Part shown: in pieces, positions 1 through 64,000 of the stretch | Layout of the letters: every line of letters begins with the position of its first letter | Numbering within the stretch: the stretch's first letter is position 1 | Notes under the pieces: model-generated | What the model was told of the DNA's origin: nothing | Databases searched by the model: none | The model's input: only the letters and a program-made list of their open reading frames with translations | Assembly (NCBI GenBank): GCA_964473865.1 | Contig: CAYYQN010000005.1 | Location: 80,035-144,034 of the forward strand | Length of the DNA stretch: 64,000 nucleotides | Source of the DNA: an uncultured bacterium | GTDB lineage: Bacteria; Eisenbacteria; RBG-16-71-46; CAIMUX01 | Direction: 5' to 3' | Program-made: the position numbers and the translations under genes

Positions 1-60
1 TCGGCCCCGGACCGACCCGCCGGGCCAACCACGGGACCCGTGCCCGTCACAAGGAGAGCC

Positions 61-522
61 ATGGCTGACGACCCCGGATTCGACGTTGCCGCGGCGCACC
101 GGTTCTTTTCCGCCCACTGCTTCAATCAGGCCTGGGACCTGATCGACAAGCCGAATCGGACGGCCGCTGAGGACCGGCTGATGGTCGCTCTGAGCCTCGC
201 CTCCCTCTACCATTGGCTGAGCCGGCCCGATTGTGAGCCCCGGCACCTGTCGGTCGGCTACTGGCAGGCCTCGCGCATCCAGTCCCTGCTGGGCAACTCC
301 GGTGAAGCGCGCCGCTACGCGGAGAACTGCATGGAACACAGCGGCGGCCTGGAGCCGTTCTACCGGGGATACGCCCACGAAGCGATGGCCCGCGCCGCAA
401 CCATTTCCGGCGACGCCGCCCTTGCGGCCCGGCATCTGGCCCACGCCCGGGAGCAGGCGGCGCTGGTCGCGAGCGCGGAGGACCGCGATCTCCTCCGGAA
501 AGACCTGGCCGGCCTGGAGTAG
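61..522 (+). CDS. Conserved hypothetical all-helical (TPR-like) protein
   Basis: ATG at 61 with AAGGAG RBS at 51-56; helical Ala-rich sequence with conserved-looking aromatic motifs (FNQAW, LYHW, GYWQASR, GYAHEA); stop TAG 520-522. Confidence 0.75.
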   Translation: MADDPGFDVAAAHRFFSAHCFNQAWDLIDKPNRTAAEDRLMVALSLASLYHWLSRPDCEPRHLSVGYWQASRIQSLLGNSGEARRYAENCMEHSGGLEPFYRGYAHEAMARAATISGDAALAARHLAHAREQAALVASAEDRDLLRKDLAGLE

Positions 523-633
523 AATAGCCGGGCGATCGGAGGCCCAGCCCGACCGGACCTTGGCCTGGGGGCGCGGCTTCGCGCCAGCGGCACATCCGCC
601 GCCGCAGTCTGCCTGGGAGTCCCGGAGGAAGCC

Positions 634-2190
634 GTGCCTGAGCCTTCAAATGGCCCCCTGTACCTCGACTCGCCCGCGGGCGAACGACTCCCCCCCGAGC
701 TGACCCCCGCCGAGCGGGCCGTCCTCGATCTCGTGAACCAGAAGGTGGCCGCGGCAGACTCGCTCTCGTCGATCATCGACTTCCTCTTCGATTCCACGCA
801 GTCGATCTTCCCCTGTGATCGGATCGCCGTGGCGTTCGTCGAGGAAGGCGGCCAGCGGCTGGTGGCGCATCACGCCCGGGCCGCGTACGAGCCGCTGCTT
901 CTCAAGCGCGGATACGCCGAGGACCTGGCGCAGAGTTCGCTGCAGCGGGTGCTCCGGGATCGGCAGCCGCGGATCATCCCCGATCTGGAAGCCTACCAGG
1001 CGGAACACCCCGGCAGCCGCTCCACCCGCCTTCTGGTGCGGGAGGGGGTTCGCTCCAGCCTGACCTGTCCCCTCGTGGTCGACGATCGCGTGGTCGGGGT
1101 CCTCTTCCGCAGCTCCCGGCGGTCGCGCGCCTACGACCGGCGTGAAGTCGGGTTGCACCTGGCAGTGGCGGAGCGGCTGAGCCAGGCCGTGGAGAAGGCG
1201 CGCCGCATCGAGCAGCTCGCGGACGCGAATCGCGCGTACACGGAGATGCTCGGCTTCGTCAGCCACGAGTTGAAGAGCCCGGTCGCGTCGATGGCGATGG
1301 ACGCCCAGCTGATCGGGGACGGGTACCTCGGCCCGGTGACGGAGAAACAGCAGGCCAAGCTGGCGTCGATGCGAAACAAGGCCGACTACCTGCTCGGCCT
1401 CGTGCGCGAGTACCTCGACCTGGCGCGCATCGAGGGCGGGGACTTGGGGATCCGTCCGCGCGCCGGCGTCGATTTCCTGCGGGAGGTCGTCGAGCCCTCC
1501 GTGGAGGTGGTGCGCCCGCTGCTCGAGGCGTCCGGCATGCGGATGGAGATCGAGATCGGCGCGGGCGATGCGCCGGCCAGTGCGGTGGACGCAAGCAGCG
1601 GGCCGGCCGGCGAGGTGGGCGCAGGAGACGCGCCGACCGGTCCCCCGCTGCGCATCGAGGCTGACCCCGATCTCCTGAAGATCGTGGTCGTGAATCTGGT
1701 CGGCAACGGGATCAAGTACGGGAATCCGGGAGGACGACTGAAGCTGCGGGCGAGACTGATGGGTGGGCCAGCGGACGAGACCCCGTTGGAGGCGGCGCCA
1801 GAGGCAACCCCGCGGGAACGCCCACTCCCCGGTCCGGGGAACGCCGCCGCGCCGGCGCCCGGACGGGAGGGTCCGCCCGCCCCAAGCCCGGAACCGCGCG
1901 AGCTACCGCTCGCTGCGGGTGCCTTCACGTTCTCCGTCTGGAACGAAGGTCCGGGGTTCCCGGAGGCGCAGCGGGCCAGGCTCTTCCGCCGGTTCTCCCG
2001 CCTGGACACGCCGGAGCTCAAGTCGCGCAAGGGGACCGGCGTGGGCCTCTATTCCTCCTGGAAGATCGTGAAGTTGCACGGCGGGCGGATGGATGCCTCC
2101 TCCGAGGAAGGCAAGTGGGCGGAGTTTTGGTTCACGATCCCCCAGCCGCTGGTGACAACTGCAGAACGAGACCAGCCGCCCGAAGACTGA
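634..2190 (+). CDS. GAF-domain sensor histidine kinase (cytoplasmic, no transmembrane segment)
   Basis: N-terminal GAF (CDRIAVAF, SSLTCPLVVDDRVVGVL); H-box FVSHELKSP; N-box NLVGNGIKY; G-boxes NEGPG, LFRRFSR, GTGVGL. Confidence 0.9.
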   Translation: MPEPSNGPLYLDSPAGERLPPELTPAERAVLDLVNQKVAAADSLSSIIDFLFDSTQSIFPCDRIAVAFVEEGGQRLVAHHARAAYEPLLLKRGYAEDLAQSSLQRVLRDRQPRIIPDLEAYQAEHPGSRSTRLLVREGVRSSLTCPLVVDDRVVGVLFRSSRRSRAYDRREVGLHLAVAERLSQAVEKARRIEQLADANRAYTEMLGFVSHELKSPVASMAMDAQLIGDGYLGPVTEKQQAKLASMRNKADYLLGLVREYLDLARIEGGDLGIRPRAGVDFLREVVEPSVEVVRPLLEASGMRMEIEIGAGDAPASAVDASSGPAGEVGAGDAPTGPPLRIEADPDLLKIVVVNLVGNGIKYGNPGGRLKLRARLMGGPADETPLEAAPEATPRERPLPGPGNAAAPAPGREGPPAPSPEPRELPLAAGAFTFSVWNEGPGFPEAQRARLFRRFSRLDTPELKSRKGTGVGLYSSWKIVKLHGGRMDASSEEGKWAEFWFTIPQPLVTTAERDQPPED

Positions 2191-2213
2191 GTCCGGGACC
2201 GTAGGCCCGGACT
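2188..2213 (+). terminator. GC-rich hairpin directly after the kinase stop codon
   Basis: GAGTCCGGG-ACCGTAGG-CCCGGACTC, 9-bp perfect stem; no U-tract, so terminator function is uncertain. Confidence 0.4.
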
Positions 2214-2294
2214 CGGGGTGTCGGCATGTCGCGTCCGTCCGCCGTGAAGGCATGCCCTGGCGTCCGGAGAGAGACCGCCACCGGGTGATCGGGG

Positions 2295-2323
2295 TTGGTC
2301 CTGGCCGCGAGAGGCGCTATCAT
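2295..2323 (+). promoter_or_regulatory. Candidate sigma-70 promoter
   Basis: TTGGTC-17 nt-TATCAT, about 60 nt upstream of the ATG at 2385. Confidence 0.45.
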
Positions 2324-2384
2324 CCCCGCGCGCACCTGGGGCACATCTGAGCTTTCATTGACGGTCGCAACTCAGGAGGCTGCC

Positions 2385-3023
2385 ATGCACCGAGGCCTCG
2401 ATCTCCGCTCGAGCTTGCCGGCAGTGTGTCTGCTGGCCCTGGCCGTGCTCCCCGTCTACGCGGATCCGTGCTTCCACCTGGACTTCGATGACGACAACAA
2501 TCCCTGGACGCTGCGTACGCAGATGCCTCCGGGCGTCACGGAGGGCGTAGTCCGGTTCGTCTTCGAGGCGCCGGCCGTGCTTCCGTCCGGCCAGGAGTTC
2601 TACTGGGATGTGATGGAAGGGTGCTGCAACGACATGTTCCAGTTCGGCCACGTGGGAGCGGGATTGGATCCCATGTCGCTGACCTTTGATCCGGCTTTTG
2701 TGGCTTACTATGAACCCCTTCTGCCGACCTGCACCCTTTGCTGTCCGTGGGTGATCTACGGGACCTTCGCCGGGGACATGCAGGCCGTGGCGGGGCAGCG
2801 GTACTTCATCGGCGAAGCGGCGGCCAGCGCTCGTTGCGAGGACTTTCCGCCGCCGTGCTACCCGCCGCAGGAGTTCCAGGTCCGATTCAGCCCGGCCGCC
2901 CTCTGCGGGGAGACGACCTCGGATCTCATGGTCTTCCTGTGCCCCACCAGCGGCCTGCCGGAGGAGCCTGCGGAGGCCGCCCGGAGCTGGGGAAGGATCA
3001 AGGCGAGGTATCGCTCGGAGTAA
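2385..3023 (+). CDS. Secreted Cys-rich hypothetical protein with C-terminal SWGRIKARYR motif
   Basis: ATG 2385 with CAGGAGG RBS; signal peptide (LPAVCLLALAVLPVYA-D); multiple Cys; ends SGLPEEPAEAARSWGRIKARYRSE. Confidence 0.8.
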   Translation: MHRGLDLRSSLPAVCLLALAVLPVYADPCFHLDFDDDNNPWTLRTQMPPGVTEGVVRFVFEAPAVLPSGQEFYWDVMEGCCNDMFQFGHVGAGLDPMSLTFDPAFVAYYEPLLPTCTLCCPWVIYGTFAGDMQAVAGQRYFIGEAAASARCEDFPPPCYPPQEFQVRFSPAALCGETTSDLMVFLCPTSGLPEEPAEAARSWGRIKARYRSE

Positions 3024-3121
3024 TCAGCGGGTTCCGCGCCCGGGAGAGGCGAATTCCACCCGCAGCGCCCGGACGAACCGGGCCTGACGAGCAGGTCCTT
3101 TCCGCTCCCGTGAGCCGCCCG

Positions 3122-3496
3122 CTACCCCAGTTTCGTCTTCAGCGTCCGGAGCAGCACGTCGAAGTTCAGAGGCTTCTGGAAGACTCCCGTGAGCCCGAGG
3201 GCGCTGTAATCGGTCTGCAGGTTCAACTGGTCGCCGACCGAGGAGAGCATGTACACGGGCACCTTGTTGCCGAGAGCCTTGAGCTCCTTGGCCAGGCTGG
3301 TGCCGGCGTCGACTTCCTCCATCATCAGATCGATGATGCAGAAGTCGGGCTGGACCGCCTTGTACTTCCTCAGCCCCTCCTCGGCGGTGAGCGCCCCCTC
3401 CATGATGTAGCCGTTGGCCTCGATAATGACCCGCAGGCCATCGATCATATCCTCATCGTCATCGACGTAGAGGATCACGTACTTGTTGTCCCTCAT
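3122..3496 (-). CDS. Single-domain response regulator (receiver only)
   Basis: ILYVDDD, PDFCIIDLMM (phosphoacceptor Asp), MLSS, FQKP; ATGA overlap with the hoxW stop. Confidence 0.92.
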   Translation of the reverse strand: MRDNKYVILYVDDDEDMIDGLRVIIEANGYIMEGALTAEEGLRKYKAVQPDFCIIDLMMEEVDAGTSLAKELKALGNKVPVYMLSSVGDQLNLQTDYSALGLTGVFQKPLNFDVLLRTLKTKLG

Positions 3497-4041
3497 GGGT
3501 GTCCCTCGCTCATAGGAGCCCAGTCGAGCTCCGTGGAAATGGGAGCCGGATCGCTCATGGGCGCGGCCTGCCCGACCGTGACGTCGAACCTGGAGTGCTG
3601 CAACGACGCCACGAGGAACTCGTACGCCGCGTCCAGATTGGCTTGCGCCTCGGTCGAGAGACTCTCTCCGAACTCGTTGAACTTGTGGCCGCGTACCCCG
3701 AGTACGTAGCCTCGCGTGTGCCCCCCGAACAACGTGTGGGCCAGTCCCAGCACGGCGTCGGGGCGCACGCTGTGGCTCGAGAAGCTGACGCTCGGCCGGG
3801 GCCGCAGCCGCTCGAAGACAAAAGGCGGGGGACAGCTCACGTGGGCGTCGATGAAGATCGCCACGTCGTGAGCCGCCACCTGCGCCGCATCCTCCACCAT
3901 CAGCTGGTAACCGGAGTCGACCGTGACCCCGGGCAGGCCCAGAGCCTCGATCCTGGCGGCAAGGGCCGGACCCAGGCCGTCGTCGAGACGGCCCGGGTTC
4001 CCGAACCCCAACACCAGGACCTTGGTCCCCCGGTTCGTCAT
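3493..4041 (-). CDS. hoxW: Hydrogenase maturation endopeptidase (HoxW/HybD family)
   Basis: VLGFGNPGRLDDGLG, QLMVED, FIDAH, SSHSV motifs; ATG 4041 overlaps the hoxH stop. Confidence 0.88.
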   Translation of the reverse strand: MTNRGTKVLVLGFGNPGRLDDGLGPALAARIEALGLPGVTVDSGYQLMVEDAAQVAAHDVAIFIDAHVSCPPPFVFERLRPRPSVSFSSHSVRPDAVLGLAHTLFGGHTRGYVLGVRGHKFNEFGESLSTEAQANLDAAYEFLVASLQHSRFDVTVGQAAPMSDPAPISTELDWAPMSEGHP

Positions 4042-5474
4042 CCGCGCGCCTTGCGTTGAACGAGGTTGCCTTCGCAATCGACCAGGTCGATCGAGAGCGG
4101 CATCTGGCCCAGCGCGTGGGTCGCGCAGCTCAGGCAGGGGTCATAGGCGCGAATGGCGATCTCGACGCGGTTCAAGAGGCCCTCGGTGATCTCGGGCTTG
4201 CCGGAGATATGGTCCGCGGCCACCTTCGCGACCGCCCGGTTCATCGGCTCGTTGTTGCTCGTGGTCGAGACGATCAAGTTGGCCATCACGATCTGGTCGT
4301 GGTCGTTCACGCGGTAGTGATGGAACAGCGTGCCCCGCGGCGCCTCGATGAGTCCAACGCCCTCATAGCGGCGCTCCCCTGTAACGACCAGGTCGGTTCC
4401 CTGCAGGTCGGGATCGTGGAGCAGGCTCTTGATCTTCTCGATCGCGTGCAGGAGTTCGATCATACGCGCCCAGTGGTAGGCCATGCTGATGTTGTTGGGC
4501 TTGCCTTTGGTCAGCCCCATGAACTCCTTGCGCTCGGCCTCAGCCTCCGGGGTGTCGATGAACGTCGCGGTATTCAGGCGGGCCAGCGGCCCCACCCGGT
4601 ACCAGCCGTTCTCCGGCCCGATGCTCTTGATGAACGGGAACTTCATGTAGGACCAGGGGCGCACTTCTTCGGCGATGTACGTGGTGTAGTCCTGGTAATC
4701 GACGTGATCGAAGATGGTCTGGCCGTCCTTGGTGATGGCGCGGAGCCCGCCGTGATAGAGGTCCATGGCGCCGTCCGCCCGGATCAACGACAGATGGCTC
4801 GACTCGAACGAGCCGAAGTCGGCCAGCTCGGACAGGTGCTGCGTCGTATAGTCCTTGCAGAGCTTGAGCGCGCTGCGCGACCAGGTGACCATCTGCTCCA
4901 GATCCTTGAGCAGGAAGTCGCGCTCGGCGATCGACAGGTTCTTGTTCACACCGCCGGGAATCGCCCCCGTGCCGTGGATCTTCTTGCCGGCGGTGCGCAG
5001 GATGACCTCCTGGCCGTACTTGCGCATCATGACGCCCTGCACCGCCAGCTCAGGGAACTTCTGCGCCACCCCGATGACGTTGCGGATGGCGGGATCGGCA
5101 TCGAACCCGAACAGCAGATCGGGGCTGACCAGGTGGAAAAAATGAAGCGCGTGGCTCTGGAAGAACTGCCCGTAGTGCATGAGCCGGCGCATCTTTTCGG
5201 CCGTCGGGGTGAGATTCTCGCCGCCGACGATCCGGTCCATGGCCTTGACCGCGGCCAGGTGGTGACTCACGGGGCAGATGCCGCAGAGGCGTTGCACGCA
5301 CACCGGGGCCTCCCAGAACGGCCGCCCCTGGATGAAGCGCTCGAAGCCGCGGAACTCCACGATGTGAAGCCGCGCCTGGTGCACATTGTTCTTTGCGTCG
5401 AGCTGGATCGTGACCTTGCCGTGGCCTTCCACGCGCGTCACCGGCTCGATGGTTATGTTGCGAAGCTCGCCCAT
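4038..5474 (-). CDS. hoxH: [NiFe]-hydrogenase large subunit, group 3d NAD-linked
   Basis: TRVEGHG; L1 RLCGICPVSH; EAPRGTLFHHY; L2 DPCLSCATH followed by a cleavable C-terminal extension. Confidence 0.96.
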   Translation of the reverse strand: MGELRNITIEPVTRVEGHGKVTIQLDAKNNVHQARLHIVEFRGFERFIQGRPFWEAPVCVQRLCGICPVSHHLAAVKAMDRIVGGENLTPTAEKMRRLMHYGQFFQSHALHFFHLVSPDLLFGFDADPAIRNVIGVAQKFPELAVQGVMMRKYGQEVILRTAGKKIHGTGAIPGGVNKNLSIAERDFLLKDLEQMVTWSRSALKLCKDYTTQHLSELADFGSFESSHLSLIRADGAMDLYHGGLRAITKDGQTIFDHVDYQDYTTYIAEEVRPWSYMKFPFIKSIGPENGWYRVGPLARLNTATFIDTPEAEAERKEFMGLTKGKPNNISMAYHWARMIELLHAIEKIKSLLHDPDLQGTDLVVTGERRYEGVGLIEAPRGTLFHHYRVNDHDQIVMANLIVSTTSNNEPMNRAVAKVAADHISGKPEITEGLLNRVEIAIRAYDPCLSCATHALGQMPLSIDLVDCEGNLVQRKARG

Positions 5475-5508
5475 GTTTCTCCTCTTCTTTCCTTCCTAGG
5501 GCCCCGGA

Positions 5509-6054
5509 CTAGTCGTACTTGATGAGCTCGTACGGCAAGTCAAGCGGCTTGTTCGTGAGGAGCGCTACGAGCGCCTCCCAGATCGTGTCGGCGGACGGCG
5601 GGCAGCCCGGAAGGTGGTAGTCGATCTTCACCACCTCATGCAAGGGGTAGACCTTGTCCAGGATGAGCGGGATCTCCGTGTCGTTGGGAACCTTGCCGGA
5701 CGGGTTGTGGACCGTCGGACCGTTGAGATACGCCTCATCCAGGCACTCCTGCACGGGAATGCCGTTGCGCATGGCGGGAATGCCGCCGTTGATGGCGCAA
5801 TCCCCCAGGGAGATGAGAATGTCGCAGTGTTCGCGGAAGTTCTTCAGCACTGCGACGTTCTCTTCGTTGCAGCAACCGCCTTCGATGATGCCCACCAGGC
5901 AGCGCCCGGTGAACTTCTTGATGTCGTTGACGGGCGACTTATCGAAGTCGACCAGCTCGATGAGCTTCAGGATGCGATCGTCGATGTCGAGGATCGACAT
6001 GTGGCACCCAAAGCACCCAGCCAGCGACGCTGTTGCGATCTTCGGCTTCGCCAT
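5509..6054 (-). CDS. hoxY: [NiFe]-hydrogenase small subunit (single proximal 4Fe-4S)
   Basis: Start MAKPKIAT at 6054; SLAGCFGCHMS, EGGCC, GDCA, PGCPP; 181 aa. Confidence 0.93.
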   Translation of the reverse strand: MAKPKIATASLAGCFGCHMSILDIDDRILKLIELVDFDKSPVNDIKKFTGRCLVGIIEGGCCNEENVAVLKNFREHCDILISLGDCAINGGIPAMRNGIPVQECLDEAYLNGPTVHNPSGKVPNDTEIPLILDKVYPLHEVVKIDYHLPGCPPSADTIWEALVALLTNKPLDLPYELIKYD

Positions 6055-6074
6055 GGAGTACTCCTTCCCGGGGT

Positions 6075-6782
6075 TCAGGTCCGCGCCGACTCGATGTCCG
6101 ATCCGATGGGTTTGTGGTCGTATAGCCGCTGACCCACCGGCACCGCGTAGCCCACGCGCTTGGTGAGGATGGCCCCGACCGGGCAGAGACTGACCGCCCG
6201 ATCGCGCACGTCGATTCCGGTGTCGGCCAGCCGGGCCTTGGCGTTCACCGAGATGCGCCGGTGCGGGCCGCGACCCACGAACTGGAAGACGTTCTTGCCG
6301 TCGAGGTCGCGGCTGGCGCGCACACAGCGGGCGCACAGGATGCAGCGGTTGTGGTCGAGGAAGATGTCTGGATGGCTGGCATCGATGTTCCGTTTGGGGA
6401 ACTGATACGGGAAACGCGGCGCCGCAATGCCGAAACGGTACGCCATGGCCTGCAGCTCGCAGTTGCCGGACTTCTCGCAGAACATGCAGAAGTGATTTCC
6501 CTCGACGAAGAGCATGTCGATGAGGTCCTTGCGCATGGCCTGGACCTTGGGCACTTCGCTCTCAACCACATTGCCCGGAGCCACCGGCTGGGTGCAGGCG
6601 GCCTGCGGCCGGCCGTTGACCAGCACCGTGCAGACGCGGCAACTTCCGTAAGCGTGCAGCTCCTTGTGGTGGCAGAGACGCGGGATGTACACGCCCGCCT
6701 TGTCGGCGGCCTCGAGGATGGTCTGGCCCGGCTCGGCCTGGATCTCAGCCCCGTCCAACGTAAAAGTGAAGGTTTCGCTCAT
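6075..6782 (-). CDS. hoxU: Diaphorase Fe-S subunit (homologous to the NuoG N-terminus)
   Basis: PRLCHH...GSCRVC...ACTQ (2Fe-2S); HFCMFCEKSGNCELQ; RCILCARCVR; LCPVGAI. Confidence 0.93.
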   Translation of the reverse strand: MSETFTFTLDGAEIQAEPGQTILEAADKAGVYIPRLCHHKELHAYGSCRVCTVLVNGRPQAACTQPVAPGNVVESEVPKVQAMRKDLIDMLFVEGNHFCMFCEKSGNCELQAMAYRFGIAAPRFPYQFPKRNIDASHPDIFLDHNRCILCARCVRASRDLDGKNVFQFVGRGPHRRISVNAKARLADTGIDVRDRAVSLCPVGAILTKRVGYAVPVGQRLYDHKPIGSDIESART

Positions 6783-6786
6783 GGCG

Positions 6787-8613
6787 TTACTCCTGGTGTC
6801 CCGCGAAGTGGACTGACTTGCGACCCGTGAGCACTTCGGAGGGTCTCAGCGCCGTCGCCAGATCGAACGTGGGCTGGAACGTCGCCGGGCCGGTCTTGAG
6901 CCGCGCCTCGTAGAGAGGGCGGAAGTTCTTCAGGGTGGTCAGCACGGGATTCGCGGAGGTCTGTCCCAGTCCGCAACGGCTCATGGTCTTGATCGTGGCG
7001 CCCAGGCTCTCGAGGTAGTCGAGGTCGGCCGCCGTGCCGCGGCCCGCGCGGATCTCGTCCAGACGTTGCCGCAGGAGCGGATTGCCCGCCCGGCAGGGGG
7101 TGCAGAAACCGCAGCTCTCATCGATGAAGAACTCCAGGTAGGTGCTCGCAATCTCCAGCAGGTCGCGGTCCGGGCCGAACACGACGATCGCGCCACCGGT
7201 GGCAAGGTCGTCATAGCAGATGCACCGGCCGAACTCGGCGGGGCTCACCATCTGCCCGCTCGGTCCCCCTACCTGCACGGCCGCCGCATTCTCGGCGCCG
7301 GCCAGCTTGAGCACCTCAGCCAAGGTGATGCCGAAGTGCACTTCGTAGACGCCCGGACGCCGGCAGTCGCCGGAGATCGAAAGGAGCTTGGTGCCCGAGG
7401 AACCCTTCGAGCCGAGCTGGGCGAACCAGCCCGGACCCTGATCCAGGATTCGCGCCACGCAGCAGAAGGTCTCGACGTTGTTGACCGTGGTCGGGTGGCC
7501 CAGATACCCCTTCTGGGCCGGGAAGGGCGGGCGGTTCTTGGGATCGCCCCGCGTTCCCTCGCACGACGAGAGCAGGGCCGTCTCCTCGCCGCACACGTAG
7601 GCGCCGGCGCCCATCTGGATGCGGATGTCGAAGTCGAAGCCCGCCTTGCCGCAGATCGCCTTGCCGAGCAGGCCATTTCGGCGGCGCTCGGCCAGGGCGT
7701 TCTCGAGAAACGCCTTCAGGTACGCGTATTCGCCGCGGAGGTACACCAGGCCGAGATCCGCGCCGATGGCGTATCCGGCGATGGTCATGCCCTCGAAGAG
7801 CACGTCCGGCGCCTCGGTCAGGATCACCCGATCCTTGAAGGTGCCGGGTTCGCCCTCGTCCGCGTTGCACACGACAATGCGGCGGTGGCCGCCCGACGCG
7901 CGCGTGAACTCCCACTTCATCCCGGTCGGGAAGCCGGCGCCGCCGCGCCCGCGCAGACGAGCCGTCTTGACGTCACGGATGACCTCCTGAGGGCTCATCG
8001 CGATCGCCTTCCGGATGGCCTTGCCGGGCTCGAGGTCGGCAAAGACGACCGGACCGCGTTGCCGCAGGTGGTTGGTCACCATGGCCTGCACCAGATCGTC
8101 GGCGTTGTTGCCGTCACCAAGCTGCTGCACCAGCTTGCGCGGGTTCGGATCCTTGCGGAGCGTGCGCACCAGCTCTCGCGCCCGGTCGGTCGACAGGTTC
8201 GTGACGACGACGTCGTTGACCATGGCCGCGGGAGCCTGGTCGCACATGCCGATGCAGGGCGCCCACTCCAGCGTGAACGCTCCCTCCTTCGACGTCTCGC
8301 CGAACTTCAAGCCGAGCTCTTCGGTAAGCGCCTGGGCAACACGGTCGGCGCCCATCATGCGGTCGACCACGTCGTTGCACAGACGTATCACGATGCGACC
8401 CTTCTGCTCTTTTGAGAGAAAGGCGTAGAAAGACACGACGCTTTCCACCTCGACCCGAGGAAGCCTCAGGACCGATGCAATGGCGTCGATCGCGTCGTCG
8501 CCGACGCAGCCATATCTGGCCTGCACCGCCCGTACGATATCCATCATGCGCGAGCGGTCGTTGCCGACTCCCTCGCAGATATCCCGGACGGCCCGTTCGA
8601 GAGTCTCGCCCAT
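6787..8613 (-). CDS. hoxF: Diaphorase FMN/NADH-binding subunit (NuoE+NuoF fusion)
   Basis: Start MGETLER at 8613 after a GAGGGGGG RBS; NuoE-like N-terminus; RGRGGAGFPTGMKW, CNADEGEPGTFKDR, GAGAYVCGEET, ESCGFCTPCRAG, SRCGLG. Confidence 0.95.
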   Translation of the reverse strand: MGETLERAVRDICEGVGNDRSRMMDIVRAVQARYGCVGDDAIDAIASVLRLPRVEVESVVSFYAFLSKEQKGRIVIRLCNDVVDRMMGADRVAQALTEELGLKFGETSKEGAFTLEWAPCIGMCDQAPAAMVNDVVVTNLSTDRARELVRTLRKDPNPRKLVQQLGDGNNADDLVQAMVTNHLRQRGPVVFADLEPGKAIRKAIAMSPQEVIRDVKTARLRGRGGAGFPTGMKWEFTRASGGHRRIVVCNADEGEPGTFKDRVILTEAPDVLFEGMTIAGYAIGADLGLVYLRGEYAYLKAFLENALAERRRNGLLGKAICGKAGFDFDIRIQMGAGAYVCGEETALLSSCEGTRGDPKNRPPFPAQKGYLGHPTTVNNVETFCCVARILDQGPGWFAQLGSKGSSGTKLLSISGDCRRPGVYEVHFGITLAEVLKLAGAENAAAVQVGGPSGQMVSPAEFGRCICYDDLATGGAIVVFGPDRDLLEIASTYLEFFIDESCGFCTPCRAGNPLLRQRLDEIRAGRGTAADLDYLESLGATIKTMSRCGLGQTSANPVLTTLKNFRPLYEARLKTGPATFQPTFDLATALRPSEVLTGRKSVHFAGHQE

Positions 8614-9290
8614 GAAGCCCCCCTCCCCGGTGTTTGTATAGCCCGTGGGCGGCGTTGGTCCCGTCCCGCCCGGGGCTGATCCCGGCAATTCGTAAGGCAG
8701 GCGGCGCTGCAATGCCAGCGAATTGCGACGGCGAATTCCAGGAGACCGCGCTACCGAACCGTCAACTGCGCTCACTTCCCCGAACATCGAGGGAAGGACT
8801 GCAACCAGGTATCAAGAAGCCTCGTTGCGTCCGCCCTCGGACCTGCCCCGGAGTTTCCGGCCGCGCTCACCGCTTCCGGATCCGCGGCCCTTGCCTCGCT
8901 GGACCCGGGAGACGGATCGCGCGGCGCGTGCCCAACCGTCAAGATCGGCACCGTCGCGGCGCACCCGCACGTTTTCCGCGTCAACCGCACCCGCTGCCTC
9001 GTCCGCCGGGGATCATCGGGGGCGGCTGTGTCGACGCCGGCCCGCCCGGGCCGCGGTCGTTCTCGCCGGCGGTCGTCGTCGGACGTCCGCAGCCCGGCCC
9101 GTACGGGACCGCCTGGCTGCCCGCCTGCGGGTCGGCGCTCCGGCCCAGGCTGGCCGGGTCTCCCAGCACCCTGCTAGCTCATTGCAGGAAAAACAGTTTC
9201 ACCGCCTCGCCGTGACGAAAGACGCTAAGCTGGGGGTCTGGCCTCCGCCGCCTGACCTGAGGGAGGGGCCGCGTCCCGCGCCGAGGGGGT

Positions 9291-10361
9291 CTATGGACCG
9301 GGCTGCGGCCGGCGCCCCCGCGGCCTTCCATGTCGCGCCGCTTGGAACCACACCAGAACCAGCGCGAGAAACAGCATTTCGGGCAGCGGAATCCCGGCAA
9401 AGCTGATTTCCCGGAATTCATCGTCGTTGGGCGCCGGTTGCAGAATCAGGTCGTCGGTCATTGCGCTTGCGGTCACGTATGCCCGTAGCTTGGTCAGAAA
9501 GCAGGTCCGGGTGATCACTGCCCCCAACCGCGGGTAGAGGGTCTGTAACCGGCGAAGCTCCCGGTCGGTGACCCGATTCGCGTATTCGGTGCGCGCGCCC
9601 GAGAACGTCATCCGGTGCGGGGCGCAGACATAGAGGAGAATCTGACTGGGATCCCGGGCGCTGATCGCTGAGATCCGCAGCGGATAGACGGCCTGCGTCG
9701 TGGGGAACGTGAGACGGATCGGATCCAGCCCCCCGATCCGGTAGGCGCCCGGGCTGCTTCCGGCGATGCTGGCGGAGTCCGTCCGCATCGCCACGAAGAA
9801 CCACGACTTGTCGATGTAGAACTGCAGCGCGGCCTCCACCGGCGCGCGATTCCGGGCGTGCAGGAAGCCCCACGCATCCAGCGAGTCGGCCAGGACGGAG
9901 GCGTCAGACGCCCCCAGCGTCAGGGTCTGATAGATGCCCACCGTCTGCTGGTCGAGGATGTCGATCCCATTGGTCGGTGTCGCAACCCAATCGTTGTCGT
10001 CACCGCAGCCGATGCCGCGGTTGCGAACCGTGAGCCGGGTGAGGTTGGCGCAGTCCTCGAAAAGCCTGGAATCGGCGGTCGCCAGCGTCGGAACGGAGGG
10101 CACCGGAACGATCCAGGCCAGGTTGTCCGTGTTTCCCTCGTACTCCGCCTGCAGGATCAGATCCTCCCGTCCTACCTCTGGGTCAAACAGGAGAATCGCG
10201 CGCTGGGCGGGCTCCCAGACATCCCGGAAGTAGTCCGTGATGAGCCCGCCATCCGCCCATGCGTCTCGCGGAGCAACACCGAACGCGGCCAACACGAGCA
10301 CGACGGAGGCGAGGGACGCGGCCTCCGGCACGACTCGGGCCGCGCGATCACGGCGCTTCAT
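9291..10361 (-). CDS. DUF2330-family exported protein with C-terminal membrane anchor
   Basis: Signal peptide; QRAIL, AWIVPVPSVP, VGIYQTLTL, W...GF, LQFYIDKSWFFVA, LDPIRLTF, VYPLRIS; C-terminal hydrophobic helix plus basic tail. Confidence 0.75.
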   Translation of the reverse strand: MKRRDRAARVVPEAASLASVVLVLAAFGVAPRDAWADGGLITDYFRDVWEPAQRAILLFDPEVGREDLILQAEYEGNTDNLAWIVPVPSVPTLATADSRLFEDCANLTRLTVRNRGIGCGDDNDWVATPTNGIDILDQQTVGIYQTLTLGASDASVLADSLDAWGFLHARNRAPVEAALQFYIDKSWFFVAMRTDSASIAGSSPGAYRIGGLDPIRLTFPTTQAVYPLRISAISARDPSQILLYVCAPHRMTFSGARTEYANRVTDRELRRLQTLYPRLGAVITRTCFLTKLRAYVTASAMTDDLILQPAPNDDEFREISFAGIPLPEMLFLALVLVWFQAARHGRPRGRRPQPGP

Positions 10362-10403
10362 GGGACACCTCCTCCCCGCGCAATGCCCGGGAACCCCGGA
10401 CGG

Positions 10404-11063
10404 TCAGAGCCTCCTCGCCACATAGCCAAGTACCGCCGGCCCGGTCAGTTCGGCCGTCCACCCATGGTGATCGGGCGCTTCTGCCGTGAACGATCGGCCA
10501 AGGGAGAACTCGGAGCCGACGAGCCAGCCGCCCCCCCCAAGATCGAACTCCGGTCCGCCAAGCAGCCGGACTCCCAAGGCCCAGCTCCGGAACGTCTCGG
10601 AGACGCTCGGATCCGAACCATCGGCTCCCTGGATGGCTTCCCAAACACGGACGTACTCCCCCGCAACGCCGAGGTAGAAGGCATGCCGGTGCCGGCGCAT
10701 CAGGTTCGTCCGCAGGCCGAGTTCCACCGGCATCAGAGTCAGCTTCGCGTCGTCGCTCTCGAACACCGGGTCATCGTAGAAGCCGTTGCCTCGTCGGGCG
10801 CAGTACCGGACACCGAGGACGTACTGCACAGAGGGCCCGTCGGCCAGGTGGATCCGCAACCCGACCGCCGGCAGGGTACCGTACATCCGGCGCATCTCCT
10901 CGTCCGCGAAGATCGAGCCGCCGACGATCGCGGCGAGCAGCGGGCGCGGAGTCTTCTCCGGCACCTCATGGGCTCGGGCGGCAGGAGCGCTCGCCCCCAT
11001 CCCGACGACGAGGCCGAGAAGACTGAGGGCGATGGGAAGGGATCGTCCGCGGTTCGAGGTCAT
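10404..11063 (-). CDS. Probable small outer-membrane beta-barrel protein
   Basis: Signal peptide (IALSLLGLVVGMGASAPAARA); alternating amphipathic strands (PVELGLR, FYLGVAGEY, GVRLLGG, LVGSEF, VLGYV); alternative ATG at 11084. Confidence 0.6.
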   Translation of the reverse strand: MTSNRGRSLPIALSLLGLVVGMGASAPAARAHEVPEKTPRPLLAAIVGGSIFADEEMRRMYGTLPAVGLRIHLADGPSVQYVLGVRYCARRGNGFYDDPVFESDDAKLTLMPVELGLRTNLMRRHRHAFYLGVAGEYVRVWEAIQGADGSDPSVSETFRSWALGVRLLGGPEFDLGGGGWLVGSEFSLGRSFTAEAPDHHGWTAELTGPAVLGYVARRL

Positions 11064-11452
11064 CGAATGCCTCCGACATCGCATGGGCCACCTCCCGCGT
11101 GGGCTCACCAGCTCGACCCCGGCGCCGGCTTGAGCATAGGCCCGCGTGGAAGAGTCGACAACGCACTTGTCCAGACCGATCCGGTGACGGCCGGCCCTGC
11201 GGTCGACGCCGGGCAGGATGCTCAAGAGCCCGGACCGCCCCGGCCGAAGCTCCGATCGGTCGGATGTGAGGCGCGACGACGAGGTCGATATCCGGGCACC
11301 GAATCGTGGAGACGTAACGAGGCAGCCGGCCCTTCGCGGTCCGAACCCTGCGAGCCAGGCGGCGCCGCGCGACACGCTACCGGATCGGCGCGGGGGGAGC
11401 GGTGGTACGCTGCGCAGGGGTGTCTTCCCAGCGTTCGGGCAAGGGAGGCAGG

Positions 11453-12319
11453 ATGAAGAGCTGTTCCGGCCGGTTTCTCTCGGGCTTGACCTGCCTGCTG
11501 ATGGCGGCCGGTATGGTTGCCTCGCCCGGGCAGGCGGCACCACCGGCAGGGCCCGGGCTCGCCGGCGGCAACGTCGAGACCCGCATCTCCCCTCCCCCGG
11601 GCTTCACGCGCGTGGTCCTTCCCCGGGACAGCTTCGGCGCGTGGCTCCGCTCGCTCCCGCTCAAGCCAGGCCGCCCCCCGGTCCGTCTCCATGATGGCAC
11701 TCTGAAGGGAAACCAGCAGGCCCACCACGCGGTGGTGGAGATGGAGGTCGGTTCACGGGACCTGCAGCAGTGCGCGGACGCGATCATCCGCTTGCGAGCC
11801 GAGTACCTGTTCCACCGGGGCTCCGGAGATGCTATCCAGTTCCGCTTCACCAGCGGCGACCTGGCCACTTGGAAGGACTGGCGTCTGGGAATGCGGCCCT
11901 CGGTGCGTGGCCGCCGAGTATCCTGGAGTCGCACGGCCCGGGCAGACTCCACCTACGCAAGCTTTCGGCGTTACCTGGACATCGTCTTCACTTACGCCGG
12001 CTCGGCCTCCCTCTCCCGTGAGCTACTTCCGGTGGACGACCCCCGGCAGCTGCGAGCCGGCGATGTATTCATCCAGGGTGGATCGCCCGGGCACGCCGTG
12101 ATCGTCCTGGACGTGGCGGAAGACACCGCGGGCGAGCGGGTCTTTCTGCTCGCGCAGAGCTACATGCCGGCCCAGGAGATCCATGTCTTGAGGAGCTTCC
12201 ACGAAACCGATCCCTGGTACCCGGCGGCGGCGCAAGGCGTCCTGCGGACGCCGGAGTGGACCTTCGACTATGGCGACCTGATGCGCTTCGGTCCCGCGCC
12301 ATACGAGCCTACCGATTAG
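11453..12319 (+). CDS. DUF4846-family exported protein
   Basis: ATG 11453 with GGGAGG RBS; signal peptide; SFGAWLRSLPLKP, DLQQCADAIIRLRAEYL, GDVFIQGGSPGHAVIVLD, FLLAQSYMPAQEIH. Confidence 0.8.
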   Translation: MKSCSGRFLSGLTCLLMAAGMVASPGQAAPPAGPGLAGGNVETRISPPPGFTRVVLPRDSFGAWLRSLPLKPGRPPVRLHDGTLKGNQQAHHAVVEMEVGSRDLQQCADAIIRLRAEYLFHRGSGDAIQFRFTSGDLATWKDWRLGMRPSVRGRRVSWSRTARADSTYASFRRYLDIVFTYAGSASLSRELLPVDDPRQLRAGDVFIQGGSPGHAVIVLDVAEDTAGERVFLLAQSYMPAQEIHVLRSFHETDPWYPAAAQGVLRTPEWTFDYGDLMRFGPAPYEPTD

Positions 12320-12476
12320 GGAGGCGCTTCGGACCGAACGAATCCCCAGCCCCCGGGCTTCCGGCGGCAGAGCCGGCGCCGCGCAGAAGGCCCACGCCGG
12401 GAAGTCCCGGCGGGCAGGCTCAGCGCCACACAGAGGTTTCACGCCGGGTGCGCTCGGCGCCGGAGTCGCTCGCCAG

Positions 12477-13274
12477 CTAGGGCTGCGCGGGACCGGACCC
12501 GAAGATCTCGGTGAAGAACGTCATCATGGCCTGCCAGGATCGGCGATCCGCCGCCTCGTTGTACGCAGATCCCGTGCCGTTGTCGCTGCCAGCCTCCTGA
12601 TGCGTGAAGGAGTGCACCGCTCCGCTGTAGGCGATGAACTGGTAGTCGACCCCCGCGTCTTTCATCTCTTTCTGGAACCCGGCCACTTGCTCTGCCGGGA
12701 CAAAGGGGTCCTCCGCGCCATGACAAACGAGGATCTTCGCCCGGATGGCCCGGGCATCAGCTGGATTCGGGGTGTCGAGATTGCCGTGGAAGCTGACCAC
12801 TCCCGCGAGCGGGGCGCCGGAACGGGCCAGCTCCAAGGCGGTGCCGCCCCCAAAACAATAGCCGATCGCCGCTACGCGCCTGGGATCGACCCGGGGGTCC
12901 CGGAGCAGTTGGTCGAGGCCGGCGCGTGCCCGCGCCCGCATCAGCGCCCGATCGCTTCGATAGATGCCGGCCTGCCTGGACCGTTCCTCTGTGGTCGACG
13001 GCCGCACTCCCTGGCCGTACATGTCGATGGCAAGGGCGACGAACCCGGCCTCCGCCAGCTGCTCGGCCCGCTTTTGCGCGTAGGGACCGGGGCCGCTCCA
13101 GTCATGGATCACCAGCACGCCGGGAGCCGGCCCCGGCACCGACTCCGGAGCGGCCAGGTGGCCCTCCAGCGTCACATCGCCGTGCTGGTAGGTGATGGCT
13201 TCGGTCTTCACTCCCGCCCCCGCGGCGTCGCCAACACACAGCAGCGACAGCAGTATCATCGTGAGTCGTTTCAT
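12477..13274 (-). CDS. Dienelactone hydrolase family protein with signal peptide
   Basis: Nucleophile elbow GYCFGG; VSFHG; HGAED; GAVHSF; YNEAADRRSW. Confidence 0.9.
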   Translation of the reverse strand: MKRLTMILLSLLCVGDAAGAGVKTEAITYQHGDVTLEGHLAAPESVPGPAPGVLVIHDWSGPGPYAQKRAEQLAEAGFVALAIDMYGQGVRPSTTEERSRQAGIYRSDRALMRARARAGLDQLLRDPRVDPRRVAAIGYCFGGGTALELARSGAPLAGVVSFHGNLDTPNPADARAIRAKILVCHGAEDPFVPAEQVAGFQKEMKDAGVDYQFIAYSGAVHSFTHQEAGSDNGTGSAYNEAADRRSWQAMMTFFTEIFGSGPAQP

Positions 13275-13412
13275 GCCCGGTTCCTCCCCCGGCGCGCTCC
13301 GGCGCGCTCCTGGTTTGATTCCCCAGGCCGGTCTCAGGTCGGGCGAATTCCTCCCGTGCGTCCGCCTCGCCGCGCGCAGGCGCCACCCCGTGCGCCGTGA
13401 CGAGGCGACCGA

Positions 13413-16400
13413 TCATCGCAACAGCAGAATCTTCTCCGATCTGCGCTGGCGTGTGGACTCCAGGCGGATGAGATACAGACCGGCGCCGACGCGGCGCCCC
13501 CGATCATCTCGCCCGTCCCAATTCTCCACGTACCAACCTGCCTCCCGACGATCCCGGTTCAGGACGGTGCGCACCAGGCGCCCATCGGGGGCGTAGATCG
13601 CCAGGCGGACCACATCCCGGTCCGGAACTCCGTACCGGATGAGGGTGCCGCGGAGTGCGGGGTTGGGAATGCACGGCGAGAGCCGGAGGGATTGCGGCGG
13701 TTCCGCTCCCGGCGTGGTCACGGTGATCGGGCCAAAGGACTCCCGCTCTCCATTCCGCTCCACCCCGACCACGCGATACTCGTACTCCCGGCCGGGCAGA
13801 ACGTTCGCGTCCACGAACCGATACTCGCCGTTCCAGGAGGGGACGAGCAGTTCGGAGGTGATCGCGAATTCCTCTTCCGTCACCGGCAGTACCTGCCGCC
13901 GGTAGACCTCAAAACCGGCGTAGTCGAGATCGGGCGGCGTCCGCCAGGAGAGGATCACTCCTTGGTCCCCTGCCGTGGCCATCAATCCGGACACCTGAAT
14001 CGGCGTCACCGTTCGCACCGCGAAGGTGATCGGGATCTCGATGATCGGCCGGGCCAGATCGTTCGTTTCCAGGATCAGCTTCGCGTGGTGATCTCCCGCC
14101 GGCAGCGTCTCGGAGTTGAACTCCAGGGTCAGCTCTCCTTCGGTCCCGGCCGCCACCGACAGATGAGCCGGATCAGAGTCGATCCACACGGCATCGAAGC
14201 CGTCCGGCATCGAGTCAGACTCCCCGGGGCCCGGACCGGCCGTCGCGTGTACCAACAGGTCGATGCGCCAGGGTTGTCCGAGCTCCGCGAGATCCAAGCC
14301 CAGCGTGATCCGGTCGTCGTGAAGGTCGAACGCCAGTAGTCCCGATGCCGGGTTGAGGTCGCCGTCCAGCAGCACGACGACGGCGCCGAAGTACTGCATC
14401 GCCTGGGCCCCCGCCAGAACCAGGAAGTCCACTCCGGGGGACTGCCGGTCGGTGTTCATGGCGACTACCAGCGTCGAGGCCGCGTACAGCGAGAGCATCG
14501 ACTCATGGGCGGAAACGGAGAGGTAGAGCGTATCCGCAACCAGCCGCTTCGCCAGGCTGGCCAGGTCCGGATCGGCCTCGGGCGGGTCGTTCGGATCTGT
14601 GGCCAAGGTGTCCCAGTCCGACGGCCACCTCCTCGAACCGCCCGGCACGACCGCCGGCTGCGCCTTCGGGCGCGGCGAGGCGAGACCCCGGAGCAGCTCC
14701 GCCAAGCGCGGTCCGGAATCCGACGCGGAACCGGCCGGCACCGGCAACGATCGGAGCTTCCGATCGCCGGCCGCCCGATTCGCCCCCGGCGCCCCGTCCG
14801 AGTCCAGGCGGATCGCGATCCGCATGTCGTCGACGGTCTGCGCGGTGTCGGCAAGGAAGGCGTTCGCCTCCAGAACTCCCGTCCCCGTGTTCCGGATGGC
14901 CAGCGTGGTGTCCACCACCCCGGAGGAGTCGATACTGACCGTGATCGCAGTGAAGTCGGCCGCGTAGGTGGCCAGATACGCGGTGGCGGCAACCGGACCG
15001 GCGAGCGGGCTCTCCGCGCTCCCATAGAGCGCGCTGACGTAGTACCGGTAGCTCTCGCCGATGACCGCGGTTGTGTCGCGGTATTGCCGGGCAGTCAGCG
15101 GCTCCGCGTTCAAGAGCGTGAGAGCGTCATCCTGGCCCGCGAGGCGATCGGCCCCGGCGGACCGTTCCGCGCGGCCGGCGCTCCGCCCACCGCCATCGAT
15201 GAAGCTGTCTCCGAATCCCGCGGAGCGATAGACGTTGTAGCCGGTGACGGGAGTCGCTCCGACCGCGGACAGACCCGCCGGCTGAGCCCAGCGCAGCGCA
15301 ACCGTGGTTCCGATCCCGTCGCGGGCCTGCAGGCGCTGGGGCGCCCCGGCGACCTGCCGCTCGACAACCGACAGGTCATCCAGATACCAGCCCAGGCCGG
15401 TGACGCCCTGGTCGGAACTGAAGACGAGGCGGATGCGGACATCCGCTTGCCCGAGGTACGGGAACAGGTCGAACTGCGCGGTCTCCCATCCGCCCGTTTC
15501 GCCGGAATACCCCGGGCTGCCCTGGGCGGCCAGGACGTGCGCCGGGTAGTCGCCCGCTGGACGCGCCAGTGTCCAGGTGACACCGCCGTCGATGGAGACC
15601 TCGACGAACCCGCCGTCATAGGCCTCCTCACAAGAGAGGTAGTGGCGAAACACCAGGGCCGCGGAGGCGAACTCCGTGAGATCAACCGGCTCCAGCGAGA
15701 GGGTCGACCGGGTCATGTGTTGATAGGGACCGTCCAGGCTCGTGGCCCAGAGGTTCTGACCGGAAACCGCCTCCACCACCGTGGAGTGCCCCCACTCCCA
15801 GTCGTTGTCGCCCTGCACCCCGCCATCGTCGGCCTCGAAGTCCCGCTCAAAGCCCCGGACGATCCGGAAGGAGTGCCAGCCGCTCGCCGGATCCGTGGCG
15901 GCGTTCGGAACCGCCGCTCCGTCTTCAGCCTCAATCTGGTACCGCACACTGTCGCCCAGGGCGAGCCCCAAGGTGCTGAGCTCTGCCAGGTAGTCGTGGC
16001 CGCCGAGCGCGGCCATGGAGCCGACGATGGGCGGATTCTCGTTGTGCTGCTGGGTGAGAGTCACCGCGCGCAGCGGCTGATCGAGGTTGTCCCGAACCGC
16101 CGCGCGGGCCCGGATCGCATCGATGTCGATCGGCTGATCGGGAAGCGGATCGTGCGCGATGACCGGGGCGGTCACGTCCGCACCGACCACGAAGACGCAC
16201 GGATCCGCCTCTCCGGCCTCCGGCCAGGTCACGGTGGTCCCGCTGGTGTCGGCGGCGGTGAAGTAGTACCTGACGATGGTGCCCGCGGGCTGGGGCTGCA
16301 GGACGGTGGTGTACTCCCGCGAAGATAGCCCGGTCGGCGCCATTGTCGAGTCGATGAAGGTCACATCCTCTCCCCGCGTCAGGGTCGCGTGGACCCGAAC

Positions 16401-18272
16401 CTGTTCCGGATCCAGGGCGAAGACACTGAGAAAGGACGCGGTCAAGGGGAGGGTCCGCAGCGTATCCTCGGTGTCGCTGAACGGAGTGTGGGAGACGTGA
16501 ATGCCGTAGTCTCCGATCCCGTGAGCGCGAAAGATGCCGCAGATCGCGTCCAGGTTGGGTGTCCCGTCGTACACGTCGTCATTGTCGTCGTCGTACGTCA
16601 GGAGAGCGAAGAAGTAGTCGTCGAAGTTGTCGGCGAACCCGAGACGGGCGAAGTGAAAGAGCGAATCGGCGCGGGGCGCGCCGAGCGTCTCTCGCAGGTC
16701 CCACAGCGCCGACCCGATGATGAGACCGTCGTGGTGGGACTCGCCGATCCAGTCCTCTGGGTAGACGAAGTCATCGTCGATGCGGCGCAGGCTGGTTCCG
16801 GGGCCGTAGAATCCGCGGCCCAGCACCGGCTGTCCGCTGATGGTCGCGGCATAGTAGTCGGAGAATCCCTCGGCCATGGCCCCGGAGAGGGAGAAGGGGC
16901 GCGTCAGGAAATCCGTGATTCCGTGGCCGTACTCGTGATAGGCCACATCCGCAATCCGGGCGACGTTGACGCAGCGCCCTCCCGCTTCGTAGAAGCTGAT
17001 GCCGACGCCGTCCCAGAAGGCATTGCACCTCCCCGGGACATTCACATAGATCGGCATCGGGTAGTCGAGGAGGTCAAACCCGGGATCGATCGTCTGGATG
17101 TGGTCATGCGCGACCATGACGTTGAGATAGGCATCCCGCTCGGCAACCTGCGCCTCGCTCTCGCCGAAGTAGAAGTCCACCTGCGCGGATTCGCCGTCCG
17201 GCACCGGCTGGCTGATGGATGCGACCTGGCCGGTTCGCACGTCGTACACCACCCCAAACGGCCCGCTCAAGCTCGCCGCCGCCGTGCGGCCGGTCCCGGC
17301 GCCGATCTCCAGCGAGAAGGTACCGTCGGCGGCGGTCACGGTGTCCACCGAGTCGGCCTCGGGAGCGGAGCACAGCACGTTCAGGTGCGGAAACGGCCGG
17401 TCCTCGAACTCCTCATCGGCGGTGATCGGCTCCACGGAGCCCTGGACCTGCCCGTGGACCTCCCCGAACTGGATTCTGTTGAACCGCCAGACGAGGGTCC
17501 CGTCCGCAGCGTCCACGAAGCTGACCCAGACGCCCGGAACCTCGACGGTGCGGAACTCCAGCCGCCAGGTCGCGCGCAACTCATAGTGCTCGGACCTTCG
17601 GATCGGCAGGTAGGTCAGGGCCGGATCGCCCAGCGGCGCCGGTGCGCCGGGCAGCCCCTCTCGCGCCGCCTCCACGGCTTCCGCCGGCGTGGTCCGGAAG
17701 GCGTAGCCCGCAGGCAGCCCGAGAAACGTGTGGTTGCTTACCAGCGTAACGCGTCCGTGACGGCTGAGGCGTGCGGTCAACCGGCTGTCCCAGACCGGGA
17801 CGCCCTCATGGATCTGCTGGAAGTGCACCCAGAATCCCCCACGATCGCCGATCGTTCGCGCCTCGACGAGATCCTCAACCGGTATCCACGCCGCCATCTC
17901 GGCCTGCAGGAACGCGCGCACCGCATCCGCAGCGTTCACCGAGTCCACCGCGCCGAAGCCGGGCACCGCCTGCGGCGGGCCCTGCAGTCGCTCCGGAACC
18001 CGCGAGGCCACATCCCAGCGAGCGACCCACCCGGGATGACGAAGGATGAACTCGTTGAACGCCGGCGATCGAGAGAGCGCCGCCTGCAGGCCCGGGTCGC
18101 CCGGACGACGTCCCCAGGCCGCCTCCTCGCCGCGCCGATCCACCTCGTACCTGGCGGTCTCGGGAGACGGCAGGACCGCCTTCCCGGCAGTGGGCACCAC
18201 GGCAACGGCGGCGAGCAGCGCCACGCGAATCAGATGCCGGCAGGTCCCGACGACAGAGTGTGACAACCGCAT
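13413..18272 (-). CDS. Large secreted M4/M36-type zinc metallopeptidase with propeptide, accessory beta-sandwich domains and FlgD-Ig C-terminal domain
   Basis: Signal peptide; FTP/PepSY-like propeptide (VHFQQIHEGVPV, FVDAADG); CNAFWDG; HEYGH zinc motif; GAMAEGFSDY; EEAYDGGFVEVS...W domain; FN3-like LRW...GYNVYR...YYVSA; C-terminal PNP...WDGRDD.G...GLY. Confidence 0.88.
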   Translation of the reverse strand: MRLSHSVVGTCRHLIRVALLAAVAVVPTAGKAVLPSPETARYEVDRRGEEAAWGRRPGDPGLQAALSRSPAFNEFILRHPGWVARWDVASRVPERLQGPPQAVPGFGAVDSVNAADAVRAFLQAEMAAWIPVEDLVEARTIGDRGGFWVHFQQIHEGVPVWDSRLTARLSRHGRVTLVSNHTFLGLPAGYAFRTTPAEAVEAAREGLPGAPAPLGDPALTYLPIRRSEHYELRATWRLEFRTVEVPGVWVSFVDAADGTLVWRFNRIQFGEVHGQVQGSVEPITADEEFEDRPFPHLNVLCSAPEADSVDTVTAADGTFSLEIGAGTGRTAAASLSGPFGVVYDVRTGQVASISQPVPDGESAQVDFYFGESEAQVAERDAYLNVMVAHDHIQTIDPGFDLLDYPMPIYVNVPGRCNAFWDGVGISFYEAGGRCVNVARIADVAYHEYGHGITDFLTRPFSLSGAMAEGFSDYYAATISGQPVLGRGFYGPGTSLRRIDDDFVYPEDWIGESHHDGLIIGSALWDLRETLGAPRADSLFHFARLGFADNFDDYFFALLTYDDDNDDVYDGTPNLDAICGIFRAHGIGDYGIHVSHTPFSDTEDTLRTLPLTASFLSVFALDPEQVRVHATLTRGEDVTFIDSTMAPTGLSSREYTTVLQPQPAGTIVRYYFTAADTSGTTVTWPEAGEADPCVFVVGADVTAPVIAHDPLPDQPIDIDAIRARAAVRDNLDQPLRAVTLTQQHNENPPIVGSMAALGGHDYLAELSTLGLALGDSVRYQIEAEDGAAVPNAATDPASGWHSFRIVRGFERDFEADDGGVQGDNDWEWGHSTVVEAVSGQNLWATSLDGPYQHMTRSTLSLEPVDLTEFASAALVFRHYLSCEEAYDGGFVEVSIDGGVTWTLARPAGDYPAHVLAAQGSPGYSGETGGWETAQFDLFPYLGQADVRIRLVFSSDQGVTGLGWYLDDLSVVERQVAGAPQRLQARDGIGTTVALRWAQPAGLSAVGATPVTGYNVYRSAGFGDSFIDGGGRSAGRAERSAGADRLAGQDDALTLLNAEPLTARQYRDTTAVIGESYRYYVSALYGSAESPLAGPVAATAYLATYAADFTAITVSIDSSGVVDTTLAIRNTGTGVLEANAFLADTAQTVDDMRIAIRLDSDGAPGANRAAGDRKLRSLPVPAGSASDSGPRLAELLRGLASPRPKAQPAVVPGGSRRWPSDWDTLATDPNDPPEADPDLASLAKRLVADTLYLSVSAHESMLSLYAASTLVVAMNTDRQSPGVDFLVLAGAQAMQYFGAVVVLLDGDLNPASGLLAFDLHDDRITLGLDLAELGQPWRIDLLVHATAGPGPGESDSMPDGFDAVWIDSDPAHLSVAAGTEGELTLEFNSETLPAGDHHAKLILETNDLARPIIEIPITFAVRTVTPIQVSGLMATAGDQGVILSWRTPPDLDYAGFEVYRRQVLPVTEEEFAITSELLVPSWNGEYRFVDANVLPGREYEYRVVGVERNGERESFGPITVTTPGAEPPQSLRLSPCIPNPALRGTLIRYGVPDRDVVRLAIYAPDGRLVRTVLNRDRREAGWYVENWDGRDDRGRRVGAGLYLIRLESTRQRRSEKILLLR

Positions 18273-18353
18273 CGCGCCCTCCTTTGGCGAAGAACTTCTA
18301 CCGAACCGGCGACCCGGGCGGAGCGAGGAAGAACCGTTCGGGCCCGCCCGGAG

Positions 18354-18926
18354 CTACTTCTCCATGACGAGAACGACTCGCGCCTCCCGCGATTTCGCGC
18401 GGGCGATCAACCGGACATGATCCACGCGCCGGCCGTCCGGAAAGTCCAGCAGCGCGTAGAAGCCGGGATCCCGGGTCTTCTCGGAGAAGTCGACGACCTG
18501 GGTGTCGCCGTTCTCGAACACGACCTCGGCGAAATCGAGCTGAACCTTCCCCGACATCACCTCGAAGTAGAGCCGGCGTCCCCGCTGGTTGGAGTCGAAG
18601 AGCGTCTCCGACCAGCCGTCGTCCTTGAACAGCGTTTCGGCATCCTGCCAGATGAGCGCGCTCGGGGCGGGGCGGGTTACCACCAGCGGCGCCCAGACCA
18701 CGACCGGCAGGAACCGCGCGGGCGCGACCCGAACCACAACTGCCGGACGCCGGAACACCACCGGGTGCATCGGGCGCCGAATCGGATGCCCCGGGCGAAC
18801 CACCACCGCGGCGCGCCGGGGAGGTCCGCGCCGCCCGCCCCGCGCCGGTCCGGCTTCGACGGTGGGGGGCGCAGGCAACGCGAGCGTGAACAGGGCCAGG
18901 ATCCCGAGTACGAACCTGCGACGCAT
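18354..18926 (-). CDS. Exported hypothetical protein: Arg/Pro/Val-rich linker plus small beta-sandwich (DUF2541-like)
   Basis: AGGAGG RBS; signal peptide; C-terminal VQLDFAEVVFENG...RVDHVRL; family assignment tentative. Confidence 0.6.
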   Translation of the reverse strand: MRRRFVLGILALFTLALPAPPTVEAGPARGGRRGPPRRAAVVVRPGHPIRRPMHPVVFRRPAVVVRVAPARFLPVVVWAPLVVTRPAPSALIWQDAETLFKDDGWSETLFDSNQRGRRLYFEVMSGKVQLDFAEVVFENGDTQVVDFSEKTRDPGFYALLDFPDGRRVDHVRLIARAKSREARVVLVMEK

Positions 18927-19260
18927 GGTCTACCTCCTACGGACGAGCGCGGGCCGACCGGGACAGGGGCAGAACGAGACGGTCGGCCTCCGCGTTCGCA
19001 AGTCATGCAATGACCCCACCGAACGTGAACGGATCCTCGGTCGGCCTGCGGCGGGGCACCATGGCGACGGCAGTGTCAAGGCGCGACACCTGCGGCGCCA
19101 ACGGGGCGCTCCGGCACGGGTCTTCCCGGCACCCCTGTCGGCGGGATTCTCCGACCGGGCATCGATCTGATCAAGCAGGATTCGCCCGGCGCGCGGCTGC
19201 GGCTCGGCCGTCCGACGGATCAGCGCTTCGAGCGCGGCTGACGGGGTCTTCAGCAATCGG

Positions 19261-20202
19261 CTAGCGATACGTCCGCTTGACTCCGCCCCAACTGGTCTGG
19301 CGCGCGCTTCCGTCGGCCTCCGGCACTCCCACCGTTGGGGGCGTGACGGTGAGCTCAACCGAGGCACAATCGTGAGATCCATCCGTGATCGCGACGATCA
19401 ACCCGTCGTGCACTCCGATCGCCAGGTCCGCGGCGTCGATCGAGACGTCGATCCGCCTTACGTCGGGTTCGACATCTGTCTCGGAGAGGCTCATCCATGG
19501 TTGATCGTCCACGAAGGTGGTGAAGCAAGACATGTGCAGCCAGGCCTCCAGGGAGACCGAGGTCTGGCCTCCTTGGGGCACGGTCACCTGGAGCACCGGC
19601 GGGTGGTAGCTCGTGTAGCACTGCGGGAACCAGTTCCAGCAGTCATAGGTGGAGTAGCAGGGTCCGCCGGCCGCCGCCGGCAGGACCATGCACGGCACGC
19701 CATCCGCGGCGACGAAGGTCCAGGAATTGAAGCTCCCCGCGGAAGCGGCCGCCAGCTCCAGTCGGCCGATGCGTGTCGGATCGATCCCGATCACAAGCGG
19801 CTGCGGAAGTTGCAGTCCGACTCGCACTCCGTCCGCCAGCGGTTCCACATCCGGCGAACCATCCACGCAACTCACGAACTGAAGAAGAGACCACGCGCCG
19901 TCCCAATGCAGCTCCAGATCCAGGTCGCTGGCCGGATAGTCCGGCTCGAGGAGGGCATAGAGGTAGACGTCCACGGTCAGATTCCCGAGTTCGCCGCAGT
20001 ACTGAACGATCTGGCCGCACTCGGTAACCGGGTCGACCAGACAGTCCAAGGGGCTCAGCGGCTGCATGTGGAACGCAACCGCCAGTGGCCCCGGAAGCGG
20101 ATTGGCGGACACCGAGGTGAACGGGGTCGCAAGGAGGAAGGCCGAACCCAGGCAGGCCAGGCTCATCACTGTAACCGCAGACTGCCGCAAACGTTGTCTC
20201 AT
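19261..20202 (-). CDS. Secreted Cys-rich protein with BACON-like domain and C-terminal TSWGGVKRTYR motif
   Basis: ATG 20202 with GGAGG RBS; signal peptide; PWMSLS...VSIDAADLAIGVHDGLI is BACON/Ig-like; ends VGVPEADGSARQTSWGGVKRTYR. Confidence 0.8.
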   Translation of the reverse strand: MRQRLRQSAVTVMSLACLGSAFLLATPFTSVSANPLPGPLAVAFHMQPLSPLDCLVDPVTECGQIVQYCGELGNLTVDVYLYALLEPDYPASDLDLELHWDGAWSLLQFVSCVDGSPDVEPLADGVRVGLQLPQPLVIGIDPTRIGRLELAAASAGSFNSWTFVAADGVPCMVLPAAAGGPCYSTYDCWNWFPQCYTSYHPPVLQVTVPQGGQTSVSLEAWLHMSCFTTFVDDQPWMSLSETDVEPDVRRIDVSIDAADLAIGVHDGLIVAITDGSHDCASVELTVTPPTVGVPEADGSARQTSWGGVKRTYR

Positions 20203-20287
20203 CGGACACCTCCGGCGGGATTTGCTGGTTCGAACAATCAGGCGCCGGTGTGGGGGTCGAGAGGTCCTTATCCCGCTCAGCACCGCA

Positions 20288-20316
20288 ATCATACCCCAGG
20301 CCAGCGCCGGAGTCAA
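20288..20316 (-). promoter_or_regulatory. Sigma-70 promoter of the 19261-20202 gene
   Basis: Minus strand TTGACT-17 nt-TATGAT, near consensus, 85 nt upstream of the ATG. Confidence 0.7.
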
Positions 20317-20494
20317 CGGAGCGGAGGCGGAGCCATCCTCCGGGGCGACATCAAGACCCGGGCCTCCGCGCCGCGCACGCGGGCCGTCGTCATCGGGTAC
20401 CGGCGCATCGAACGAAACACCGCCACCGGACCGGTCGGCGTATGATCCCGGCGGAGCCAGGTTCGACCGGCACCCCGTCGAGAGGAGGACCCCG

Positions 20495-21205
20495 ATGGAA
20501 CTGGAAGGAGCCCGAGCCCTCGTCACTGGGGGCGGCCGTGGCATCGGCGCCACCATCGCCTTGGCGCTCGCCGGCAGCGGCTGCCGCGTCGCGCTGGCCG
20601 CTCGCACCGAGTCGGAACTCGACTCGATCGCCGCCGGTGTCACCACCGCCGGAGTGCGCGCCCTGGTCTTGCCCACGGACCTGACGCGCCCCGAGGAAGT
20701 CCGCGGTCTGGCGCAGAAGGTGGAGTCCGCATTCGGCGGAATCGACATCCTCGTAAACAACGCCGGCGGCGGGGTTCTCCGCCCGGCCCTCGAGATGACC
20801 GAGGAGGACTTCGAGCATACCCTGGAGTTGAACCTGACCTCGGTCTTTCGCCTGACCAGGGCCTTTCTTCCCGGAATGCTCCAGCGCAAGCAGGGGCACA
20901 TCGTGATGATCGCGTCCACTGCCGCCCGCCGCGGGTTTGCCGGCGGCACTGCGTATTGCGCGGCCAAGTTCGGCCTCAACGGATTCGCGCAATCGCTCTT
21001 CCACGAGACGAGGAAGAGCGGGGTCCGGGTGACCACGGTGTTCCCGTCCTCGGTGAACACGGAGCTGGCCCGGAATCTGGGTCCCCCGCCCGACCCCGAC
21101 CGGCTGATTCAGCCGGCGGATGTCGCCCTGGCCGTCCTGGCGGCCCTGCGCACCGACGATCGGGCAACCGTCAAGGAGATCGAGATCTGGGGTACGAATC
21201 CATGA
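20495..21205 (+). CDS. Short-chain dehydrogenase/reductase (classical SDR)
   Basis: ATG 20495 with GAGGAGG RBS; TGGGRGIG, NNAG, YCAAK. Confidence 0.93.
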   Translation: MELEGARALVTGGGRGIGATIALALAGSGCRVALAARTESELDSIAAGVTTAGVRALVLPTDLTRPEEVRGLAQKVESAFGGIDILVNNAGGGVLRPALEMTEEDFEHTLELNLTSVFRLTRAFLPGMLQRKQGHIVMIASTAARRGFAGGTAYCAAKFGLNGFAQSLFHETRKSGVRVTTVFPSSVNTELARNLGPPPDPDRLIQPADVALAVLAALRTDDRATVKEIEIWGTNP

Positions 21206-21987
21206 GCGCCATGCCCCCCTCCGGCGGCCAAACGCCGCCGGCGGAAGACCGATTCGCCTCGGTGGCTTCGAACTATGACCGCTGGGTGGGTTGGGAACCA
21301 CGGCTGAAGAACGAGATGCCGTTCCTCACCTCCCGTATCCCCGCGGGCGCGACGGTTCTCGACGCGGGCTGCGGGACCGGCGCCCACGCGCGAGCGCTCG
21401 CGGCCGCCGGTTATCGCGTGACCGGCGCCGACGCCTCGGCCGCCATGCTGGCCCAGGCGCGGACAGCGGGCGCCGCGGAGTCATCGGCCATCGAGTGGCT
21501 CGAATGCGATCTCACCGACCCGACGGCGCTCGGCGGCCGCCGGTTCGATGCCGTGCTGGCGCTCGGCAATGTCGTCCCGGCCTTCGGAGACGCCGAGGCG
21601 GTGCGGCGCGGACTCGGCGCGCTCATCGCCCACACCAGCCCGGGTGGACTGCTGATCTTGCAGTACCTGAACGGAGAGCGGATCCGCGCCCGCGGCCGGT
21701 TGGTCGCCAAGGGGAACACCGACCGGACGGGAGAGGTCTGGCTGCGCCACCATTTCCTGGCCGGCGACAAGATCTGGTTCCACTCCTACCAACTGCGGCC
21801 CGCCGAGACCGGGTGGTCGGTCGAGGTTCGCGCGCACGAGTATCATGACGTCCCGGTTGCCGAGCTCCGTTCGCTCCTGGAACCGAAATTCAGCCGGATC
21901 GAGCTGGTCGACGGGCTCACCGGCAATCCCTTCGACCCGCCGGAGTCGGACTCCCTGGGAGTCCTGGCCACGGGCCGGCGAAACTGA
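21202..21987 (+). CDS. Class I SAM-dependent methyltransferase (glycine/sarcosine N-methyltransferase-like)
   Basis: ATGA overlap with the SDR stop; VLDAGCGTG, VTGAD, FDAVLALGN, PGGLLILQ; substrate assignment tentative. Confidence 0.85.
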   Translation: MSAMPPSGGQTPPAEDRFASVASNYDRWVGWEPRLKNEMPFLTSRIPAGATVLDAGCGTGAHARALAAAGYRVTGADASAAMLAQARTAGAAESSAIEWLECDLTDPTALGGRRFDAVLALGNVVPAFGDAEAVRRGLGALIAHTSPGGLLILQYLNGERIRARGRLVAKGNTDRTGEVWLRHHFLAGDKIWFHSYQLRPAETGWSVEVRAHEYHDVPVAELRSLLEPKFSRIELVDGLTGNPFDPPESDSLGVLATGRRN

Positions 21988-22240
21988 CCGGATCCGCGCG
22001 GCACGATTCCGTAACGGCCGCAAAACGCAGGTACCAAGGATTCCCGCCGCGACCCGGCATGACTCTGGCTACCGTCTCGGGTGGTGACGAAGACCCGACC
22101 CCCAGCGGGACCGTGAGGAGGGAGATCCGGGGGCGGCGGAGCCCTGAGGTCTCGGAACTCGCACCCGGGTAGACGAGCGCGTTCGGCGATGCGGGACTAC
22201 CTCCGGCCCATGCGCCATGCCCGGGAAGGCGGAACGCCGG

Positions 22241-24094
22241 ATGGATTTCATCGAGGATCGACTTCAGATCCGCCACCAGCCTCCCCGATGGACAAGCGCC
22301 GTCCGCGTGTTGACCCTTGTCACGGCGCTTGCAGCCGCCTGCGCGGCCCGGGCCGAGAGACTTCCGGTGGTCCTCGACGGCAGCTTCGACGATTGGAGCG
22401 GCCTGGCCCCAGTGTGGACTGATCCGTCTGGAGACCAGGGGCAGAGCGGCATCGACCTGGGCCGGCTCTGGCTCGCCGACGATGCCGTGAACTTCTACCT
22501 GCGCTTCGAAGTGGGCCCGGAGCTGCTCCTGAACGGCGGGAACAGCCTCAGCCTCGCCTTCGATACCGACGCCGACGCCACCACCGGACAGCCGCGGAAC
22601 GGAATCGGAGCCGACCTCGTCTGGCGCCCGGGCCGGAAGTCGGGAACCTTCTGCTTCGGATCCATGCAGACCGAGGTGAAGTGGGACGACTGCGGCTTCG
22701 TCGGTCTGCCCACCCTCAGTGACCGCGCGTTCGAGGTCGCCTTTCGCCGCGACGCGCGACCCGACGGAATCCACCCTCTCTTCCCCAACGTGGCGGGCAC
22801 AACCATCCGGGTTCTGCTCTACGACGCCGCCTTCGCCGGAGACCTTCTGCCGAACGCGGGACAGATCCTCTCCTACGCGCTCGATCAGGGTTCCGCGATC
22901 ACCGAGGAGCCGTTGCCGTTGGCGCGGCAGCATCCCACCGACCTGCGCATCATCACCTGGAATGTCCTTTCCGACGGACCTTGGGACGGCACGCTCCAGC
23001 CGAGGTTTCAGCGACAGATCCAGGCTACAACCCCGGATCTCCTCAGTTTCCAGGAGATCTATCACCACTCGCCGGAGGCCACGCGGCAGCTCATCGCCTC
23101 CTGGCTGCCCGGAACCTGGTATGCCGCGGGGAACAATGACTGCATCACTGTCAGCCGCTACCCGGTGCTCGGCTCGTGGCCGCTGGACGGCAATCTTGCC
23201 GTCTATCTCGATACCGAGGAGGCGCTCGGCAAGCGGACCCTGTTGATCAACGCGCACTTGCCTTGCTGCGCGAACGATGCCGGTCGCCAGGATGAGGTCG
23301 ACCGGATCCTCTCCTTCATTCGCGACGCTCGGACCCCGGGCGGGTCGCTCGATCTGCCGGTCGGGACGGTCATGCTCCTCATGGGCGACACGAATTTCGT
23401 CGGGAGCTCGGATCAACGCCGGTCTCTTCTGACGGGCGACATTCGTGACAACACCACGTTCGGACCCGACTTCGCCCCCGATTGGAACGGCGGGCCGCTG
23501 ACCGACCTGGTCTCCCGCCACACCGAGGCCCGGGTCAGCTACACCTGGCTCGAAGCCGGGAGCGCATTCTGGCCGGGGCGGATCGACTACTTTGTGTACA
23601 ACAGCTCCGCCATGTCGCCGGCGAGTCACTATGTCCTCGACCCGTCGGAAATGTCGGCCGACAGCCTGGCCGCTCACGGGCTGCAGGCCGGCGACGCCGG
23701 GGCCAGTGACCACCGGCTGCTCTGCGTCGACCTCCGGGCGGCATCACCGGGCGAAGACTGCCCAGGTGGAGCCGGTCCGACCTGTTCGGCCGTTGAAGGA
23801 GACCTCCGTTGCGTGATCGCTCCGAATCCGTCGGTGGCAGGCTCGGCGCGACTCGAGCTGACTCTGCAACAGCCGGCGACGCTGCGTCTCTCCGTGTTCA
23901 ACGCGGCCGGCCGGTGTGTGAGCGAGCCGTTCGGAGGCAAGCAGGTCTACCGGCCGGGCCGGTGGACATTCCGCTGGGACGGCCGGGGCCCCGACGCTCG
24001 GATCCTGTCTCCAGGAATCTACTTCGTGCGTCTGGACGGACACGGCGCGGCGGGAACCATCCGCCGGACCCTGCGCTGGGTGATCGTGCAGTGA
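22241..24094 (+). CDS. Secreted endonuclease/exonuclease/phosphatase (EEP) family protein with N-terminal DOMON-like and C-terminal FlgD-Ig domains
   Basis: Signal peptide; LDGSFDDW...DPSGD; catalytic motifs ITWNV, FQEI, NAHL, MGDTN, RIDY, ASDH; C-terminal PNP...WDGR...GIYFVRL; alternative start 22217. Confidence 0.85.
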   Translation: MDFIEDRLQIRHQPPRWTSAVRVLTLVTALAAACAARAERLPVVLDGSFDDWSGLAPVWTDPSGDQGQSGIDLGRLWLADDAVNFYLRFEVGPELLLNGGNSLSLAFDTDADATTGQPRNGIGADLVWRPGRKSGTFCFGSMQTEVKWDDCGFVGLPTLSDRAFEVAFRRDARPDGIHPLFPNVAGTTIRVLLYDAAFAGDLLPNAGQILSYALDQGSAITEEPLPLARQHPTDLRIITWNVLSDGPWDGTLQPRFQRQIQATTPDLLSFQEIYHHSPEATRQLIASWLPGTWYAAGNNDCITVSRYPVLGSWPLDGNLAVYLDTEEALGKRTLLINAHLPCCANDAGRQDEVDRILSFIRDARTPGGSLDLPVGTVMLLMGDTNFVGSSDQRRSLLTGDIRDNTTFGPDFAPDWNGGPLTDLVSRHTEARVSYTWLEAGSAFWPGRIDYFVYNSSAMSPASHYVLDPSEMSADSLAAHGLQAGDAGASDHRLLCVDLRAASPGEDCPGGAGPTCSAVEGDLRCVIAPNPSVAGSARLELTLQQPATLRLSVFNAAGRCVSEPFGGKQVYRPGRWTFRWDGRGPDARILSPGIYFVRLDGHGAAGTIRRTLRWVIVQ

Positions 24095-24199
24095 CACCCG
24101 GCGGCGCGGTCAGGAAGGACAAGGGCCGCACTCCGGTTGGGAGCGGCTCCCGGGCCAGCCGAAGGCAGGAGAGGTGAGAGCCGGCCTCCGCGCACCCGG

Positions 24200-24538
24200 T
24201 CAACGAGAGGGGCGATAGCGCATCCGGGTTCCCAGGTTGACCGAGAGTCGGATCTCCTCCGCAGAGAGCGGGTCCGGGAACAACGCCCCCGCGACATTGG
24301 CGTCGTGCAGGCTGGCTCCTTCGAGATTCGCGGCAGAGAAGTCGAGACCTCGCAAGTCGGCGTTGCGGAGGTAGGCACCCGAGAGCTCGGCGCGGCGAAG
24401 GTCCGCCTTCCGCAAGTCGAGCATCCGCAGGTCCGTGTTCCGCAGGTCGGGGGGATCGGCGGCGGCCAGCCGGTTGAACTCGTCGATCCTGCCATCACGC
24501 AGCAGGGTGGCCCACTTCGAGTCGCGCACGAGCGGCAT
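24200..24538 (-). CDS. Pentapeptide-repeat protein
   Basis: DLRNT DLRML DLRKA DLRRA ELSGA YLRNA DLRGL DFSAA NLEGA; ATG 24538 after a GGAGGG RBS. Confidence 0.9.
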   Translation of the reverse strand: MPLVRDSKWATLLRDGRIDEFNRLAAADPPDLRNTDLRMLDLRKADLRRAELSGAYLRNADLRGLDFSAANLEGASLHDANVAGALFPDPLSAEEIRLSVNLGTRMRYRPSR

Positions 24539-24604
24539 GGTCAAGCCCTCCCTGCTCCAAGGATCGGCCGCCGACGTTCCCAACTGAACCGCAGGCTCGG
24601 CAAG

Positions 24605-24686
24605 AGAAGAAGGGAAGTCGCCGCAGCGGCCTCCCTTCCCTGAGCCTGCCGGGGCGACTCCGGGGAATCCCCGGAGAGGCCCCGGC
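24605..24686 (-). terminator. Tandem hairpins downstream of the lipoprotein gene (intrinsic terminator candidate)
   Basis: GCCGGGGC-GA-CTCCGGGG-AAT-CCCCGGAG-AG-GCCCCGGC at 24648-24686, followed on the minus strand by a GGGAAGGG...TTCCCTTC stem and a pyrimidine-rich tail. Confidence 0.5.
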
Positions 24687-24714
24687 GGCGGGCTTCAGAT
24701 TCGCGGCCCGGCGG

Positions 24715-25833
24715 TCAAGGCAGCGCGCAGCCCTTCGACCACACTCCGTCGAAGACCCCGTCGAACCCTCCGCGCGTCGATCGCCAGCGTCCCCGGATGG
24801 CTCCGATCGGCTGTTCCTCCCCATCCAGGATCTCGCCCCCGAACGACCCGACGAGACGCGCTCTTCCGCCGAAGTGCGTGCCTTCGTCCCGTCCAGCCTC
24901 AGTCCACGTTCCGCGCAGGAAACCCTGGAAGCTGCCGGAGGTATCGACCCACTTGCCAAACAGGACCCGGAGTCCTCGATCGTTGGAGCCGTAGTGGCCG
25001 CGCACGAAGCCGGTCACCTCGCCGGTCCGGCTCAGCCATCGGCCCAGGAACGTCCCCATGGAGTCGGCTTCGGGCGGCGTGAACCAGACCCCACCCAGGA
25101 AGCCCTGCGTGCACGGGCCCGGCCCGACGAGAAAACTCCGCACCGAGAACTTGTTGCCGAGACCATCGATCGCCTCGACCTGATCCAGATCCGCCAGGTC
25201 ATTGACCGCGTACTGCCAGGTGTGACCTCCCGCCACGATCGACACGCTGTCCCGCTCGCCCGTTTCGCCCAGCGGCATCGGCTGGTGAACCAGGATGCGC
25301 AGGCCGTCAAAGCCCAGTCCGGTGTGGCTGATCCAGTCGACACGCGTCCGGCTGGCCCGGGGGCGGACGATCGAGTCGTCCCGCTCGAAATCGATCGTGC
25401 TGCGGACGATGACCGCGCCGCGATTCACCTCGAGATAGCCACTCCAGTCGACGGGTGCGACATCCACGCTGTCGGTGTTGCGGCTGTCCACAATCGGATC
25501 GGACGCCAGGATCCCCCAGAGCAGGGTCACCGCATAGGTGCGCGCGGAGTCCCCCTCCGACCAGCGGATGACCTCGGGGTCGCCGGCCACGGCATCTGCG
25601 ATCGGCGTTTCCGCCGCCGCGCTCGCGGCAAGCGCCTCGTCGCCAAAGGCTGGTTCCTCGTTTCGGGAAGTGAGTCCGCCCGTATCACCTTCGAGAGTCG
25701 GAATCTCGGCCGCCGGAACCGTGTCCGACGGCCGGGTGGAGTCTTCGCTGCACCCCATGACGGCCAGGCCCGCAACGAGCAGCACGGCCGCCGCCGAAAC
25801 GGAAGGGTTGAATCGTCCTCGCAACATGCCCAT
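24715..25833 (-). CDS. Hypothetical lipoprotein with Gly/aromatic repeated beta-strands
   Basis: AAGGGG RBS, start MGMLRGRF; lipobox AVMG-C; C-terminal repeats GFLGGVW, TFLGRW, GFVRGHY, GFLRGTW, GAIRGRW, GVFDGVW. Confidence 0.75.
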   Translation of the reverse strand: MGMLRGRFNPSVSAAAVLLVAGLAVMGCSEDSTRPSDTVPAAEIPTLEGDTGGLTSRNEEPAFGDEALAASAAAETPIADAVAGDPEVIRWSEGDSARTYAVTLLWGILASDPIVDSRNTDSVDVAPVDWSGYLEVNRGAVIVRSTIDFERDDSIVRPRASRTRVDWISHTGLGFDGLRILVHQPMPLGETGERDSVSIVAGGHTWQYAVNDLADLDQVEAIDGLGNKFSVRSFLVGPGPCTQGFLGGVWFTPPEADSMGTFLGRWLSRTGEVTGFVRGHYGSNDRGLRVLFGKWVDTSGSFQGFLRGTWTEAGRDEGTHFGGRARLVGSFGGEILDGEEQPIGAIRGRWRSTRGGFDGVFDGVWSKGCALP

Positions 25834-25916
25834 TCCCCTTTCCTTTGAGACTTCCAGACAGTGCCGGTTCCGATGATTCGCGAAAAGATGCGGCAGGGTT
25901 CCGGGGCGAATCGCCA

Positions 25917-25932
25917 TCCAGAGTCGTGCCAA
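25917..25932 (-). promoter_or_regulatory. Candidate sigma-54 promoter (-24 consensus, variant -12)
   Basis: Minus strand TTGGCACG-ACTC-TGGA versus consensus TGGCACG-N4-TTGC; 84 nt upstream of the lipoprotein ATG and next to an NtrC-family locus. Confidence 0.35.
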
Positions 25933-26258
25933 CGGGAGGGAGCCTCGGCCCGCCTCGTTCCATCCGGCTGCCGCACAAGGCAGTGCCCGGTCCCGAGGGA
26001 TGGCCGGACCGTCCCCGCGTTCGGCAACTCCCACCTCGAGGTGCCCCGAATCGTACACTCCGTCCCGGGCCGGCGTCCCCGTGGCGACAAGCATCGCCAC
26101 GTCGAAGCGCCTCCGGTATGCTCGGAGACGGCCGGGCGTCGGAGATCCGTGCGGGGATCGCATCGCCCAAGGGTCGGGGCCCGGGACCGGTATGACCTCG
26201 CGAGCTACGCCCGGAACCGGCGCTTCGGCGATCCGGGCCTCGGGGCGGAGGGAGGGGG

Positions 26259-27629
26259 ATGGGTCGATCCTCCGGACTGGCCACCAACGCGTCGCAGCGA
26301 CTCTATGTCGCGGCGATGGGCTTGCTTCTGGCCGGCCTGCTGGCCCTCACCGTCATCACCTCGCTTTCCACGTACCGGAGTGTGCGAGCGCAGGTCGACA
26401 GCGAACTCGAGACTCGCCTGCTTTCCGTCGGGCAGACGATCGCGCAGGGCCTTGCCTCCTCCGGACGCGCCGCGCCCACCACGGCCGATTCGGCCGCGAT
26501 GTACCGGGAAACCCGCGCCGACCTCCTGCGGATTGCGGCCGCGAGCGAGCTCTCCAGCATCGAGGTGATCGATCGACAGCGCCGGCACCTCACGGGAACA
26601 GACGAGGCGATTCCCCTGGGAGCGCGCGATCCGCTGCTGAACGCCCAGCCCGAAGTGGCGGTCGCCCTGGCGGGAATCCCCGTCGCGACCTCGCTCTACG
26701 AGACTCCCGAGCTGCGGGGTACCTTCTTCAAGACCGGATTCGTGCCGATCGAGGACGCGGCGGGGGAAGTCACCGGGGTCGTGGCGGTCGAGGGTGGATC
26801 GGGATTCTTCTCGATCCTGCCGGCTCTCCGCCGGATCTGGTGGGGGACCGGTCTCGCGTCGGCCGTGATCGCAAGCGTGCTGGCCGTGCTTCTCTTGGGG
26901 GTGTTCCGCGCGCTCGGTCGATCCGAGCGGGAACTCAGAGCCACGATGGCGCTCGCCACCGCCGGCCAGCTGGCGGCGGTCGTCGCCCACGAAATCCGCA
27001 ACCCGCTCGCCGCCCTCCAGTCCCGCGCGGAGCGGGCGCAGGAGGAGCTGAGAGCGGGCAGCGATCCGCGTGGCGTCGCCGACCTTCTCGAGGCGATTCC
27101 CCTGGAGGTGCATCGACTCGATCGGATCGTGACGAACTACCTGTCTCTGGCTCGCGGCACCGAGGCGGGTGAGAGTAGCGACGTCCCGCAAGTTGTGGCC
27201 CGGACTCTGGACCTGGTGGCAAAGGATCTGGAGCGAGCGAACGTGACGTTGCAGTGCACCGCCCCGGATCACAGCCTGCGAGCCCGGATGGGTCCGGGCC
27301 CGTTGCGGCAGGCCCTGCTGAACCTCTTCCTGAACGCCCGCGAGGCGATGGCGAGCGGCGGCGAGCTCCGCGTCGGGGTGCGCGCGGACGAAGCCTGGGT
27401 CATCATTGAAGTGGAAGATACCGGGGGGGGGATCGACCCGCGCCTCCACCGCAAGATCTTCGAGCCTTTCTACACGACGCGCCCGGCAGGATCCGGCCTT
27501 GGTCTGGCGGTCGTGAGTTCGATCGTGCGCTCCCACCGCGGGCGGGTTGAGGTTCGATCGGAACCCGGCCGCGGAGCGAAGTTCATCCTCACGCTGCCCC
27601 GGGAGCAGAAGGGAACCACCGATGCCTGA
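26259..27629 (+). CDS. Membrane-bound sensor histidine kinase (NtrB/ZraS-like)
   Basis: Two TM helices flanking a periplasmic domain; VAHEIRNPL; LNLFLNAREAM; EDTGGG; FEPFYTT; GSGLGL. Confidence 0.92.
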   Translation: MGRSSGLATNASQRLYVAAMGLLLAGLLALTVITSLSTYRSVRAQVDSELETRLLSVGQTIAQGLASSGRAAPTTADSAAMYRETRADLLRIAAASELSSIEVIDRQRRHLTGTDEAIPLGARDPLLNAQPEVAVALAGIPVATSLYETPELRGTFFKTGFVPIEDAAGEVTGVVAVEGGSGFFSILPALRRIWWGTGLASAVIASVLAVLLLGVFRALGRSERELRATMALATAGQLAAVVAHEIRNPLAALQSRAERAQEELRAGSDPRGVADLLEAIPLEVHRLDRIVTNYLSLARGTEAGESSDVPQVVARTLDLVAKDLERANVTLQCTAPDHSLRARMGPGPLRQALLNLFLNAREAMASGGELRVGVRADEAWVIIEVEDTGGGIDPRLHRKIFEPFYTTRPAGSGLGLAVVSSIVRSHRGRVEVRSEPGRGAKFILTLPREQKGTTDA

Positions 27630-29016
27630 GCGCACAACACCGTTCCGGATTCTGCTGGCCGAAGACGAGGCGACCTTTCGGGAAGACATCGAATCGGCGC
27701 TCCGCCGGGCCGGCTGTGACGTCGTCGCCGTCGCCTCCGGAAAGGACGCGCTCGACCGGCTCGAAGGCGAGGAGTTCCACCTCCTAGTCACTGACGTGCG
27801 CATGCCGTCTCCCGACGGCCTCGAGCTTCTTCGGTGGGTGAAGCGGGAGCGGCCCCAGGTCGAGGTGCTGATCCTGACTGGCCAGCGCGAGCTGCTCGAG
27901 AACCCGCGGAGCGCCCGCGACGCCATCCGGGAGGGGGCGTTCGACTACCTCTCGAAGCCGGTGAGCTCCTTTGACCTCCTGGTCAAGGTCGAACGCGTTC
28001 GGGAGCGCTGGGATCTCCTGGCGGAGCGAGAACGGCTGCGACGGTGGGCTTCGCGGCTTGCCGGAGCCGACCTCGAGGAAGGCCGGTTCGAGCAGCTCGT
28101 GGGACGAAGCCGGCCGATTCTCGAGATCTTCTCGCTGGCTCGGAAGGTGGCCGCGTCCGACGCGGTGGTCCTCATCCGCGGCGAGAGCGGCACGGGCAAG
28201 TCGATGCTCGCCGCCGCCATCCACAATCACAGCCCCCGCGCGGATGCCCCGTTCATCAAGATCAACAGCGGCGCGATCCCGGAAAACCTTCTCGAAAGCG
28301 AGTTCTTCGGGCACGAACAGGGCGCCTTCACGGGAGCGGTCCGCCGCAAGGTGGGTCTCTTCGAGGTGGCCGAAAGCGGGACCGTGTTTCTCGACGAGAT
28401 CGGCGACCTGCCTCTGGCCATGCAGGTGAAGGTGCTCGCGGCCATCGAAGAGAAGCGATTCATGAGAGTGGGCGGAACGCAGTCGATCCACTGCGACGTG
28501 AGGATCATCGCCGCGACGCATCGCGACCTCGAAGAGGCGATCCGGACCGGGGCGTTCCGCGAGGACCTCTACTATCGGGTCAATGTCTTCCCTCTGACCC
28601 TCCCTCCCCTGCGGGAACGACCGGAGGACATCCCGCTGTTGGTGGAACACTTCTTGACGAGGAAGGGGATGGACCCGGGCCGGGTACGTCCCGAGGCGAT
28701 TCGACTCCTTTGCGGGCACCCGTTCCCGGGGAACATCCGGGAGATGGAGAACCTGATCGAACGGGCGGCGATTCTGGCCGAGGACTCACCTCTGGGGCCG
28801 GAGCACTTTCCGTCGCTCCTGGGATCAGGCCCGGCGCAACCGGTTGGCTTGCCGGAGATTCCGGATGAAGGAGTGTCGATGGATGACCTGGAGCGTCGAT
28901 ACATCCTGTCCGCGCTGGCCAAGGCCGGCGGGAACAAGAGCCGGGCCGCGGTTCTCCTGGGCATGACCCGGCGAACCCTGTATTCCCGGATGGAACGTCA
29001 CGGCATTCGTCCCTGA
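27622..29016 (+). CDS. Sigma-54-dependent response regulator (NtrC/ZraR/AtoC family)
   Basis: Receiver (LAEDE, VTDVRMP); AAA+ GESGTGKS, ESEFFGHEQGAFTGA, FLDEIG, RIIAATHR, FREDLYYR, PGNIRE; Fis-type HTH GNKSRAAVLLGMTRRTLYSRM. Confidence 0.95.
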   Translation: MPERTTPFRILLAEDEATFREDIESALRRAGCDVVAVASGKDALDRLEGEEFHLLVTDVRMPSPDGLELLRWVKRERPQVEVLILTGQRELLENPRSARDAIREGAFDYLSKPVSSFDLLVKVERVRERWDLLAERERLRRWASRLAGADLEEGRFEQLVGRSRPILEIFSLARKVAASDAVVLIRGESGTGKSMLAAAIHNHSPRADAPFIKINSGAIPENLLESEFFGHEQGAFTGAVRRKVGLFEVAESGTVFLDEIGDLPLAMQVKVLAAIEEKRFMRVGGTQSIHCDVRIIAATHRDLEEAIRTGAFREDLYYRVNVFPLTLPPLRERPEDIPLLVEHFLTRKGMDPGRVRPEAIRLLCGHPFPGNIREMENLIERAAILAEDSPLGPEHFPSLLGSGPAQPVGLPEIPDEGVSMDDLERRYILSALAKAGGNKSRAAVLLGMTRRTLYSRMERHGIRP

Positions 29017-29021
29017 GTTGC

Positions 29022-29052
29022 CCCGTCCGGTACAACCGGTGTACCGGATGGG
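29022..29052. repeat. 13-bp-arm inverted repeat between the regulator and the next gene
   Basis: CCCGTCCGGTACA-ACCGG-TGTACCGGATGGG with one G-T pair; terminator or operator, unresolved. Confidence 0.7.
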
Positions 29053-29092
29053 CTAGCAGCCTGCCAGTCAGGGAAAGGATGGTGCATCCGCG

Positions 29093-30139
29093 ATGCGGTC
29101 ACGCAAGCTCATCTGCCTGCTGCTGCTCCTCGGCGCCGGCCTGGGGCCGACCCTGGCGGCGGCGCAAGCCGGGTCCGGGCCCGATCCGGCGCGGGAGATC
29201 GAGAGAACCGACCGGATCCTCGAGCGCGCGCGGGACCAGGTCGCCGTCTCCCCCAGCGCCCGGGCGGCGAAGCTGCTCAACTACGCACTCGACATGCAGG
29301 CCCGGGCGAGAGCGACCTACAAACCGCAAGACCGCACCAGCTGGCCGGCGGCCCTGCGGCTCACGCTGGAGGCTCGGGACTTCGCCCGCCGAGCGATCGA
29401 GACGGCCGAAATCGAGGTGAAGGCCCACGAGTCCGTCCGGGACCTCATCGAGTCGACGCGCGAGATCTCGCAGGACGCGGCCTCGCTCGTGGCCGAACGC
29501 GGCGACACGGAGGCGCAGCGTCTGCTCGACAGCGGCCTCTGGCTGCTCCAGCGGGCCCAAGAGGCATACCGTGGAGCGGCGTACCGCAACGCCATCCGGC
29601 TGGCGGCGACGGCGCGCGATCTTGTGCAGAGAGCGACCCAGCGGGCGCGCGGCGACGTGCCGGCGGGAAGTGCGTCCGTGGAGACCGCGCTGGACCGGAC
29701 CCAGGCCCTGCTCGATGAGCTGCGGGTCAACCTGGAAGGATCCAGCGACCGTCCCGCGATCCGGCTGAGCGAGGAGGCCCGGCGCCTGCAGGATCGCGCG
29801 CTACGGATGCAGCGGGAGCAGAAGCCCGCGCTGGCGCTGCGCCTGACGACCCAAGCCCGCCATGCCGCGTTGGAGGCGATGCTGAACCTGTCGACCCGGC
29901 CGGATGAGGAAGAGGTGGAGCGGGCCCTGTCGATCGTGGAACAGCTGATCCAGGACTCGGCTCCGGAGATCCAGGCCAGCGGCTCACCTGAGGCGGCCAA
30001 TCTGCTCGAGTCGGCCCGGCAACGCCATGCAGAAGCAGCGGAGCAGCTCGCGAAGGGGAATGCGCCGCAAGCTCTCGCCACGGCGCGGATCGCCGAGGGA
30101 CTGCTCCATCGAGCCGCCGATCTGGCCGGTGAACGTTAG
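29093..30139 (+). CDS. Exported protein made of four ~80-aa helical repeats
   Basis: Signal peptide; four repeats with pattern V/I..l..T..lL..A...v......A..LL..A...Q..A.......ALRL...AR..A..A. Confidence 0.8.
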   Translation: MRSRKLICLLLLLGAGLGPTLAAAQAGSGPDPAREIERTDRILERARDQVAVSPSARAAKLLNYALDMQARARATYKPQDRTSWPAALRLTLEARDFARRAIETAEIEVKAHESVRDLIESTREISQDAASLVAERGDTEAQRLLDSGLWLLQRAQEAYRGAAYRNAIRLAATARDLVQRATQRARGDVPAGSASVETALDRTQALLDELRVNLEGSSDRPAIRLSEEARRLQDRALRMQREQKPALALRLTTQARHAALEAMLNLSTRPDEEEVERALSIVEQLIQDSAPEIQASGSPEAANLLESARQRHAEAAEQLAKGNAPQALATARIAEGLLHRAADLAGER

Positions 30140-30153
30140 GTTCGGAGTTGCGG

Positions 30154-31668
30154 TTGACGCGCCGATACGCCCCGCGCCGCACCTGCCGCCGCACGCGCGC
30201 GCGTGAGAGCCGGCGCTGCGCGCCTCGGGCGTCGGGTCTGCGAAACCTGCGCGCGCCCGAGCGCTCCGTCCCCGACCCGTTTGACCCGCCGCCGTCCCGG
30301 GCGCTTCGGCATGCCGTTCTCGGGCTGCTGATCCTCGCCACTCCCGCCGCGGGATGGGATTTCGGCGGACGGGTCGGCGCGGAGTTCGAGGGACTCGGCG
30401 AGCGGTTCGAGGCCGCGAGCCTCTTCGATGAGAGGGTTCTGCCGGACGGAAGCATCGAAGACGTATTGGAGACCGACCCGGTCCTCTCCCGGAGCCTGAG
30501 CGCGCTCGGTCTGCTCGAGCTCAGGCTCGATTCGGACGCCTTGGCACCGCTCTCCTGCTCCGTCTCCGATGTGGCTCGGGTCGGGGACTCCCGAAGACGG
30601 AACAGCCTACGGGTGGAGAGCGGCTACCGAGCGGGCGCCGATCGGCTTCGTCTCGAGGGGCAGTGGGACGCCCAAGGCGGCAAGGACGAGCCGGCCGCCG
30701 GGTCGAATGCCCGCCTCGCCGGCACCTGGGACCGAAACCGCCTGCCGCTCGGACTGCGTTCCCAGCTGCGGCTGGGGGCCGACTGGTCGCACACCGAGGA
30801 GGAGGATCTGGCACCCATCCTCGAATCCAGGGTCCTCCGCGGCCATGCCGAGCTGCGGCGGACGATGGGCCGGGATCTCGAGCTGCGCGGCCAGGTGGGA
30901 TACCGCCACAAGGATGCGCTGGGGTCGCGCATCGGCTCCTATGATGCGTGGATCGCCGAGACCGAGTCGGACGGGACCCTGGGATGGAGCGATCGGGTGC
31001 TGCTTCTGCTCCGGGCGGAGGATCGCAACCACGCCGCCGACACGCTGGGAATCCCGTCCTCACGGCTCGCCGAAGTGACGGCGCGCTACGAAGTAGCTCG
31101 CCGGGATTGGATCCGCCCCTACACCGAGCATCGTTTCGAGTGGCAGACCTACGACGCCGCGTCCGACATCTTCCGGGATCACCACGGGTGGAGCGGAGAG
31201 GTCGGTACCGAGCTGCTCTGGGACGCATCTCGGGGTCTCCGGGGCTCTCGCCGTGACGATGACAGCCCCGACCTCCGGTTGCGCCTCGGCGGACAGGTCG
31301 AGGTCTTCCGCTCGAAGGCCACAGCGACCGACACGCTCGCCATCGACTCGACGTTCGACAGTTACGGCGGAGTCCTGGGGATCGCTCGCGAGGGAAGCGA
31401 GGAGTTCTGGTTCGACGTGAGCGTGGAGGCCGGCCGCCGCGACTACCGGAACGAGGCGGGCAGCGGAAGCCTCGTCTTCGAAGGGCTCAATCTGAGTCTG
31501 GCCTCGACCGACTACACCTACGTGCACACCTCGCTGCTGCTCGATTGGGCGCCGGCGCCATGGGTGCGGACCGAGGCGTTTTTGCAGTGGGACGAAGAGC
31601 TCCACGAAGTCAGCACGGACGACTTCCGGCTGTGGATGGTCAGTCTTTCGATCACGCATCCGTTTTGA
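30154..31668 (+). CDS. Probable outer-membrane beta-barrel protein
   Basis: Signal-like LGLLILATPAAG-W after a basic N-terminal stretch (start uncertain; TTG 30154 is spaced from GGAG); many amphipathic strands; C-terminal Phe (SLSITHPF), a BamA-type signature. Confidence 0.7.
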   Translation: MTRRYAPRRTCRRTRARESRRCAPRASGLRNLRAPERSVPDPFDPPPSRALRHAVLGLLILATPAAGWDFGGRVGAEFEGLGERFEAASLFDERVLPDGSIEDVLETDPVLSRSLSALGLLELRLDSDALAPLSCSVSDVARVGDSRRRNSLRVESGYRAGADRLRLEGQWDAQGGKDEPAAGSNARLAGTWDRNRLPLGLRSQLRLGADWSHTEEEDLAPILESRVLRGHAELRRTMGRDLELRGQVGYRHKDALGSRIGSYDAWIAETESDGTLGWSDRVLLLLRAEDRNHAADTLGIPSSRLAEVTARYEVARRDWIRPYTEHRFEWQTYDAASDIFRDHHGWSGEVGTELLWDASRGLRGSRRDDDSPDLRLRLGGQVEVFRSKATATDTLAIDSTFDSYGGVLGIAREGSEEFWFDVSVEAGRRDYRNEAGSGSLVFEGLNLSLASTDYTYVHTSLLLDWAPAPWVRTEAFLQWDEELHEVSTDDFRLWMVSLSITHPF

Positions 31669-31965
31669 CCGCCCACGCCGAGAAGCTCCCGCGGGTCGTC
31701 GCGAACAACCTGGTCGCGCCGTCGCCGGTCCATGATCACCAGCGGGTCCGGCCACGCGCAATACGTTCCAGGTTGCCCAGTCTGCACGAACCTGCCATAC
31801 TCAGGGCATGGTGAAGCGCCTGCGCCTCGGGATCGAGTCTCCCGCGATCGTGCCTCCGTCCGAGCAGTGACTTCGCCGCTCGGAACGTGAGGAACCGACA
31901 TTTCCCTGGGGCGTCCGCGGCCGGCCCAGGGGTTGCCGTGACGGATCTGACGCTGGGAGGGAATC

Positions 31966-34149
31966 ATGGGACCGATCCGAAGACGACTCGTCACCCGTAC
32001 TGCCGCGCACCATCCGCTTGTCTGGATCCTCTTCATGTGTCTCGGCGCAATCCTGGTTCCCGGCACGACCCGGGGCGCATGCGTTGACTATTCCGCGTAC
32101 CTCCACTGGGAGGGTTCTACCTATTGCGCCGCCGCCGAGGACGTCGCCTACGAGGGCAACTACGCCTATCTCGTGGGAAGCTACTCGGGGATGTCCGTGG
32201 TCGATGTCTCCAATCCGGCCTCGCCGACGGTGGTCGGGAGTCTGACCGCGCCAGGCGTCGGGCTCGCGGTCGCCGTATCGGGCCGCTATGCTTACGTGGC
32301 CGCAAACAATCGCGGGCTTCAGGTGATCGATGTCTCGGATCCCACGCTCCCGCAGGTCGTCGCAGGCGTTAATACGCCGGGCTACGCCCGGGCAATCACG
32401 CTGGCGGGCCCGTACGCCTACCTTATCGACGGATCGACCGGACTCTACATCATCGATGTGTCCGACCCGGTCCATCCCGTCAGCGTCGGGCACTTCGCAA
32501 CCAGCGGTTCCTATGACGTGGATGTTGCCGGCGCGTACGCGTACCTGGTGAGTGGAAACACCCTCCGCGTCATCGACATTTCCGTTCCGACTTCTCCCAC
32601 CCAGGCGGGTTGGATCGTCACCTCCGGAAGCGCAACCTGCGTGGAGGTGGCCGGAAGGTATGCGTATGTGTCGAATCAAGTCTCGGGGCTGCAGGTAATC
32701 GACGTCTTCAATCCCGCTTCCCCGGTGATCGTAGGCAGCGTCGAAGTGGGGCCAGGCGGGATCCTCGGCCGGGCCGCCGTCCGCGGATCGCTGGTCTACC
32801 AGACGCATATGCACCGCGGCCTTTTCGCGATCGACGTAGCTGACCCCACGGCGCCCCGCGTCGTGGGGCTGGTGGGCACCTTCTCCCATGCCGGCGCGGT
32901 CGCGCTCGGCGAAGAAATGGCCTACGTAGCGGACATCGGCTACCTGCTGGTGGTCGACATCTCCAGGCCCAGCCAGCCCCCCATGCTGGGAAGTCTCGAC
33001 ACCCCAGGCGGCGCCTATGGAATCGCGGCCTCGGGCTCGCAGGCCTATCTCTGCAACGGAGAGAGTCTCCTCGTTCTGGATCTCTCTGATCCGGCCTCGC
33101 CTCTGCTGCAGGGCAGCGCACCGGGCTTGAGTCAGGCCCGCGCCGTCGCTGTCGCGGATGGGCTGGCGTTCGTGGCGTATCAGGCGGGAATCGCGGTTGT
33201 CGATGTCTCGAGTCCAGCCTCACCGCAGATTCTGGGGAGTGCCAGCACGGCGCAGCCCAAAGACCTGACCGCCGGGGGCGGCTATGTCTACGCCGCCTAC
33301 GGAAGCAGCGGGATCAAGGTCATCGATGTGTCCACTCCCACGGTGCCCGTGGTCGTGGGGAGCATGGATACGTATGACGCCCTGGGGGTCGATGTGGCGG
33401 GAACACACCTCTACGTCGCGGATGCATATGGGGGACTGCTCGTCATCGACGTCTCGAATCCCGCTCTTCCACAGAACGTCGCAAGCGTGAGCGCTGATGA
33501 GTACGCGGCCGCCGTCGCGGTCTCGGGAACCTACGCGTACCTCGGACTGGGCGATGGCCAGGAGGTGCAGGTGATCGATATCTCCGATCCGGCGGCGCCC
33601 TGGGTCGTGGCGACAGTCACCACCGCGGGTGCGTGGGCGGACATCGCGGTCCAGGACTCGTTTGTCTACGCGACCAACGAGCACGTGACCAGCGTGGTGG
33701 ATGTGTCCGATCCCGCGGCGCCCGCCTTCATCGGAATGACCTGGTCACCTGGAGGCTGCGGAGCGGTCGCTGTAACGGACGGCTGTCTCTGCGAGGCGGC
33801 GGCCGATTTCGGACTGAGGACCGCACCCTTGCAGTGCGAGGTGGCCGGGGTTGACGACCAGCGCCTGCCCCCGTCGGCCATCGCGATCTCTGCGTTTCCG
33901 AATCCCAGCTCCGGTCAGACTCTGGTCCGGCTCGACACAGGTTCAGGCGGACCGGGCCAGGTGCACATCTTCGACGCGGCGGGTCGAACGGTCCGCACAA
34001 TCACCCGTGGTCCGCTGAGCGCGGGGACCTCTTTCGCAGTCTGGGATGGCCGCGACGAGTCCGGGCGACCGGCGGCACAGGGATGCTACTTTGTGGCGCT
34101 CTCGACCCCGCGGCAAACTGTCAGCCGGCGCCTGGTGTTGACTCGGTAG
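31966..34149 (+). CDS. LVIVD-repeat double beta-propeller with FlgD-Ig C-terminal domain
   Basis: GGGAGGG RBS; signal peptide; 13 clear plus 1 degenerate YAYV...GL.VIDVS.P..P..VG repeats; C-terminal FPNP...WDGRDESG...GCYFV. Confidence 0.9.
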   Translation: MGPIRRRLVTRTAAHHPLVWILFMCLGAILVPGTTRGACVDYSAYLHWEGSTYCAAAEDVAYEGNYAYLVGSYSGMSVVDVSNPASPTVVGSLTAPGVGLAVAVSGRYAYVAANNRGLQVIDVSDPTLPQVVAGVNTPGYARAITLAGPYAYLIDGSTGLYIIDVSDPVHPVSVGHFATSGSYDVDVAGAYAYLVSGNTLRVIDISVPTSPTQAGWIVTSGSATCVEVAGRYAYVSNQVSGLQVIDVFNPASPVIVGSVEVGPGGILGRAAVRGSLVYQTHMHRGLFAIDVADPTAPRVVGLVGTFSHAGAVALGEEMAYVADIGYLLVVDISRPSQPPMLGSLDTPGGAYGIAASGSQAYLCNGESLLVLDLSDPASPLLQGSAPGLSQARAVAVADGLAFVAYQAGIAVVDVSSPASPQILGSASTAQPKDLTAGGGYVYAAYGSSGIKVIDVSTPTVPVVVGSMDTYDALGVDVAGTHLYVADAYGGLLVIDVSNPALPQNVASVSADEYAAAVAVSGTYAYLGLGDGQEVQVIDISDPAAPWVVATVTTAGAWADIAVQDSFVYATNEHVTSVVDVSDPAAPAFIGMTWSPGGCGAVAVTDGCLCEAAADFGLRTAPLQCEVAGVDDQRLPPSAIAISAFPNPSSGQTLVRLDTGSGGPGQVHIFDAAGRTVRTITRGPLSAGTSFAVWDGRDESGRPAAQGCYFVALSTPRQTVSRRLVLTR

Positions 34150-34176
34150 GGCCGATCGGACGGTGCCCGTGACTCT

Positions 34177-34237
34177 GTGGATCCGCGGGCCCGCGGGCCC
34201 GTGAATCTGCGGGCCCGTGAACCCGCGCCCCGCCCCC
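34177..34237. repeat. Small intergenic element: GTGGATC/GATCCAC inverted ends enclosing GCGGGCCCG repeats
   Basis: GCGGGCCCG at 34185, 34193 and 34209; GCGGGCCCGTGAA twice. Confidence 0.55.
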
Positions 34238-34337
34238 CCAGATCCACGGTGCGCGACGGATCCCCTCTTGCGCGCCGTCACCCGGGACCTACACTTGAGG
34301 GTGTGGGCCGGGGGTGGCGTCGCGCGGGAGGGAACAC

Positions 34338-35834
34338 GTGGTTCGAAACGTGAGAAGCAGAACGCGGTTGACTGGGTTCTTCAGCTTCCTGCCATTCCTC
34401 CTCTTCCTCGGCTGCGTCCTGGCCCTGGCCACCGGGGCCCGGGCAGAGGACTCCCTGGTCGAGGAGCTTCTGGAGAAGATGGCCGCCACCCGCGTGGAGC
34501 CGCAGCGCGCCAGCTTCGCCCGCCAGATCCTGAGCCTCGGCCCCTCCGCGCCGGTGCAATCGTTTTGCGAAGGCTACCTGCTGCTTCTGGCCGGTGATGA
34601 CGCCGGAGCCACGTTGAAGCTCGAAGCCGCCCTGGCCAGGAAGAAGCATTTCGGTCAGGCGCCTTACATGTACGGAGATGCCTACAGCGCCCGCGGGCAG
34701 CAAGCCCGAGCGATCGGCGCCTACCGCCGGGCCCTGGCCGTGGAGCCGGAGCTGCTGCCGTCCCGACTGGCGCTCGGACGCCTGCTGTTGGAGTGCGCCG
34801 AGCAGCAGGCGAGTCCCGACTCCGCGGCAGCGTTGCAGCGCGAGGCGATCGAGGTGGTGCAGCGTGGAATCAAGGATCATCCGCGCGAGATGTCCTTGCA
34901 CGTCGCCCTGGGCGACTCGTATGTCGCCATGGGGCGACCCGCCGAGGCGATCTCGCCCTACCTGGTGGCCGACGAGCTCGAGCCGGCCAATGCCGGCGTC
35001 GAGAGCAAGCTCGGGTTTCTCTATGCGGATCGGGGCGAACTGAAGCTTGCACAGTCGTACCTGGCGGCCGCCCTGCGGGACGATCCGAACAACCCCGCCG
35101 CTGTCCGACGGCTCGCTGACCTCTACGGCCGGGAAGGCAAGATCGCCGCGGCGCTCACACTCCTGAGCCAGGGCTGGCGGCCGGTGCGAGATCCGAATGA
35201 ACAAGCGACAATCCGGCGCACGATCGGATTCGGCCTTCTGGCGTTCGGAGAACGCATCAAGGCGCGGGAGCACTTGGAGCAGTCCCAACTGCTCCAGGAC
35301 GATGAGGAGAACGCCCGGGCGCTGGCCTGGCTCGACAGCTCCAAAGCGCCAACCGACCCCCAGGGCCTCGCCCTGGCTCGTAAGGTCCTTCCCGCCTGGA
35401 ATTTCCGTTGGCTGGACGAAGAGAGAATGAAGACCGACACCTGCTGGCCTCCGCCGGAGGTGGCGCCGCGTCTGATCCGTGCGGCGGAGCCGGTCTATCC
35501 CCTGGAGGCCCGCAAGCGCGGAGACGAAGGAGAAGCCCTGGTGCGCGGTCTGATCTCGCCGGAGGGGCGCCTGATCGACGTCAAGATCGCGGAGTCGTCC
35601 GGCTTTCCGAATCTGGACGCTGCGGCTCTGTCCGCCATGCGTCAGTCGGAGGTTGCGCCGGCGGTCTCCAGCGGGGCTCCGGTGGCGTGCTGGATCGAAG
35701 TCCCGTTCCGGTTCTCCCTGCACGGCCGGAAGGGCCGTCTGCGCGACGGAGGCCTTCCAAGCACGCCGGGCTCGGGAGATCAGCACATCCCGGAACCGCC
35801 GGTGGCACCGCCGCCGCCGAACATCGGGAAGTAG
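34338..35834 (+). CDS. TPR-repeat protein fused to a TonB C-terminal domain
   Basis: GTG 34338 after GGGAGGG; signal or anchor helix; TPR-like repeats (AIGAYRRALAVEP, YLAAALRDDPNN); PVYPLEARKRGDEGEALVRGLISPEG...VKIAESSGFPNLDAAA...PVACWIEVPFRF. Confidence 0.85.
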   Translation: MVRNVRSRTRLTGFFSFLPFLLFLGCVLALATGARAEDSLVEELLEKMAATRVEPQRASFARQILSLGPSAPVQSFCEGYLLLLAGDDAGATLKLEAALARKKHFGQAPYMYGDAYSARGQQARAIGAYRRALAVEPELLPSRLALGRLLLECAEQQASPDSAAALQREAIEVVQRGIKDHPREMSLHVALGDSYVAMGRPAEAISPYLVADELEPANAGVESKLGFLYADRGELKLAQSYLAAALRDDPNNPAAVRRLADLYGREGKIAAALTLLSQGWRPVRDPNEQATIRRTIGFGLLAFGERIKAREHLEQSQLLQDDEENARALAWLDSSKAPTDPQGLALARKVLPAWNFRWLDEERMKTDTCWPPPEVAPRLIRAAEPVYPLEARKRGDEGEALVRGLISPEGRLIDVKIAESSGFPNLDAAALSAMRQSEVAPAVSSGAPVACWIEVPFRFSLHGRKGRLRDGGLPSTPGSGDQHIPEPPVAPPPPNIGK

Positions 35835-36023
35835 CCGGCTTCACGCGACTGAGAAGAGGAAAGTGAACCCCGCCCGCGCTTCGGCCGACCATTGATGCCG
35901 AAAGGCCCGGCTTCCCTTCGGACCGGGGGGTCGGTCTCGCGCCCTCGGAAGCGGTCCGGTGCGGGAGCGACAAGTCATCGTGTCGGCGCCGAGGCCCTCC
36001 GGCGGCGAACAGCCGGAGGAGCC

Positions 36024-37394
36024 ATGAACCGAATCACAGCCGGCATCGTCCTGCGGATCCTGCCCTGCTTCACGCTGCTGCTGACTGGCCTGACCGTGGC
36101 GGGCTGCGGAGGGGACGAGGGGATGGAGCCGCCGCCCACGATGGCGATCAGCACGGAAGGGTACGGCTGTTCCGACGGCGCCTCCTCCTGGTATGCGGAC
36201 AAGACCCCGGTCTGGGGGGATCTGCACTCCCACACTCGATTCAGCCATGATGCCGCGGTGATCGAGCTCTGTGACGTGGATCCGGCCGGGGCACTGGACG
36301 CGGCCCGCAGCGCGGCACTCGACTTCGTCGCCATCACGGACCACGCCGAGAACGGGGCGCCGGGCGAGTACACCAAGGCGAAATGGGACAGCCTGATGAG
36401 CCAGGAGGAGGCATTCCAGGCGGAGCATGATCTCCCGATCGTCTTCCCAGCCTTCGAGTACACCAAGAGCGACGGGCGCGCCGGAACGGGGCATCGCAAC
36501 ATCCTCTGCCGGGACTTCGACACCGTTCCTTTCCGCGGATTCGGCTATGACACCTTCGGCCGTCCCACCGAGCTATGGGCCTTTCTGAACCAGAGCCCGG
36601 CCGCGGGCAACTACCTCTGCGTCCCCCACCATCCCGCCAAAGGCGGCGACTACGACAACCCCAACATCCCCCTCTGGACCGACTGGGAAGAAAGTTTCGT
36701 GTCGGAGCCGGCACAGCGTCTGGTCGAGGTCTACAGCCGCCACGGCAGCTCCGAGTTCGCGGGATGCGAGGAGCCGGTGAACCTCCTCTCGGCGGACCAC
36801 ACCGTCGAGTGGGCCCTCGGGCTGTGGCTCACGACCGGGAACCCGGGCTACAAGCTCGGGCTCGTCGGCGGGACGGACACCCACTACGGGAATCCCGGAG
36901 ATGTGACTGAGACTGCGGCAAACGTGGATCCCCGGCTCGGTCCCTACACCGGAGGGCTCACCGCGGTCTGGGTCGCCGGCAAGACTCGTAGCAGCGTCTG
37001 GACTGCGCTTCAGGACAAAGCGTGCTACGCCACGAGCGGGAGCCGTATCCGACTGGAATTCACGGCCAAGCTCGGCGCCACTCTCGTCCCGATGGGACAG
37101 ACCCTCCGTCACTCGCAGGAGCTCGGCCCCGAGGCCGCCGCCCAGGTCCATCTGCACATCCGCGCCACCGGCTCGAACCGCGCGGCAATCACGCGAATCC
37201 AGATCTTTCGGAGCGGCCAGCTCCTCGCGGACCGGTCCGATGCCACATGGGGAGAGACTGCCCATCTGGACTTCCCGGACCGGCTGGAACAGGACCATGC
37301 CTACTATCGCGTCAAGATCTGGGAGTCGAGCCAGGGCGTGAGCGGCGAGCGCGAGCGCGCCTGGTCATCGCCGATCTGGGTGGAACGGGACTGA
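36024..37394 (+). CDS. PHP-fold metallohydrolase lipoprotein (DUF3604 / CehA-McbA-like)
   Basis: ATG 36024 with GGAGGAG RBS; lipobox VAG-C; WGDLHSHT, AITDH, FEYT, GHRN, PHH, GGTDTHYG, GGLTAVW, CYATSG. Confidence 0.8.
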   Translation: MNRITAGIVLRILPCFTLLLTGLTVAGCGGDEGMEPPPTMAISTEGYGCSDGASSWYADKTPVWGDLHSHTRFSHDAAVIELCDVDPAGALDAARSAALDFVAITDHAENGAPGEYTKAKWDSLMSQEEAFQAEHDLPIVFPAFEYTKSDGRAGTGHRNILCRDFDTVPFRGFGYDTFGRPTELWAFLNQSPAAGNYLCVPHHPAKGGDYDNPNIPLWTDWEESFVSEPAQRLVEVYSRHGSSEFAGCEEPVNLLSADHTVEWALGLWLTTGNPGYKLGLVGGTDTHYGNPGDVTETAANVDPRLGPYTGGLTAVWVAGKTRSSVWTALQDKACYATSGSRIRLEFTAKLGATLVPMGQTLRHSQELGPEAAAQVHLHIRATGSNRAAITRIQIFRSGQLLADRSDATWGETAHLDFPDRLEQDHAYYRVKIWESSQGVSGERERAWSSPIWVERD

Positions 37395-37504
37395 TCTACC
37401 GGGGGGCGAGCGCCGGTGACGCAGGCGCAGAAGGGGACGCGGAACAGCTGCGGACAAGATGGTGTCATCCAATCGAAGTCGGCTCAGTCGTCTCCCAACC
37501 CCGC

Positions 37505-37924
37505 TCAATTCGCCATCTTGATGGCCGCAAGCGTCTCCACGCTCCGCACATCGCGGGCCGTCTTGACAACCAGGCGCACGCCTCGCCCCTCCGCGTACTT
37601 TTGCGCGCGGTCGATCACCTCCAGCACGGCCGCGGGCAGGGCGCTCTCATGGGCGGCCTGAACGGCCTTCTCGCCCAGCGCGAAGGAGGCCAGGAAGTGT
37701 CCCTGGCACGGTGCCATGTACAGCACCGTCCGCTTCTGCTGCCTGAGGCGAAGCCCCCACCCGGTGCTCTTGCTGGCAAAGCCCCACTCCTCGGAGATCG
37801 GCGCAAAGCGAGTGGCGATGCGCCGACGAAGCTCTTTCCACTGGGGAAACGCCCGACCCAGAGTGACGGCGAGTTCCTCTTCCTTGGGCGGCCGGGTCTT
37901 GTCATCGAAGGCGCTGAGTGCCAG
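37505..37924 (-). CDS. DUF3788-like protein, apparently starting at CTG
   Basis: Open frame from CTG 37924 gives (M)ALSAFDDKTRPPKEEEL...WGLRLRQQKRTVLYMAPCQGHF...KYAEGRGVRL...IKMAN (139 aa); GAGGAG 7 nt upstream; the ORF track starts it only at GTG 37726. Confidence 0.7.
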   Translation of the reverse strand: MALSAFDDKTRPPKEEELAVTLGRAFPQWKELRRRIATRFAPISEEWGFASKSTGWGLRLRQQKRTVLYMAPCQGHFLASFALGEKAVQAAHESALPAAVLEVIDRAQKYAEGRGVRLVVKTARDVRSVETLAAIKMAN

Positions 37925-37977
37925 ACTTCCGCTCCTCTCTCTACCGAACCTCAGCCCGCGGCTCCCTGGATCCGAGA

Positions 37978-40410
37978 TCAGCGCACTCCTCGGAGGTAGA
38001 CCACGGTGCGCTGGCCGCGCGACCCACCGGCTTGTGCGCGCAGGAAGTAGACTCCCGAGGGAACCAGGGCGCCGGATTCGGAACGGCCGTCCCAGGCGAA
38101 AGCATGTTCCCCGCTCTTTCCGGGGCCGGCAAACAGCGTGCGCACACGGCGACCGACCAGATCAAACACGGCGGCTTCGATCCATGAGTCGTCGGCGGTG
38201 CGCAACCGCATCCCTTGGTTCGCGTAGTACGGATTCGGCAGATGGAGCGACAGCCCGGACTCCGTCACCGGCTCCCTGACCCCGGAGACCTCTCCCAGCC
38301 AGCGCCCGACGAGGCGCGACGGACGGCCGCCGGCGTTCAGGAACTTCCCCCCCACGAAGACATGCTCCCCGTAGCCGGCGAGCGCATTCACCGGATCATC
38401 CGTGCCCGATCCCAGCGCCTCCCAGCTCGCGCCGTCCCAACGCGCGATGTGAAGGGCCGGAAGGCCGCCCGCCGCCGTGAATCTGCCGCCGGCGTACAGG
38501 TGGCCGTGATCCACCACCAGGGCATCGACCTCACCGTCCGTTCCGCTCCCCAGCGTGACCCAGACGGCTCCATCCCACCGCGCGATGTGGCCGCCTCCGG
38601 CGAACAGACCGCCGGCGATCAGGGCGTTGTCGTAGATGACCAGCGCGTGCACCGTGCCGTCGAGCCCCGCACCGAGGGGGCTCCATGCGGTTCCGTTCCA
38701 CCGCGCGATCCCCGCGGCCGCGACTCCGCCCGCGTGATCGAAGGCGCCCCCGGCGACGAGGTCGCCTTCGTACACGACCACGGCATGGACCGGGGCATCG
38801 GTTCCGTCTCCGAGGCCAGACCAGCCGGTTCCGTCCCAGGCCGCGATGTTGGCGGCAGGGCCGCCTCCCGCCGAGCCGAAGTTGCCCCCGGCGATCAGTC
38901 GGGTTCCGAAGGCCGCCAGGGCATAGACATGACGATCGACGCCCGACCCGAGCGGCTGCCAGCCGGTTCCGTCCCACGCCGCCAGGGCCTCGGCCGGCGT
39001 GTCGCCTGCCCGGTCGAAGATGCCGCCGGCGATGAGCTCCCCGTCGAACTCACCGAGGGCATAGACGTCGTTGTTCAATCCGGAGCCGAGAGGGAGCCAG
39101 TGCGCTCCGTCCCAGCGGGCGATGTGCGGAGACCGGTGTCCGCCGGAATAGAGGAAGGAGCCTCCCGCCACCAGGTCGCCGGCAAACGGGCGCAACGCCC
39201 ACGTATAATGCCCCAACCCGGCCGTCGGCCCGGCGGCGATGGATCTCCAGTACGTGCCGTCCCAGCGTGCGATCCGGCCGACCGCCGCCTTCTCTGAGTG
39301 CGTGAAGGAACCGCCCGCCACGAGGCTGCCGCCATCGCTCAGCAAGGTGGACACCCCCAAGTCCAGACCGCTGCCCACGGAGGACCACGCGCTTCCATCC
39401 CACTGGGCAATCCACGGGATGTCGCTCCCCCCGGCGTGCTGGAAGCTTCCGGCCGCAATCAGACGCCCGCCATGGGAGGCGAGGTCGTACACCCAGCTGT
39501 CCATGCCGGTCGAAAGAGCGCTCCAGGACGATCCGTTCCACCGGGCCACCCGGTTGGCGGATACCCCTCCCGCCGTCGTGAAGTAGCCCCCGGCATACAG
39601 GTCACCCTCGTGGACGGCCAGGGAGTAGACACTGCCGTCCATGCCGCCACCCAGGCCGTGCCAGGCGGCCCCATCCCAGCTCGCGACATGCCCGACGGAC
39701 ATCCCGCCGGCTGAGTAGAAGGCGCCGGCGGCAATCAGGGAGCCGGCGTAGTTCGTGAGGCTCTCGACTGGGCCGCTGGTTCCCGCACCCAACGGTGACC
39801 AGGCGGCGCCATCCCACCGGGCAATGTGGTCGGCGGCAGTTTCCCCCGCGGTGTGGAACTCCCCTCCCACGACAAGGTCGTCCCCAAAGACTGCGAGCGA
39901 GCGCGCCACACTGGATAGGCCTGACCCCAAAGGAGCCCAGCTCGTGCCGTCCCAGCGGGCGACATACAGGGCTTCCACTCCACCGGCCGTGGTGAAGTAG
40001 CCGGCGGCAACGAGATCGCCGTGATAAACCGCCAGGGCGTACACCCCGTTGTTCATGCCGGATCCCAGCGGCTCCCACGCTATGCCATTCCACCGGGCCA
40101 CGTGATTGACGGTCACCCCCCCGGCCGTGCTGAAGTCGCCTCCGGCCACCAGCGATCCATCGTACTCGACGACGCAGCGGACCGTGTTGCTTAGTTGGGC
40201 CGGGTCCACCGTCGGATCCGTGAATCCATCCCACCAGTACTCGTCCCCGAGGGCCTGGCAGGGTCCGGCCCAGAGGACGCCCAGAAGGACCGCCGCGGCG
40301 AGAACCAGGAGGAGAACGCCCCTGGACGCAGGCGCCAGCGTGGCGTCACCCGAATACAGCCTCGCGAAGGAGTTCGAAGTTGAAGCGGGTCCGGACACAG
40401 GATTGCGCAT
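37978..40410 (-). CDS. Secreted double beta-propeller (14 x ~46-aa W..LG.G...AGG.F...ARWDG repeats) with FlgD-Ig C-terminal domain
   Basis: 14 countable repeats; signal peptide; C-terminal LPNP...FDLVGRRVR...WDGRSESG...GVYFL. Confidence 0.88.
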   Translation of the reverse strand: MRNPVSGPASTSNSFARLYSGDATLAPASRGVLLLVLAAAVLLGVLWAGPCQALGDEYWWDGFTDPTVDPAQLSNTVRCVVEYDGSLVAGGDFSTAGGVTVNHVARWNGIAWEPLGSGMNNGVYALAVYHGDLVAAGYFTTAGGVEALYVARWDGTSWAPLGSGLSSVARSLAVFGDDLVVGGEFHTAGETAADHIARWDGAAWSPLGAGTSGPVESLTNYAGSLIAAGAFYSAGGMSVGHVASWDGAAWHGLGGGMDGSVYSLAVHEGDLYAGGYFTTAGGVSANRVARWNGSSWSALSTGMDSWVYDLASHGGRLIAAGSFQHAGGSDIPWIAQWDGSAWSSVGSGLDLGVSTLLSDGGSLVAGGSFTHSEKAAVGRIARWDGTYWRSIAAGPTAGLGHYTWALRPFAGDLVAGGSFLYSGGHRSPHIARWDGAHWLPLGSGLNNDVYALGEFDGELIAGGIFDRAGDTPAEALAAWDGTGWQPLGSGVDRHVYALAAFGTRLIAGGNFGSAGGGPAANIAAWDGTGWSGLGDGTDAPVHAVVVYEGDLVAGGAFDHAGGVAAAGIARWNGTAWSPLGAGLDGTVHALVIYDNALIAGGLFAGGGHIARWDGAVWVTLGSGTDGEVDALVVDHGHLYAGGRFTAAGGLPALHIARWDGASWEALGSGTDDPVNALAGYGEHVFVGGKFLNAGGRPSRLVGRWLGEVSGVREPVTESGLSLHLPNPYYANQGMRLRTADDSWIEAAVFDLVGRRVRTLFAGPGKSGEHAFAWDGRSESGALVPSGVYFLRAQAGGSRGQRTVVYLRGVR

Positions 40411-40414
40411 GGCC

Positions 40415-41059
40415 TCACCTCCCCGCCGGGCACGGCAGGTAGCCGTCCGTCCCGAACCCGAAGATCCCGTAGTCGACGATGGTGTCGGTCACCGCGGGCG
40501 AGGAATCGTCGAAGAAGAGCCCTCCGGAGAGCGGATGGGGCGTCGCGCGAAACTGGTTGGTGGAACCGTAGTACTGATAACCCAGGAAGTAGTAGACCTC
40601 GGTGAGCTGCGTCGTGGCTGGCGTCCTCCAACTCACCCGGGTGCCGGTGCCGGAGGCGGGCCAGCCCAAGTCCGCTTCCTCGATCCCGTCCGCGCAGCTT
40701 CCAAACCACCAGAAGTCGCACCCGGCGTCCGAGTCGTCATAGTCGAGGCCGAAGGTGACGCCGCCGAGGCGGGGAGTGCTGCCGTTCGGGAAGGCAGCGA
40801 TGGCGTAGAAGTAGAGGCAGGCTTCGTCGGAGCGGGTGTCCGCGTTCTCGCACTGCGTCAGATTCGAGAGCCCGCAGTACTGGATCGGATCGCACGTGGG
40901 GTTGATGCCGGCTCGGGTGTGGAGGACCAGAACGCCGCCGGAGTTGGGGCCGGATCTCGCTTCGTCGGGAAGCAGGAGAGACGATCCCAGCACCGGTAGC
41001 AGCACCAGGGTCAACACCGTCGGCAGCGAGGAGAAGTGGCAGCGAAGAGACGAATTCAC
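40415..41059 (-). CDS. Secreted Cys-rich hypothetical protein
   Basis: GTG 41059 with AAGGAG RBS; signal peptide ending EARS-GPNSGG; 8 Cys including one in the signal peptide; stop 4 nt upstream of the next ATG. Confidence 0.75.
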   Translation of the reverse strand: MNSSLRCHFSSLPTVLTLVLLPVLGSSLLLPDEARSGPNSGGVLVLHTRAGINPTCDPIQYCGLSNLTQCENADTRSDEACLYFYAIAAFPNGSTPRLGGVTFGLDYDDSDAGCDFWWFGSCADGIEEADLGWPASGTGTRVSWRTPATTQLTEVYYFLGYQYYGSTNQFRATPHPLSGGLFFDDSSPAVTDTIVDYGIFGFGTDGYLPCPAGR

Positions 41060-41144
41060 GTCGCGCTCCTTTCGAACGGCCGGAAGCGGCGCCGGGCCTG
41101 CTTCCGTCCAATCCAAGCACGGGATCCACACGTCTGCCGCTAGG

Positions 41145-41173
41145 ATGATACCATGGCACCGTCCTCGCATCAA
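41145..41173 (-). promoter_or_regulatory. Candidate sigma-70 promoter of the 41059 and 40410 gene pair
   Basis: Minus strand TTGATG-17 nt-TATCAT. Confidence 0.55.
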
Positions 41174-41254
41174 AAAGCGAAGAGAACCAGGGGCCGACAC
41201 GCCTCTTCTCGGCGTGACCCGGAAGTGCGGATGTTCTGCCGGAGTTGCCAAGGT

Positions 41255-41412
41255 GACGAGAGGACAGACGAAACGGGAGGCGAGACGAGGCGTGAGAGAA
41301 GATCCGAAATGAGAGGCGAGACGAGGAGTGGGAGGGGAGACGAAACGAGAGACGAGACGAGGCGGGAGAGAGATGACGAGACACTGGAGGAGCGACGAGA
41401 CGCGAAAGGAGG
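41255..41412 (+). repeat. Purine-rich low-complexity tract with GAGACGA repeats
   Basis: Exact GAGACGA at 41282, 41318, 41337, 41349 and 41354 plus degenerate copies; very few T on the + strand. Confidence 0.75.
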
Positions 41413-41416
41413 CGGC

Positions 41417-41686
41417 ATGGTCATGGATCGACCTGGGTTACCCATGCGGATCAAGCTGACCGACGAGCGGCGGGCGCTGGCGCTCGTGTCGATCAGACGA
41501 TTCTTCGCGGAGCAGTATGACGAGGAGCTAAGCGACTTTCGTGCCGAAACGCTCCTGGACTTCTTCGTGAGGCTCCTCGGGCCCCCCGTCTACAACCAGG
41601 CGATCCGCGACGCCCTCGGGTTCATGCAGGACAAGATGACGGACCTGGAGGGCGAATTCTTCGAGCCGGAACAGCCCGGAGGTTGA
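41417..41686 (+). CDS. DUF2164-family protein
   Basis: AAGGAGG RBS before ATG 41417; IKL...SIRRFF...ELSDFRAETLLDFF...LGPPVYNQAIRDA. Confidence 0.8.
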   Translation: MVMDRPGLPMRIKLTDERRALALVSIRRFFAEQYDEELSDFRAETLLDFFVRLLGPPVYNQAIRDALGFMQDKMTDLEGEFFEPEQPGG

Positions 41687-41782
41687 TAGCCCAACCGAAC
41701 CTTCTGCAACCCCTCCGCGTCCGGCTTCGTAGGCAGTTCTTGCCGGCCGTCCCGCGGCCGCCGCGTATGGAGGGGGTAGCCC

Positions 41783-42877
41783 ATGAAGCGCTGGATCATT
41801 CTTGCCACGATCGTGCTTGTCGCAGCCTCGGTCCTCTATGTCGGCCGCCGCAACAAGGCCCGGGCGGCCAACCTGCCGAAGACCGTGACCGTCGTCAAGG
41901 GCAACGTCGCCCAGGAGGCGCTGGCCCTGGGCAGCATCGTCCCGGAGCAGGAAGTCTCGGTAAAATCAAAGCTTGCGGGGATCGTCGACATGGTGCACGT
42001 CGCGGTGGGCGACTTCGTGCACGCCGGGGACCCGCTCATCGAGATCCGTCCCGACCCCACTCCGCTGGAACGCGCGGAGGCGGAACGCAGCCTGCAGATC
42101 GCCCGCGTCACCGAGGACGGAGCGAAGAAAGACCTGGAACGGGCGGAAGGGATCGCCAGCCAGGGGCTTGCCTCCGACAAGGAACTCGAGCAGGCAAGGC
42201 AGGCGTACGATCGCGCGCGTCTCAGCGCCCAGCTTGCGTCGGAGCGCCTCCAACTCCTGAAGAACGGAAGGGCCCGCATCGAGGGGCAGGAAGTCAGCAC
42301 CCGCATCGTCGCCCCCACCACCGGCACGATTCTCACCCTCGAGGTCAACCCCGGGGATCCGGTGGTACCGCTCACCTCCTACCAGGAGGGAACGGTGCTG
42401 ATGACCATGGCCGACATGGGCAAACTGGTCTTCAAGGGCACGGTGGACGAGGTCGACGTGGGCAAGCTCAACCCGGGCCAGCCGGTCCGATTCACCGTGG
42501 GAGCCATTCCCGACAAGGAGGTCACCGGCCTGCTTCGCCGGATTTCGCCGAAGGCTCGCAAGCAGGAATCAGCCACGATTTTCGACGTGGAGGCCGATCT
42601 GGCTTCCGTGAAGGACGGTCCGGTGCTTCGCGCGGGATACTCGACTACCGCTCGCATCGCCATTGCGCGGGCCGAAAGCGTGCTGGTGGTCCCCGAACGG
42701 TGTGTGAAGTACGAGGGAACCGACGCCACGGTCCGCCTCTCCGGCAAGGACGGCAAGCCCGAGGACCGAAAGATCACCACCGGTCTTTCGGACGGCCTGA
42801 CCGTCGAAGTCAAGAACGGCCTGGAGGCCGGAGACAAGGTCCTCGAACCCGCCGCAAGCAAGCCGGGCACGAAGTAG
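41783..42877 (+). CDS. Periplasmic adaptor (HlyD/MacA-type membrane fusion protein)
   Basis: N-terminal TM; lipoyl half-motifs VKSKLAGIV.V.V.VGD.V and IVAPTTGTI...V.PGD; helical hairpin; VDEVDVGKL..GQ. Confidence 0.92.
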   Translation: MKRWIILATIVLVAASVLYVGRRNKARAANLPKTVTVVKGNVAQEALALGSIVPEQEVSVKSKLAGIVDMVHVAVGDFVHAGDPLIEIRPDPTPLERAEAERSLQIARVTEDGAKKDLERAEGIASQGLASDKELEQARQAYDRARLSAQLASERLQLLKNGRARIEGQEVSTRIVAPTTGTILTLEVNPGDPVVPLTSYQEGTVLMTMADMGKLVFKGTVDEVDVGKLNPGQPVRFTVGAIPDKEVTGLLRRISPKARKQESATIFDVEADLASVKDGPVLRAGYSTTARIAIARAESVLVVPERCVKYEGTDATVRLSGKDGKPEDRKITTGLSDGLTVEVKNGLEAGDKVLEPAASKPGTK

Positions 42878-42934
42878 ACGCCGCCGGACGCTGGAGGGCT
42901 CGGCAGCCAGCCAGTCCGGGCTAGGACCACGAGC

Positions 42935-44164
42935 ATGCAACTCCGCATCGTCCTCCTCCAACTCGGGCGCGATCTGAAGGCCCACCGCCTCCGCAGCGGG
43001 CTCACGCTGTTCGGCCTGGCCTGGGGAACGTTCTGCGTAGTGGTCATGCTCGCCTTCGGCAAAGGGCTGCAGGTGGAGATGTACCGGCAGCAGGACTCCC
43101 TGGGCGGGAACATGCTCCTGCTCTGGGGGTCGCGGACCTCCGTCCCGTTCGAAGGACTCCCGCGCGGCCGTTACATCCAGCTCGAGGACACCGATGCCGA
43201 CGCCATCGTTCGGGAGGTGCCGCGCATCAGCGCCATCAGCCCCGAGTACGGCGCCGGCGCCAGCGCCAAGGGACCCAAGGGCGAATCCGGAGTCCAGATC
43301 TCCGGCATCCGCCCCGCCTATGGGCGCATGCGCCGGGTGGAGCCCGAAGCCGGCGGCCGATTCATCAACGACCGGGACGAGGCCGAGCGCCGCCGGGTTT
43401 GCGTGATCGGCCATCTGGTGAAGCAGGAGACCTTCGGCGACACGCCCGCGGTGGGCCAGACCATCCTGGTGAACGGCATCCCATTCACCGTCATCGGGAC
43501 ACTGGCCAAGAAGCAACAGGACAGCAACTACAACGGCCCGGACGACTCGCACATCTTTGTCCCCTCGGCCACCGCGGTCGCATCGCTCGGGATGCGAGAT
43601 CCCGACAACCTCGTCATCGAATTGACGGACCGCACCAAGGGCAAGGAGGTCATCCCCCAGATCCGGGGCGTGCTGGCCCGCCGGCACCGGTTCGATCCTG
43701 CCGACGAGGAAGCGATCAGTATCTGGGACGTCGGCGAGATGCTGGTCATGTTCCAGACGATCTTCCTTGGGTTTCGGACCTTCCTGGCGATCCTGGGCTC
43801 GTTCACGCTCGCGGTGGCCGCCATCGGCGTGGCCAACACCATGAGCATGGTGGTGGAGGACCGCACCCCGCACATCGGTATCTCCATGGCTCTGGGAGCT
43901 CGTCGCCGCTGGGTCCTGGGCCAGATCCTGCTGGAGACCGTCTGCTTCACCGCCGCAGGCGGCGTCGCGGGCGTGGCCTTTGCCGCCCTGGTGGTCTGGG
44001 GCGCGTCGTTCCTCCCTTGGAAGCAGTATGTCGGGGTCCCCCAGATCTCGGCCTCCACGGCGATCCTCACCGCCGCGATGCTCGGCATCTGCGGCATCCT
44101 TTCCGGCCTCGGTCCGGCACGGCGCGCGGCGGCAATGAACCCCGCCGAAGCGCTTCGAACCTGA
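42935..44164 (+). CDS. ABC transporter permease (MacB/FtsX family)
   Basis: RSGLTLFGLAWG; periplasmic GGRFIN; VAAIGVANTM...VEDRTPHIG...ALGA; PARRAAAMNPAEALR. Confidence 0.92.
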   Translation: MQLRIVLLQLGRDLKAHRLRSGLTLFGLAWGTFCVVVMLAFGKGLQVEMYRQQDSLGGNMLLLWGSRTSVPFEGLPRGRYIQLEDTDADAIVREVPRISAISPEYGAGASAKGPKGESGVQISGIRPAYGRMRRVEPEAGGRFINDRDEAERRRVCVIGHLVKQETFGDTPAVGQTILVNGIPFTVIGTLAKKQQDSNYNGPDDSHIFVPSATAVASLGMRDPDNLVIELTDRTKGKEVIPQIRGVLARRHRFDPADEEAISIWDVGEMLVMFQTIFLGFRTFLAILGSFTLAVAAIGVANTMSMVVEDRTPHIGISMALGARRRWVLGQILLETVCFTAAGGVAGVAFAALVVWGASFLPWKQYVGVPQISASTAILTAAMLGICGILSGLGPARRAAAMNPAEALRT

Positions 44165-44171
44165 GGTAGCC

Positions 44172-45425
44172 ATGACTTCCTGGCGCCAGGGCCTTTTCCT
44201 GATGTGGCAGTTCCTCGGCCGCGGCAAGAGCCGCCCCACGGCGGTGGTGCTGGCGGTCGCCTGGGGCACGCTCTCCATGATGATCCTGCTGGCCTTCGGC
44301 GAGGGGCTGAAACAGGCGTTCGCGGAGGGACGCGGAGCCCTCACCGAAGCCAACCTGGTGGTCCTCTGGCCGGGCACGACCACCAAGCCGTGGCAGGGGA
44401 TGAAGCCGGGGCGCTTCATCCGCTTCTGGGACGAGGACCTCCAGGCGCTAAAGCGCAGCATCCCCGAGATCGACGAGGTGGCGGGAGAGAGAAGTTCCTG
44501 GTCCACCAGCCTGGCCTGGGGCCGCAACGCGATCAGCGCCCGCGTCAACGGCGTGTTCCCCTGCTACGAGGGGATTCGCTCCCACCTTGCCCAGCCGGGC
44601 GGGCGGTTCCTCAACGACGAAGACATGCGCATGCGGCGCCGCGTGATCTTCCTCGGACCAGAGCTGAAGACGCGGCTCTTCGGCGACCGGGAAGCCGTGG
44701 GCCAGACGATCCTGGTGCGGGGCGTGCCGTTCCAGGTCATCGGCATCATGATCGAGAAACGCCAGATGGGGATGTACGGCGGGCCGGACGTCGCCAAGGC
44801 CACGATCCCGATCACCACCTTCGCCGCAATGTTTGGCGACAACCCCTACCAGAACCTTCTCTACACCGTGACGCCACCGGCGCGGCCGGCCGACATCGAA
44901 ACCCGCGTGCGGGAAGTCCTGGCGGCCCGCCAGCATTTCGACCCCACCGACGAGGGCTGTGTCCACGTGTGGGACACCGTGAAGATGCGGGAAGTCACCG
45001 ACAAGATCGTCATCGGCCTGCAGATCTTCCTGGGCCTCGTCGGCGGCATGACGCTCCTCGTCGCCGGGGTCGGCCTGGCCAACATGCTCTTCGTTCTCGT
45101 CCACCGGCGGACCCGCGAGATCGGCATGCAGATGGCCATCGGCGCGAAGTCGATGGTCGTCACCGCCCGCACGGTCGGCGAGTCGTTGATCCTGGCCGGG
45201 ATCGGAGGGTATGTCGGTATCGCCCTGGCCTGGCTCCTCGTGGAAGGGGTGCAGCGCCTGCCGATCCAGAATGAAGCGATGCAATTCCTCGGCAAGCCCA
45301 GTCTCTCCGTCCCACTCGGTGTGGTTACCGTGCTCGTCCTGGTGGGTATCGGCTGTCTGGCCGGCGCTCTGCCCGCCCGGCGCGCATCCCGGCTCAATCC
45401 GGTGGAGGCCCTGCGTCATGAGTGA
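44172..45425 (+). CDS. ABC transporter permease (MacB/FtsX family), second paralogue
   Basis: GGRFLN; VAGVGLANML...VHRRTREIGMQMAIGA; PARRASRLNPVEALRHE. Confidence 0.92.
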   Translation: MTSWRQGLFLMWQFLGRGKSRPTAVVLAVAWGTLSMMILLAFGEGLKQAFAEGRGALTEANLVVLWPGTTTKPWQGMKPGRFIRFWDEDLQALKRSIPEIDEVAGERSSWSTSLAWGRNAISARVNGVFPCYEGIRSHLAQPGGRFLNDEDMRMRRRVIFLGPELKTRLFGDREAVGQTILVRGVPFQVIGIMIEKRQMGMYGGPDVAKATIPITTFAAMFGDNPYQNLLYTVTPPARPADIETRVREVLAARQHFDPTDEGCVHVWDTVKMREVTDKIVIGLQIFLGLVGGMTLLVAGVGLANMLFVLVHRRTREIGMQMAIGAKSMVVTARTVGESLILAGIGGYVGIALAWLLVEGVQRLPIQNEAMQFLGKPSLSVPLGVVTVLVLVGIGCLAGALPARRASRLNPVEALRHE

Positions 45426-46275
45426 GCACCCGATCATCCTGATGGAACGCGTCACGCGCGTATACAGATCCGGCACCGTGGAAACGCTTGCCCTGCGCGA
45501 GGTGAGCCTCGGCCTCGCCGCCGGCGAGATGGCCGCCATCATCGGCCCTTCCGGTTCCGGGAAGTCGACGCTCATGAACCTGATGGGCTGCCTCGACGTC
45601 CCAACCTCGGGGCGCTACGAGTTCGACGGCCGGGAGGTGGGGAGGCTCACGTCCGAGGAGATGGCCGAGCTGCGCAATCGATCCATCGGGTTCGTCTTCC
45701 AGTCGTTCCACCTGCTCCCCCATGCCACTGCGCGCGAGAACGTCGAGATGCCGCTCCTCTTCGGCGGGATGTCGGGCCCCGCGCGGCGCGATCGGGCCAT
45801 GGAAATGCTGGAACGGGTCGGCCTGGGATCGCGCGCCGCCCACTTGCCGACACAGCTCTCCGGCGGGGAGATGCAGCGCGTAGCCGTGGCCCGCGCCCTG
45901 GCGAACCGGCCGCGGGTGATTCTCGCCGACGAGCCGACCGGCAACCTCGACAGCCGCAGCGGGCGCGGGATCATCGAGCTCTTTCGAGAGCTCTGGCGGG
46001 AAGGTGTGACGGTCGTTCTGATCACGCATGATCTCGGCCTGGCCCGGGTCTGTCCGCGGATCCTGAAGATCCAGGATGGGCGGATCGTGCACGACGGCGC
46101 GGATGTCCCGGCCGAGGACGAGACCGTGGACGAGATCACGCGCGAGGAACCGGTCGTGGTCGCCTCCGCGACGGATTCGGCGGCGCGGCTCACCCGGTGG
46201 GCGAAGGTGTTGCGGACCGTGCGTGGGGGGCGGGGGACGCGCGGGAAGCGCGGACTCGAGCCGGTGCGGGGGTGA
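45418..46275 (+). CDS. ABC transporter ATP-binding protein (LolD/MacB type)
   Basis: Walker A GPSGSGKS; IGFVFQSFHLL; LSGGEMQRVAVARAL; Walker B ILADEPTGNLD; H-loop ITHD; about 55-aa C-terminal tail. Confidence 0.95.
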   Translation: MSEHPIILMERVTRVYRSGTVETLALREVSLGLAAGEMAAIIGPSGSGKSTLMNLMGCLDVPTSGRYEFDGREVGRLTSEEMAELRNRSIGFVFQSFHLLPHATARENVEMPLLFGGMSGPARRDRAMEMLERVGLGSRAAHLPTQLSGGEMQRVAVARALANRPRVILADEPTGNLDSRSGRGIIELFRELWREGVTVVLITHDLGLARVCPRILKIQDGRIVHDGADVPAEDETVDEITREEPVVVASATDSAARLTRWAKVLRTVRGGRGTRGKRGLEPVRG

Positions 46276-46361
46276 AGGCGCGGCCGACCGGCCGCGCCCG
46301 GGGGTGACGGCTTCTCTGACCCCATCTCTTCCCGTATAGGACTCCGATCACGGTCGCGGCA

Positions 46362-46589
46362 TCAAGTCTCCATGAGCTTGTCCCATTCCGCGAGAACCCT
46401 GCGGGCGATGATCTCACTTCCGCGCGTGTTGGATTGGACCCGATCGGCATCGAGGCAGAGCGCTCCTTCCGCCGGACGCAAGTCGGGCGTAGGGTCCACC
46501 AGCGGCACGTTCATCCGCGCTTGGCCGCGGGCGGACTCGGCCTCATGGATGCAACCCCTCATCTCACATGCTCGCGCAACTCGCAGCAA
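46362..46589 (-). pseudogene. Remnant resembling the C-terminus of an SGNH/GDSL hydrolase
   Basis: ARMNVPLVDPTPDL...LDADRVQSNTRGSEIIARRV matches the SGNH block V pattern D.vHPN..GH..IA with the catalytic His replaced by Gln; no N-terminal blocks upstream. Confidence 0.5.
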
Positions 46590-46709
46590 CGCATTATTCG
46601 GATAACCCCGGAGACAGGCGCCTCCGCAGGCCGGAATAATCTGCGGATTCTTTCACGGCCACCTGGCCGTGCGTCGTGAGTTTACAAATGTCGCCCGAGG
46701 AGCATGTAT

Positions 46710-48983
46710 ATGTCCATGACCCATCCAACCACCCGGCGCCCGGTTTCGTCACTGCGCCGGGTGTGGTTTCAGGCATTCACCGTGATGTTGCTCACGGTGC
46801 CGGCGGTGGTCCGCGCCACCGATTACACCTACTCGTGGGGACATCCACGCCCACAGGGGAACACCGTGTTCGCAATCGCCTTCGCTGACGCCGCTCATGG
46901 CTGGGCGGTCGGTGGGAGCGGCTTCGTTCTCCGCACGCTCGACGGCGGCGAGCACTGGGACCTCCAACACGGTCCGCGGGCGATCGCCTCGGACCTCTTC
47001 GACCTAGTTGTGACGCCATCCGGCGCGCTTCTGGCATGTGGCACGGGCGACGGGCTCTACCGCAGCACCGATGGCGGTGTGACCTGGACGTCGCCCCCAC
47101 ACCCACCGGCCGCCGGCCTGCGCGATCTGGCCATGCGGCCGGACGGCGCCGTCTCGGCGGCGGGGGAGAACGGGGTGGTCCTGCTCTCCGGTGACGACGG
47201 ATTGACCTGGAGCTCGATCGGACCGGGCACCGGCACCATCCGCCACCACGCCTGGCGCACTACCACGGAGGCCTACGTCGTCGGCCAGGGAGTGTCCCAT
47301 CGAACCACGAACACCGGAACGACGTGGACTCAGTTTGTCCCCGAGGAGTTCTTCGGGTACAACGAGGTCTACTTCACCGACGCGCTGCACGGCTATGTGG
47401 TGGAGGATTTCGCCACCTGGAGCACGACCAACGGCGGCGGGTCCTGGGTGGAGGATTTCAACCCGACTCCGCCGCTGTATCGGTATCGGACACTCGTGCT
47501 CTCGCCCGCGCACTGGCTGGTCGTATGTCACGGTGAAGGCGGCGAGCTGTGGGAGACCACGAACGCCGGCACGGATTGGACCGAGCACCTCTTCACTGGA
47601 TCGGTCGGCTTTCCGTGTATCCACCAGGCCCCGGGGGGAAGGGTACACTTCGGGTCCGACACCGGGGATCTGTACCGGACGGACGACCTGGGGCTGACTA
47701 TCGAGAACGCGACGGAGAATCTCGGCGCGGGGGCGATTGGCGCGCGGATTCTCCTCCTGGTGGCGCGTCCCGATGGGGTCTTGTTTTCGGCAAACCAGCC
47801 GTCGAACTTCGGCGAACCGAACGCCTGGCTGCGCAGCGACAATGGTGGCGCCACCTGGTTTCCGCCGGCAGCGTCCCCAGACCTGAATTGGATCATCGAT
47901 GGCGGGTTCTATGACCAACTGCGCGGCGTGACCGGGGAGTACGAAGAGACCCGCGCCACACTCGACGGCGGCAAGACCTGGGTGCCGGGCACGCTGCCGG
48001 CCGGCTACCGGCTCTCCCGGTTCGCCCTGCCGGCAGCCGATCGTTACTTCGCGGCGGCTTACGGCACCAGCGGCGGAGGCGCGGTCTTCCGCAGCACTGA
48101 CGGGGGCCTGATCTGGAATCCGGCCGGCGGAGGATTGCCCCTGGGCCCGGAGACGTTCTTCGACATCGCCTTCCCGTCGCCTGCAGTCGGATTCGCCGGC
48201 GGGATGAACGCGGCTCAGCAACCGCGTCTCTACCGCACGCTGGATGGTGGGGTCAGCTGGACCCTGCTATCCCCCGCCGGGCTGACCGCTCCGATCCGGG
48301 CGATGACCTGGTTCGACACCCAGATCGGGGTCATCTCCCAGGGGTACCCGGAAGAGGAAGTCCTTCGCACCACGAATGGAGGACTCACCTGGACACCGGT
48401 CCTGGCGGCTCGTCCCATTCGCTTCGTCCGGCGGGGCACACTCGAAGCCGTGGCGATCGAGAGCTACACCAGCGCGTTCCTGCACACCGCGGACGGCGGC
48501 GCAACCTGGGAGGCGATCCAGCCCCCTCTGAGCGGACCGTTTCCCGGGTCCTCGGATATCTGCACCGCGGCGGCGCCGGTGAGCGAAGGATGGGTGCTCG
48601 GGGGCGGACGCAACCGGCTGTTGCGGGCGATCGAGGAATCCCCCGCGTCAACTCCGGGACTTCCGCCCGAGGACCGGGCCGCGGATGTCGCAAGGAGCGG
48701 TCCGACGCTAAACGCGTCGCCGAACCCGTTCCGCCCCGAGTCCGGGAACGACTTGTCGCTCCGCTTCGACCTGCGGACCGCGGGTGAGGTCCGTCTGGAG
48801 ATGTGCGACATTGCGGGTCGCCAGGTGCGCGAGGTAATTCAGGGACGCCGGGAGGCCGGAGAGCACCGGGCCTTCTGGGACGGCCGGGATGACGATGGCC
48901 GCCTGGTTACGGCGGGCGTGTACTTCGCGAAGCTGGCCGGCGAGGCCGGCGAGAACGCCGTTCGGATCGTGCGCGTGCGATGA
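46710..48983 (+). CDS. YCF48/BNR (Asp-box) repeat beta-propeller protein with FlgD-Ig C-terminal domain
   Basis: ATG 46710 is 7 nt after GAGGAG; signal peptide; about 13 [ST].D/NGG..W boxes; C-terminal ASPNPF...WDGRDDDG...GVYFAKL. Confidence 0.88.
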   Translation: MSMTHPTTRRPVSSLRRVWFQAFTVMLLTVPAVVRATDYTYSWGHPRPQGNTVFAIAFADAAHGWAVGGSGFVLRTLDGGEHWDLQHGPRAIASDLFDLVVTPSGALLACGTGDGLYRSTDGGVTWTSPPHPPAAGLRDLAMRPDGAVSAAGENGVVLLSGDDGLTWSSIGPGTGTIRHHAWRTTTEAYVVGQGVSHRTTNTGTTWTQFVPEEFFGYNEVYFTDALHGYVVEDFATWSTTNGGGSWVEDFNPTPPLYRYRTLVLSPAHWLVVCHGEGGELWETTNAGTDWTEHLFTGSVGFPCIHQAPGGRVHFGSDTGDLYRTDDLGLTIENATENLGAGAIGARILLLVARPDGVLFSANQPSNFGEPNAWLRSDNGGATWFPPAASPDLNWIIDGGFYDQLRGVTGEYEETRATLDGGKTWVPGTLPAGYRLSRFALPAADRYFAAAYGTSGGGAVFRSTDGGLIWNPAGGGLPLGPETFFDIAFPSPAVGFAGGMNAAQQPRLYRTLDGGVSWTLLSPAGLTAPIRAMTWFDTQIGVISQGYPEEEVLRTTNGGLTWTPVLAARPIRFVRRGTLEAVAIESYTSAFLHTADGGATWEAIQPPLSGPFPGSSDICTAAAPVSEGWVLGGGRNRLLRAIEESPASTPGLPPEDRAADVARSGPTLNASPNPFRPESGNDLSLRFDLRTAGEVRLEMCDIAGRQVREVIQGRREAGEHRAFWDGRDDDGRLVTAGVYFAKLAGEAGENAVRIVRVR

Positions 48984-49257
48984 CCGGGTACGATGCGGTC
49001 CGGCCGGGCCGTGAAGGAGTCGGCCGGCCGCATCTGCGGCGCTGGTTGCTCCGCCGCGGCGTGTGACGCGTGGCGCATGGCGGCCATGGCGCAGCCGGAG
49101 TTGCCGGAGCCTGCTCCTCAGGGTGGGGGTCGGCCCGGGCCCGTCCGGCGCGTGACCTGTGGAGAGATGGAGCGAGCCCGGGCCCCTGGACTATGATCCG
49201 GGCGATGAACCGCAGACCTGTCCTTCTCCCAAGCCGTCGAAGCGGCCCCGGTGCAAG

Positions 49258-49740
49258 ATGCGAATGAAGTTGCCATTCCCGCCTCGCATCTTCCCGGTGG
49301 CGATCTACGCCTCCGCCATGGGCTGGCTGGAAGCGGTCGTCGTCGTCTACATCCGGGGACTGCTCGGTCTGCCCCGCGGCGGGACGCCGCCGCCGCCCGA
49401 GCTCCTGATGCGCAAGCTCGCCGAGCTGCCGTGGCTCATGTCCACCGAGCAGGGCCGCGAGGCCGCCACGTTGCTCATGCTGGCCGCGGTCGGATGGCTC
49501 GCCGGCCGCTCGGGGCGAGGCCGGCTGGGCGCCTTCCTTGTGGCGTTTGGGGTGTGGGACCTCACCTACTACGCAGCGTTGCGGATCCTGCTGCATTGGC
49601 CGCCCAGTCTCGGCACGATGGACCTGCTCTTCCTGATCCCCCCGAGTCCCCTCTGGAACCAGCCGGTCTGGGTGCCGATGTCGATCTCGTGCGTGATGAT
49701 CGGGTGCGGCTGGGCCCTGATGAGGCGCGACCCCGCGTGA
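49258..49740 (+). CDS. Conserved integral membrane protein
   Basis: Four hydrophobic helices; MGWLEAVVVVYIR, EQGREAATLLML, WDLTYY, DLLFLIP...PV; start 49258 or 49264. Confidence 0.75.
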   Translation: MRMKLPFPPRIFPVAIYASAMGWLEAVVVVYIRGLLGLPRGGTPPPPELLMRKLAELPWLMSTEQGREAATLLMLAAVGWLAGRSGRGRLGAFLVAFGVWDLTYYAALRILLHWPPSLGTMDLLFLIPPSPLWNQPVWVPMSISCVMIGCGWALMRRDPA

Positions 49741-49756
49741 GACAGAGGGAGCGGCG

Positions 49757-50755
49757 ATGAGACGGGATACCGGACCCGCTTCCGGCGAGGCAAAGCCGGT
49801 TCCCGCCTCCCCTCATTCCTCCCATGGGCTTGTCTTCACCGTGATGTTCCTGCTCTTCGTCGTCTGGTCGAACTCCTTTCACGCCGTGACCTACTTCCGC
49901 ACCGGCGTGAAAGTCTCGGCCTTCGACCTGGTGACGATGCGGTTCGGCCCGGTGGCGCTCTTCTGCATCCTCTACTGCCTCTGGCGCCGGCGCGAGACGC
50001 TCGCCATCCTCCGCCGCGACGGCCTGCGCGTCGTGCTCATGGCACTGTGCCTGGTCCCCAGCTACAACCTCGCCCTCAACTGGGGGCAAGGACGGGTGCC
50101 GCCGGCCACGGCGAGTCTGATCATCGCGATGAACCCGGTCTTCACGCTCCTTCTGGCCGTCGCGTTCCTGGGTGAGCGCCTCCGATGGAACAAGGTTCTC
50201 GGGTTCCTGGTGGCGTTTCTCGGCGTCTACCTTCTGGTGCGCGAGCAGCGCGGTTCCTTCGGGAGCGGCTATGAGCTCTACGCGCTGGTGGTGCTCCTGG
50301 CGCCCCTGTCCTGGGCGATCGCCTCCGTGGCGGGCAAGCCGGCCACGGCCCGCACCGACCCGATGCTCCTCAGCACTGTCGCCACCGGCCTGGGCAGCCT
50401 GCCGTTCCTCGGTACGATGATCCTGGGCACCGGGGGCGTGCACGAAGTCCTGCGCAACCTCACTCTCACCGGCTGGGCTGCGTTGATTCACCTCTCGGTA
50501 CTCTGCACCATCCTGGGATTCGCCGCGTTCTTCTGGGCCCTGGGGAAACTGCCGGCTTCCACGGTCGCGGCGTTCGTCTTCCTGAATCCGCCTCTGACCG
50601 CGGCGTTCGGCACCCTCTGGAAGACGGAGGCGTTTCACTGGAGCACGGTGGTATTCGGGTCCCTGACGCTGGCCGGGGTCGCGCTCAGCTCCGGCGTGCT
50701 CACGCGCAGACTCCGCCCGTCAGGCTCGCGGGGGGCCGCCCTGCCGCCGGAGTAG
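49757..50755 (+). CDS. DMT/EamA-family transporter
   Basis: Ten TM helices in two EamA repeats (MNPVFTLLLAVAFLGERL; FLNPPLTAAFG). Confidence 0.9.
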   Translation: MRRDTGPASGEAKPVPASPHSSHGLVFTVMFLLFVVWSNSFHAVTYFRTGVKVSAFDLVTMRFGPVALFCILYCLWRRRETLAILRRDGLRVVLMALCLVPSYNLALNWGQGRVPPATASLIIAMNPVFTLLLAVAFLGERLRWNKVLGFLVAFLGVYLLVREQRGSFGSGYELYALVVLLAPLSWAIASVAGKPATARTDPMLLSTVATGLGSLPFLGTMILGTGGVHEVLRNLTLTGWAALIHLSVLCTILGFAAFFWALGKLPASTVAAFVFLNPPLTAAFGTLWKTEAFHWSTVVFGSLTLAGVALSSGVLTRRLRPSGSRGAALPPE

Positions 50756-50868
50756 CGAAGGCCCCGCCGTCACCGATTCAGAAGAAGCCGGCCGCCGCGA
50801 CGCCGCGACGCCACCGGGTGGGCGGGGGTCACGAACGGAAAGCCACGCCTCCACCGGTCCCGCGGGGA

Positions 50869-51594
50869 TCACGGACGGAGAGCCGCGCCGCCACCGGGTC
50901 CGAGAGGCGCGCGACCGGGAAACAGCGCCGCAACCGGAGCGAGGCTCGGCGAGCGCACCACCGCGTGCGCGATCGACTCCAGCTCGGCGCACTTCGGGTT
51001 GAACGCCACCGTGAATCCCGCCACGCGGGCAACACCCAGGTCGTTCACGTTGTCTCCGACAAAGGCGCAACGAGAGAGCGGCAAGCCGTGGCGGCGGGCG
51101 AGGTGATCGAGCGCGCGGGCCTTGCCGTCCATGTCGAACGGCGTCGCGCGCCAGCCGGTGAGCCGTCCCGCGGCGTCGAATTCGAGGCCGTTGGTGTACA
51201 CCTCGCAGAACGGGTGCTCGGGAAAGAACGCGTCGATGACAACATCGAGCGTCCCGGAAATGACGGCAAGCAGATAGCCCCGATCGCGCAGCTCCTGCAG
51301 GACTTCGGCCGCGTGATCCACCCGCCGAAGCGCCTGCACCTCGGCCATGATCTCGAACCGCGTAGCCCCGGCCTCGATCCACCCCCCGACATCGAGGGCG
51401 ACCCAGGTGGGATAGTCGATGACACCCGCCCGGTAGTCATGGTACCGCTGGTGGTTCATCCGATCGTCGCCCATGAAGCGCCGGTTCAGAAGCTCCCAGA
51501 TGACCTTACCGTCGGGGTGGTCTACCAGGGTGCCGTCGACGTCAAAGGCAATGAGTTCGATGCCTTCGCCGTGGCCGTTGGATGCAGGGCGCAT
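50869..51594 (-). CDS. HAD-superfamily phosphatase (phosphoserine phosphatase-like, IB)
   Basis: Motif I FDVDGTL; motif II ISG; motif III K (GKARAL); motif IV VGDNVND. Confidence 0.85.
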   Translation of the reverse strand: MRPASNGHGEGIELIAFDVDGTLVDHPDGKVIWELLNRRFMGDDRMNHQRYHDYRAGVIDYPTWVALDVGGWIEAGATRFEIMAEVQALRRVDHAAEVLQELRDRGYLLAVISGTLDVVIDAFFPEHPFCEVYTNGLEFDAAGRLTGWRATPFDMDGKARALDHLARRHGLPLSRCAFVGDNVNDLGVARVAGFTVAFNPKCAELESIAHAVVRSPSLAPVAALFPGRAPLGPGGGAALRP

Positions 51595-51720
51595 GGTCTC
51601 TCCGGGGGATCGGCGCCGGCCTGATTCCGGGCTCCTTGCCCGCATCAGCCATCCTTGGAGTCATAGCATCCGAGGCGCCCGATCCCAAGCGAGGAGTCAG
51701 GCGCGACCGGCAGCCGGGGT

Positions 51721-52623
51721 TCAAGTGTTCGGAGCCAGACGCGAGAGCCGGCGGAGAAGCGCCAGGTTCCGCCGGTCGGCATTCCCTTCCTTCGGCGTCT
51801 CGAGGACCATTGGCACGGCCCGAAACGCCGGATCCCGGAGGAAGAACCCGAACGGCTTCGATCCGATCCGCCCCCGGCCGATGTGCGCGTGGCGATCGAC
51901 GCGACAGCCGAGTTCCTTCACGCAGTCGTTGAGGTGAAACCATCCCACCCGCTCGAGGCCGATCAGAAGGCGGAGTTGCTCGCGGAGTTCGGCGTACGCC
52001 TCCGGGGTGCGGAAGTCGTAGCCTGCGGCAAAGAGGTGGCAGGTGTCGAGACAGACGCCGACGCGCGGGTCGCCGTCGCAGCGGTCGACCAACTCGGCCA
52101 GGTGCTCGAGGCGGTAGCCGAGGCCGCTCCCCTGTCCCGCCGTGCTCTCCACCAACAGGCGAGTCCGGTACCCGGCCGTGGCCCGGAGCGTCTCCCGCAT
52201 CGCCTCGGCCACCCACCGCAGCCCTTCCGCCTCTCCCGCCCCCAGGTGCGCGCCGGGATGAAACACCAGCCGCGGGATTCGCAAGGCCTCGCAGCGCTCC
52301 ACCTCATCGATGAAGGCCCGCCGGGATTTCACCCGCAGCGGCCGTCGGGGCGAGGCGAGGTTGATGAGATAAGAGTCGTGCACCGCGGCTGCGAACGGCC
52401 CCAGGCGCGCATCCGCATCGAGGTATTGCCGGATCGACACCGCATCGAGCGGCTTCACCTTCCACTGGTTCGGACTCGCGGTGAAGAGCTGCACCGCGCC
52501 GCATTGATGGCGGGCGGAGGCCTCCAAGGCGTGGTGCAAGCCGCCCGCAATCGACATATGCGCGCCGAGGAACGGATGCCAGGAGGCCGTTTCCACGATC
52601 AAGCGTTCGTCTCCCGGCACCAT
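51721..52623 (-). CDS. nfo: Endonuclease IV (AP endonuclease)
   Basis: GAHMSIAGG, VQLF, HDSYLINL, FHPG, ESTAG, CLDTCH, HLND, DRHAHIG, LETP; exact start uncertain. Confidence 0.93.
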   Translation of the reverse strand: MVPGDERLIVETASWHPFLGAHMSIAGGLHHALEASARHQCGAVQLFTASPNQWKVKPLDAVSIRQYLDADARLGPFAAAVHDSYLINLASPRRPLRVKSRRAFIDEVERCEALRIPRLVFHPGAHLGAGEAEGLRWVAEAMRETLRATAGYRTRLLVESTAGQGSGLGYRLEHLAELVDRCDGDPRVGVCLDTCHLFAAGYDFRTPEAYAELREQLRLLIGLERVGWFHLNDCVKELGCRVDRHAHIGRGRIGSKPFGFFLRDPAFRAVPMVLETPKEGNADRRNLALLRRLSRLAPNT

Positions 52624-53066
52624 GGACAATCGCGCCACCGGTCGTTCTGTACGGATCGGTTTCGGGTCCCGCATGGATGCATGGTAGAGCAAGACAAACT
52701 CCCGTTCACCCTGCGACAGCAGATGTCCGACCGTAGGCGGCATGATTCCTCCGTGGTTGGCGCCGGGGCGAGGCACCGCTCACTCCACCGTGGTGCGCGG
52801 ACGCGCAAGCCGACCGTATCGATCGCCTCGCCCGGCGCACGACCGCGCCTCCTTTGGACGCCACCGGCGGGGCGGACGCGGCCCCGCGAGAGATCGAGCC
52901 ACGACCGCGCCACCGTTCGACACTGCCGGCGGGGCGGACGCGCAGGAGATGGAGCGACAACCGCGCCCTCGCGGGATGCTGCCGTGGGCTGCGGGCCGGC
53001 GATTGGTCCGTGCTATCTTCCATCGGACGCGGACAGACCCGACCCGACGACGAAGGGAAGCGCGCT

Positions 53067-54857
53067 TTGGACGACGCGACTCTGCAACAGGCGACCCGGG
53101 ACCTCGCCCGGCGGCTGCGCGCGCCGGCGCGCGTGGCGGCGGTGGAGGCCGCCCCGCGGCGGCTGTCGCTGCTGTTGGAGTGGGCGGAGCCGAGCACGCG
53201 TCAGCGGCTGGTCCTCGATGTCGACCCGGCCCATGCCACCCTCCACCTGACCCCGGCGGGTCGCGAGCCGGCGGTGGCTTCGACCGGCGGGTTTGGCGGA
53301 GGACTACCGGGGCTGTTCCTCGCGGCCGTGGAGGAGGCGGGCGAACCCCGGCTCCTGCGATTCCGCTTCATCCCTCCCCCGCGGGCGGAAGCGACGGAGC
53401 CGCGCATCCTGGTCGCCGAGTGGACCGGCGCCAGCGGAAACCTGCGTCTTCTCGACTCGGACGACACGGTCCTGGAGTGCGGCCTCCCCCGCGGGCCGCG
53501 TCCCGGCGAACCCTGGCGACCGCCGCACCGGCGCGATACCGCCTCCGGGGCCTCGGCCTCCCGCCGGAGCACGGACACCGGGCCTGCGGACCGCGCAGCT
53601 CGCCGGGATGTGGGTGTCAGGCCCGAGACCGGGAGTCCGGTTTCGTCCGGGCTTCAACAGGGACCGGTCGCGGGTCCGGAGGCGCCGGGGACGGGATTCG
53701 ATCCGGCGGCTTTTCACGCGGAGCTGGCCCGGTCCCATATGTTGGCCCTCGCCCGGGCCGAGGCGGACGAGCGGCGGCGCCTCTATCAGCGCTCTCTCCA
53801 GACGGAGACACGGCGACTGGTGCGCCTGCGCGACAACCTGCTCCGCGAGCGCGTCGATCCGGAGTTCGGACCGCGCCTGCGCCGGGGCGCCGAGGCGATC
53901 CTGGGGCACCTGCACGAGGTGAAGAAGGGCGACACCCGATTCGAATGTGCCGACTGGGTCCGCGATGGAGAGATGCTGGTTGTGGAGCTCGACCCGGCCC
54001 GGACGCCGGTGCAAAACGCCGAAGCGGCGTTTCGGCGAGCCCGGCGCTGGGACCGCGGCGAGCCGCATCGCCGGCGTCGACTCGTGGCGATCGATTCGGC
54101 GGTTGCGCGGCTCTCCGCCCTGGAGGTGAAGATCCGGGACGCCGCGGCGCCACCGGGCGAGATCTCATTCGCGCGTCAACTCGATGAAGCGCTGGGGATC
54201 TTCCGCCGGGCGAGGGGAACGGCGTCGGACCGGGCCGCGGGCGTTGCCGGCGGTACGAGGCGGGGCCGGGCCGGGGCCGCGGAACCAGGAGAGGCTGCCG
54301 TTGGTGGGAGAGAGCGCGGCGGCCAGCCCGCGGGAGCCGCCGTACGCCGGGGCGGTCCGGCCGGCGCCCGGGGACGCAGCGGGGGCGGTTCAGCCGGCGC
54401 GGGCGGCGGCGTGACCATCCCCGAGTCGCCCCGCGAGCGCCGCGATCGAAAGGAGGGGGGCGGCTTTCATCCACGCTCCTACCAGACGAAGGACGGCTGG
54501 ACCGTGCTCGTGGGCCGCTCCAATCAGGAGAACGACTACCTCACCCACCGCCTGGCGCACCCCGAAGACTACTGGTTCCACGCGCACGGAGTGCCGGGCA
54601 GCCATGTCGTGTTGCGGCGCGAGGGACGGAAGGACAATCCAAGCGCCAAGACGGTCGAAGAGGCCGCTGCCATCGCGGCGTTTTTCAGCAAGGCCCGGCA
54701 TTCCTCGAAGGCCCCGGTGATCTACACCCTCAGGAAGTACGTACGCAAGCCGCGTGGCGCCAAGGCGGGCCTCGCGGTGTGCCAGCGCGAGAAGTCGATC
54801 ATGGTGATGCCGAAGGACCCGGGTGAAGGCCGAGAGCCGGAGTGGATGGAGGAGTAG
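53067..54857 (+). CDS. rqcH: NFACT-family ribosome quality-control protein (RqcH/FbpA)
   Basis: TTG start giving MDDATL; LVAEWTG..GNL.L.D; coiled coil; VELDP..TP.QNAE..FRRARR; NFACT-R VLVGRSNQENDYLT...YWFHAHGVPGSHVVL. Confidence 0.88.
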   Translation: MDDATLQQATRDLARRLRAPARVAAVEAAPRRLSLLLEWAEPSTRQRLVLDVDPAHATLHLTPAGREPAVASTGGFGGGLPGLFLAAVEEAGEPRLLRFRFIPPPRAEATEPRILVAEWTGASGNLRLLDSDDTVLECGLPRGPRPGEPWRPPHRRDTASGASASRRSTDTGPADRAARRDVGVRPETGSPVSSGLQQGPVAGPEAPGTGFDPAAFHAELARSHMLALARAEADERRRLYQRSLQTETRRLVRLRDNLLRERVDPEFGPRLRRGAEAILGHLHEVKKGDTRFECADWVRDGEMLVVELDPARTPVQNAEAAFRRARRWDRGEPHRRRRLVAIDSAVARLSALEVKIRDAAAPPGEISFARQLDEALGIFRRARGTASDRAAGVAGGTRRGRAGAAEPGEAAVGGRERGGQPAGAAVRRGGPAGARGRSGGGSAGAGGGVTIPESPRERRDRKEGGGFHPRSYQTKDGWTVLVGRSNQENDYLTHRLAHPEDYWFHAHGVPGSHVVLRREGRKDNPSAKTVEEAAAIAAFFSKARHSSKAPVIYTLRKYVRKPRGAKAGLAVCQREKSIMVMPKDPGEGREPEWMEE

Positions 54858-55035
54858 CCGCCGACCGCACGCCGCCCGAAACCTTCGGGTCGGCGGCCCC
54901 GACCTCACCATCCGTCGTCGCCCGCCGTCCACGACGCGCCGTAGCGTCGCCATCATCCTCACGTCCCGATCGGCTGGCGCGTGAGGGCCGGCCGGAGAGC
55001 CGGTGCCCTCGTCTCACCCCTCTGCGGACCACAGT

Positions 55036-57072
55036 CTACGGTTCTGCAAACGAAGGAGGGGGTGGAGAGTTCGGCACCTCCAGGTCGGGCCCCACACGCT
55101 TCGCTTCTTCGGGCCGGCCCATCTCCAGGAGGAGCCGCTTCGCGAAACGCTGCGTGTCCAGGTGCCCGGGATCGATGGCGAGCGCCTGCCGGTACGCGGC
55201 CAACGCTTCCTCGCGGCGCCCCTGGAGCTGTTCCAGCTGCCCCAGATTGGAGAATCCGATCACGCTCAACGGGTCGAGACGCACGCCGCGCTGGAAGTGG
55301 ACCCTCGCTTCATCGAGCCGTCCCGCGCGCGCGAGCAGGCGCCCGAGGTTCACCTCCGCCTTGCCCTGCGTGGGGTCAATCTCCAGCGCCTGACGGTAGG
55401 CCTGCATCGCCTCGGCGGTCTTGTTCTGCCGTTCCAGGACGATGCCGAGGCGGAAGTAGCTCTGCCCGTCGCTCGCGCGCCGCTGGATCCCGGAGAGGTT
55501 GAGCACCAGCAGCACCGCAAAGAGCGCGGACGCCAGCGCGGACCAGGCCAGGGCAAAGCCGGAGGGACGAGGGGCCGCGCCCGTCTCGCGCCGCGCGGCC
55601 ACATGACCCGACCGGAGCCTCCCACCCGCGCCGCGGACCTCACCGACATCCGGGCCGCCCTCGGAACTGGCGACCGGACGACTGCGAGACAGATCGACCC
55701 ATTCCGCGATCCCGGCCCCTCCGAGCACGGCCAGGACCGGAACCACCGGCACCCGAAAACGGGCGGTCACGAAGAACGCGCAGACCGCCACCGCCGAGGC
55801 CAGAACCGTCCAACCGAGTCCCTGGGCCAGCCCGTCCCGTCGGCGGACCAGAAGACCGAACAAGCCAGCCGCCGCCAGGAACGCCATGCCCGGCAACGGC
55901 AGGCGCAGCAGCCGCGCATATCGTCGCTCGAACGGCAGCGACTCCACCTGGGGCACCTCGTACTGCCCGAAGAAGAGGTGCAGCTTGCGCAGGAAAAGCC
56001 CGGCCGTGCGGACCGGATGCGCGAGGGCATGGGAGCTCGCGCGATCGGTCCAGAAACGGTTCGCCTCGGCCGCATTGAGACCGGCATTGCCGGCAAGGGT
56101 GCGCGCCGCCCCGATTCCAAGCAGGTCGCGGTCCTCCCGCATGGCGGGCGGCCGGACATAGCCGCCATTCGCCTCCGGTCCGTTGCCGATGTAGAGGTTG
56201 ATCCCCGCATTGACGGCGATCGGGGACCAGGCGTTGCCGCCGACCCCGTTGTACAACAGCGTGGCCAGCGGCAGGATTGCCGCGGCCGGCAGGCAGGTGA
56301 GCAGTCGGCGGCCCGACCGGATTCCCCCATCCTGTCGGTCCCTGCGCCAGAGGTATACGACAAGGGGAAGCAGCCCCCCGATGGCGGCCGGTTGCGCCAG
56401 CGACAGCAATCCGGCCGCAAGACCCGCGCCCGCGAGCAGCCCGGTCCCCGGCGGACCCTCGCTGCGCACCACGCGTACACAGAGCCACAGGCAGAGCGAC
56501 GCCAGCAGCAGCACCCACGAGGGCGGCAGCAAGACGCCGGTGTAGAAGACGGCCGGCTTGCTGAGCGCCAGGAGGAGCCCCGCGCCCCAGGCCGCGGCCG
56601 GCCCCCGCCAGCGCCGCGCCGCATCCGCCGCGAAAAAGACCGCCGCGGCCGAGGGGAGCAGATTGCCCCAGACGCCCCGGACCCAGTCCTGTCCGGTGAA
56701 GAGGTAGGTGACGGCCAGGGCGAGAGGGTAGAACGGCGCCTGCGTGAACGGCATTTCGCCCAGCCCCTGTCCCTTCAGCACCGAAACCGCCCAGCGGTGA
56801 TAGCCGGTCATGTCGAGGCCAATGAAAGAGCGAAACGGGTTGTCCGCCGACTCGATTAGGTAGGCCGCGCGAATCAACAGGGCCAGTCCCGCGCAGGCCA
56901 GCGGCGCCGTGAGCGCGGACATCCAGCCGTTGCCCGTGGGGTCCGGATCCCGGGCGCCCCGCGATCCGGTTCCGGCCGGCCCGCTCGCGAGAGCGGTCGC
57001 GGTGCGGTCCCTCCGGTACGACATCACGCGCGCCTCTTCGTCGCTGCCCGAACCGCCCCTGCGGCGCGCCAT
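55036..57072 (-). CDS. GT-C membrane glycosyltransferase (PMT/ArnT-like) fused to C-terminal TPRs
   Basis: First luminal loop GLDMTGYHRWA, PFYPL; about 12 TM helices; NAGINLYIGN; RFRVPVVP; four TPRs (AYRQALEIDP, HFQRGVRLDP, AYRQALAIDP). Confidence 0.8.
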   Translation of the reverse strand: MARRRGGSGSDEEARVMSYRRDRTATALASGPAGTGSRGARDPDPTGNGWMSALTAPLACAGLALLIRAAYLIESADNPFRSFIGLDMTGYHRWAVSVLKGQGLGEMPFTQAPFYPLALAVTYLFTGQDWVRGVWGNLLPSAAAVFFAADAARRWRGPAAAWGAGLLLALSKPAVFYTGVLLPPSWVLLLASLCLWLCVRVVRSEGPPGTGLLAGAGLAAGLLSLAQPAAIGGLLPLVVYLWRRDRQDGGIRSGRRLLTCLPAAAILPLATLLYNGVGGNAWSPIAVNAGINLYIGNGPEANGGYVRPPAMREDRDLLGIGAARTLAGNAGLNAAEANRFWTDRASSHALAHPVRTAGLFLRKLHLFFGQYEVPQVESLPFERRYARLLRLPLPGMAFLAAAGLFGLLVRRRDGLAQGLGWTVLASAVAVCAFFVTARFRVPVVPVLAVLGGAGIAEWVDLSRSRPVASSEGGPDVGEVRGAGGRLRSGHVAARRETGAAPRPSGFALAWSALASALFAVLLVLNLSGIQRRASDGQSYFRLGIVLERQNKTAEAMQAYRQALEIDPTQGKAEVNLGRLLARAGRLDEARVHFQRGVRLDPLSVIGFSNLGQLEQLQGRREEALAAYRQALAIDPGHLDTQRFAKRLLLEMGRPEEAKRVGPDLEVPNSPPPPSFAEP

Positions 57073-57109
57073 CGCCCGCACCTCTTCTCTGCCGCCCGAC
57101 TCGCTTCGG

Positions 57110-58003
57110 TCACTGGTCCCCCGCCAACTCGACCAGCCGGTCGCAGTTCGCCTGCACCAGCCGCAACCAGGCGCCCGGCTCCACGGATTCCGGGTAGTTG
57201 CTCAAGAGGGTCCACGGCACTCCGAGCGCGGCGCCGAGAGCGCGCGCTTCGCGATCTCCCCACTGCTCATTCCCCACGACCGCTCTCACGCCGGCCGCGC
57301 GGGACTCCCGCGCCAGGCGGTCCATTTCCCGCAGCGAGATCTCTTCGGCGCGGTCAAACGTCACTGCCGCACGAGCGCCGGCCCAGGCCACGAAATCCGA
57401 TTGGTAGCTCGCGACAAGGTAGGGGCGTCCGCGAACCGCCGACTCTGCCCGCCGCCGGTGCTGCTCCGCGGCCGCCGGCAGCGTTCGCCGCAGAGCGTCG
57501 AGCCGCAGCTGCAGGGCGGGCGCATGGGCCGGAAACGCCGCGGCCAGCGCCCGGGCCACCTCGGCGCAGAGATCAAGGTATGGTCCGGGCAACGCCTGCG
57601 TGCCGGCTGAAGGAAGAGTGCGACAGGGCCGCCCGGCGCCGGCGATCCGCGGCCGCACCGCTTCCTGATAGTCGTGGATGAGCACCAGATCGGCATCCTC
57701 CACGCTCGCCATGGCGCGCGGAGTGAGATCGAAGAGACTCGGGCATCCGGCCGCCGGCAGCAGCGGCACCGCCGCGCCCCAATCGGACGCCAGGTCCGCC
57801 ACCGCCGCACCCAGCATCGTCGTGGTGACCACGATCCGGACCCGCGGGGTCTCTCCTGGCGATGCGGCCGGCGTTGCGGTCGTCTGCGCCCCGGCTGTCT
57901 GCGCTGCCGCCGTCCGCGTCGAGGCTGCTGCCGCAACCAGGCACACCAGCCCGAGTCCCACGATCACCGAAATGTCGGCTCCGTTTCCGGCGCGTGTTCG
58001 CAA
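57110..58003 (-). CDS. TroA/ZnuA-fold solute-binding protein, atypical ligand set
   Basis: TTG 58003 is 7 nt after AAGGAG; signal peptide; VRIVVTTTML, GCPSLFDLTP, ADLVLIH; lacks the usual PH.Y/F and DPH.W histidines. Confidence 0.7.
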   Translation of the reverse strand: MRTRAGNGADISVIVGLGLVCLVAAAASTRTAAAQTAGAQTTATPAASPGETPRVRIVVTTTMLGAAVADLASDWGAAVPLLPAAGCPSLFDLTPRAMASVEDADLVLIHDYQEAVRPRIAGAGRPCRTLPSAGTQALPGPYLDLCAEVARALAAAFPAHAPALQLRLDALRRTLPAAAEQHRRRAESAVRGRPYLVASYQSDFVAWAGARAAVTFDRAEEISLREMDRLARESRAAGVRAVVGNEQWGDREARALGAALGVPWTLLSNYPESVEPGAWLRLVQANCDRLVELAGDQ

Positions 58004-58069
58004 CACGGCACTCCTTCTTCGTCTCTGCCCCATCCCGAGGCGTCCTCCCACCGAACCCCGGGTCTCCGT

Positions 58070-59809
58070 TCAGAGCCCCGGTCGCCAGGGAGTGACCGTC
58101 CCGCCTTCGATCGTGCCAGTGTACAGGTAGGAGGCGCGATCGGGGAACAGGGCGGCCAGACGCGCATTCTCGTCGCCTCGATCCTTGGCGTAGACAATGC
58201 GGGCGTTACGAAGGTCCGGGTCGAGACGGGCGAATGCAGAACCAAACCAGAGGTGCCGCACCTGCGGGCTACGAGGCTCGAACTCGAGAAAGCGCACGAA
58301 GACCAGGGCGCGGCCCGAAACCTGGCTGTCCACGATCTGGCCCAGCCGCGGACTCACGCCCCAGAACTCGCGGCCGTAGTGCTGGAAGTAAGAACCCATG
58401 CGAACAGGCGACGCGGGCGGCGCCGCGGCCGCCTCCGGCGTCGCGCGAAAGAGACGCGACCAGCCGATGAGGCCCGCGTAGGCAGCCAGCACGCCACCCA
58501 ACGCCGCAAGCAGAACCCAACGCCATCGTCCGGCGGACCCGCGCGACGCCTCGTTTCGCGGAGGGCGGGCGCCGGGCCGCGCAGGTTTCGCTTCTCCCCG
58601 CGCCTGCCGGGCGGCGCCGGCACCTCCCCCCAGGAGGAGTCCTGCGGTTCGCACCAGGCCCAATCCGCTGAGCACGAAGATTGGACCCAACGATTCGTAC
58701 AAGTAGCGCGGCCCGAAGCAGAGGTCGTGATACCAGTAGAAGACGTACAGCACCAGCAGCGAGACGGGAACCGCCGCCAGAAGCGCGGTCACTCCGGGGA
58801 GCGTGCCTGCGACCGCACGAGGCCGGCCGGCACCGACGGGAAGCAGCCCGATCAAGAGCGGCCAGAGGGAGGTCAAGGGCCAGGCAAGGAGATCGCGATT
58901 CAGCGCCGCCAGGTTGGCTCCCGCATGGCGCAGACCGCGCATCAACGTATGCGGCGGCCCCCACGATCCCTTTCCGAATCCCAATCCGTGCGACGGACCA
59001 TGGAGCTTGATATAGCCGGGCGTGAGGGGATCCCCGGTCGTCCCCCAGTTGTACAAGCCATAGAGCAGGATCCCTGCGGCTCCGCCCGCGGCCAGGATCG
59101 CCAGCGGGCGCCACAAGAAGAAAGCGGACCCGGGCGAATCCGCGGACGATCCGGCCCGAGTCGACCGTGAGGGGACCGGACGCCGCAACGCCAACCGCCA
59201 CGCGCCGGCGACGAAGACCGGCAGGGCGCAGGCCAGCGCGGTGTATGGCCGCACCAGGGTCGCGAGCAGCAGGAAAGCGCCGCCGATCCAGGCGTCACGA
59301 CCGGCTCCCGCGCGCAGCGTCCGCAGAGCGTATACCAGGAACCAGGTAATGGCGAACAGCCCGCCCACGTGGGACATGAACTCGGAAGCCATCAGCAACA
59401 GGAAGGGCGAAAGCAGCGCCAGCACGACCGCGGCACGCGCCACGACCGTCCCGAAGGCCTCGCGGCCCAGGACGAACACCCCCAGCACCGAGAGTCCGCC
59501 CAGGAGCGGGTTCACGATCCACGGCGCCCCCAGCCAGACGCCGGGCACAAGCAGAAGGGAGTGACCGGGCGGATACTGCGCATACCAGCGCCCGTCATTG
59601 ATGATGTGGGCATACTCGAAGAACTCCCGCAGCGGCGGACTCGGCATCCAGAGTCGGCCGTGGGCGAAGATTCGCGCCTGAAAGAGCTGCGCGATCGAGT
59701 CCTGCACGTGCGGCACGCGACCGAAGACGACCGCCGACAGCACCGCGGCGAGAAGCGTCGCCAACCCGGCGCCGGCGAGCCCGATCGGATCGCGCAGCGC
59801 GCCTCTCAT
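58070..59809 (-). CDS. GT-C membrane glycosyltransferase (ArnT/PMT-like)
   Basis: PHVQDSIAQLFQA, YAQYPPG, NPLLG, SEFMSH, LVRPY, FGPRYLYE; multiple TM helices; ATG overlaps the upstream stop. Confidence 0.78.
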   Translation of the reverse strand: MRGALRDPIGLAGAGLATLLAAVLSAVVFGRVPHVQDSIAQLFQARIFAHGRLWMPSPPLREFFEYAHIINDGRWYAQYPPGHSLLLVPGVWLGAPWIVNPLLGGLSVLGVFVLGREAFGTVVARAAVVLALLSPFLLLMASEFMSHVGGLFAITWFLVYALRTLRAGAGRDAWIGGAFLLLATLVRPYTALACALPVFVAGAWRLALRRPVPSRSTRAGSSADSPGSAFFLWRPLAILAAGGAAGILLYGLYNWGTTGDPLTPGYIKLHGPSHGLGFGKGSWGPPHTLMRGLRHAGANLAALNRDLLAWPLTSLWPLLIGLLPVGAGRPRAVAGTLPGVTALLAAVPVSLLVLYVFYWYHDLCFGPRYLYESLGPIFVLSGLGLVRTAGLLLGGGAGAARQARGEAKPARPGARPPRNEASRGSAGRWRWVLLAALGGVLAAYAGLIGWSRLFRATPEAAAAPPASPVRMGSYFQHYGREFWGVSPRLGQIVDSQVSGRALVFVRFLEFEPRSPQVRHLWFGSAFARLDPDLRNARIVYAKDRGDENARLAALFPDRASYLYTGTIEGGTVTPWRPGL

Positions 59810-60321
59810 GTCGTATCCGCTCCTCCGCCTGCCGGCGAGGTTCCGCGCGTCCGGCGTTGACGCACCGGGCCGGCCACCGGAAGCTCCGCCAGGAGCAGAG
59901 CCACGACTGCGATGAGAAACCCCCCGGCGGTTCCATAGCACCCGGGGCCGGGCTTCACGCCCAGGTCCTGCGGACGGATGTGTCCGAACGGCGTCCAGAA
60001 TCCGCGCGTAATCTCGTTCATCTTCCAGAAGAAGCAGCCCAGGCCCACGAGAGACGCGCCCAGGAGCACCAACCGGGGGAGAATCGGGCGCTGATCTCGC
60101 AGGCTGACCAGCCCGGCAACCGCAACCACCACCGCCAGCGCGAAGATCACCCAGGTCGCGCCTCCCATCGTGTGGCCGGCGGCGGACCGGTGCACGGCCA
60201 GGAACGAGAAGCGGCCCCAGGGAAGGAAGAAGCAGAATGCCGCGATGGCACCCCCGGCTGCGGCCGCCCAGCGCCACCCGACCCGCGATCGGGATCGTGG
60301 CAACGGCGCCGCCTCAACCAT
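59806..60321 (-). CDS. Small membrane protein (4 TM)
   Basis: CFFLPW, hydrophobic helices, PGPGCY; overlaps both neighbours. Confidence 0.7.
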   Translation of the reverse strand: MVEAAPLPRSRSRVGWRWAAAAGGAIAAFCFFLPWGRFSFLAVHRSAAGHTMGGATWVIFALAVVVAVAGLVSLRDQRPILPRLVLLGASLVGLGCFFWKMNEITRGFWTPFGHIRPQDLGVKPGPGCYGTAGGFLIAVVALLLAELPVAGPVRQRRTRGTSPAGGGADTT

Positions 60322-62227
60322 CGAGTCTCGGTCCTCGCACCCGCAGGTCGCCCCGCCGCTGCGTCCAGTGCCGCGTGTCCAGGAACTCGAGCAGCGGAAC
60401 CCCCTGCTTCCGGGTCACGCCGAGGATCTCCTTCAGGCCGGCCACCGTCATCTCGGTGCTGGTCTCGAAGAAGGCGCGCACCCGGCGCCGCAATTCCTCG
60501 ACCAGGGACCCGGGGAGAAGGATGTCTCCCGGCAACCGCACCACCGATTCCTCCGAGAGCAAGAGCTGGAGCAGCTCGGGCGCATGGGGCTGGGATCCGT
60601 AGCCCTCGAGAAACTCCTTCTGGGAAGGGCCGGCGAATCCGCGGCCCTGCAGGTCGGACAGCATCCGGTCTCGCAGCGCCTGCAGCTCCGGCGCGAGCGT
60701 CAAGGCCGGCCCGCTCCGGCGGAGGCGGTCCCCCCGCACGAAGAGAGTCCCGGCGGCAAGCTCCTTCTGGATCCAGGCCTCGGCGACCTCGGGGTGGATC
60801 TTCTGTTCGTGGCGGCTCTTCAACTCGCTCTTCATCGGTCCGTAACGCAGCGATTGGGACTTCTCCGACTCCAGGATGTATCGCGCCAGCGTGTCGCCGG
60901 CCGTACGCAGAGCAAGGTCCTCCACCAGGCGCGTGCGCCCCACGCGGTGCAGCGCCCCGGCCGCCAGGAGCGCCTGCACGGTCGCGGCGATTTCGGCAGG
61001 AGGCTGGCCGAGCTGTTGCGTCAGGTCGCCCTCCGGAAGGCCGAGTCCGCCCTTTGCGCGCACGCGCTCGCGCACCCGATCCTCCAGCGATCCTTCCTCG
61101 GCCACCCGGAGCGCGTCTAAGTCCTCGCGGCGGAACCGGCGGCGCTTCGCTCCGGAGACATCGAGCACCTGGCCGCCGCCGATGGTTCGCATCGGCGAGT
61201 ACGAGCGCAGGACGAAACGATCGCCCCGCTCCGCCACCGCCGGCGACTCCAGTTGGATCTGGGCGAACGCCTCCTTGCCCGGCGCCACCTCTTCGGCATC
61301 CAGGATCACCAGCCGTCCCAGGATCTCGCTCGCGCCGAGATAGAAGCGTATCCGCGCGCGGTGCGCCACCGGCTTCGCCGCGTCCGGCACGATCCGCAGC
61401 CGGACATCGATCTTGTCCACCGGCTGCAGCCCCTCCTCGGCAATGAGCCAGTCGCCGCGCTCCACCTGCGCGCGGGAGATGTTGTGCAGGCAGACTGCGG
61501 TGCGCTGGCCGGCTCCCGCCCGCTCCACCTTCTCTCCGTGCACCTCCAGCGCCTTGATGCGCGTCTCAAGACCGCGGGGCCGGACCCAGAGGCGCATCCC
61601 TTCGGTCAGCGCTCCGCCCCAGAGGGTCCCGGTCACGACGGTGCCGAACCCTTCGATGGTGAAGACCCGATCGATGGGGAGACGAGTAAAGCGGCCACGC
61701 TGCCCCTCATCCACCCGGCTCAGTTCGGCATCGAGGCGGCCCAGCAGCTCATCCTTGCCCAACCCCGTCATGGAAGAGACGGGAACGATCGAAGCGCCGC
61801 GAAGCGGAGTCCGTTCCAGCCAGGAGGCCACTTCCGAAGTGACCAGCTCCAGCCAGTCGGCATCGACCATGTCCACCTTGGTCAAGGCCACGACTCCCCG
61901 GGCGACCCCCAGAAGCTCCAGGATCTCCATGTGTTCACGGGTCTGCGGCATCACCCCCTCGTCGGCGGCGATGACGAAGAGGATGCAATCGACTCCCCCC
62001 GCCCCGGCGAGCATCTGGCGGATGAAGCGTTCGTGCCCTGGGACATCGACCACGCCGCAGCGCCGGCCGGACGGCAGCGTGATGGAGGCGAACCCCAGTT
62101 CGATCGAGATGCCGCGCTTCTTCTCCTCCTTCAACCGGTCGGTGTCAACACCGGTCAGGAGCTTGATAAGCAGGGTCTTACCGTGATCGATGTGACCGGC
62201 AGTCCCGATGATGGCGGCGCGCGGCAT
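60314..62227 (-). CDS. selB: Selenocysteine-specific translation elongation factor
   Basis: IGTAGHIDHGKT, DRLKEEKKRGISIELGF, DVPGHERFI, ADEGVMPQTREH, RLPIDRVF...GTVVTG, LRSYSP..TIGGG; C-terminal winged-helix TRKQGVPLLEFLD. Confidence 0.95.
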   Translation of the reverse strand: MPRAAIIGTAGHIDHGKTLLIKLLTGVDTDRLKEEKKRGISIELGFASITLPSGRRCGVVDVPGHERFIRQMLAGAGGVDCILFVIAADEGVMPQTREHMEILELLGVARGVVALTKVDMVDADWLELVTSEVASWLERTPLRGASIVPVSSMTGLGKDELLGRLDAELSRVDEGQRGRFTRLPIDRVFTIEGFGTVVTGTLWGGALTEGMRLWVRPRGLETRIKALEVHGEKVERAGAGQRTAVCLHNISRAQVERGDWLIAEEGLQPVDKIDVRLRIVPDAAKPVAHRARIRFYLGASEILGRLVILDAEEVAPGKEAFAQIQLESPAVAERGDRFVLRSYSPMRTIGGGQVLDVSGAKRRRFRREDLDALRVAEEGSLEDRVRERVRAKGGLGLPEGDLTQQLGQPPAEIAATVQALLAAGALHRVGRTRLVEDLALRTAGDTLARYILESEKSQSLRYGPMKSELKSRHEQKIHPEVAEAWIQKELAAGTLFVRGDRLRRSGPALTLAPELQALRDRMLSDLQGRGFAGPSQKEFLEGYGSQPHAPELLQLLLSEESVVRLPGDILLPGSLVEELRRRVRAFFETSTEMTVAGLKEILGVTRKQGVPLLEFLDTRHWTQRRGDLRVRGPRLDG

Positions 62228-62237
62228 GGCGCGGTCG

Positions 62238-62266
62238 AGACTAACAGAGGGGGTGGGGGTTGTCGA
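62238..62266 (-). promoter_or_regulatory. Candidate extended -10 sigma-70 promoter of selB (very short leader)
   Basis: Minus strand TCGACA-17 nt-TAGTCT with TG at the extended -10 position; -10 box only 10 nt before the ATG; no Shine-Dalgarno. Confidence 0.5.
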
Positions 62267-62429
62267 GGCGGGGCCAGCGGAGCCTCGGCCGCGAGGCCGA
62301 GCTGAGTCCCGGCGCCGATGGGTCGGTCCCTACCGAAGACCGAGAGCCGCCGGCGGACCGGGCGGGCCCAATGCGGACTCACCCGGTTTCCGCCCACTCC
62401 GGTCTCTGCTTCCGGCCGCGGTCGCGGGC

Positions 62430-63023
62430 CTACTGACGCCCGAAGAGCGCGCCCAGCCCCTTCCTGGCGAGGTCGCTCAGATCGACGTCACCGTCCCGAT
62501 CGGCATCCAGAAGCGAACCCAGGATGCCCATCTCCCGGGGAGCGCGCTGCTCGATCGCCTGCTGCTCCTGGCCCAGCACCGAACCGAGACCGCTCGGGTC
62601 CAGACCTTTCTGGCGCTGCATCTTGCCGAGCGCGCCCAGCACGACGGGAGCCAGCGTGGCGAGAAGGCCCCCGATCTGACCGGCGTCCAGCCCCGTCGCC
62701 TGGCCGAGTCCCTGCTCCACGCGCGACTGGCGTCCGCCCAGCACGTGCTTGAGAATCGCGGCCCCCGGACTGGTGTCTCCTTGTCCGAGGAAGCTGCCCA
62801 GCCCATCGAGAATGCTGCCGTCGTGGTCCTTTACCAGCGCGCTATGCAGCGCGCCGGCGCCGTCATTGCTCGAAGCGTTGCGGGCCAGCGCGCTCAGGAG
62901 AAGCGGAAGCGCGGCCGATATCGCCTGCCCGGTCGCCGACCGATCGGTGCCAAGCTGGCGGCCAATCTGGTCCACCACGCCACCGCCGAGTTGCTGCTGT
63001 AGTTGTTCCAGGATGGAAGCCAT
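62430..63023 (-). CDS. DUF937-family protein
   Basis: AGAGGAGG RBS; AISAALPLLLSALARNAS...HDGSILD...GAAILKHVLG...LAPVVLG; C-terminal LDADRDGD. Confidence 0.85.
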   Translation of the reverse strand: MASILEQLQQQLGGGVVDQIGRQLGTDRSATGQAISAALPLLLSALARNASSNDGAGALHSALVKDHDGSILDGLGSFLGQGDTSPGAAILKHVLGGRQSRVEQGLGQATGLDAGQIGGLLATLAPVVLGALGKMQRQKGLDPSGLGSVLGQEQQAIEQRAPREMGILGSLLDADRDGDVDLSDLARKGLGALFGRQ

Positions 63024-63168
63024 ATCCGTCCTCCTCTCGTGCGAATCCAGATCGACTCCGCTGACCAGTCTACCCCTCGCTCACCGCAGATTCCAAGCCC
63101 GCAGCATCGACTGCGCCGGCGCCGGCCGCGCGGAGAACCACGATCCGCCGAGCACGGGACGACCCCGA

Positions 63169-63897
63169 TCACATCCCCCTCAGGCAGGCCGCTCCACCCA
63201 ACTGCTCCATCTGATCCTGGATCCACCGGGCGCGACCTCGGACATAACCCGATGGCGCATCGGCTCTGAACCGGCGGGGACTAGGCAGAACCGCCGCCAG
63301 AAGCGCCGCCTCGTGGGCCGTGAGTTCCGAGGGCGTCTTGGAGAAGAACCGGCGGCTGGCCGCCCCCACTCCATAGATGCCGCGCCCCATCTCGGCCGTG
63401 TTCAGGTACACCTCGAGGATCCGCCGCTTTGGCCACAGCAGTTCGAGCAGCACCGTCAGGTAGCCCTCCAGAGCCTTGCGCACGAAGCTCCGGCCCGGCC
63501 AGAGAAACAGGTTCTTCGCGACCTGCTGGGAGATCGTGCTCGCCCCGCGGAGCCGCCCGCCCCGCTCACGTGTTTCCAGCGCGTCGTGGATCGCTTCCAC
63601 GTCAAACCCGGAGTGGATCGGGAACTTCTGATCCTCGGCCGCGATGACCGCGATCGCGGCCTGCGCAGAGATGGCGCGCATCGGAGTCCAGCGGTAGTCG
63701 AGGGAGTATCCCCGGTCGCGGGCGAGCCAGGCGACAGTCTGATCGCGAAGCATGAACGCGGTGATGGGAGGCGGAATCCAACGCAGCGCCCCCAGCACGA
63801 ACACGGGGACGGCCACGAGCACCACCAGAGCCAGGAGACCGATCTTCACGGCCCAGGACCTCCGGCGGGACCGCGATCTGCCTGGTCTTCGCCTCAT
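63169..63897 (-). CDS. mtgA: Monofunctional peptidoglycan glycosyltransferase
   Basis: N-terminal TM; AAEDQKF..H.G; RGASTISQQVAKNLFLW; RK..E; RILEVYLN; GIYGVGAA; A.LAAVLP.P. Confidence 0.95.
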   Translation of the reverse strand: MRRRPGRSRSRRRSWAVKIGLLALVVLVAVPVFVLGALRWIPPPITAFMLRDQTVAWLARDRGYSLDYRWTPMRAISAQAAIAVIAAEDQKFPIHSGFDVEAIHDALETRERGGRLRGASTISQQVAKNLFLWPGRSFVRKALEGYLTVLLELLWPKRRILEVYLNTAEMGRGIYGVGAASRRFFSKTPSELTAHEAALLAAVLPSPRRFRADAPSGYVRGRARWIQDQMEQLGGAACLRGM

Positions 63898-64000
63898 CCG
63901 ATGTCCTCTGCTTGGGCGCGAGTGTAGGCGCGCACCGGAGATCGTCGCAAGGCGGGGCCGACAGAACCCCGGCTCTCGTTCCGTCGTCTGGCCGCGGACC

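Follow-up and report, generated by a model that had tools for sequence, protein, structure and literature searches.

The gene at positions 19261 to 20202 (minus strand) of a 64,000-nucleotide stretch of contig CAYYQN010000005.1, which was analysed as a whole and is called the window here, encodes a protein of an uncultured member of the Eisenbacteria with the C-terminal residues SWGGVKRTYR. A second, unrelated protein in the window carries the same kind of ending. The question raised by this locus is what such a short tail does. C-terminal signals with dedicated enzymes are known to organise bacterial surfaces, e.g., LPXTG with sortase, PEP-CTERM with exosortase, and the T9SS domain with PorU. 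In several uncultured phyla, the tail described here (the tag) is found on dozens of proteins in each genome, and it is absent from family databases; once recognised, it should help to annotate the thousands of exoproteins now called "hypothetical" and to predict which proteins are exposed or secreted. The tag is very probably a localisation or anchoring signal. By what it would be read can be answered more tentatively, and a candidate enzyme is proposed below.

The target gene

The target gene encodes 313 amino acids, which comprise a signal peptide, a cohesin-like domain, an Ig-like domain, a linker and the tag. A longer reading frame of 599 amino acids with a GTG start was rejected; the true start is the ATG at 20202, since a Shine-Dalgarno sequence, GGAGG, was read directly 6 nt upstream of it (20209–20213, minus strand), a signal peptide (MRQRLRQSAVTVMSLACLGSAFLLATPFTSVSA, followed by NPLP) begins there, and homologues agree. 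The signal peptide, predicted from the sequence and from family conservation, covers residues 1–33 (20104–20202, minus strand; boundary ...TSVSA/NPLP). The target family contains about 110 representative proteins of 290–340 amino acids, nearly all with the tag at the end. Their overall identity is 24–57%, and conservation reaches 90% or more in an A-N-P-x-P motif past the hydrophobic core and in W305, G306 and K309 of the tag. A search for contigs encoding the target returned a single 1.9-kb contig.

An earlier note on this DNA had ascribed to the gene its own near-consensus sigma-70 promoter, TTGACT-17-TATGAT, at 20288–20316. The elements are present at these positions on the minus strand (TTGACT at 20316–20311, a spacer of 17 nt, TATGAT at 20293–20288), with agreement in 10 of 12 consensus positions, and this is the single such site in 1.7 kb, versus 0.2 expected. 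The site is to be taken as a pattern match rather than as an established promoter.

Domains and fold of the target protein

The structural model predicts with high confidence a cohesin-like sandwich, an Ig-like sandwich, a flexible linker and a short tail helix. The N-terminal beta-sandwich (residues ~38–175; 19678–20091, minus strand; AF2 pLDDT >93) resembled cohesins in Foldseek searches (2xdh with TMt 0.63, 2jh2 with TMt 0.55, and also the cohesin plus FN3 module 2w1n), and hhalign related it to the tag proteins of a gene module described below (probability 89%, E 2e-6). A sequence-level cohesin match in Pfam was found neither in the target nor in those module proteins. At the level of the modelled fold, compared with the nine-stranded jelly-roll of cohesin modules, the domain is cohesin-like.

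The next domain is an Ig/FN3-like beta-sandwich (residues ~197–287; 19342–19614, minus strand), for which AF2 gave strands over residues 197–287 with pLDDT 94–98 and Foldseek gave matches to Ig/FN3 tandems. The sole Pfam match to it (E ≤0.1) was TPPII_Ig-like-1 at residues 221–272, with a sub-threshold E of 0.027. The domain directly before the motif had been called Ig- or BACON-like. Its Ig-like nature stands on the AF2 and Foldseek results; the BACON part is not supported, as the target had no Pfam match (E ≤0.1) to PF13004 or PF19190 and no BACON entry was among the best 50 Foldseek PDB matches listed, which were Ig, FN3, integrin and cohesin modules. The domain is a generic Ig/FN3-like sandwich.

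Residues 288–303 (19294–19341, minus strand) form a flexible linker, PPTVGVPEADGSARQT, with pLDDT ~63 and without secondary structure. Most tags are preceded by a P-x-P-[VT]-E-x-x stretch, of which this linker is the counterpart, and the linker TPPTVGVPE claimed before the motif was found in the order ...VELTV-TPPTVGVPE-ADGSARQT, then the tail. The target is best explained as a tag-bearing cell-envelope protein of one cohesin-like and one Ig-like domain.

The C-terminal tag

The tag of the target, SWGGVKRTYR, comprises residues 304–313 (19264–19293, minus strand), is conserved, lies in the region of an AF2 helix and is followed immediately by the stop codon at 19261–19263; the protein ends with TPPTVGVPEADGSARQTSWGGVKRTYR, in agreement with the motif SWGxxKxxYR read there earlier. 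In a six-frame translation of the 5.35-Mb genome, 59 of the 67 words of the form WGxxKxx[YFW] were located at most six residues from a stop (background 8.3%; binomial p ~5e-55), and in 45 of the 67 the Y or F was followed by exactly one residue. About 57 proteins of the genome carry the tag, nearly all of them with signal peptides, and 50 of 57 end with Arg. The core can be written as [ST]-W-G-x-[IVL]-K-x-x-[YF]-R-stop, usually after a Pro-rich P-x-P-[VT]-E linker, with a conserved part of 10–18 amino acids.

Synonymous codons of the tag vary freely, which indicates selection at the protein level and not at the DNA level: Gly is encoded by GGG (23), GGC (17), GGA (13) and GGT (4), Ser by AGC, TCC and AGT, Arg by five codons, and codon identity is 0.58 at position 3 versus 0.70 at positions 1 and 2. 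A DNA-repeat artefact was rejected on this codon usage. No description of the tag was found in Pfam, NCBIfam or the searched literature, and no C-terminal match to NCBIfam or Pfam was obtained for the target and nine other carriers.

Distribution over cargo proteins

The tag is modular over unrelated cargo, as had been proposed for a sorting signal. The other carrier in the window (2415–3023, plus strand) is an exported protein of 202 amino acids which is unrelated to the target and matches no Pfam or NCBIfam model; it ends with SWGRIKARYRSE, the tag being at 2985–3014. BLAST clustering of the carriers yielded 15 groups, including 13 singletons, the two carriers of the window among them. The cargo comprises beta-helix, VWA, PKD and cohesin-like domains, Cys-rich repeats and some proteins without any Pfam match; the carriers have no single common domain of which the motif would be an integral part, the finding that had been named as one to refute the proposal.

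Tails were also exchanged between close relatives. The tagged protein C2:121396 has a paralogue, C33:37097, with 68% identity and a FlgD_ig domain; C4:100720 and C77:1859 are 62% identical over 667 amino acids; and the tagged C6:55839 is 65% identical to the adjoining C6:54578, which has a PEP-CTERM end. Paralogues with FlgD_ig or PEP-CTERM in place of the tail, at 62–68% identity, are the behaviour of interchangeable sorting signals, and together with the modularity they support the earlier reading of the motif as such a signal.

Spread of the tag and a linked peptidase

All 206 of 206 genomes of the Eisenbacteria phylum contain the tag. Outside this phylum, where tag loci were located by a DNA pattern scan, MAGs labelled Gemmatimonadota, Fibrobacteraceae and Krumholzibacteriia have tens of tags, and seven were found in a MAG labelled Latescibacterota. 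A large T9SS-bearing phylum is nearly without the tag. In a large Bacteroidota-type phylum, a family of ~135 amino acids, FN3-like and ending in ...RTWGSIKAMFR, occurs singly in ~10% of genomes; conserved neighbours of this family were not found.

Across phyla, only one gene other than cargo genes keeps its place next to tag genes, namely that of a PorU-like C25 peptidase, here termed PorUL. Its domains are C25 (PF01364, E 1e-50 to 1e-52) and FlgD_ig, and it forms its own clade (support 89/89) apart from the PorU clade (96/99). His983 and Cys1022 (own numbering) are invariant in 11 of 11 PorUL and 8 of 8 PorU sequences; with His and Cys ~35–40 residues apart, PorUL is predicted to be a peptidase of family C25, clan CD. 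An assignment to PorU itself (NF033707) was rejected, with 168–205 bits against a cut-off of 420, the true PorU of the genome scoring 520 bits. Likewise rejected was the NCBIfam "putative T9SS sortase PorU2" (NF052324; 50–99 bits against a cut-off of 450), and the name PorU2 was avoided on account of these scores; in the searched literature "PorU2" gave one false match, consisting of "PorU" and a citation number.

The DNA around PorUL was inspected in non-Eisenbacteria genomes, and a same-strand array of a dockerin-like protein X, one to four cohesin-like tag proteins and PorUL was present in 8 of 8 examined. In 10 Eisenbacteria genomes, that of the target included, the genes of this array are arranged more loosely, 3–18 kb apart. 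For the module tag protein of the source genome (C2:122609–123373), 48 of the best 50 Foldseek matches were cohesins (TMt up to 0.68); the cohesin fold is thus common to the module tag proteins and the N-terminal domain of the target. The target itself is on contig C5 and PorUL on C2, and most carriers are far from PorUL.

PorUL scores 1370–1560 bits in tag-rich genomes. It was not found in any of the 33 tag-poor genomes tested, out of 34, where the best match was 102–437 bits, i.e., the level of PorU in genomes with both. Canonical PorU and T9SS are present in all tag-bearing lineages tested except one, and one fragmented MAG had five tags and neither PorU nor PorUL. Since the genomes of the ...RTWGSIKAMFR family are without PorUL, either PorUL is not a universal reader or that tail is read differently.

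Neighbourhood enrichment for all carriers in the source genome showed as recurrent only further T9SS cargo, ABC components, sigma factors and similar genes. Three of the six TonB-receptor-like barrels of the genome are near carriers, which was not significant enough. In f18, an Eisenbacteria family with few tags, no reader candidate was seen at two of three conserved tag loci; at one of these two a lamin-tail-domain protein follows an ABC transporter, and at the other a Reeler-like protein follows WecB.

Comparison with known C-terminal signals

The T9SS type A domain (TIGR04183/PF18962, and FlgD_ig-like PF13860) with PorU is similar in that it likewise forms the very end of Sec-exported proteins of FCB phyla, is modular over cargo and is exchanged with the tag between close paralogues here; PorUL is moreover a paralogue of PorU with the same catalytic dyad. 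The domain is, however, a beta-sandwich of 70–100 residues, whereas the tag has 10–18 residues, and neither the target nor nine other carriers matched such models of NCBIfam or Pfam. PEP-CTERM, present on ~26 proteins of the genome, is likewise a short C-terminal signal after a Pro/Glu motif (PVPEP, compared with P-V-P-V-E of the tag), but the tag has no transmembrane helix or terminal Arg cluster; past the P-x-P-V-E linker there is no hydrophobic stretch, only the tail SWGGVKRTYR. In LPXTG/sortase systems a cysteine transpeptidase reads a short tag at the C-terminus, a role for which PorUL would be the candidate here, and the sortase-anchored scaffoldin ScaE of Ruminococcus flavefaciens offers a parallel to cohesin-fold proteins encoded beside a dockerin-type partner. 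The enzyme considered here, in contrast, belongs to clan CD (C25), the hosts are diderm, and the tag lacks a hydrophobic stop-transfer segment.

In type V pili (FimA/Mfa1 with C25 gingipain), small secreted beta-sandwich proteins with a conserved C-terminal tail likewise go together with a C25 peptidase that is encoded alongside or needed; the tag carriers, by contrast, are generally not lipoproteins, and among their cargo are enzymes and adhesins without relation to pilins. The beta-signal of outer-membrane proteins, the terminal aromatic residue of a beta-barrel, does not apply, given the final Arg of most carriers and their soluble domains. Lpp ends in ...KYRK and is cross-linked to peptidoglycan by L,D-transpeptidases; the tag, with its invariant Lys and terminal ...YR, is reminiscent of this, and an Lpp-like role, though considered, would be speculative.

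Function of the tag

The tag may be a portable C-terminal sorting or anchoring signal, read by PorUL and borne by Sec-exported proteins of the Eisenbacteria and of allied candidate phyla with a T9SS. This composite proposal is plausible, although we place it just short of an even chance. The carrier would be exported by Sec, and the tag would then be recognised on the outside of the envelope, most likely by PorUL, the paralogue of PorU with its own T9SS C-terminal domain and with His and Cys intact. By analogy with the action of PorU on C-terminal domains, PorUL could cut the protein at the tag or ahead of it and join the cargo to an acceptor on the surface. That PorUL is the processing enzyme is suggested by gene context and co-occurrence, and is a tentative assignment, somewhat less likely than not: context and co-occurrence are partly inherited, from a small number of events at the level of phyla, and the action of PorUL on cohesin-like proteins might have causes that do not involve the tag. 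The proposal gives no route across the outer membrane for tagged proteins without a T9SS C-terminal domain. A more far-reaching version, which we regard as rather doubtful, is a second type IX-style branch, in which a tag of ten residues would take the place of the 80-residue domain and PorUL, as a dedicated transpeptidase, would cleave the tag and couple cargo to a surface acceptor; the cohesin-fold core substrates would recruit dockerin partners into a cellulosome-like scaffold in diderm FCB phyla, with the target as one unit.

A reader other than PorUL is unlikely, though it has arguments of weight. The tag would then be a sorting signal for a shuttle barrel of the PorV/PorQ type, the T9SS translocon, a PDZ protein or protease reading C-termini, or a scaffold that binds the tail non-covalently. 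The fixed free C-terminus, with one residue after Y/F in most words, is typical of C-terminus binders, canonical PorU and T9SS are nearly always at hand in the tag-bearing lineages, the single-tag Bacteroidota-type genomes manage without PorUL, and the majority of carriers are unlinked to it. Yet no different gene family recurs beside carriers in the source genome, in f18 or in the FN3-like family, and PorUL alone among non-cargo genes adjoins tag genes across phyla. An enzyme-free interfacial anchor, i.e., a short amphipathic helix which by itself holds a membrane leaflet, LPS or peptidoglycan, appears quite improbable. E. coli PBP5 and PBP6, likewise exported, have C-terminal amphipathic membrane anchors of this kind, with a short helix predicted as in the target. 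For the target, AF2 predicted a helix at residues 305–312 (pLDDT ~80) behind the low-confidence linker; the periodicity of conservation peaks at 90–100 degrees, with a power of 6.3 at 100 versus 1.0 at 180 degrees, which puts the conserved residues on one helical face; the helical hydrophobic moment is 0.43 versus 0.37 ± 0.02 in shuffled sequences; and Trp, Ile and Tyr are flanked by Lys and Arg, an aromatic-plus-basic mix typical of membrane interfaces. The amphipathic helix anticipated for the tail has the AF2 helix and a moment modestly above that of shuffles in its favour; against it, the moment is greater at 180 degrees, as in a strand, and the bound conformation may be either. Ten residues are also very short for an anchor, and amphipathicity by itself would demand neither an invariant Gly and Lys nor a set spacing and a precise distance from the C-terminus. 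Unlike the PBP anchors, the tag is invariant in sequence, multigene, cross-phylum and genomically linked to a peptidase, and an anchor would explain neither this linkage to PorUL nor the swaps of the tag for a T9SS domain or PEP-CTERM. Extremely improbable, finally, is a structural strand or helix of one common domain, or a translated DNA repeat or terminator without function in the protein. Single-linkage BLAST does join 42 of 57 carriers, and many tails are preceded by a C-x4-5-C motif, but it is mainly through Cys-rich repeats, common to several otherwise different cargo types, that the largest group coheres. The 13 singletons, the free synonymous variation and the paralogues with other signals speak against it, and so do two AF2 models in which the tail stands behind a disordered linker; in the second, of a module tag protein, the tail has pLDDT 34, the input alignment being without the tail, so that this model speaks neither for nor against the helix.

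With the invariant Cys of PorUL and its conserved core operon, the question of the tag reader becomes directly testable for this candidate enzyme. If the tag is a sortable signal of ten residues, it would also lend itself well to surface display as a handle of minimal size. FlgD_ig matches were also observed in neighbours of the target within the window, at 13413–18272 and at 22217–24094.

Target gene and its surroundings

The target, a 313-aa protein encoded on the minus strand (19261–20202), ends in ...SVELTVTPPTVGVPEADGSARQTSWGGVKRTYR, with its ten-residue C-terminal tag, SWGGVKRTYR, at 19264–19293 (minus strand) and the stop codon at 19261–19263. The start was placed at the ATG at 20202, which is preceded by GGAGG 6 nt on its 5' side, begins the coding sequence of a classical signal peptide (...FTSVSA/NPLP) and is shared in position by the homologues. 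A 599-aa ORF with a GTG start was rejected as too long, since ribosome binding site, signal peptide and homologue starts favour the ATG; its 5' part overlaps a plus-strand short-chain dehydrogenase gene (20495–21205). The promoter-like site proposed in the earlier note, TTGACT-17-TATGAT, was confirmed at 20316–20288 (minus strand) and is the sole such match in 1.7 kb, with 0.2 expected; as a consensus match only, it is regarded as a putative promoter.

Directly downstream of the target, an exported 190-aa protein, rich in Arg and Pro in its N-terminal half and without a Pfam family, is encoded (18354–18926, minus strand), and further on an exported 1619-aa fungalysin/InhA-like protein (13413–18272, minus strand), which contains a fungalysin/thermolysin propeptide motif, InhA-like MAM, FN3 and a C-terminal FlgD_ig domain (T9SS-type) and is a candidate for a large T9SS-cargo metalloprotease. 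Upstream and divergent are the short-chain dehydrogenase gene, a methyltransferase gene and the gene for an Exo_endo_phos (endonuclease/exonuclease/phosphatase-family) protein with C-terminal FlgD_ig, probably a secreted nuclease or phosphatase (22217–24094, plus strand). The target lies among genes for secreted proteins; sorting machinery was not found among the neighbours of the target.

The tag as a C-terminal element

When the whole 5.35-Mb assembly is translated in six frames, the pattern WGxxKxx[YFW] occurs as 67 words; 59 of these are located at most 6 residues from a stop codon, and exactly one residue follows the aromatic position in 45 of the 67. Against the 8.3% of all eight-residue windows that are as near a stop, this gives a binomial p of about 5e-55. 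The tags follow the consensus P-P-[VT]-P-[VT]-E-x-x-[ST]-W-G-x-[IVL]-K-x-x-[YF]-R-stop. All four codons of the invariant Gly are in use (23, 17, 13 and 4), Ser is encoded by AGC, TCC and AGT, and Arg by five codons; codon likeness is 0.58 at position 3 versus 0.70 at positions 1 and 2. The tag is therefore not a DNA repeat, because synonymous codons vary and conservation is at the protein level.

In the genome, 57 tag carriers were recovered, nearly all with an N-terminal signal peptide and two with a lipobox. Their cargo includes right-handed beta-helix, VWA and tandem PKD domains, a large "AGPNxGG" family, a PPC-like family and tandem Cys-rich repeats of about 35 aa. Thirteen carriers are BLAST singletons, among them the target and an unrelated exported 202-aa protein in the window (2415–3023, plus strand). 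The suggestion of the earlier note that the tag is attached modularly to diverse cargo thus holds, since the carriers differ in their domains by BLAST and Pfam; with the 13 singletons, no single domain containing the motif is common to them. No model in Pfam or NCBIfam spans the tail, and a description of it was not found in the searchable literature.

The Cys-rich repeat (GACCxxDGSCxxxxxxxCxxxGGxxxGxGxxCxPNPC) occurs up to about 12 times in tandem between the cargo domains and the tag or T9SS domain, e.g., at C25:41792–43843, C6:135687–137381 and C4:100720–103269 (C numbers denote contigs of this genome, the target being on C5); it had no match in Pfam or NCBIfam.

Exchange with known sorting signals

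Several closely related proteins of the genome differ in their ends. C2:121396 carries the tag and C33:37097 a FlgD_ig/T9SS-type end (68% identity), while C6:55839 carries the tag and the adjoining C6:54578 (65% identity) a textbook PEP-CTERM, ...PPVPEPTSLALLFLGAGVLAIGGGIRKYRK. Differing ends were also found for C2:122609 (tag) versus C2:107355 and C2:109765 (67% identity) and for C4:100720 (tag) versus C77:1859 (62% identity over 667 residues). Rough counts for the genome are 150–160 FlgD_ig/T9SS-type C-terminal domains (from regular expressions and a BLAST family), about 57 tags and about 26 PEP-CTERM proteins, the latter with the pattern PVPEP, transmembrane helix, RRR. Exchange with two established sorting signals argues for a sorting or anchoring role of the tail and, within this genome, is the strongest evidence for it.

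Decayed, extended or missing tags were seen at C61:1483–2910, C31:47790–49181, C66:1454–2407 and C44:34671–35741. They include SWGRIKHLMRGRG followed by about 15 residues, SWGRLKYLLGG followed by about 17 residues, the degenerate tail SWGQLKGERVKE of C66:1454–2407, a diverged paralogue of the target, and one paralogue without a tail; these look like tags being lost.

Structure of the target and its tail

Exhaustive HMMER searches yielded about 110 representative relatives of the target (290–340 aa), nearly all aligning through the last residue; conservation is at least 90% at W305, G306 and K309, against an overall identity of just 24–57%. The AF2 model with the family alignment was confident (pLDDT 89.9, pTM 0.79) and consists of two beta-sandwiches (residues 40–173 and 197–287), a linker of low confidence (288–304, pLDDT about 63) and a short helix in the tail (305–312, pLDDT about 80). 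In Foldseek comparisons domain 1 groups with cohesins (2xdh, TMt 0.63; 2jh2, 0.55; the cohesin+FN3 module 2w1n) and domain 2 with Ig/FN3 modules. Of the "Ig/BACON-like" domain which had been assigned before the tag, the Ig-like part is upheld by AF2 and Foldseek, and the BACON part is unsupported by Pfam and Foldseek.

In the tag, positions S0, W1, G2, [IVL]4, K5, [YF]8 and R9 are conserved and positions 3, 6 and 7 variable. The periodicity of conservation is maximal at 90–100 degrees (power 6.3 versus 1.0 at 180 degrees), and was the same in the target-family alignment, which had been selected without use of the motif; together with the AF2 model this fits a helix that would be read via one face. 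Of the amphipathic helix expected in the earlier note, a helix is predicted, but the hydrophobic moment is greater as strand (0.62 at 180 degrees versus 0.43 at 100 degrees). The AF2 model of another tag protein, C2:122609–123373, leaves the tail unresolved.

Distribution of the tag

All 206 genomes of the window's phylum contain matches to a 22-column HMM of the tag, at least 42 in each of the richest and just 1–7 in one family of small genomes. Scanning of GTDB species genomes with a DNA pattern gave at least 118 loci, essentially all true terminal tags; labels among the listed loci were Eisenbacteria, Zixiibacteriota, Krumholzibacteriia, Latescibacterota, Gemmatimonadota, Fibrobacteraceae, Kapaibacterium, Melioribacter and Ignavibacteriaceae, a few being doubtful. 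A MAG labelled Gemmatimonadota has 54–66 tags, and the 12 species of its GTDB phylum 10–75 each; MAGs labelled Fibrobacteraceae, Krumholzibacteriia and Latescibacterota have 19, 14 and 7, respectively. In a large Bacteroidota-type phylum no tag was found in 73 of 81 evenly sampled genomes, and the remaining eight possess exactly one each, every time in an FN3-like protein (about 135 aa) with the end ...RTWGSIKAMFR. The tag is thus not predicted by T9SS alone, since this phylum is nearly tag-free.

This exported, single-copy FN3-like protein (...VSGVKRTWGSIKAMFR) occurs in about 10% of the sampled genomes of the large T9SS phylum (loci L030, L071, L076, L105, L106, L112 and others, from Bacteroidota/Ignavibacteria-type genomes), and conserved neighbours of it were not found. 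In few-tag Eisenbacteria, a tag-bearing lamin-tail-domain protein is encoded together with an ABC ATPase and a BPD_transp_2 permease in a conserved, operon-like set (L001/L006/L007/L009/L011).

A second PorU-like peptidase

The neighbourhoods of tag carriers in the genome of the target revealed nothing specific. Canonical PorU (NF033707) was detected above cut-off in this genome (C51:176–4432), as it was in all but one of 14 tag-bearing genomes from other lineages. Every tag-rich genome contains, in addition, a second PorU-like gene, designated PorUL here (C2:140308–144678, 1456 aa, in the genome of the target). Its product combines a C25 domain with a C-terminal FlgD_ig of its own and gives a weak match to the C25 propeptide; all 11 PorUL sequences compared retain the clan-CD His and Cys, and the clade is separate from PorU in the tree (support 89/89 versus 96/99). 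Identity with NCBIfam "PorU2" (NF052324) was rejected (50–99 bits versus a cut-off of 450), and this name was avoided, since NCBIfam applies it to a different family. Most of the Bacteroidota-type genomes G230–G251 have beside PorU a second PorU-like ORF of about 1670–1720 aa, with 220–260 bits to the PorUL HMM over positions of about 220–812, which is probably NCBIfam "PorU2".

In genomes with both proteins, the PorUL HMM gave 1370–1560 bits on PorUL and 230–390 bits on PorU. The best match in 33 tag-poor genomes (29 Bacteroidota-type, three Ignavibacteria-type and one Zixibacteria MAG) was merely 102–437 bits, hence the PorUL clade is absent there. Tag richness appears to track PorUL, the one exception being a fragmented MAG that has 5 tags but lacks both PorU and PorUL; this is suggestive and not proof, because few independent lineages are involved.

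A survey seeded on the DNA around PorUL, not on tags, covered eight genomes outside the window's phylum, labelled Gemmatimonadota (L147), Krumholzibacteriia (L149), Fibrobacteraceae (L151) and Latescibacterota (L164) for four of them, the others being L148, L150, L162 and L163/L166. All eight contain a same-strand array in which protein X (190–256 aa, dockerin-like at its C-terminus) precedes one to four tag proteins (185–253 aa) and these precede PorUL; in one genome the tags read SFGxVKxLFR. Ten Eisenbacteria genomes from eight families have the same genes, with 3–18 kb of others between tag cluster and PorUL. In the genome of the target, X (C2:120591–121196) is followed by the tag proteins C2:121396–122340 and C2:122609–123373, and PorUL lies 17 kb downstream. 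The latter tag protein has a cohesin fold (cohesins were 48 of the best 50 Foldseek matches), and X gave a weak GC-type dockerin match below cut-off (E 0.003). The N-domain of the target family was matched to the tag proteins of the array by hhalign (probability 89%, E 2e-6), the signal peptide adding to the score.

Possible role of the tail

On exported proteins the tail is a modular element, strictly C-terminal and selected at the protein level; known sorting signals can take its place, and it is conserved in several phyla. We infer that it serves as a signal for localisation or anchoring. With synonymous codons varying and cargo domains differing, a structural or DNA artefact is highly improbable. 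From context, the enzyme handling the tag is most likely PorUL, which would reach the cell surface through its own T9SS domain and would handle the tag there in a PorU-like manner.

Against PorUL as the reader, most carriers are unlinked to it, the single-tag Bacteroidota-type family occurs in genomes without it, and the step of crossing the outer membrane is not accounted for. Reading of the tag by another protein is conceivable on these points, but rather unlikely beside the conserved array. A tail acting by itself as an amphipathic anchor would need no reader and could suit the predicted helix; with a hydrophobic moment favouring a strand, it seems slightly less likely again.

The module around PorUL may have a link to peptidoglycan: a SpoIID-domain gene often follows PorUL in several phyla (L147:2694–4046, L162:5506–6888, L164:6637–7920), as does a gene reading like MurQ in two genomes. 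The array often starts with a small membrane protein of 70–150 aa (...LAPILLVVGYCVLIPLGIL...), without a family match, which is conserved directly upstream of X in several phyla (L025:1792–2241, L148:12687–12899, L151:15225–15497, L166:13932–14177).
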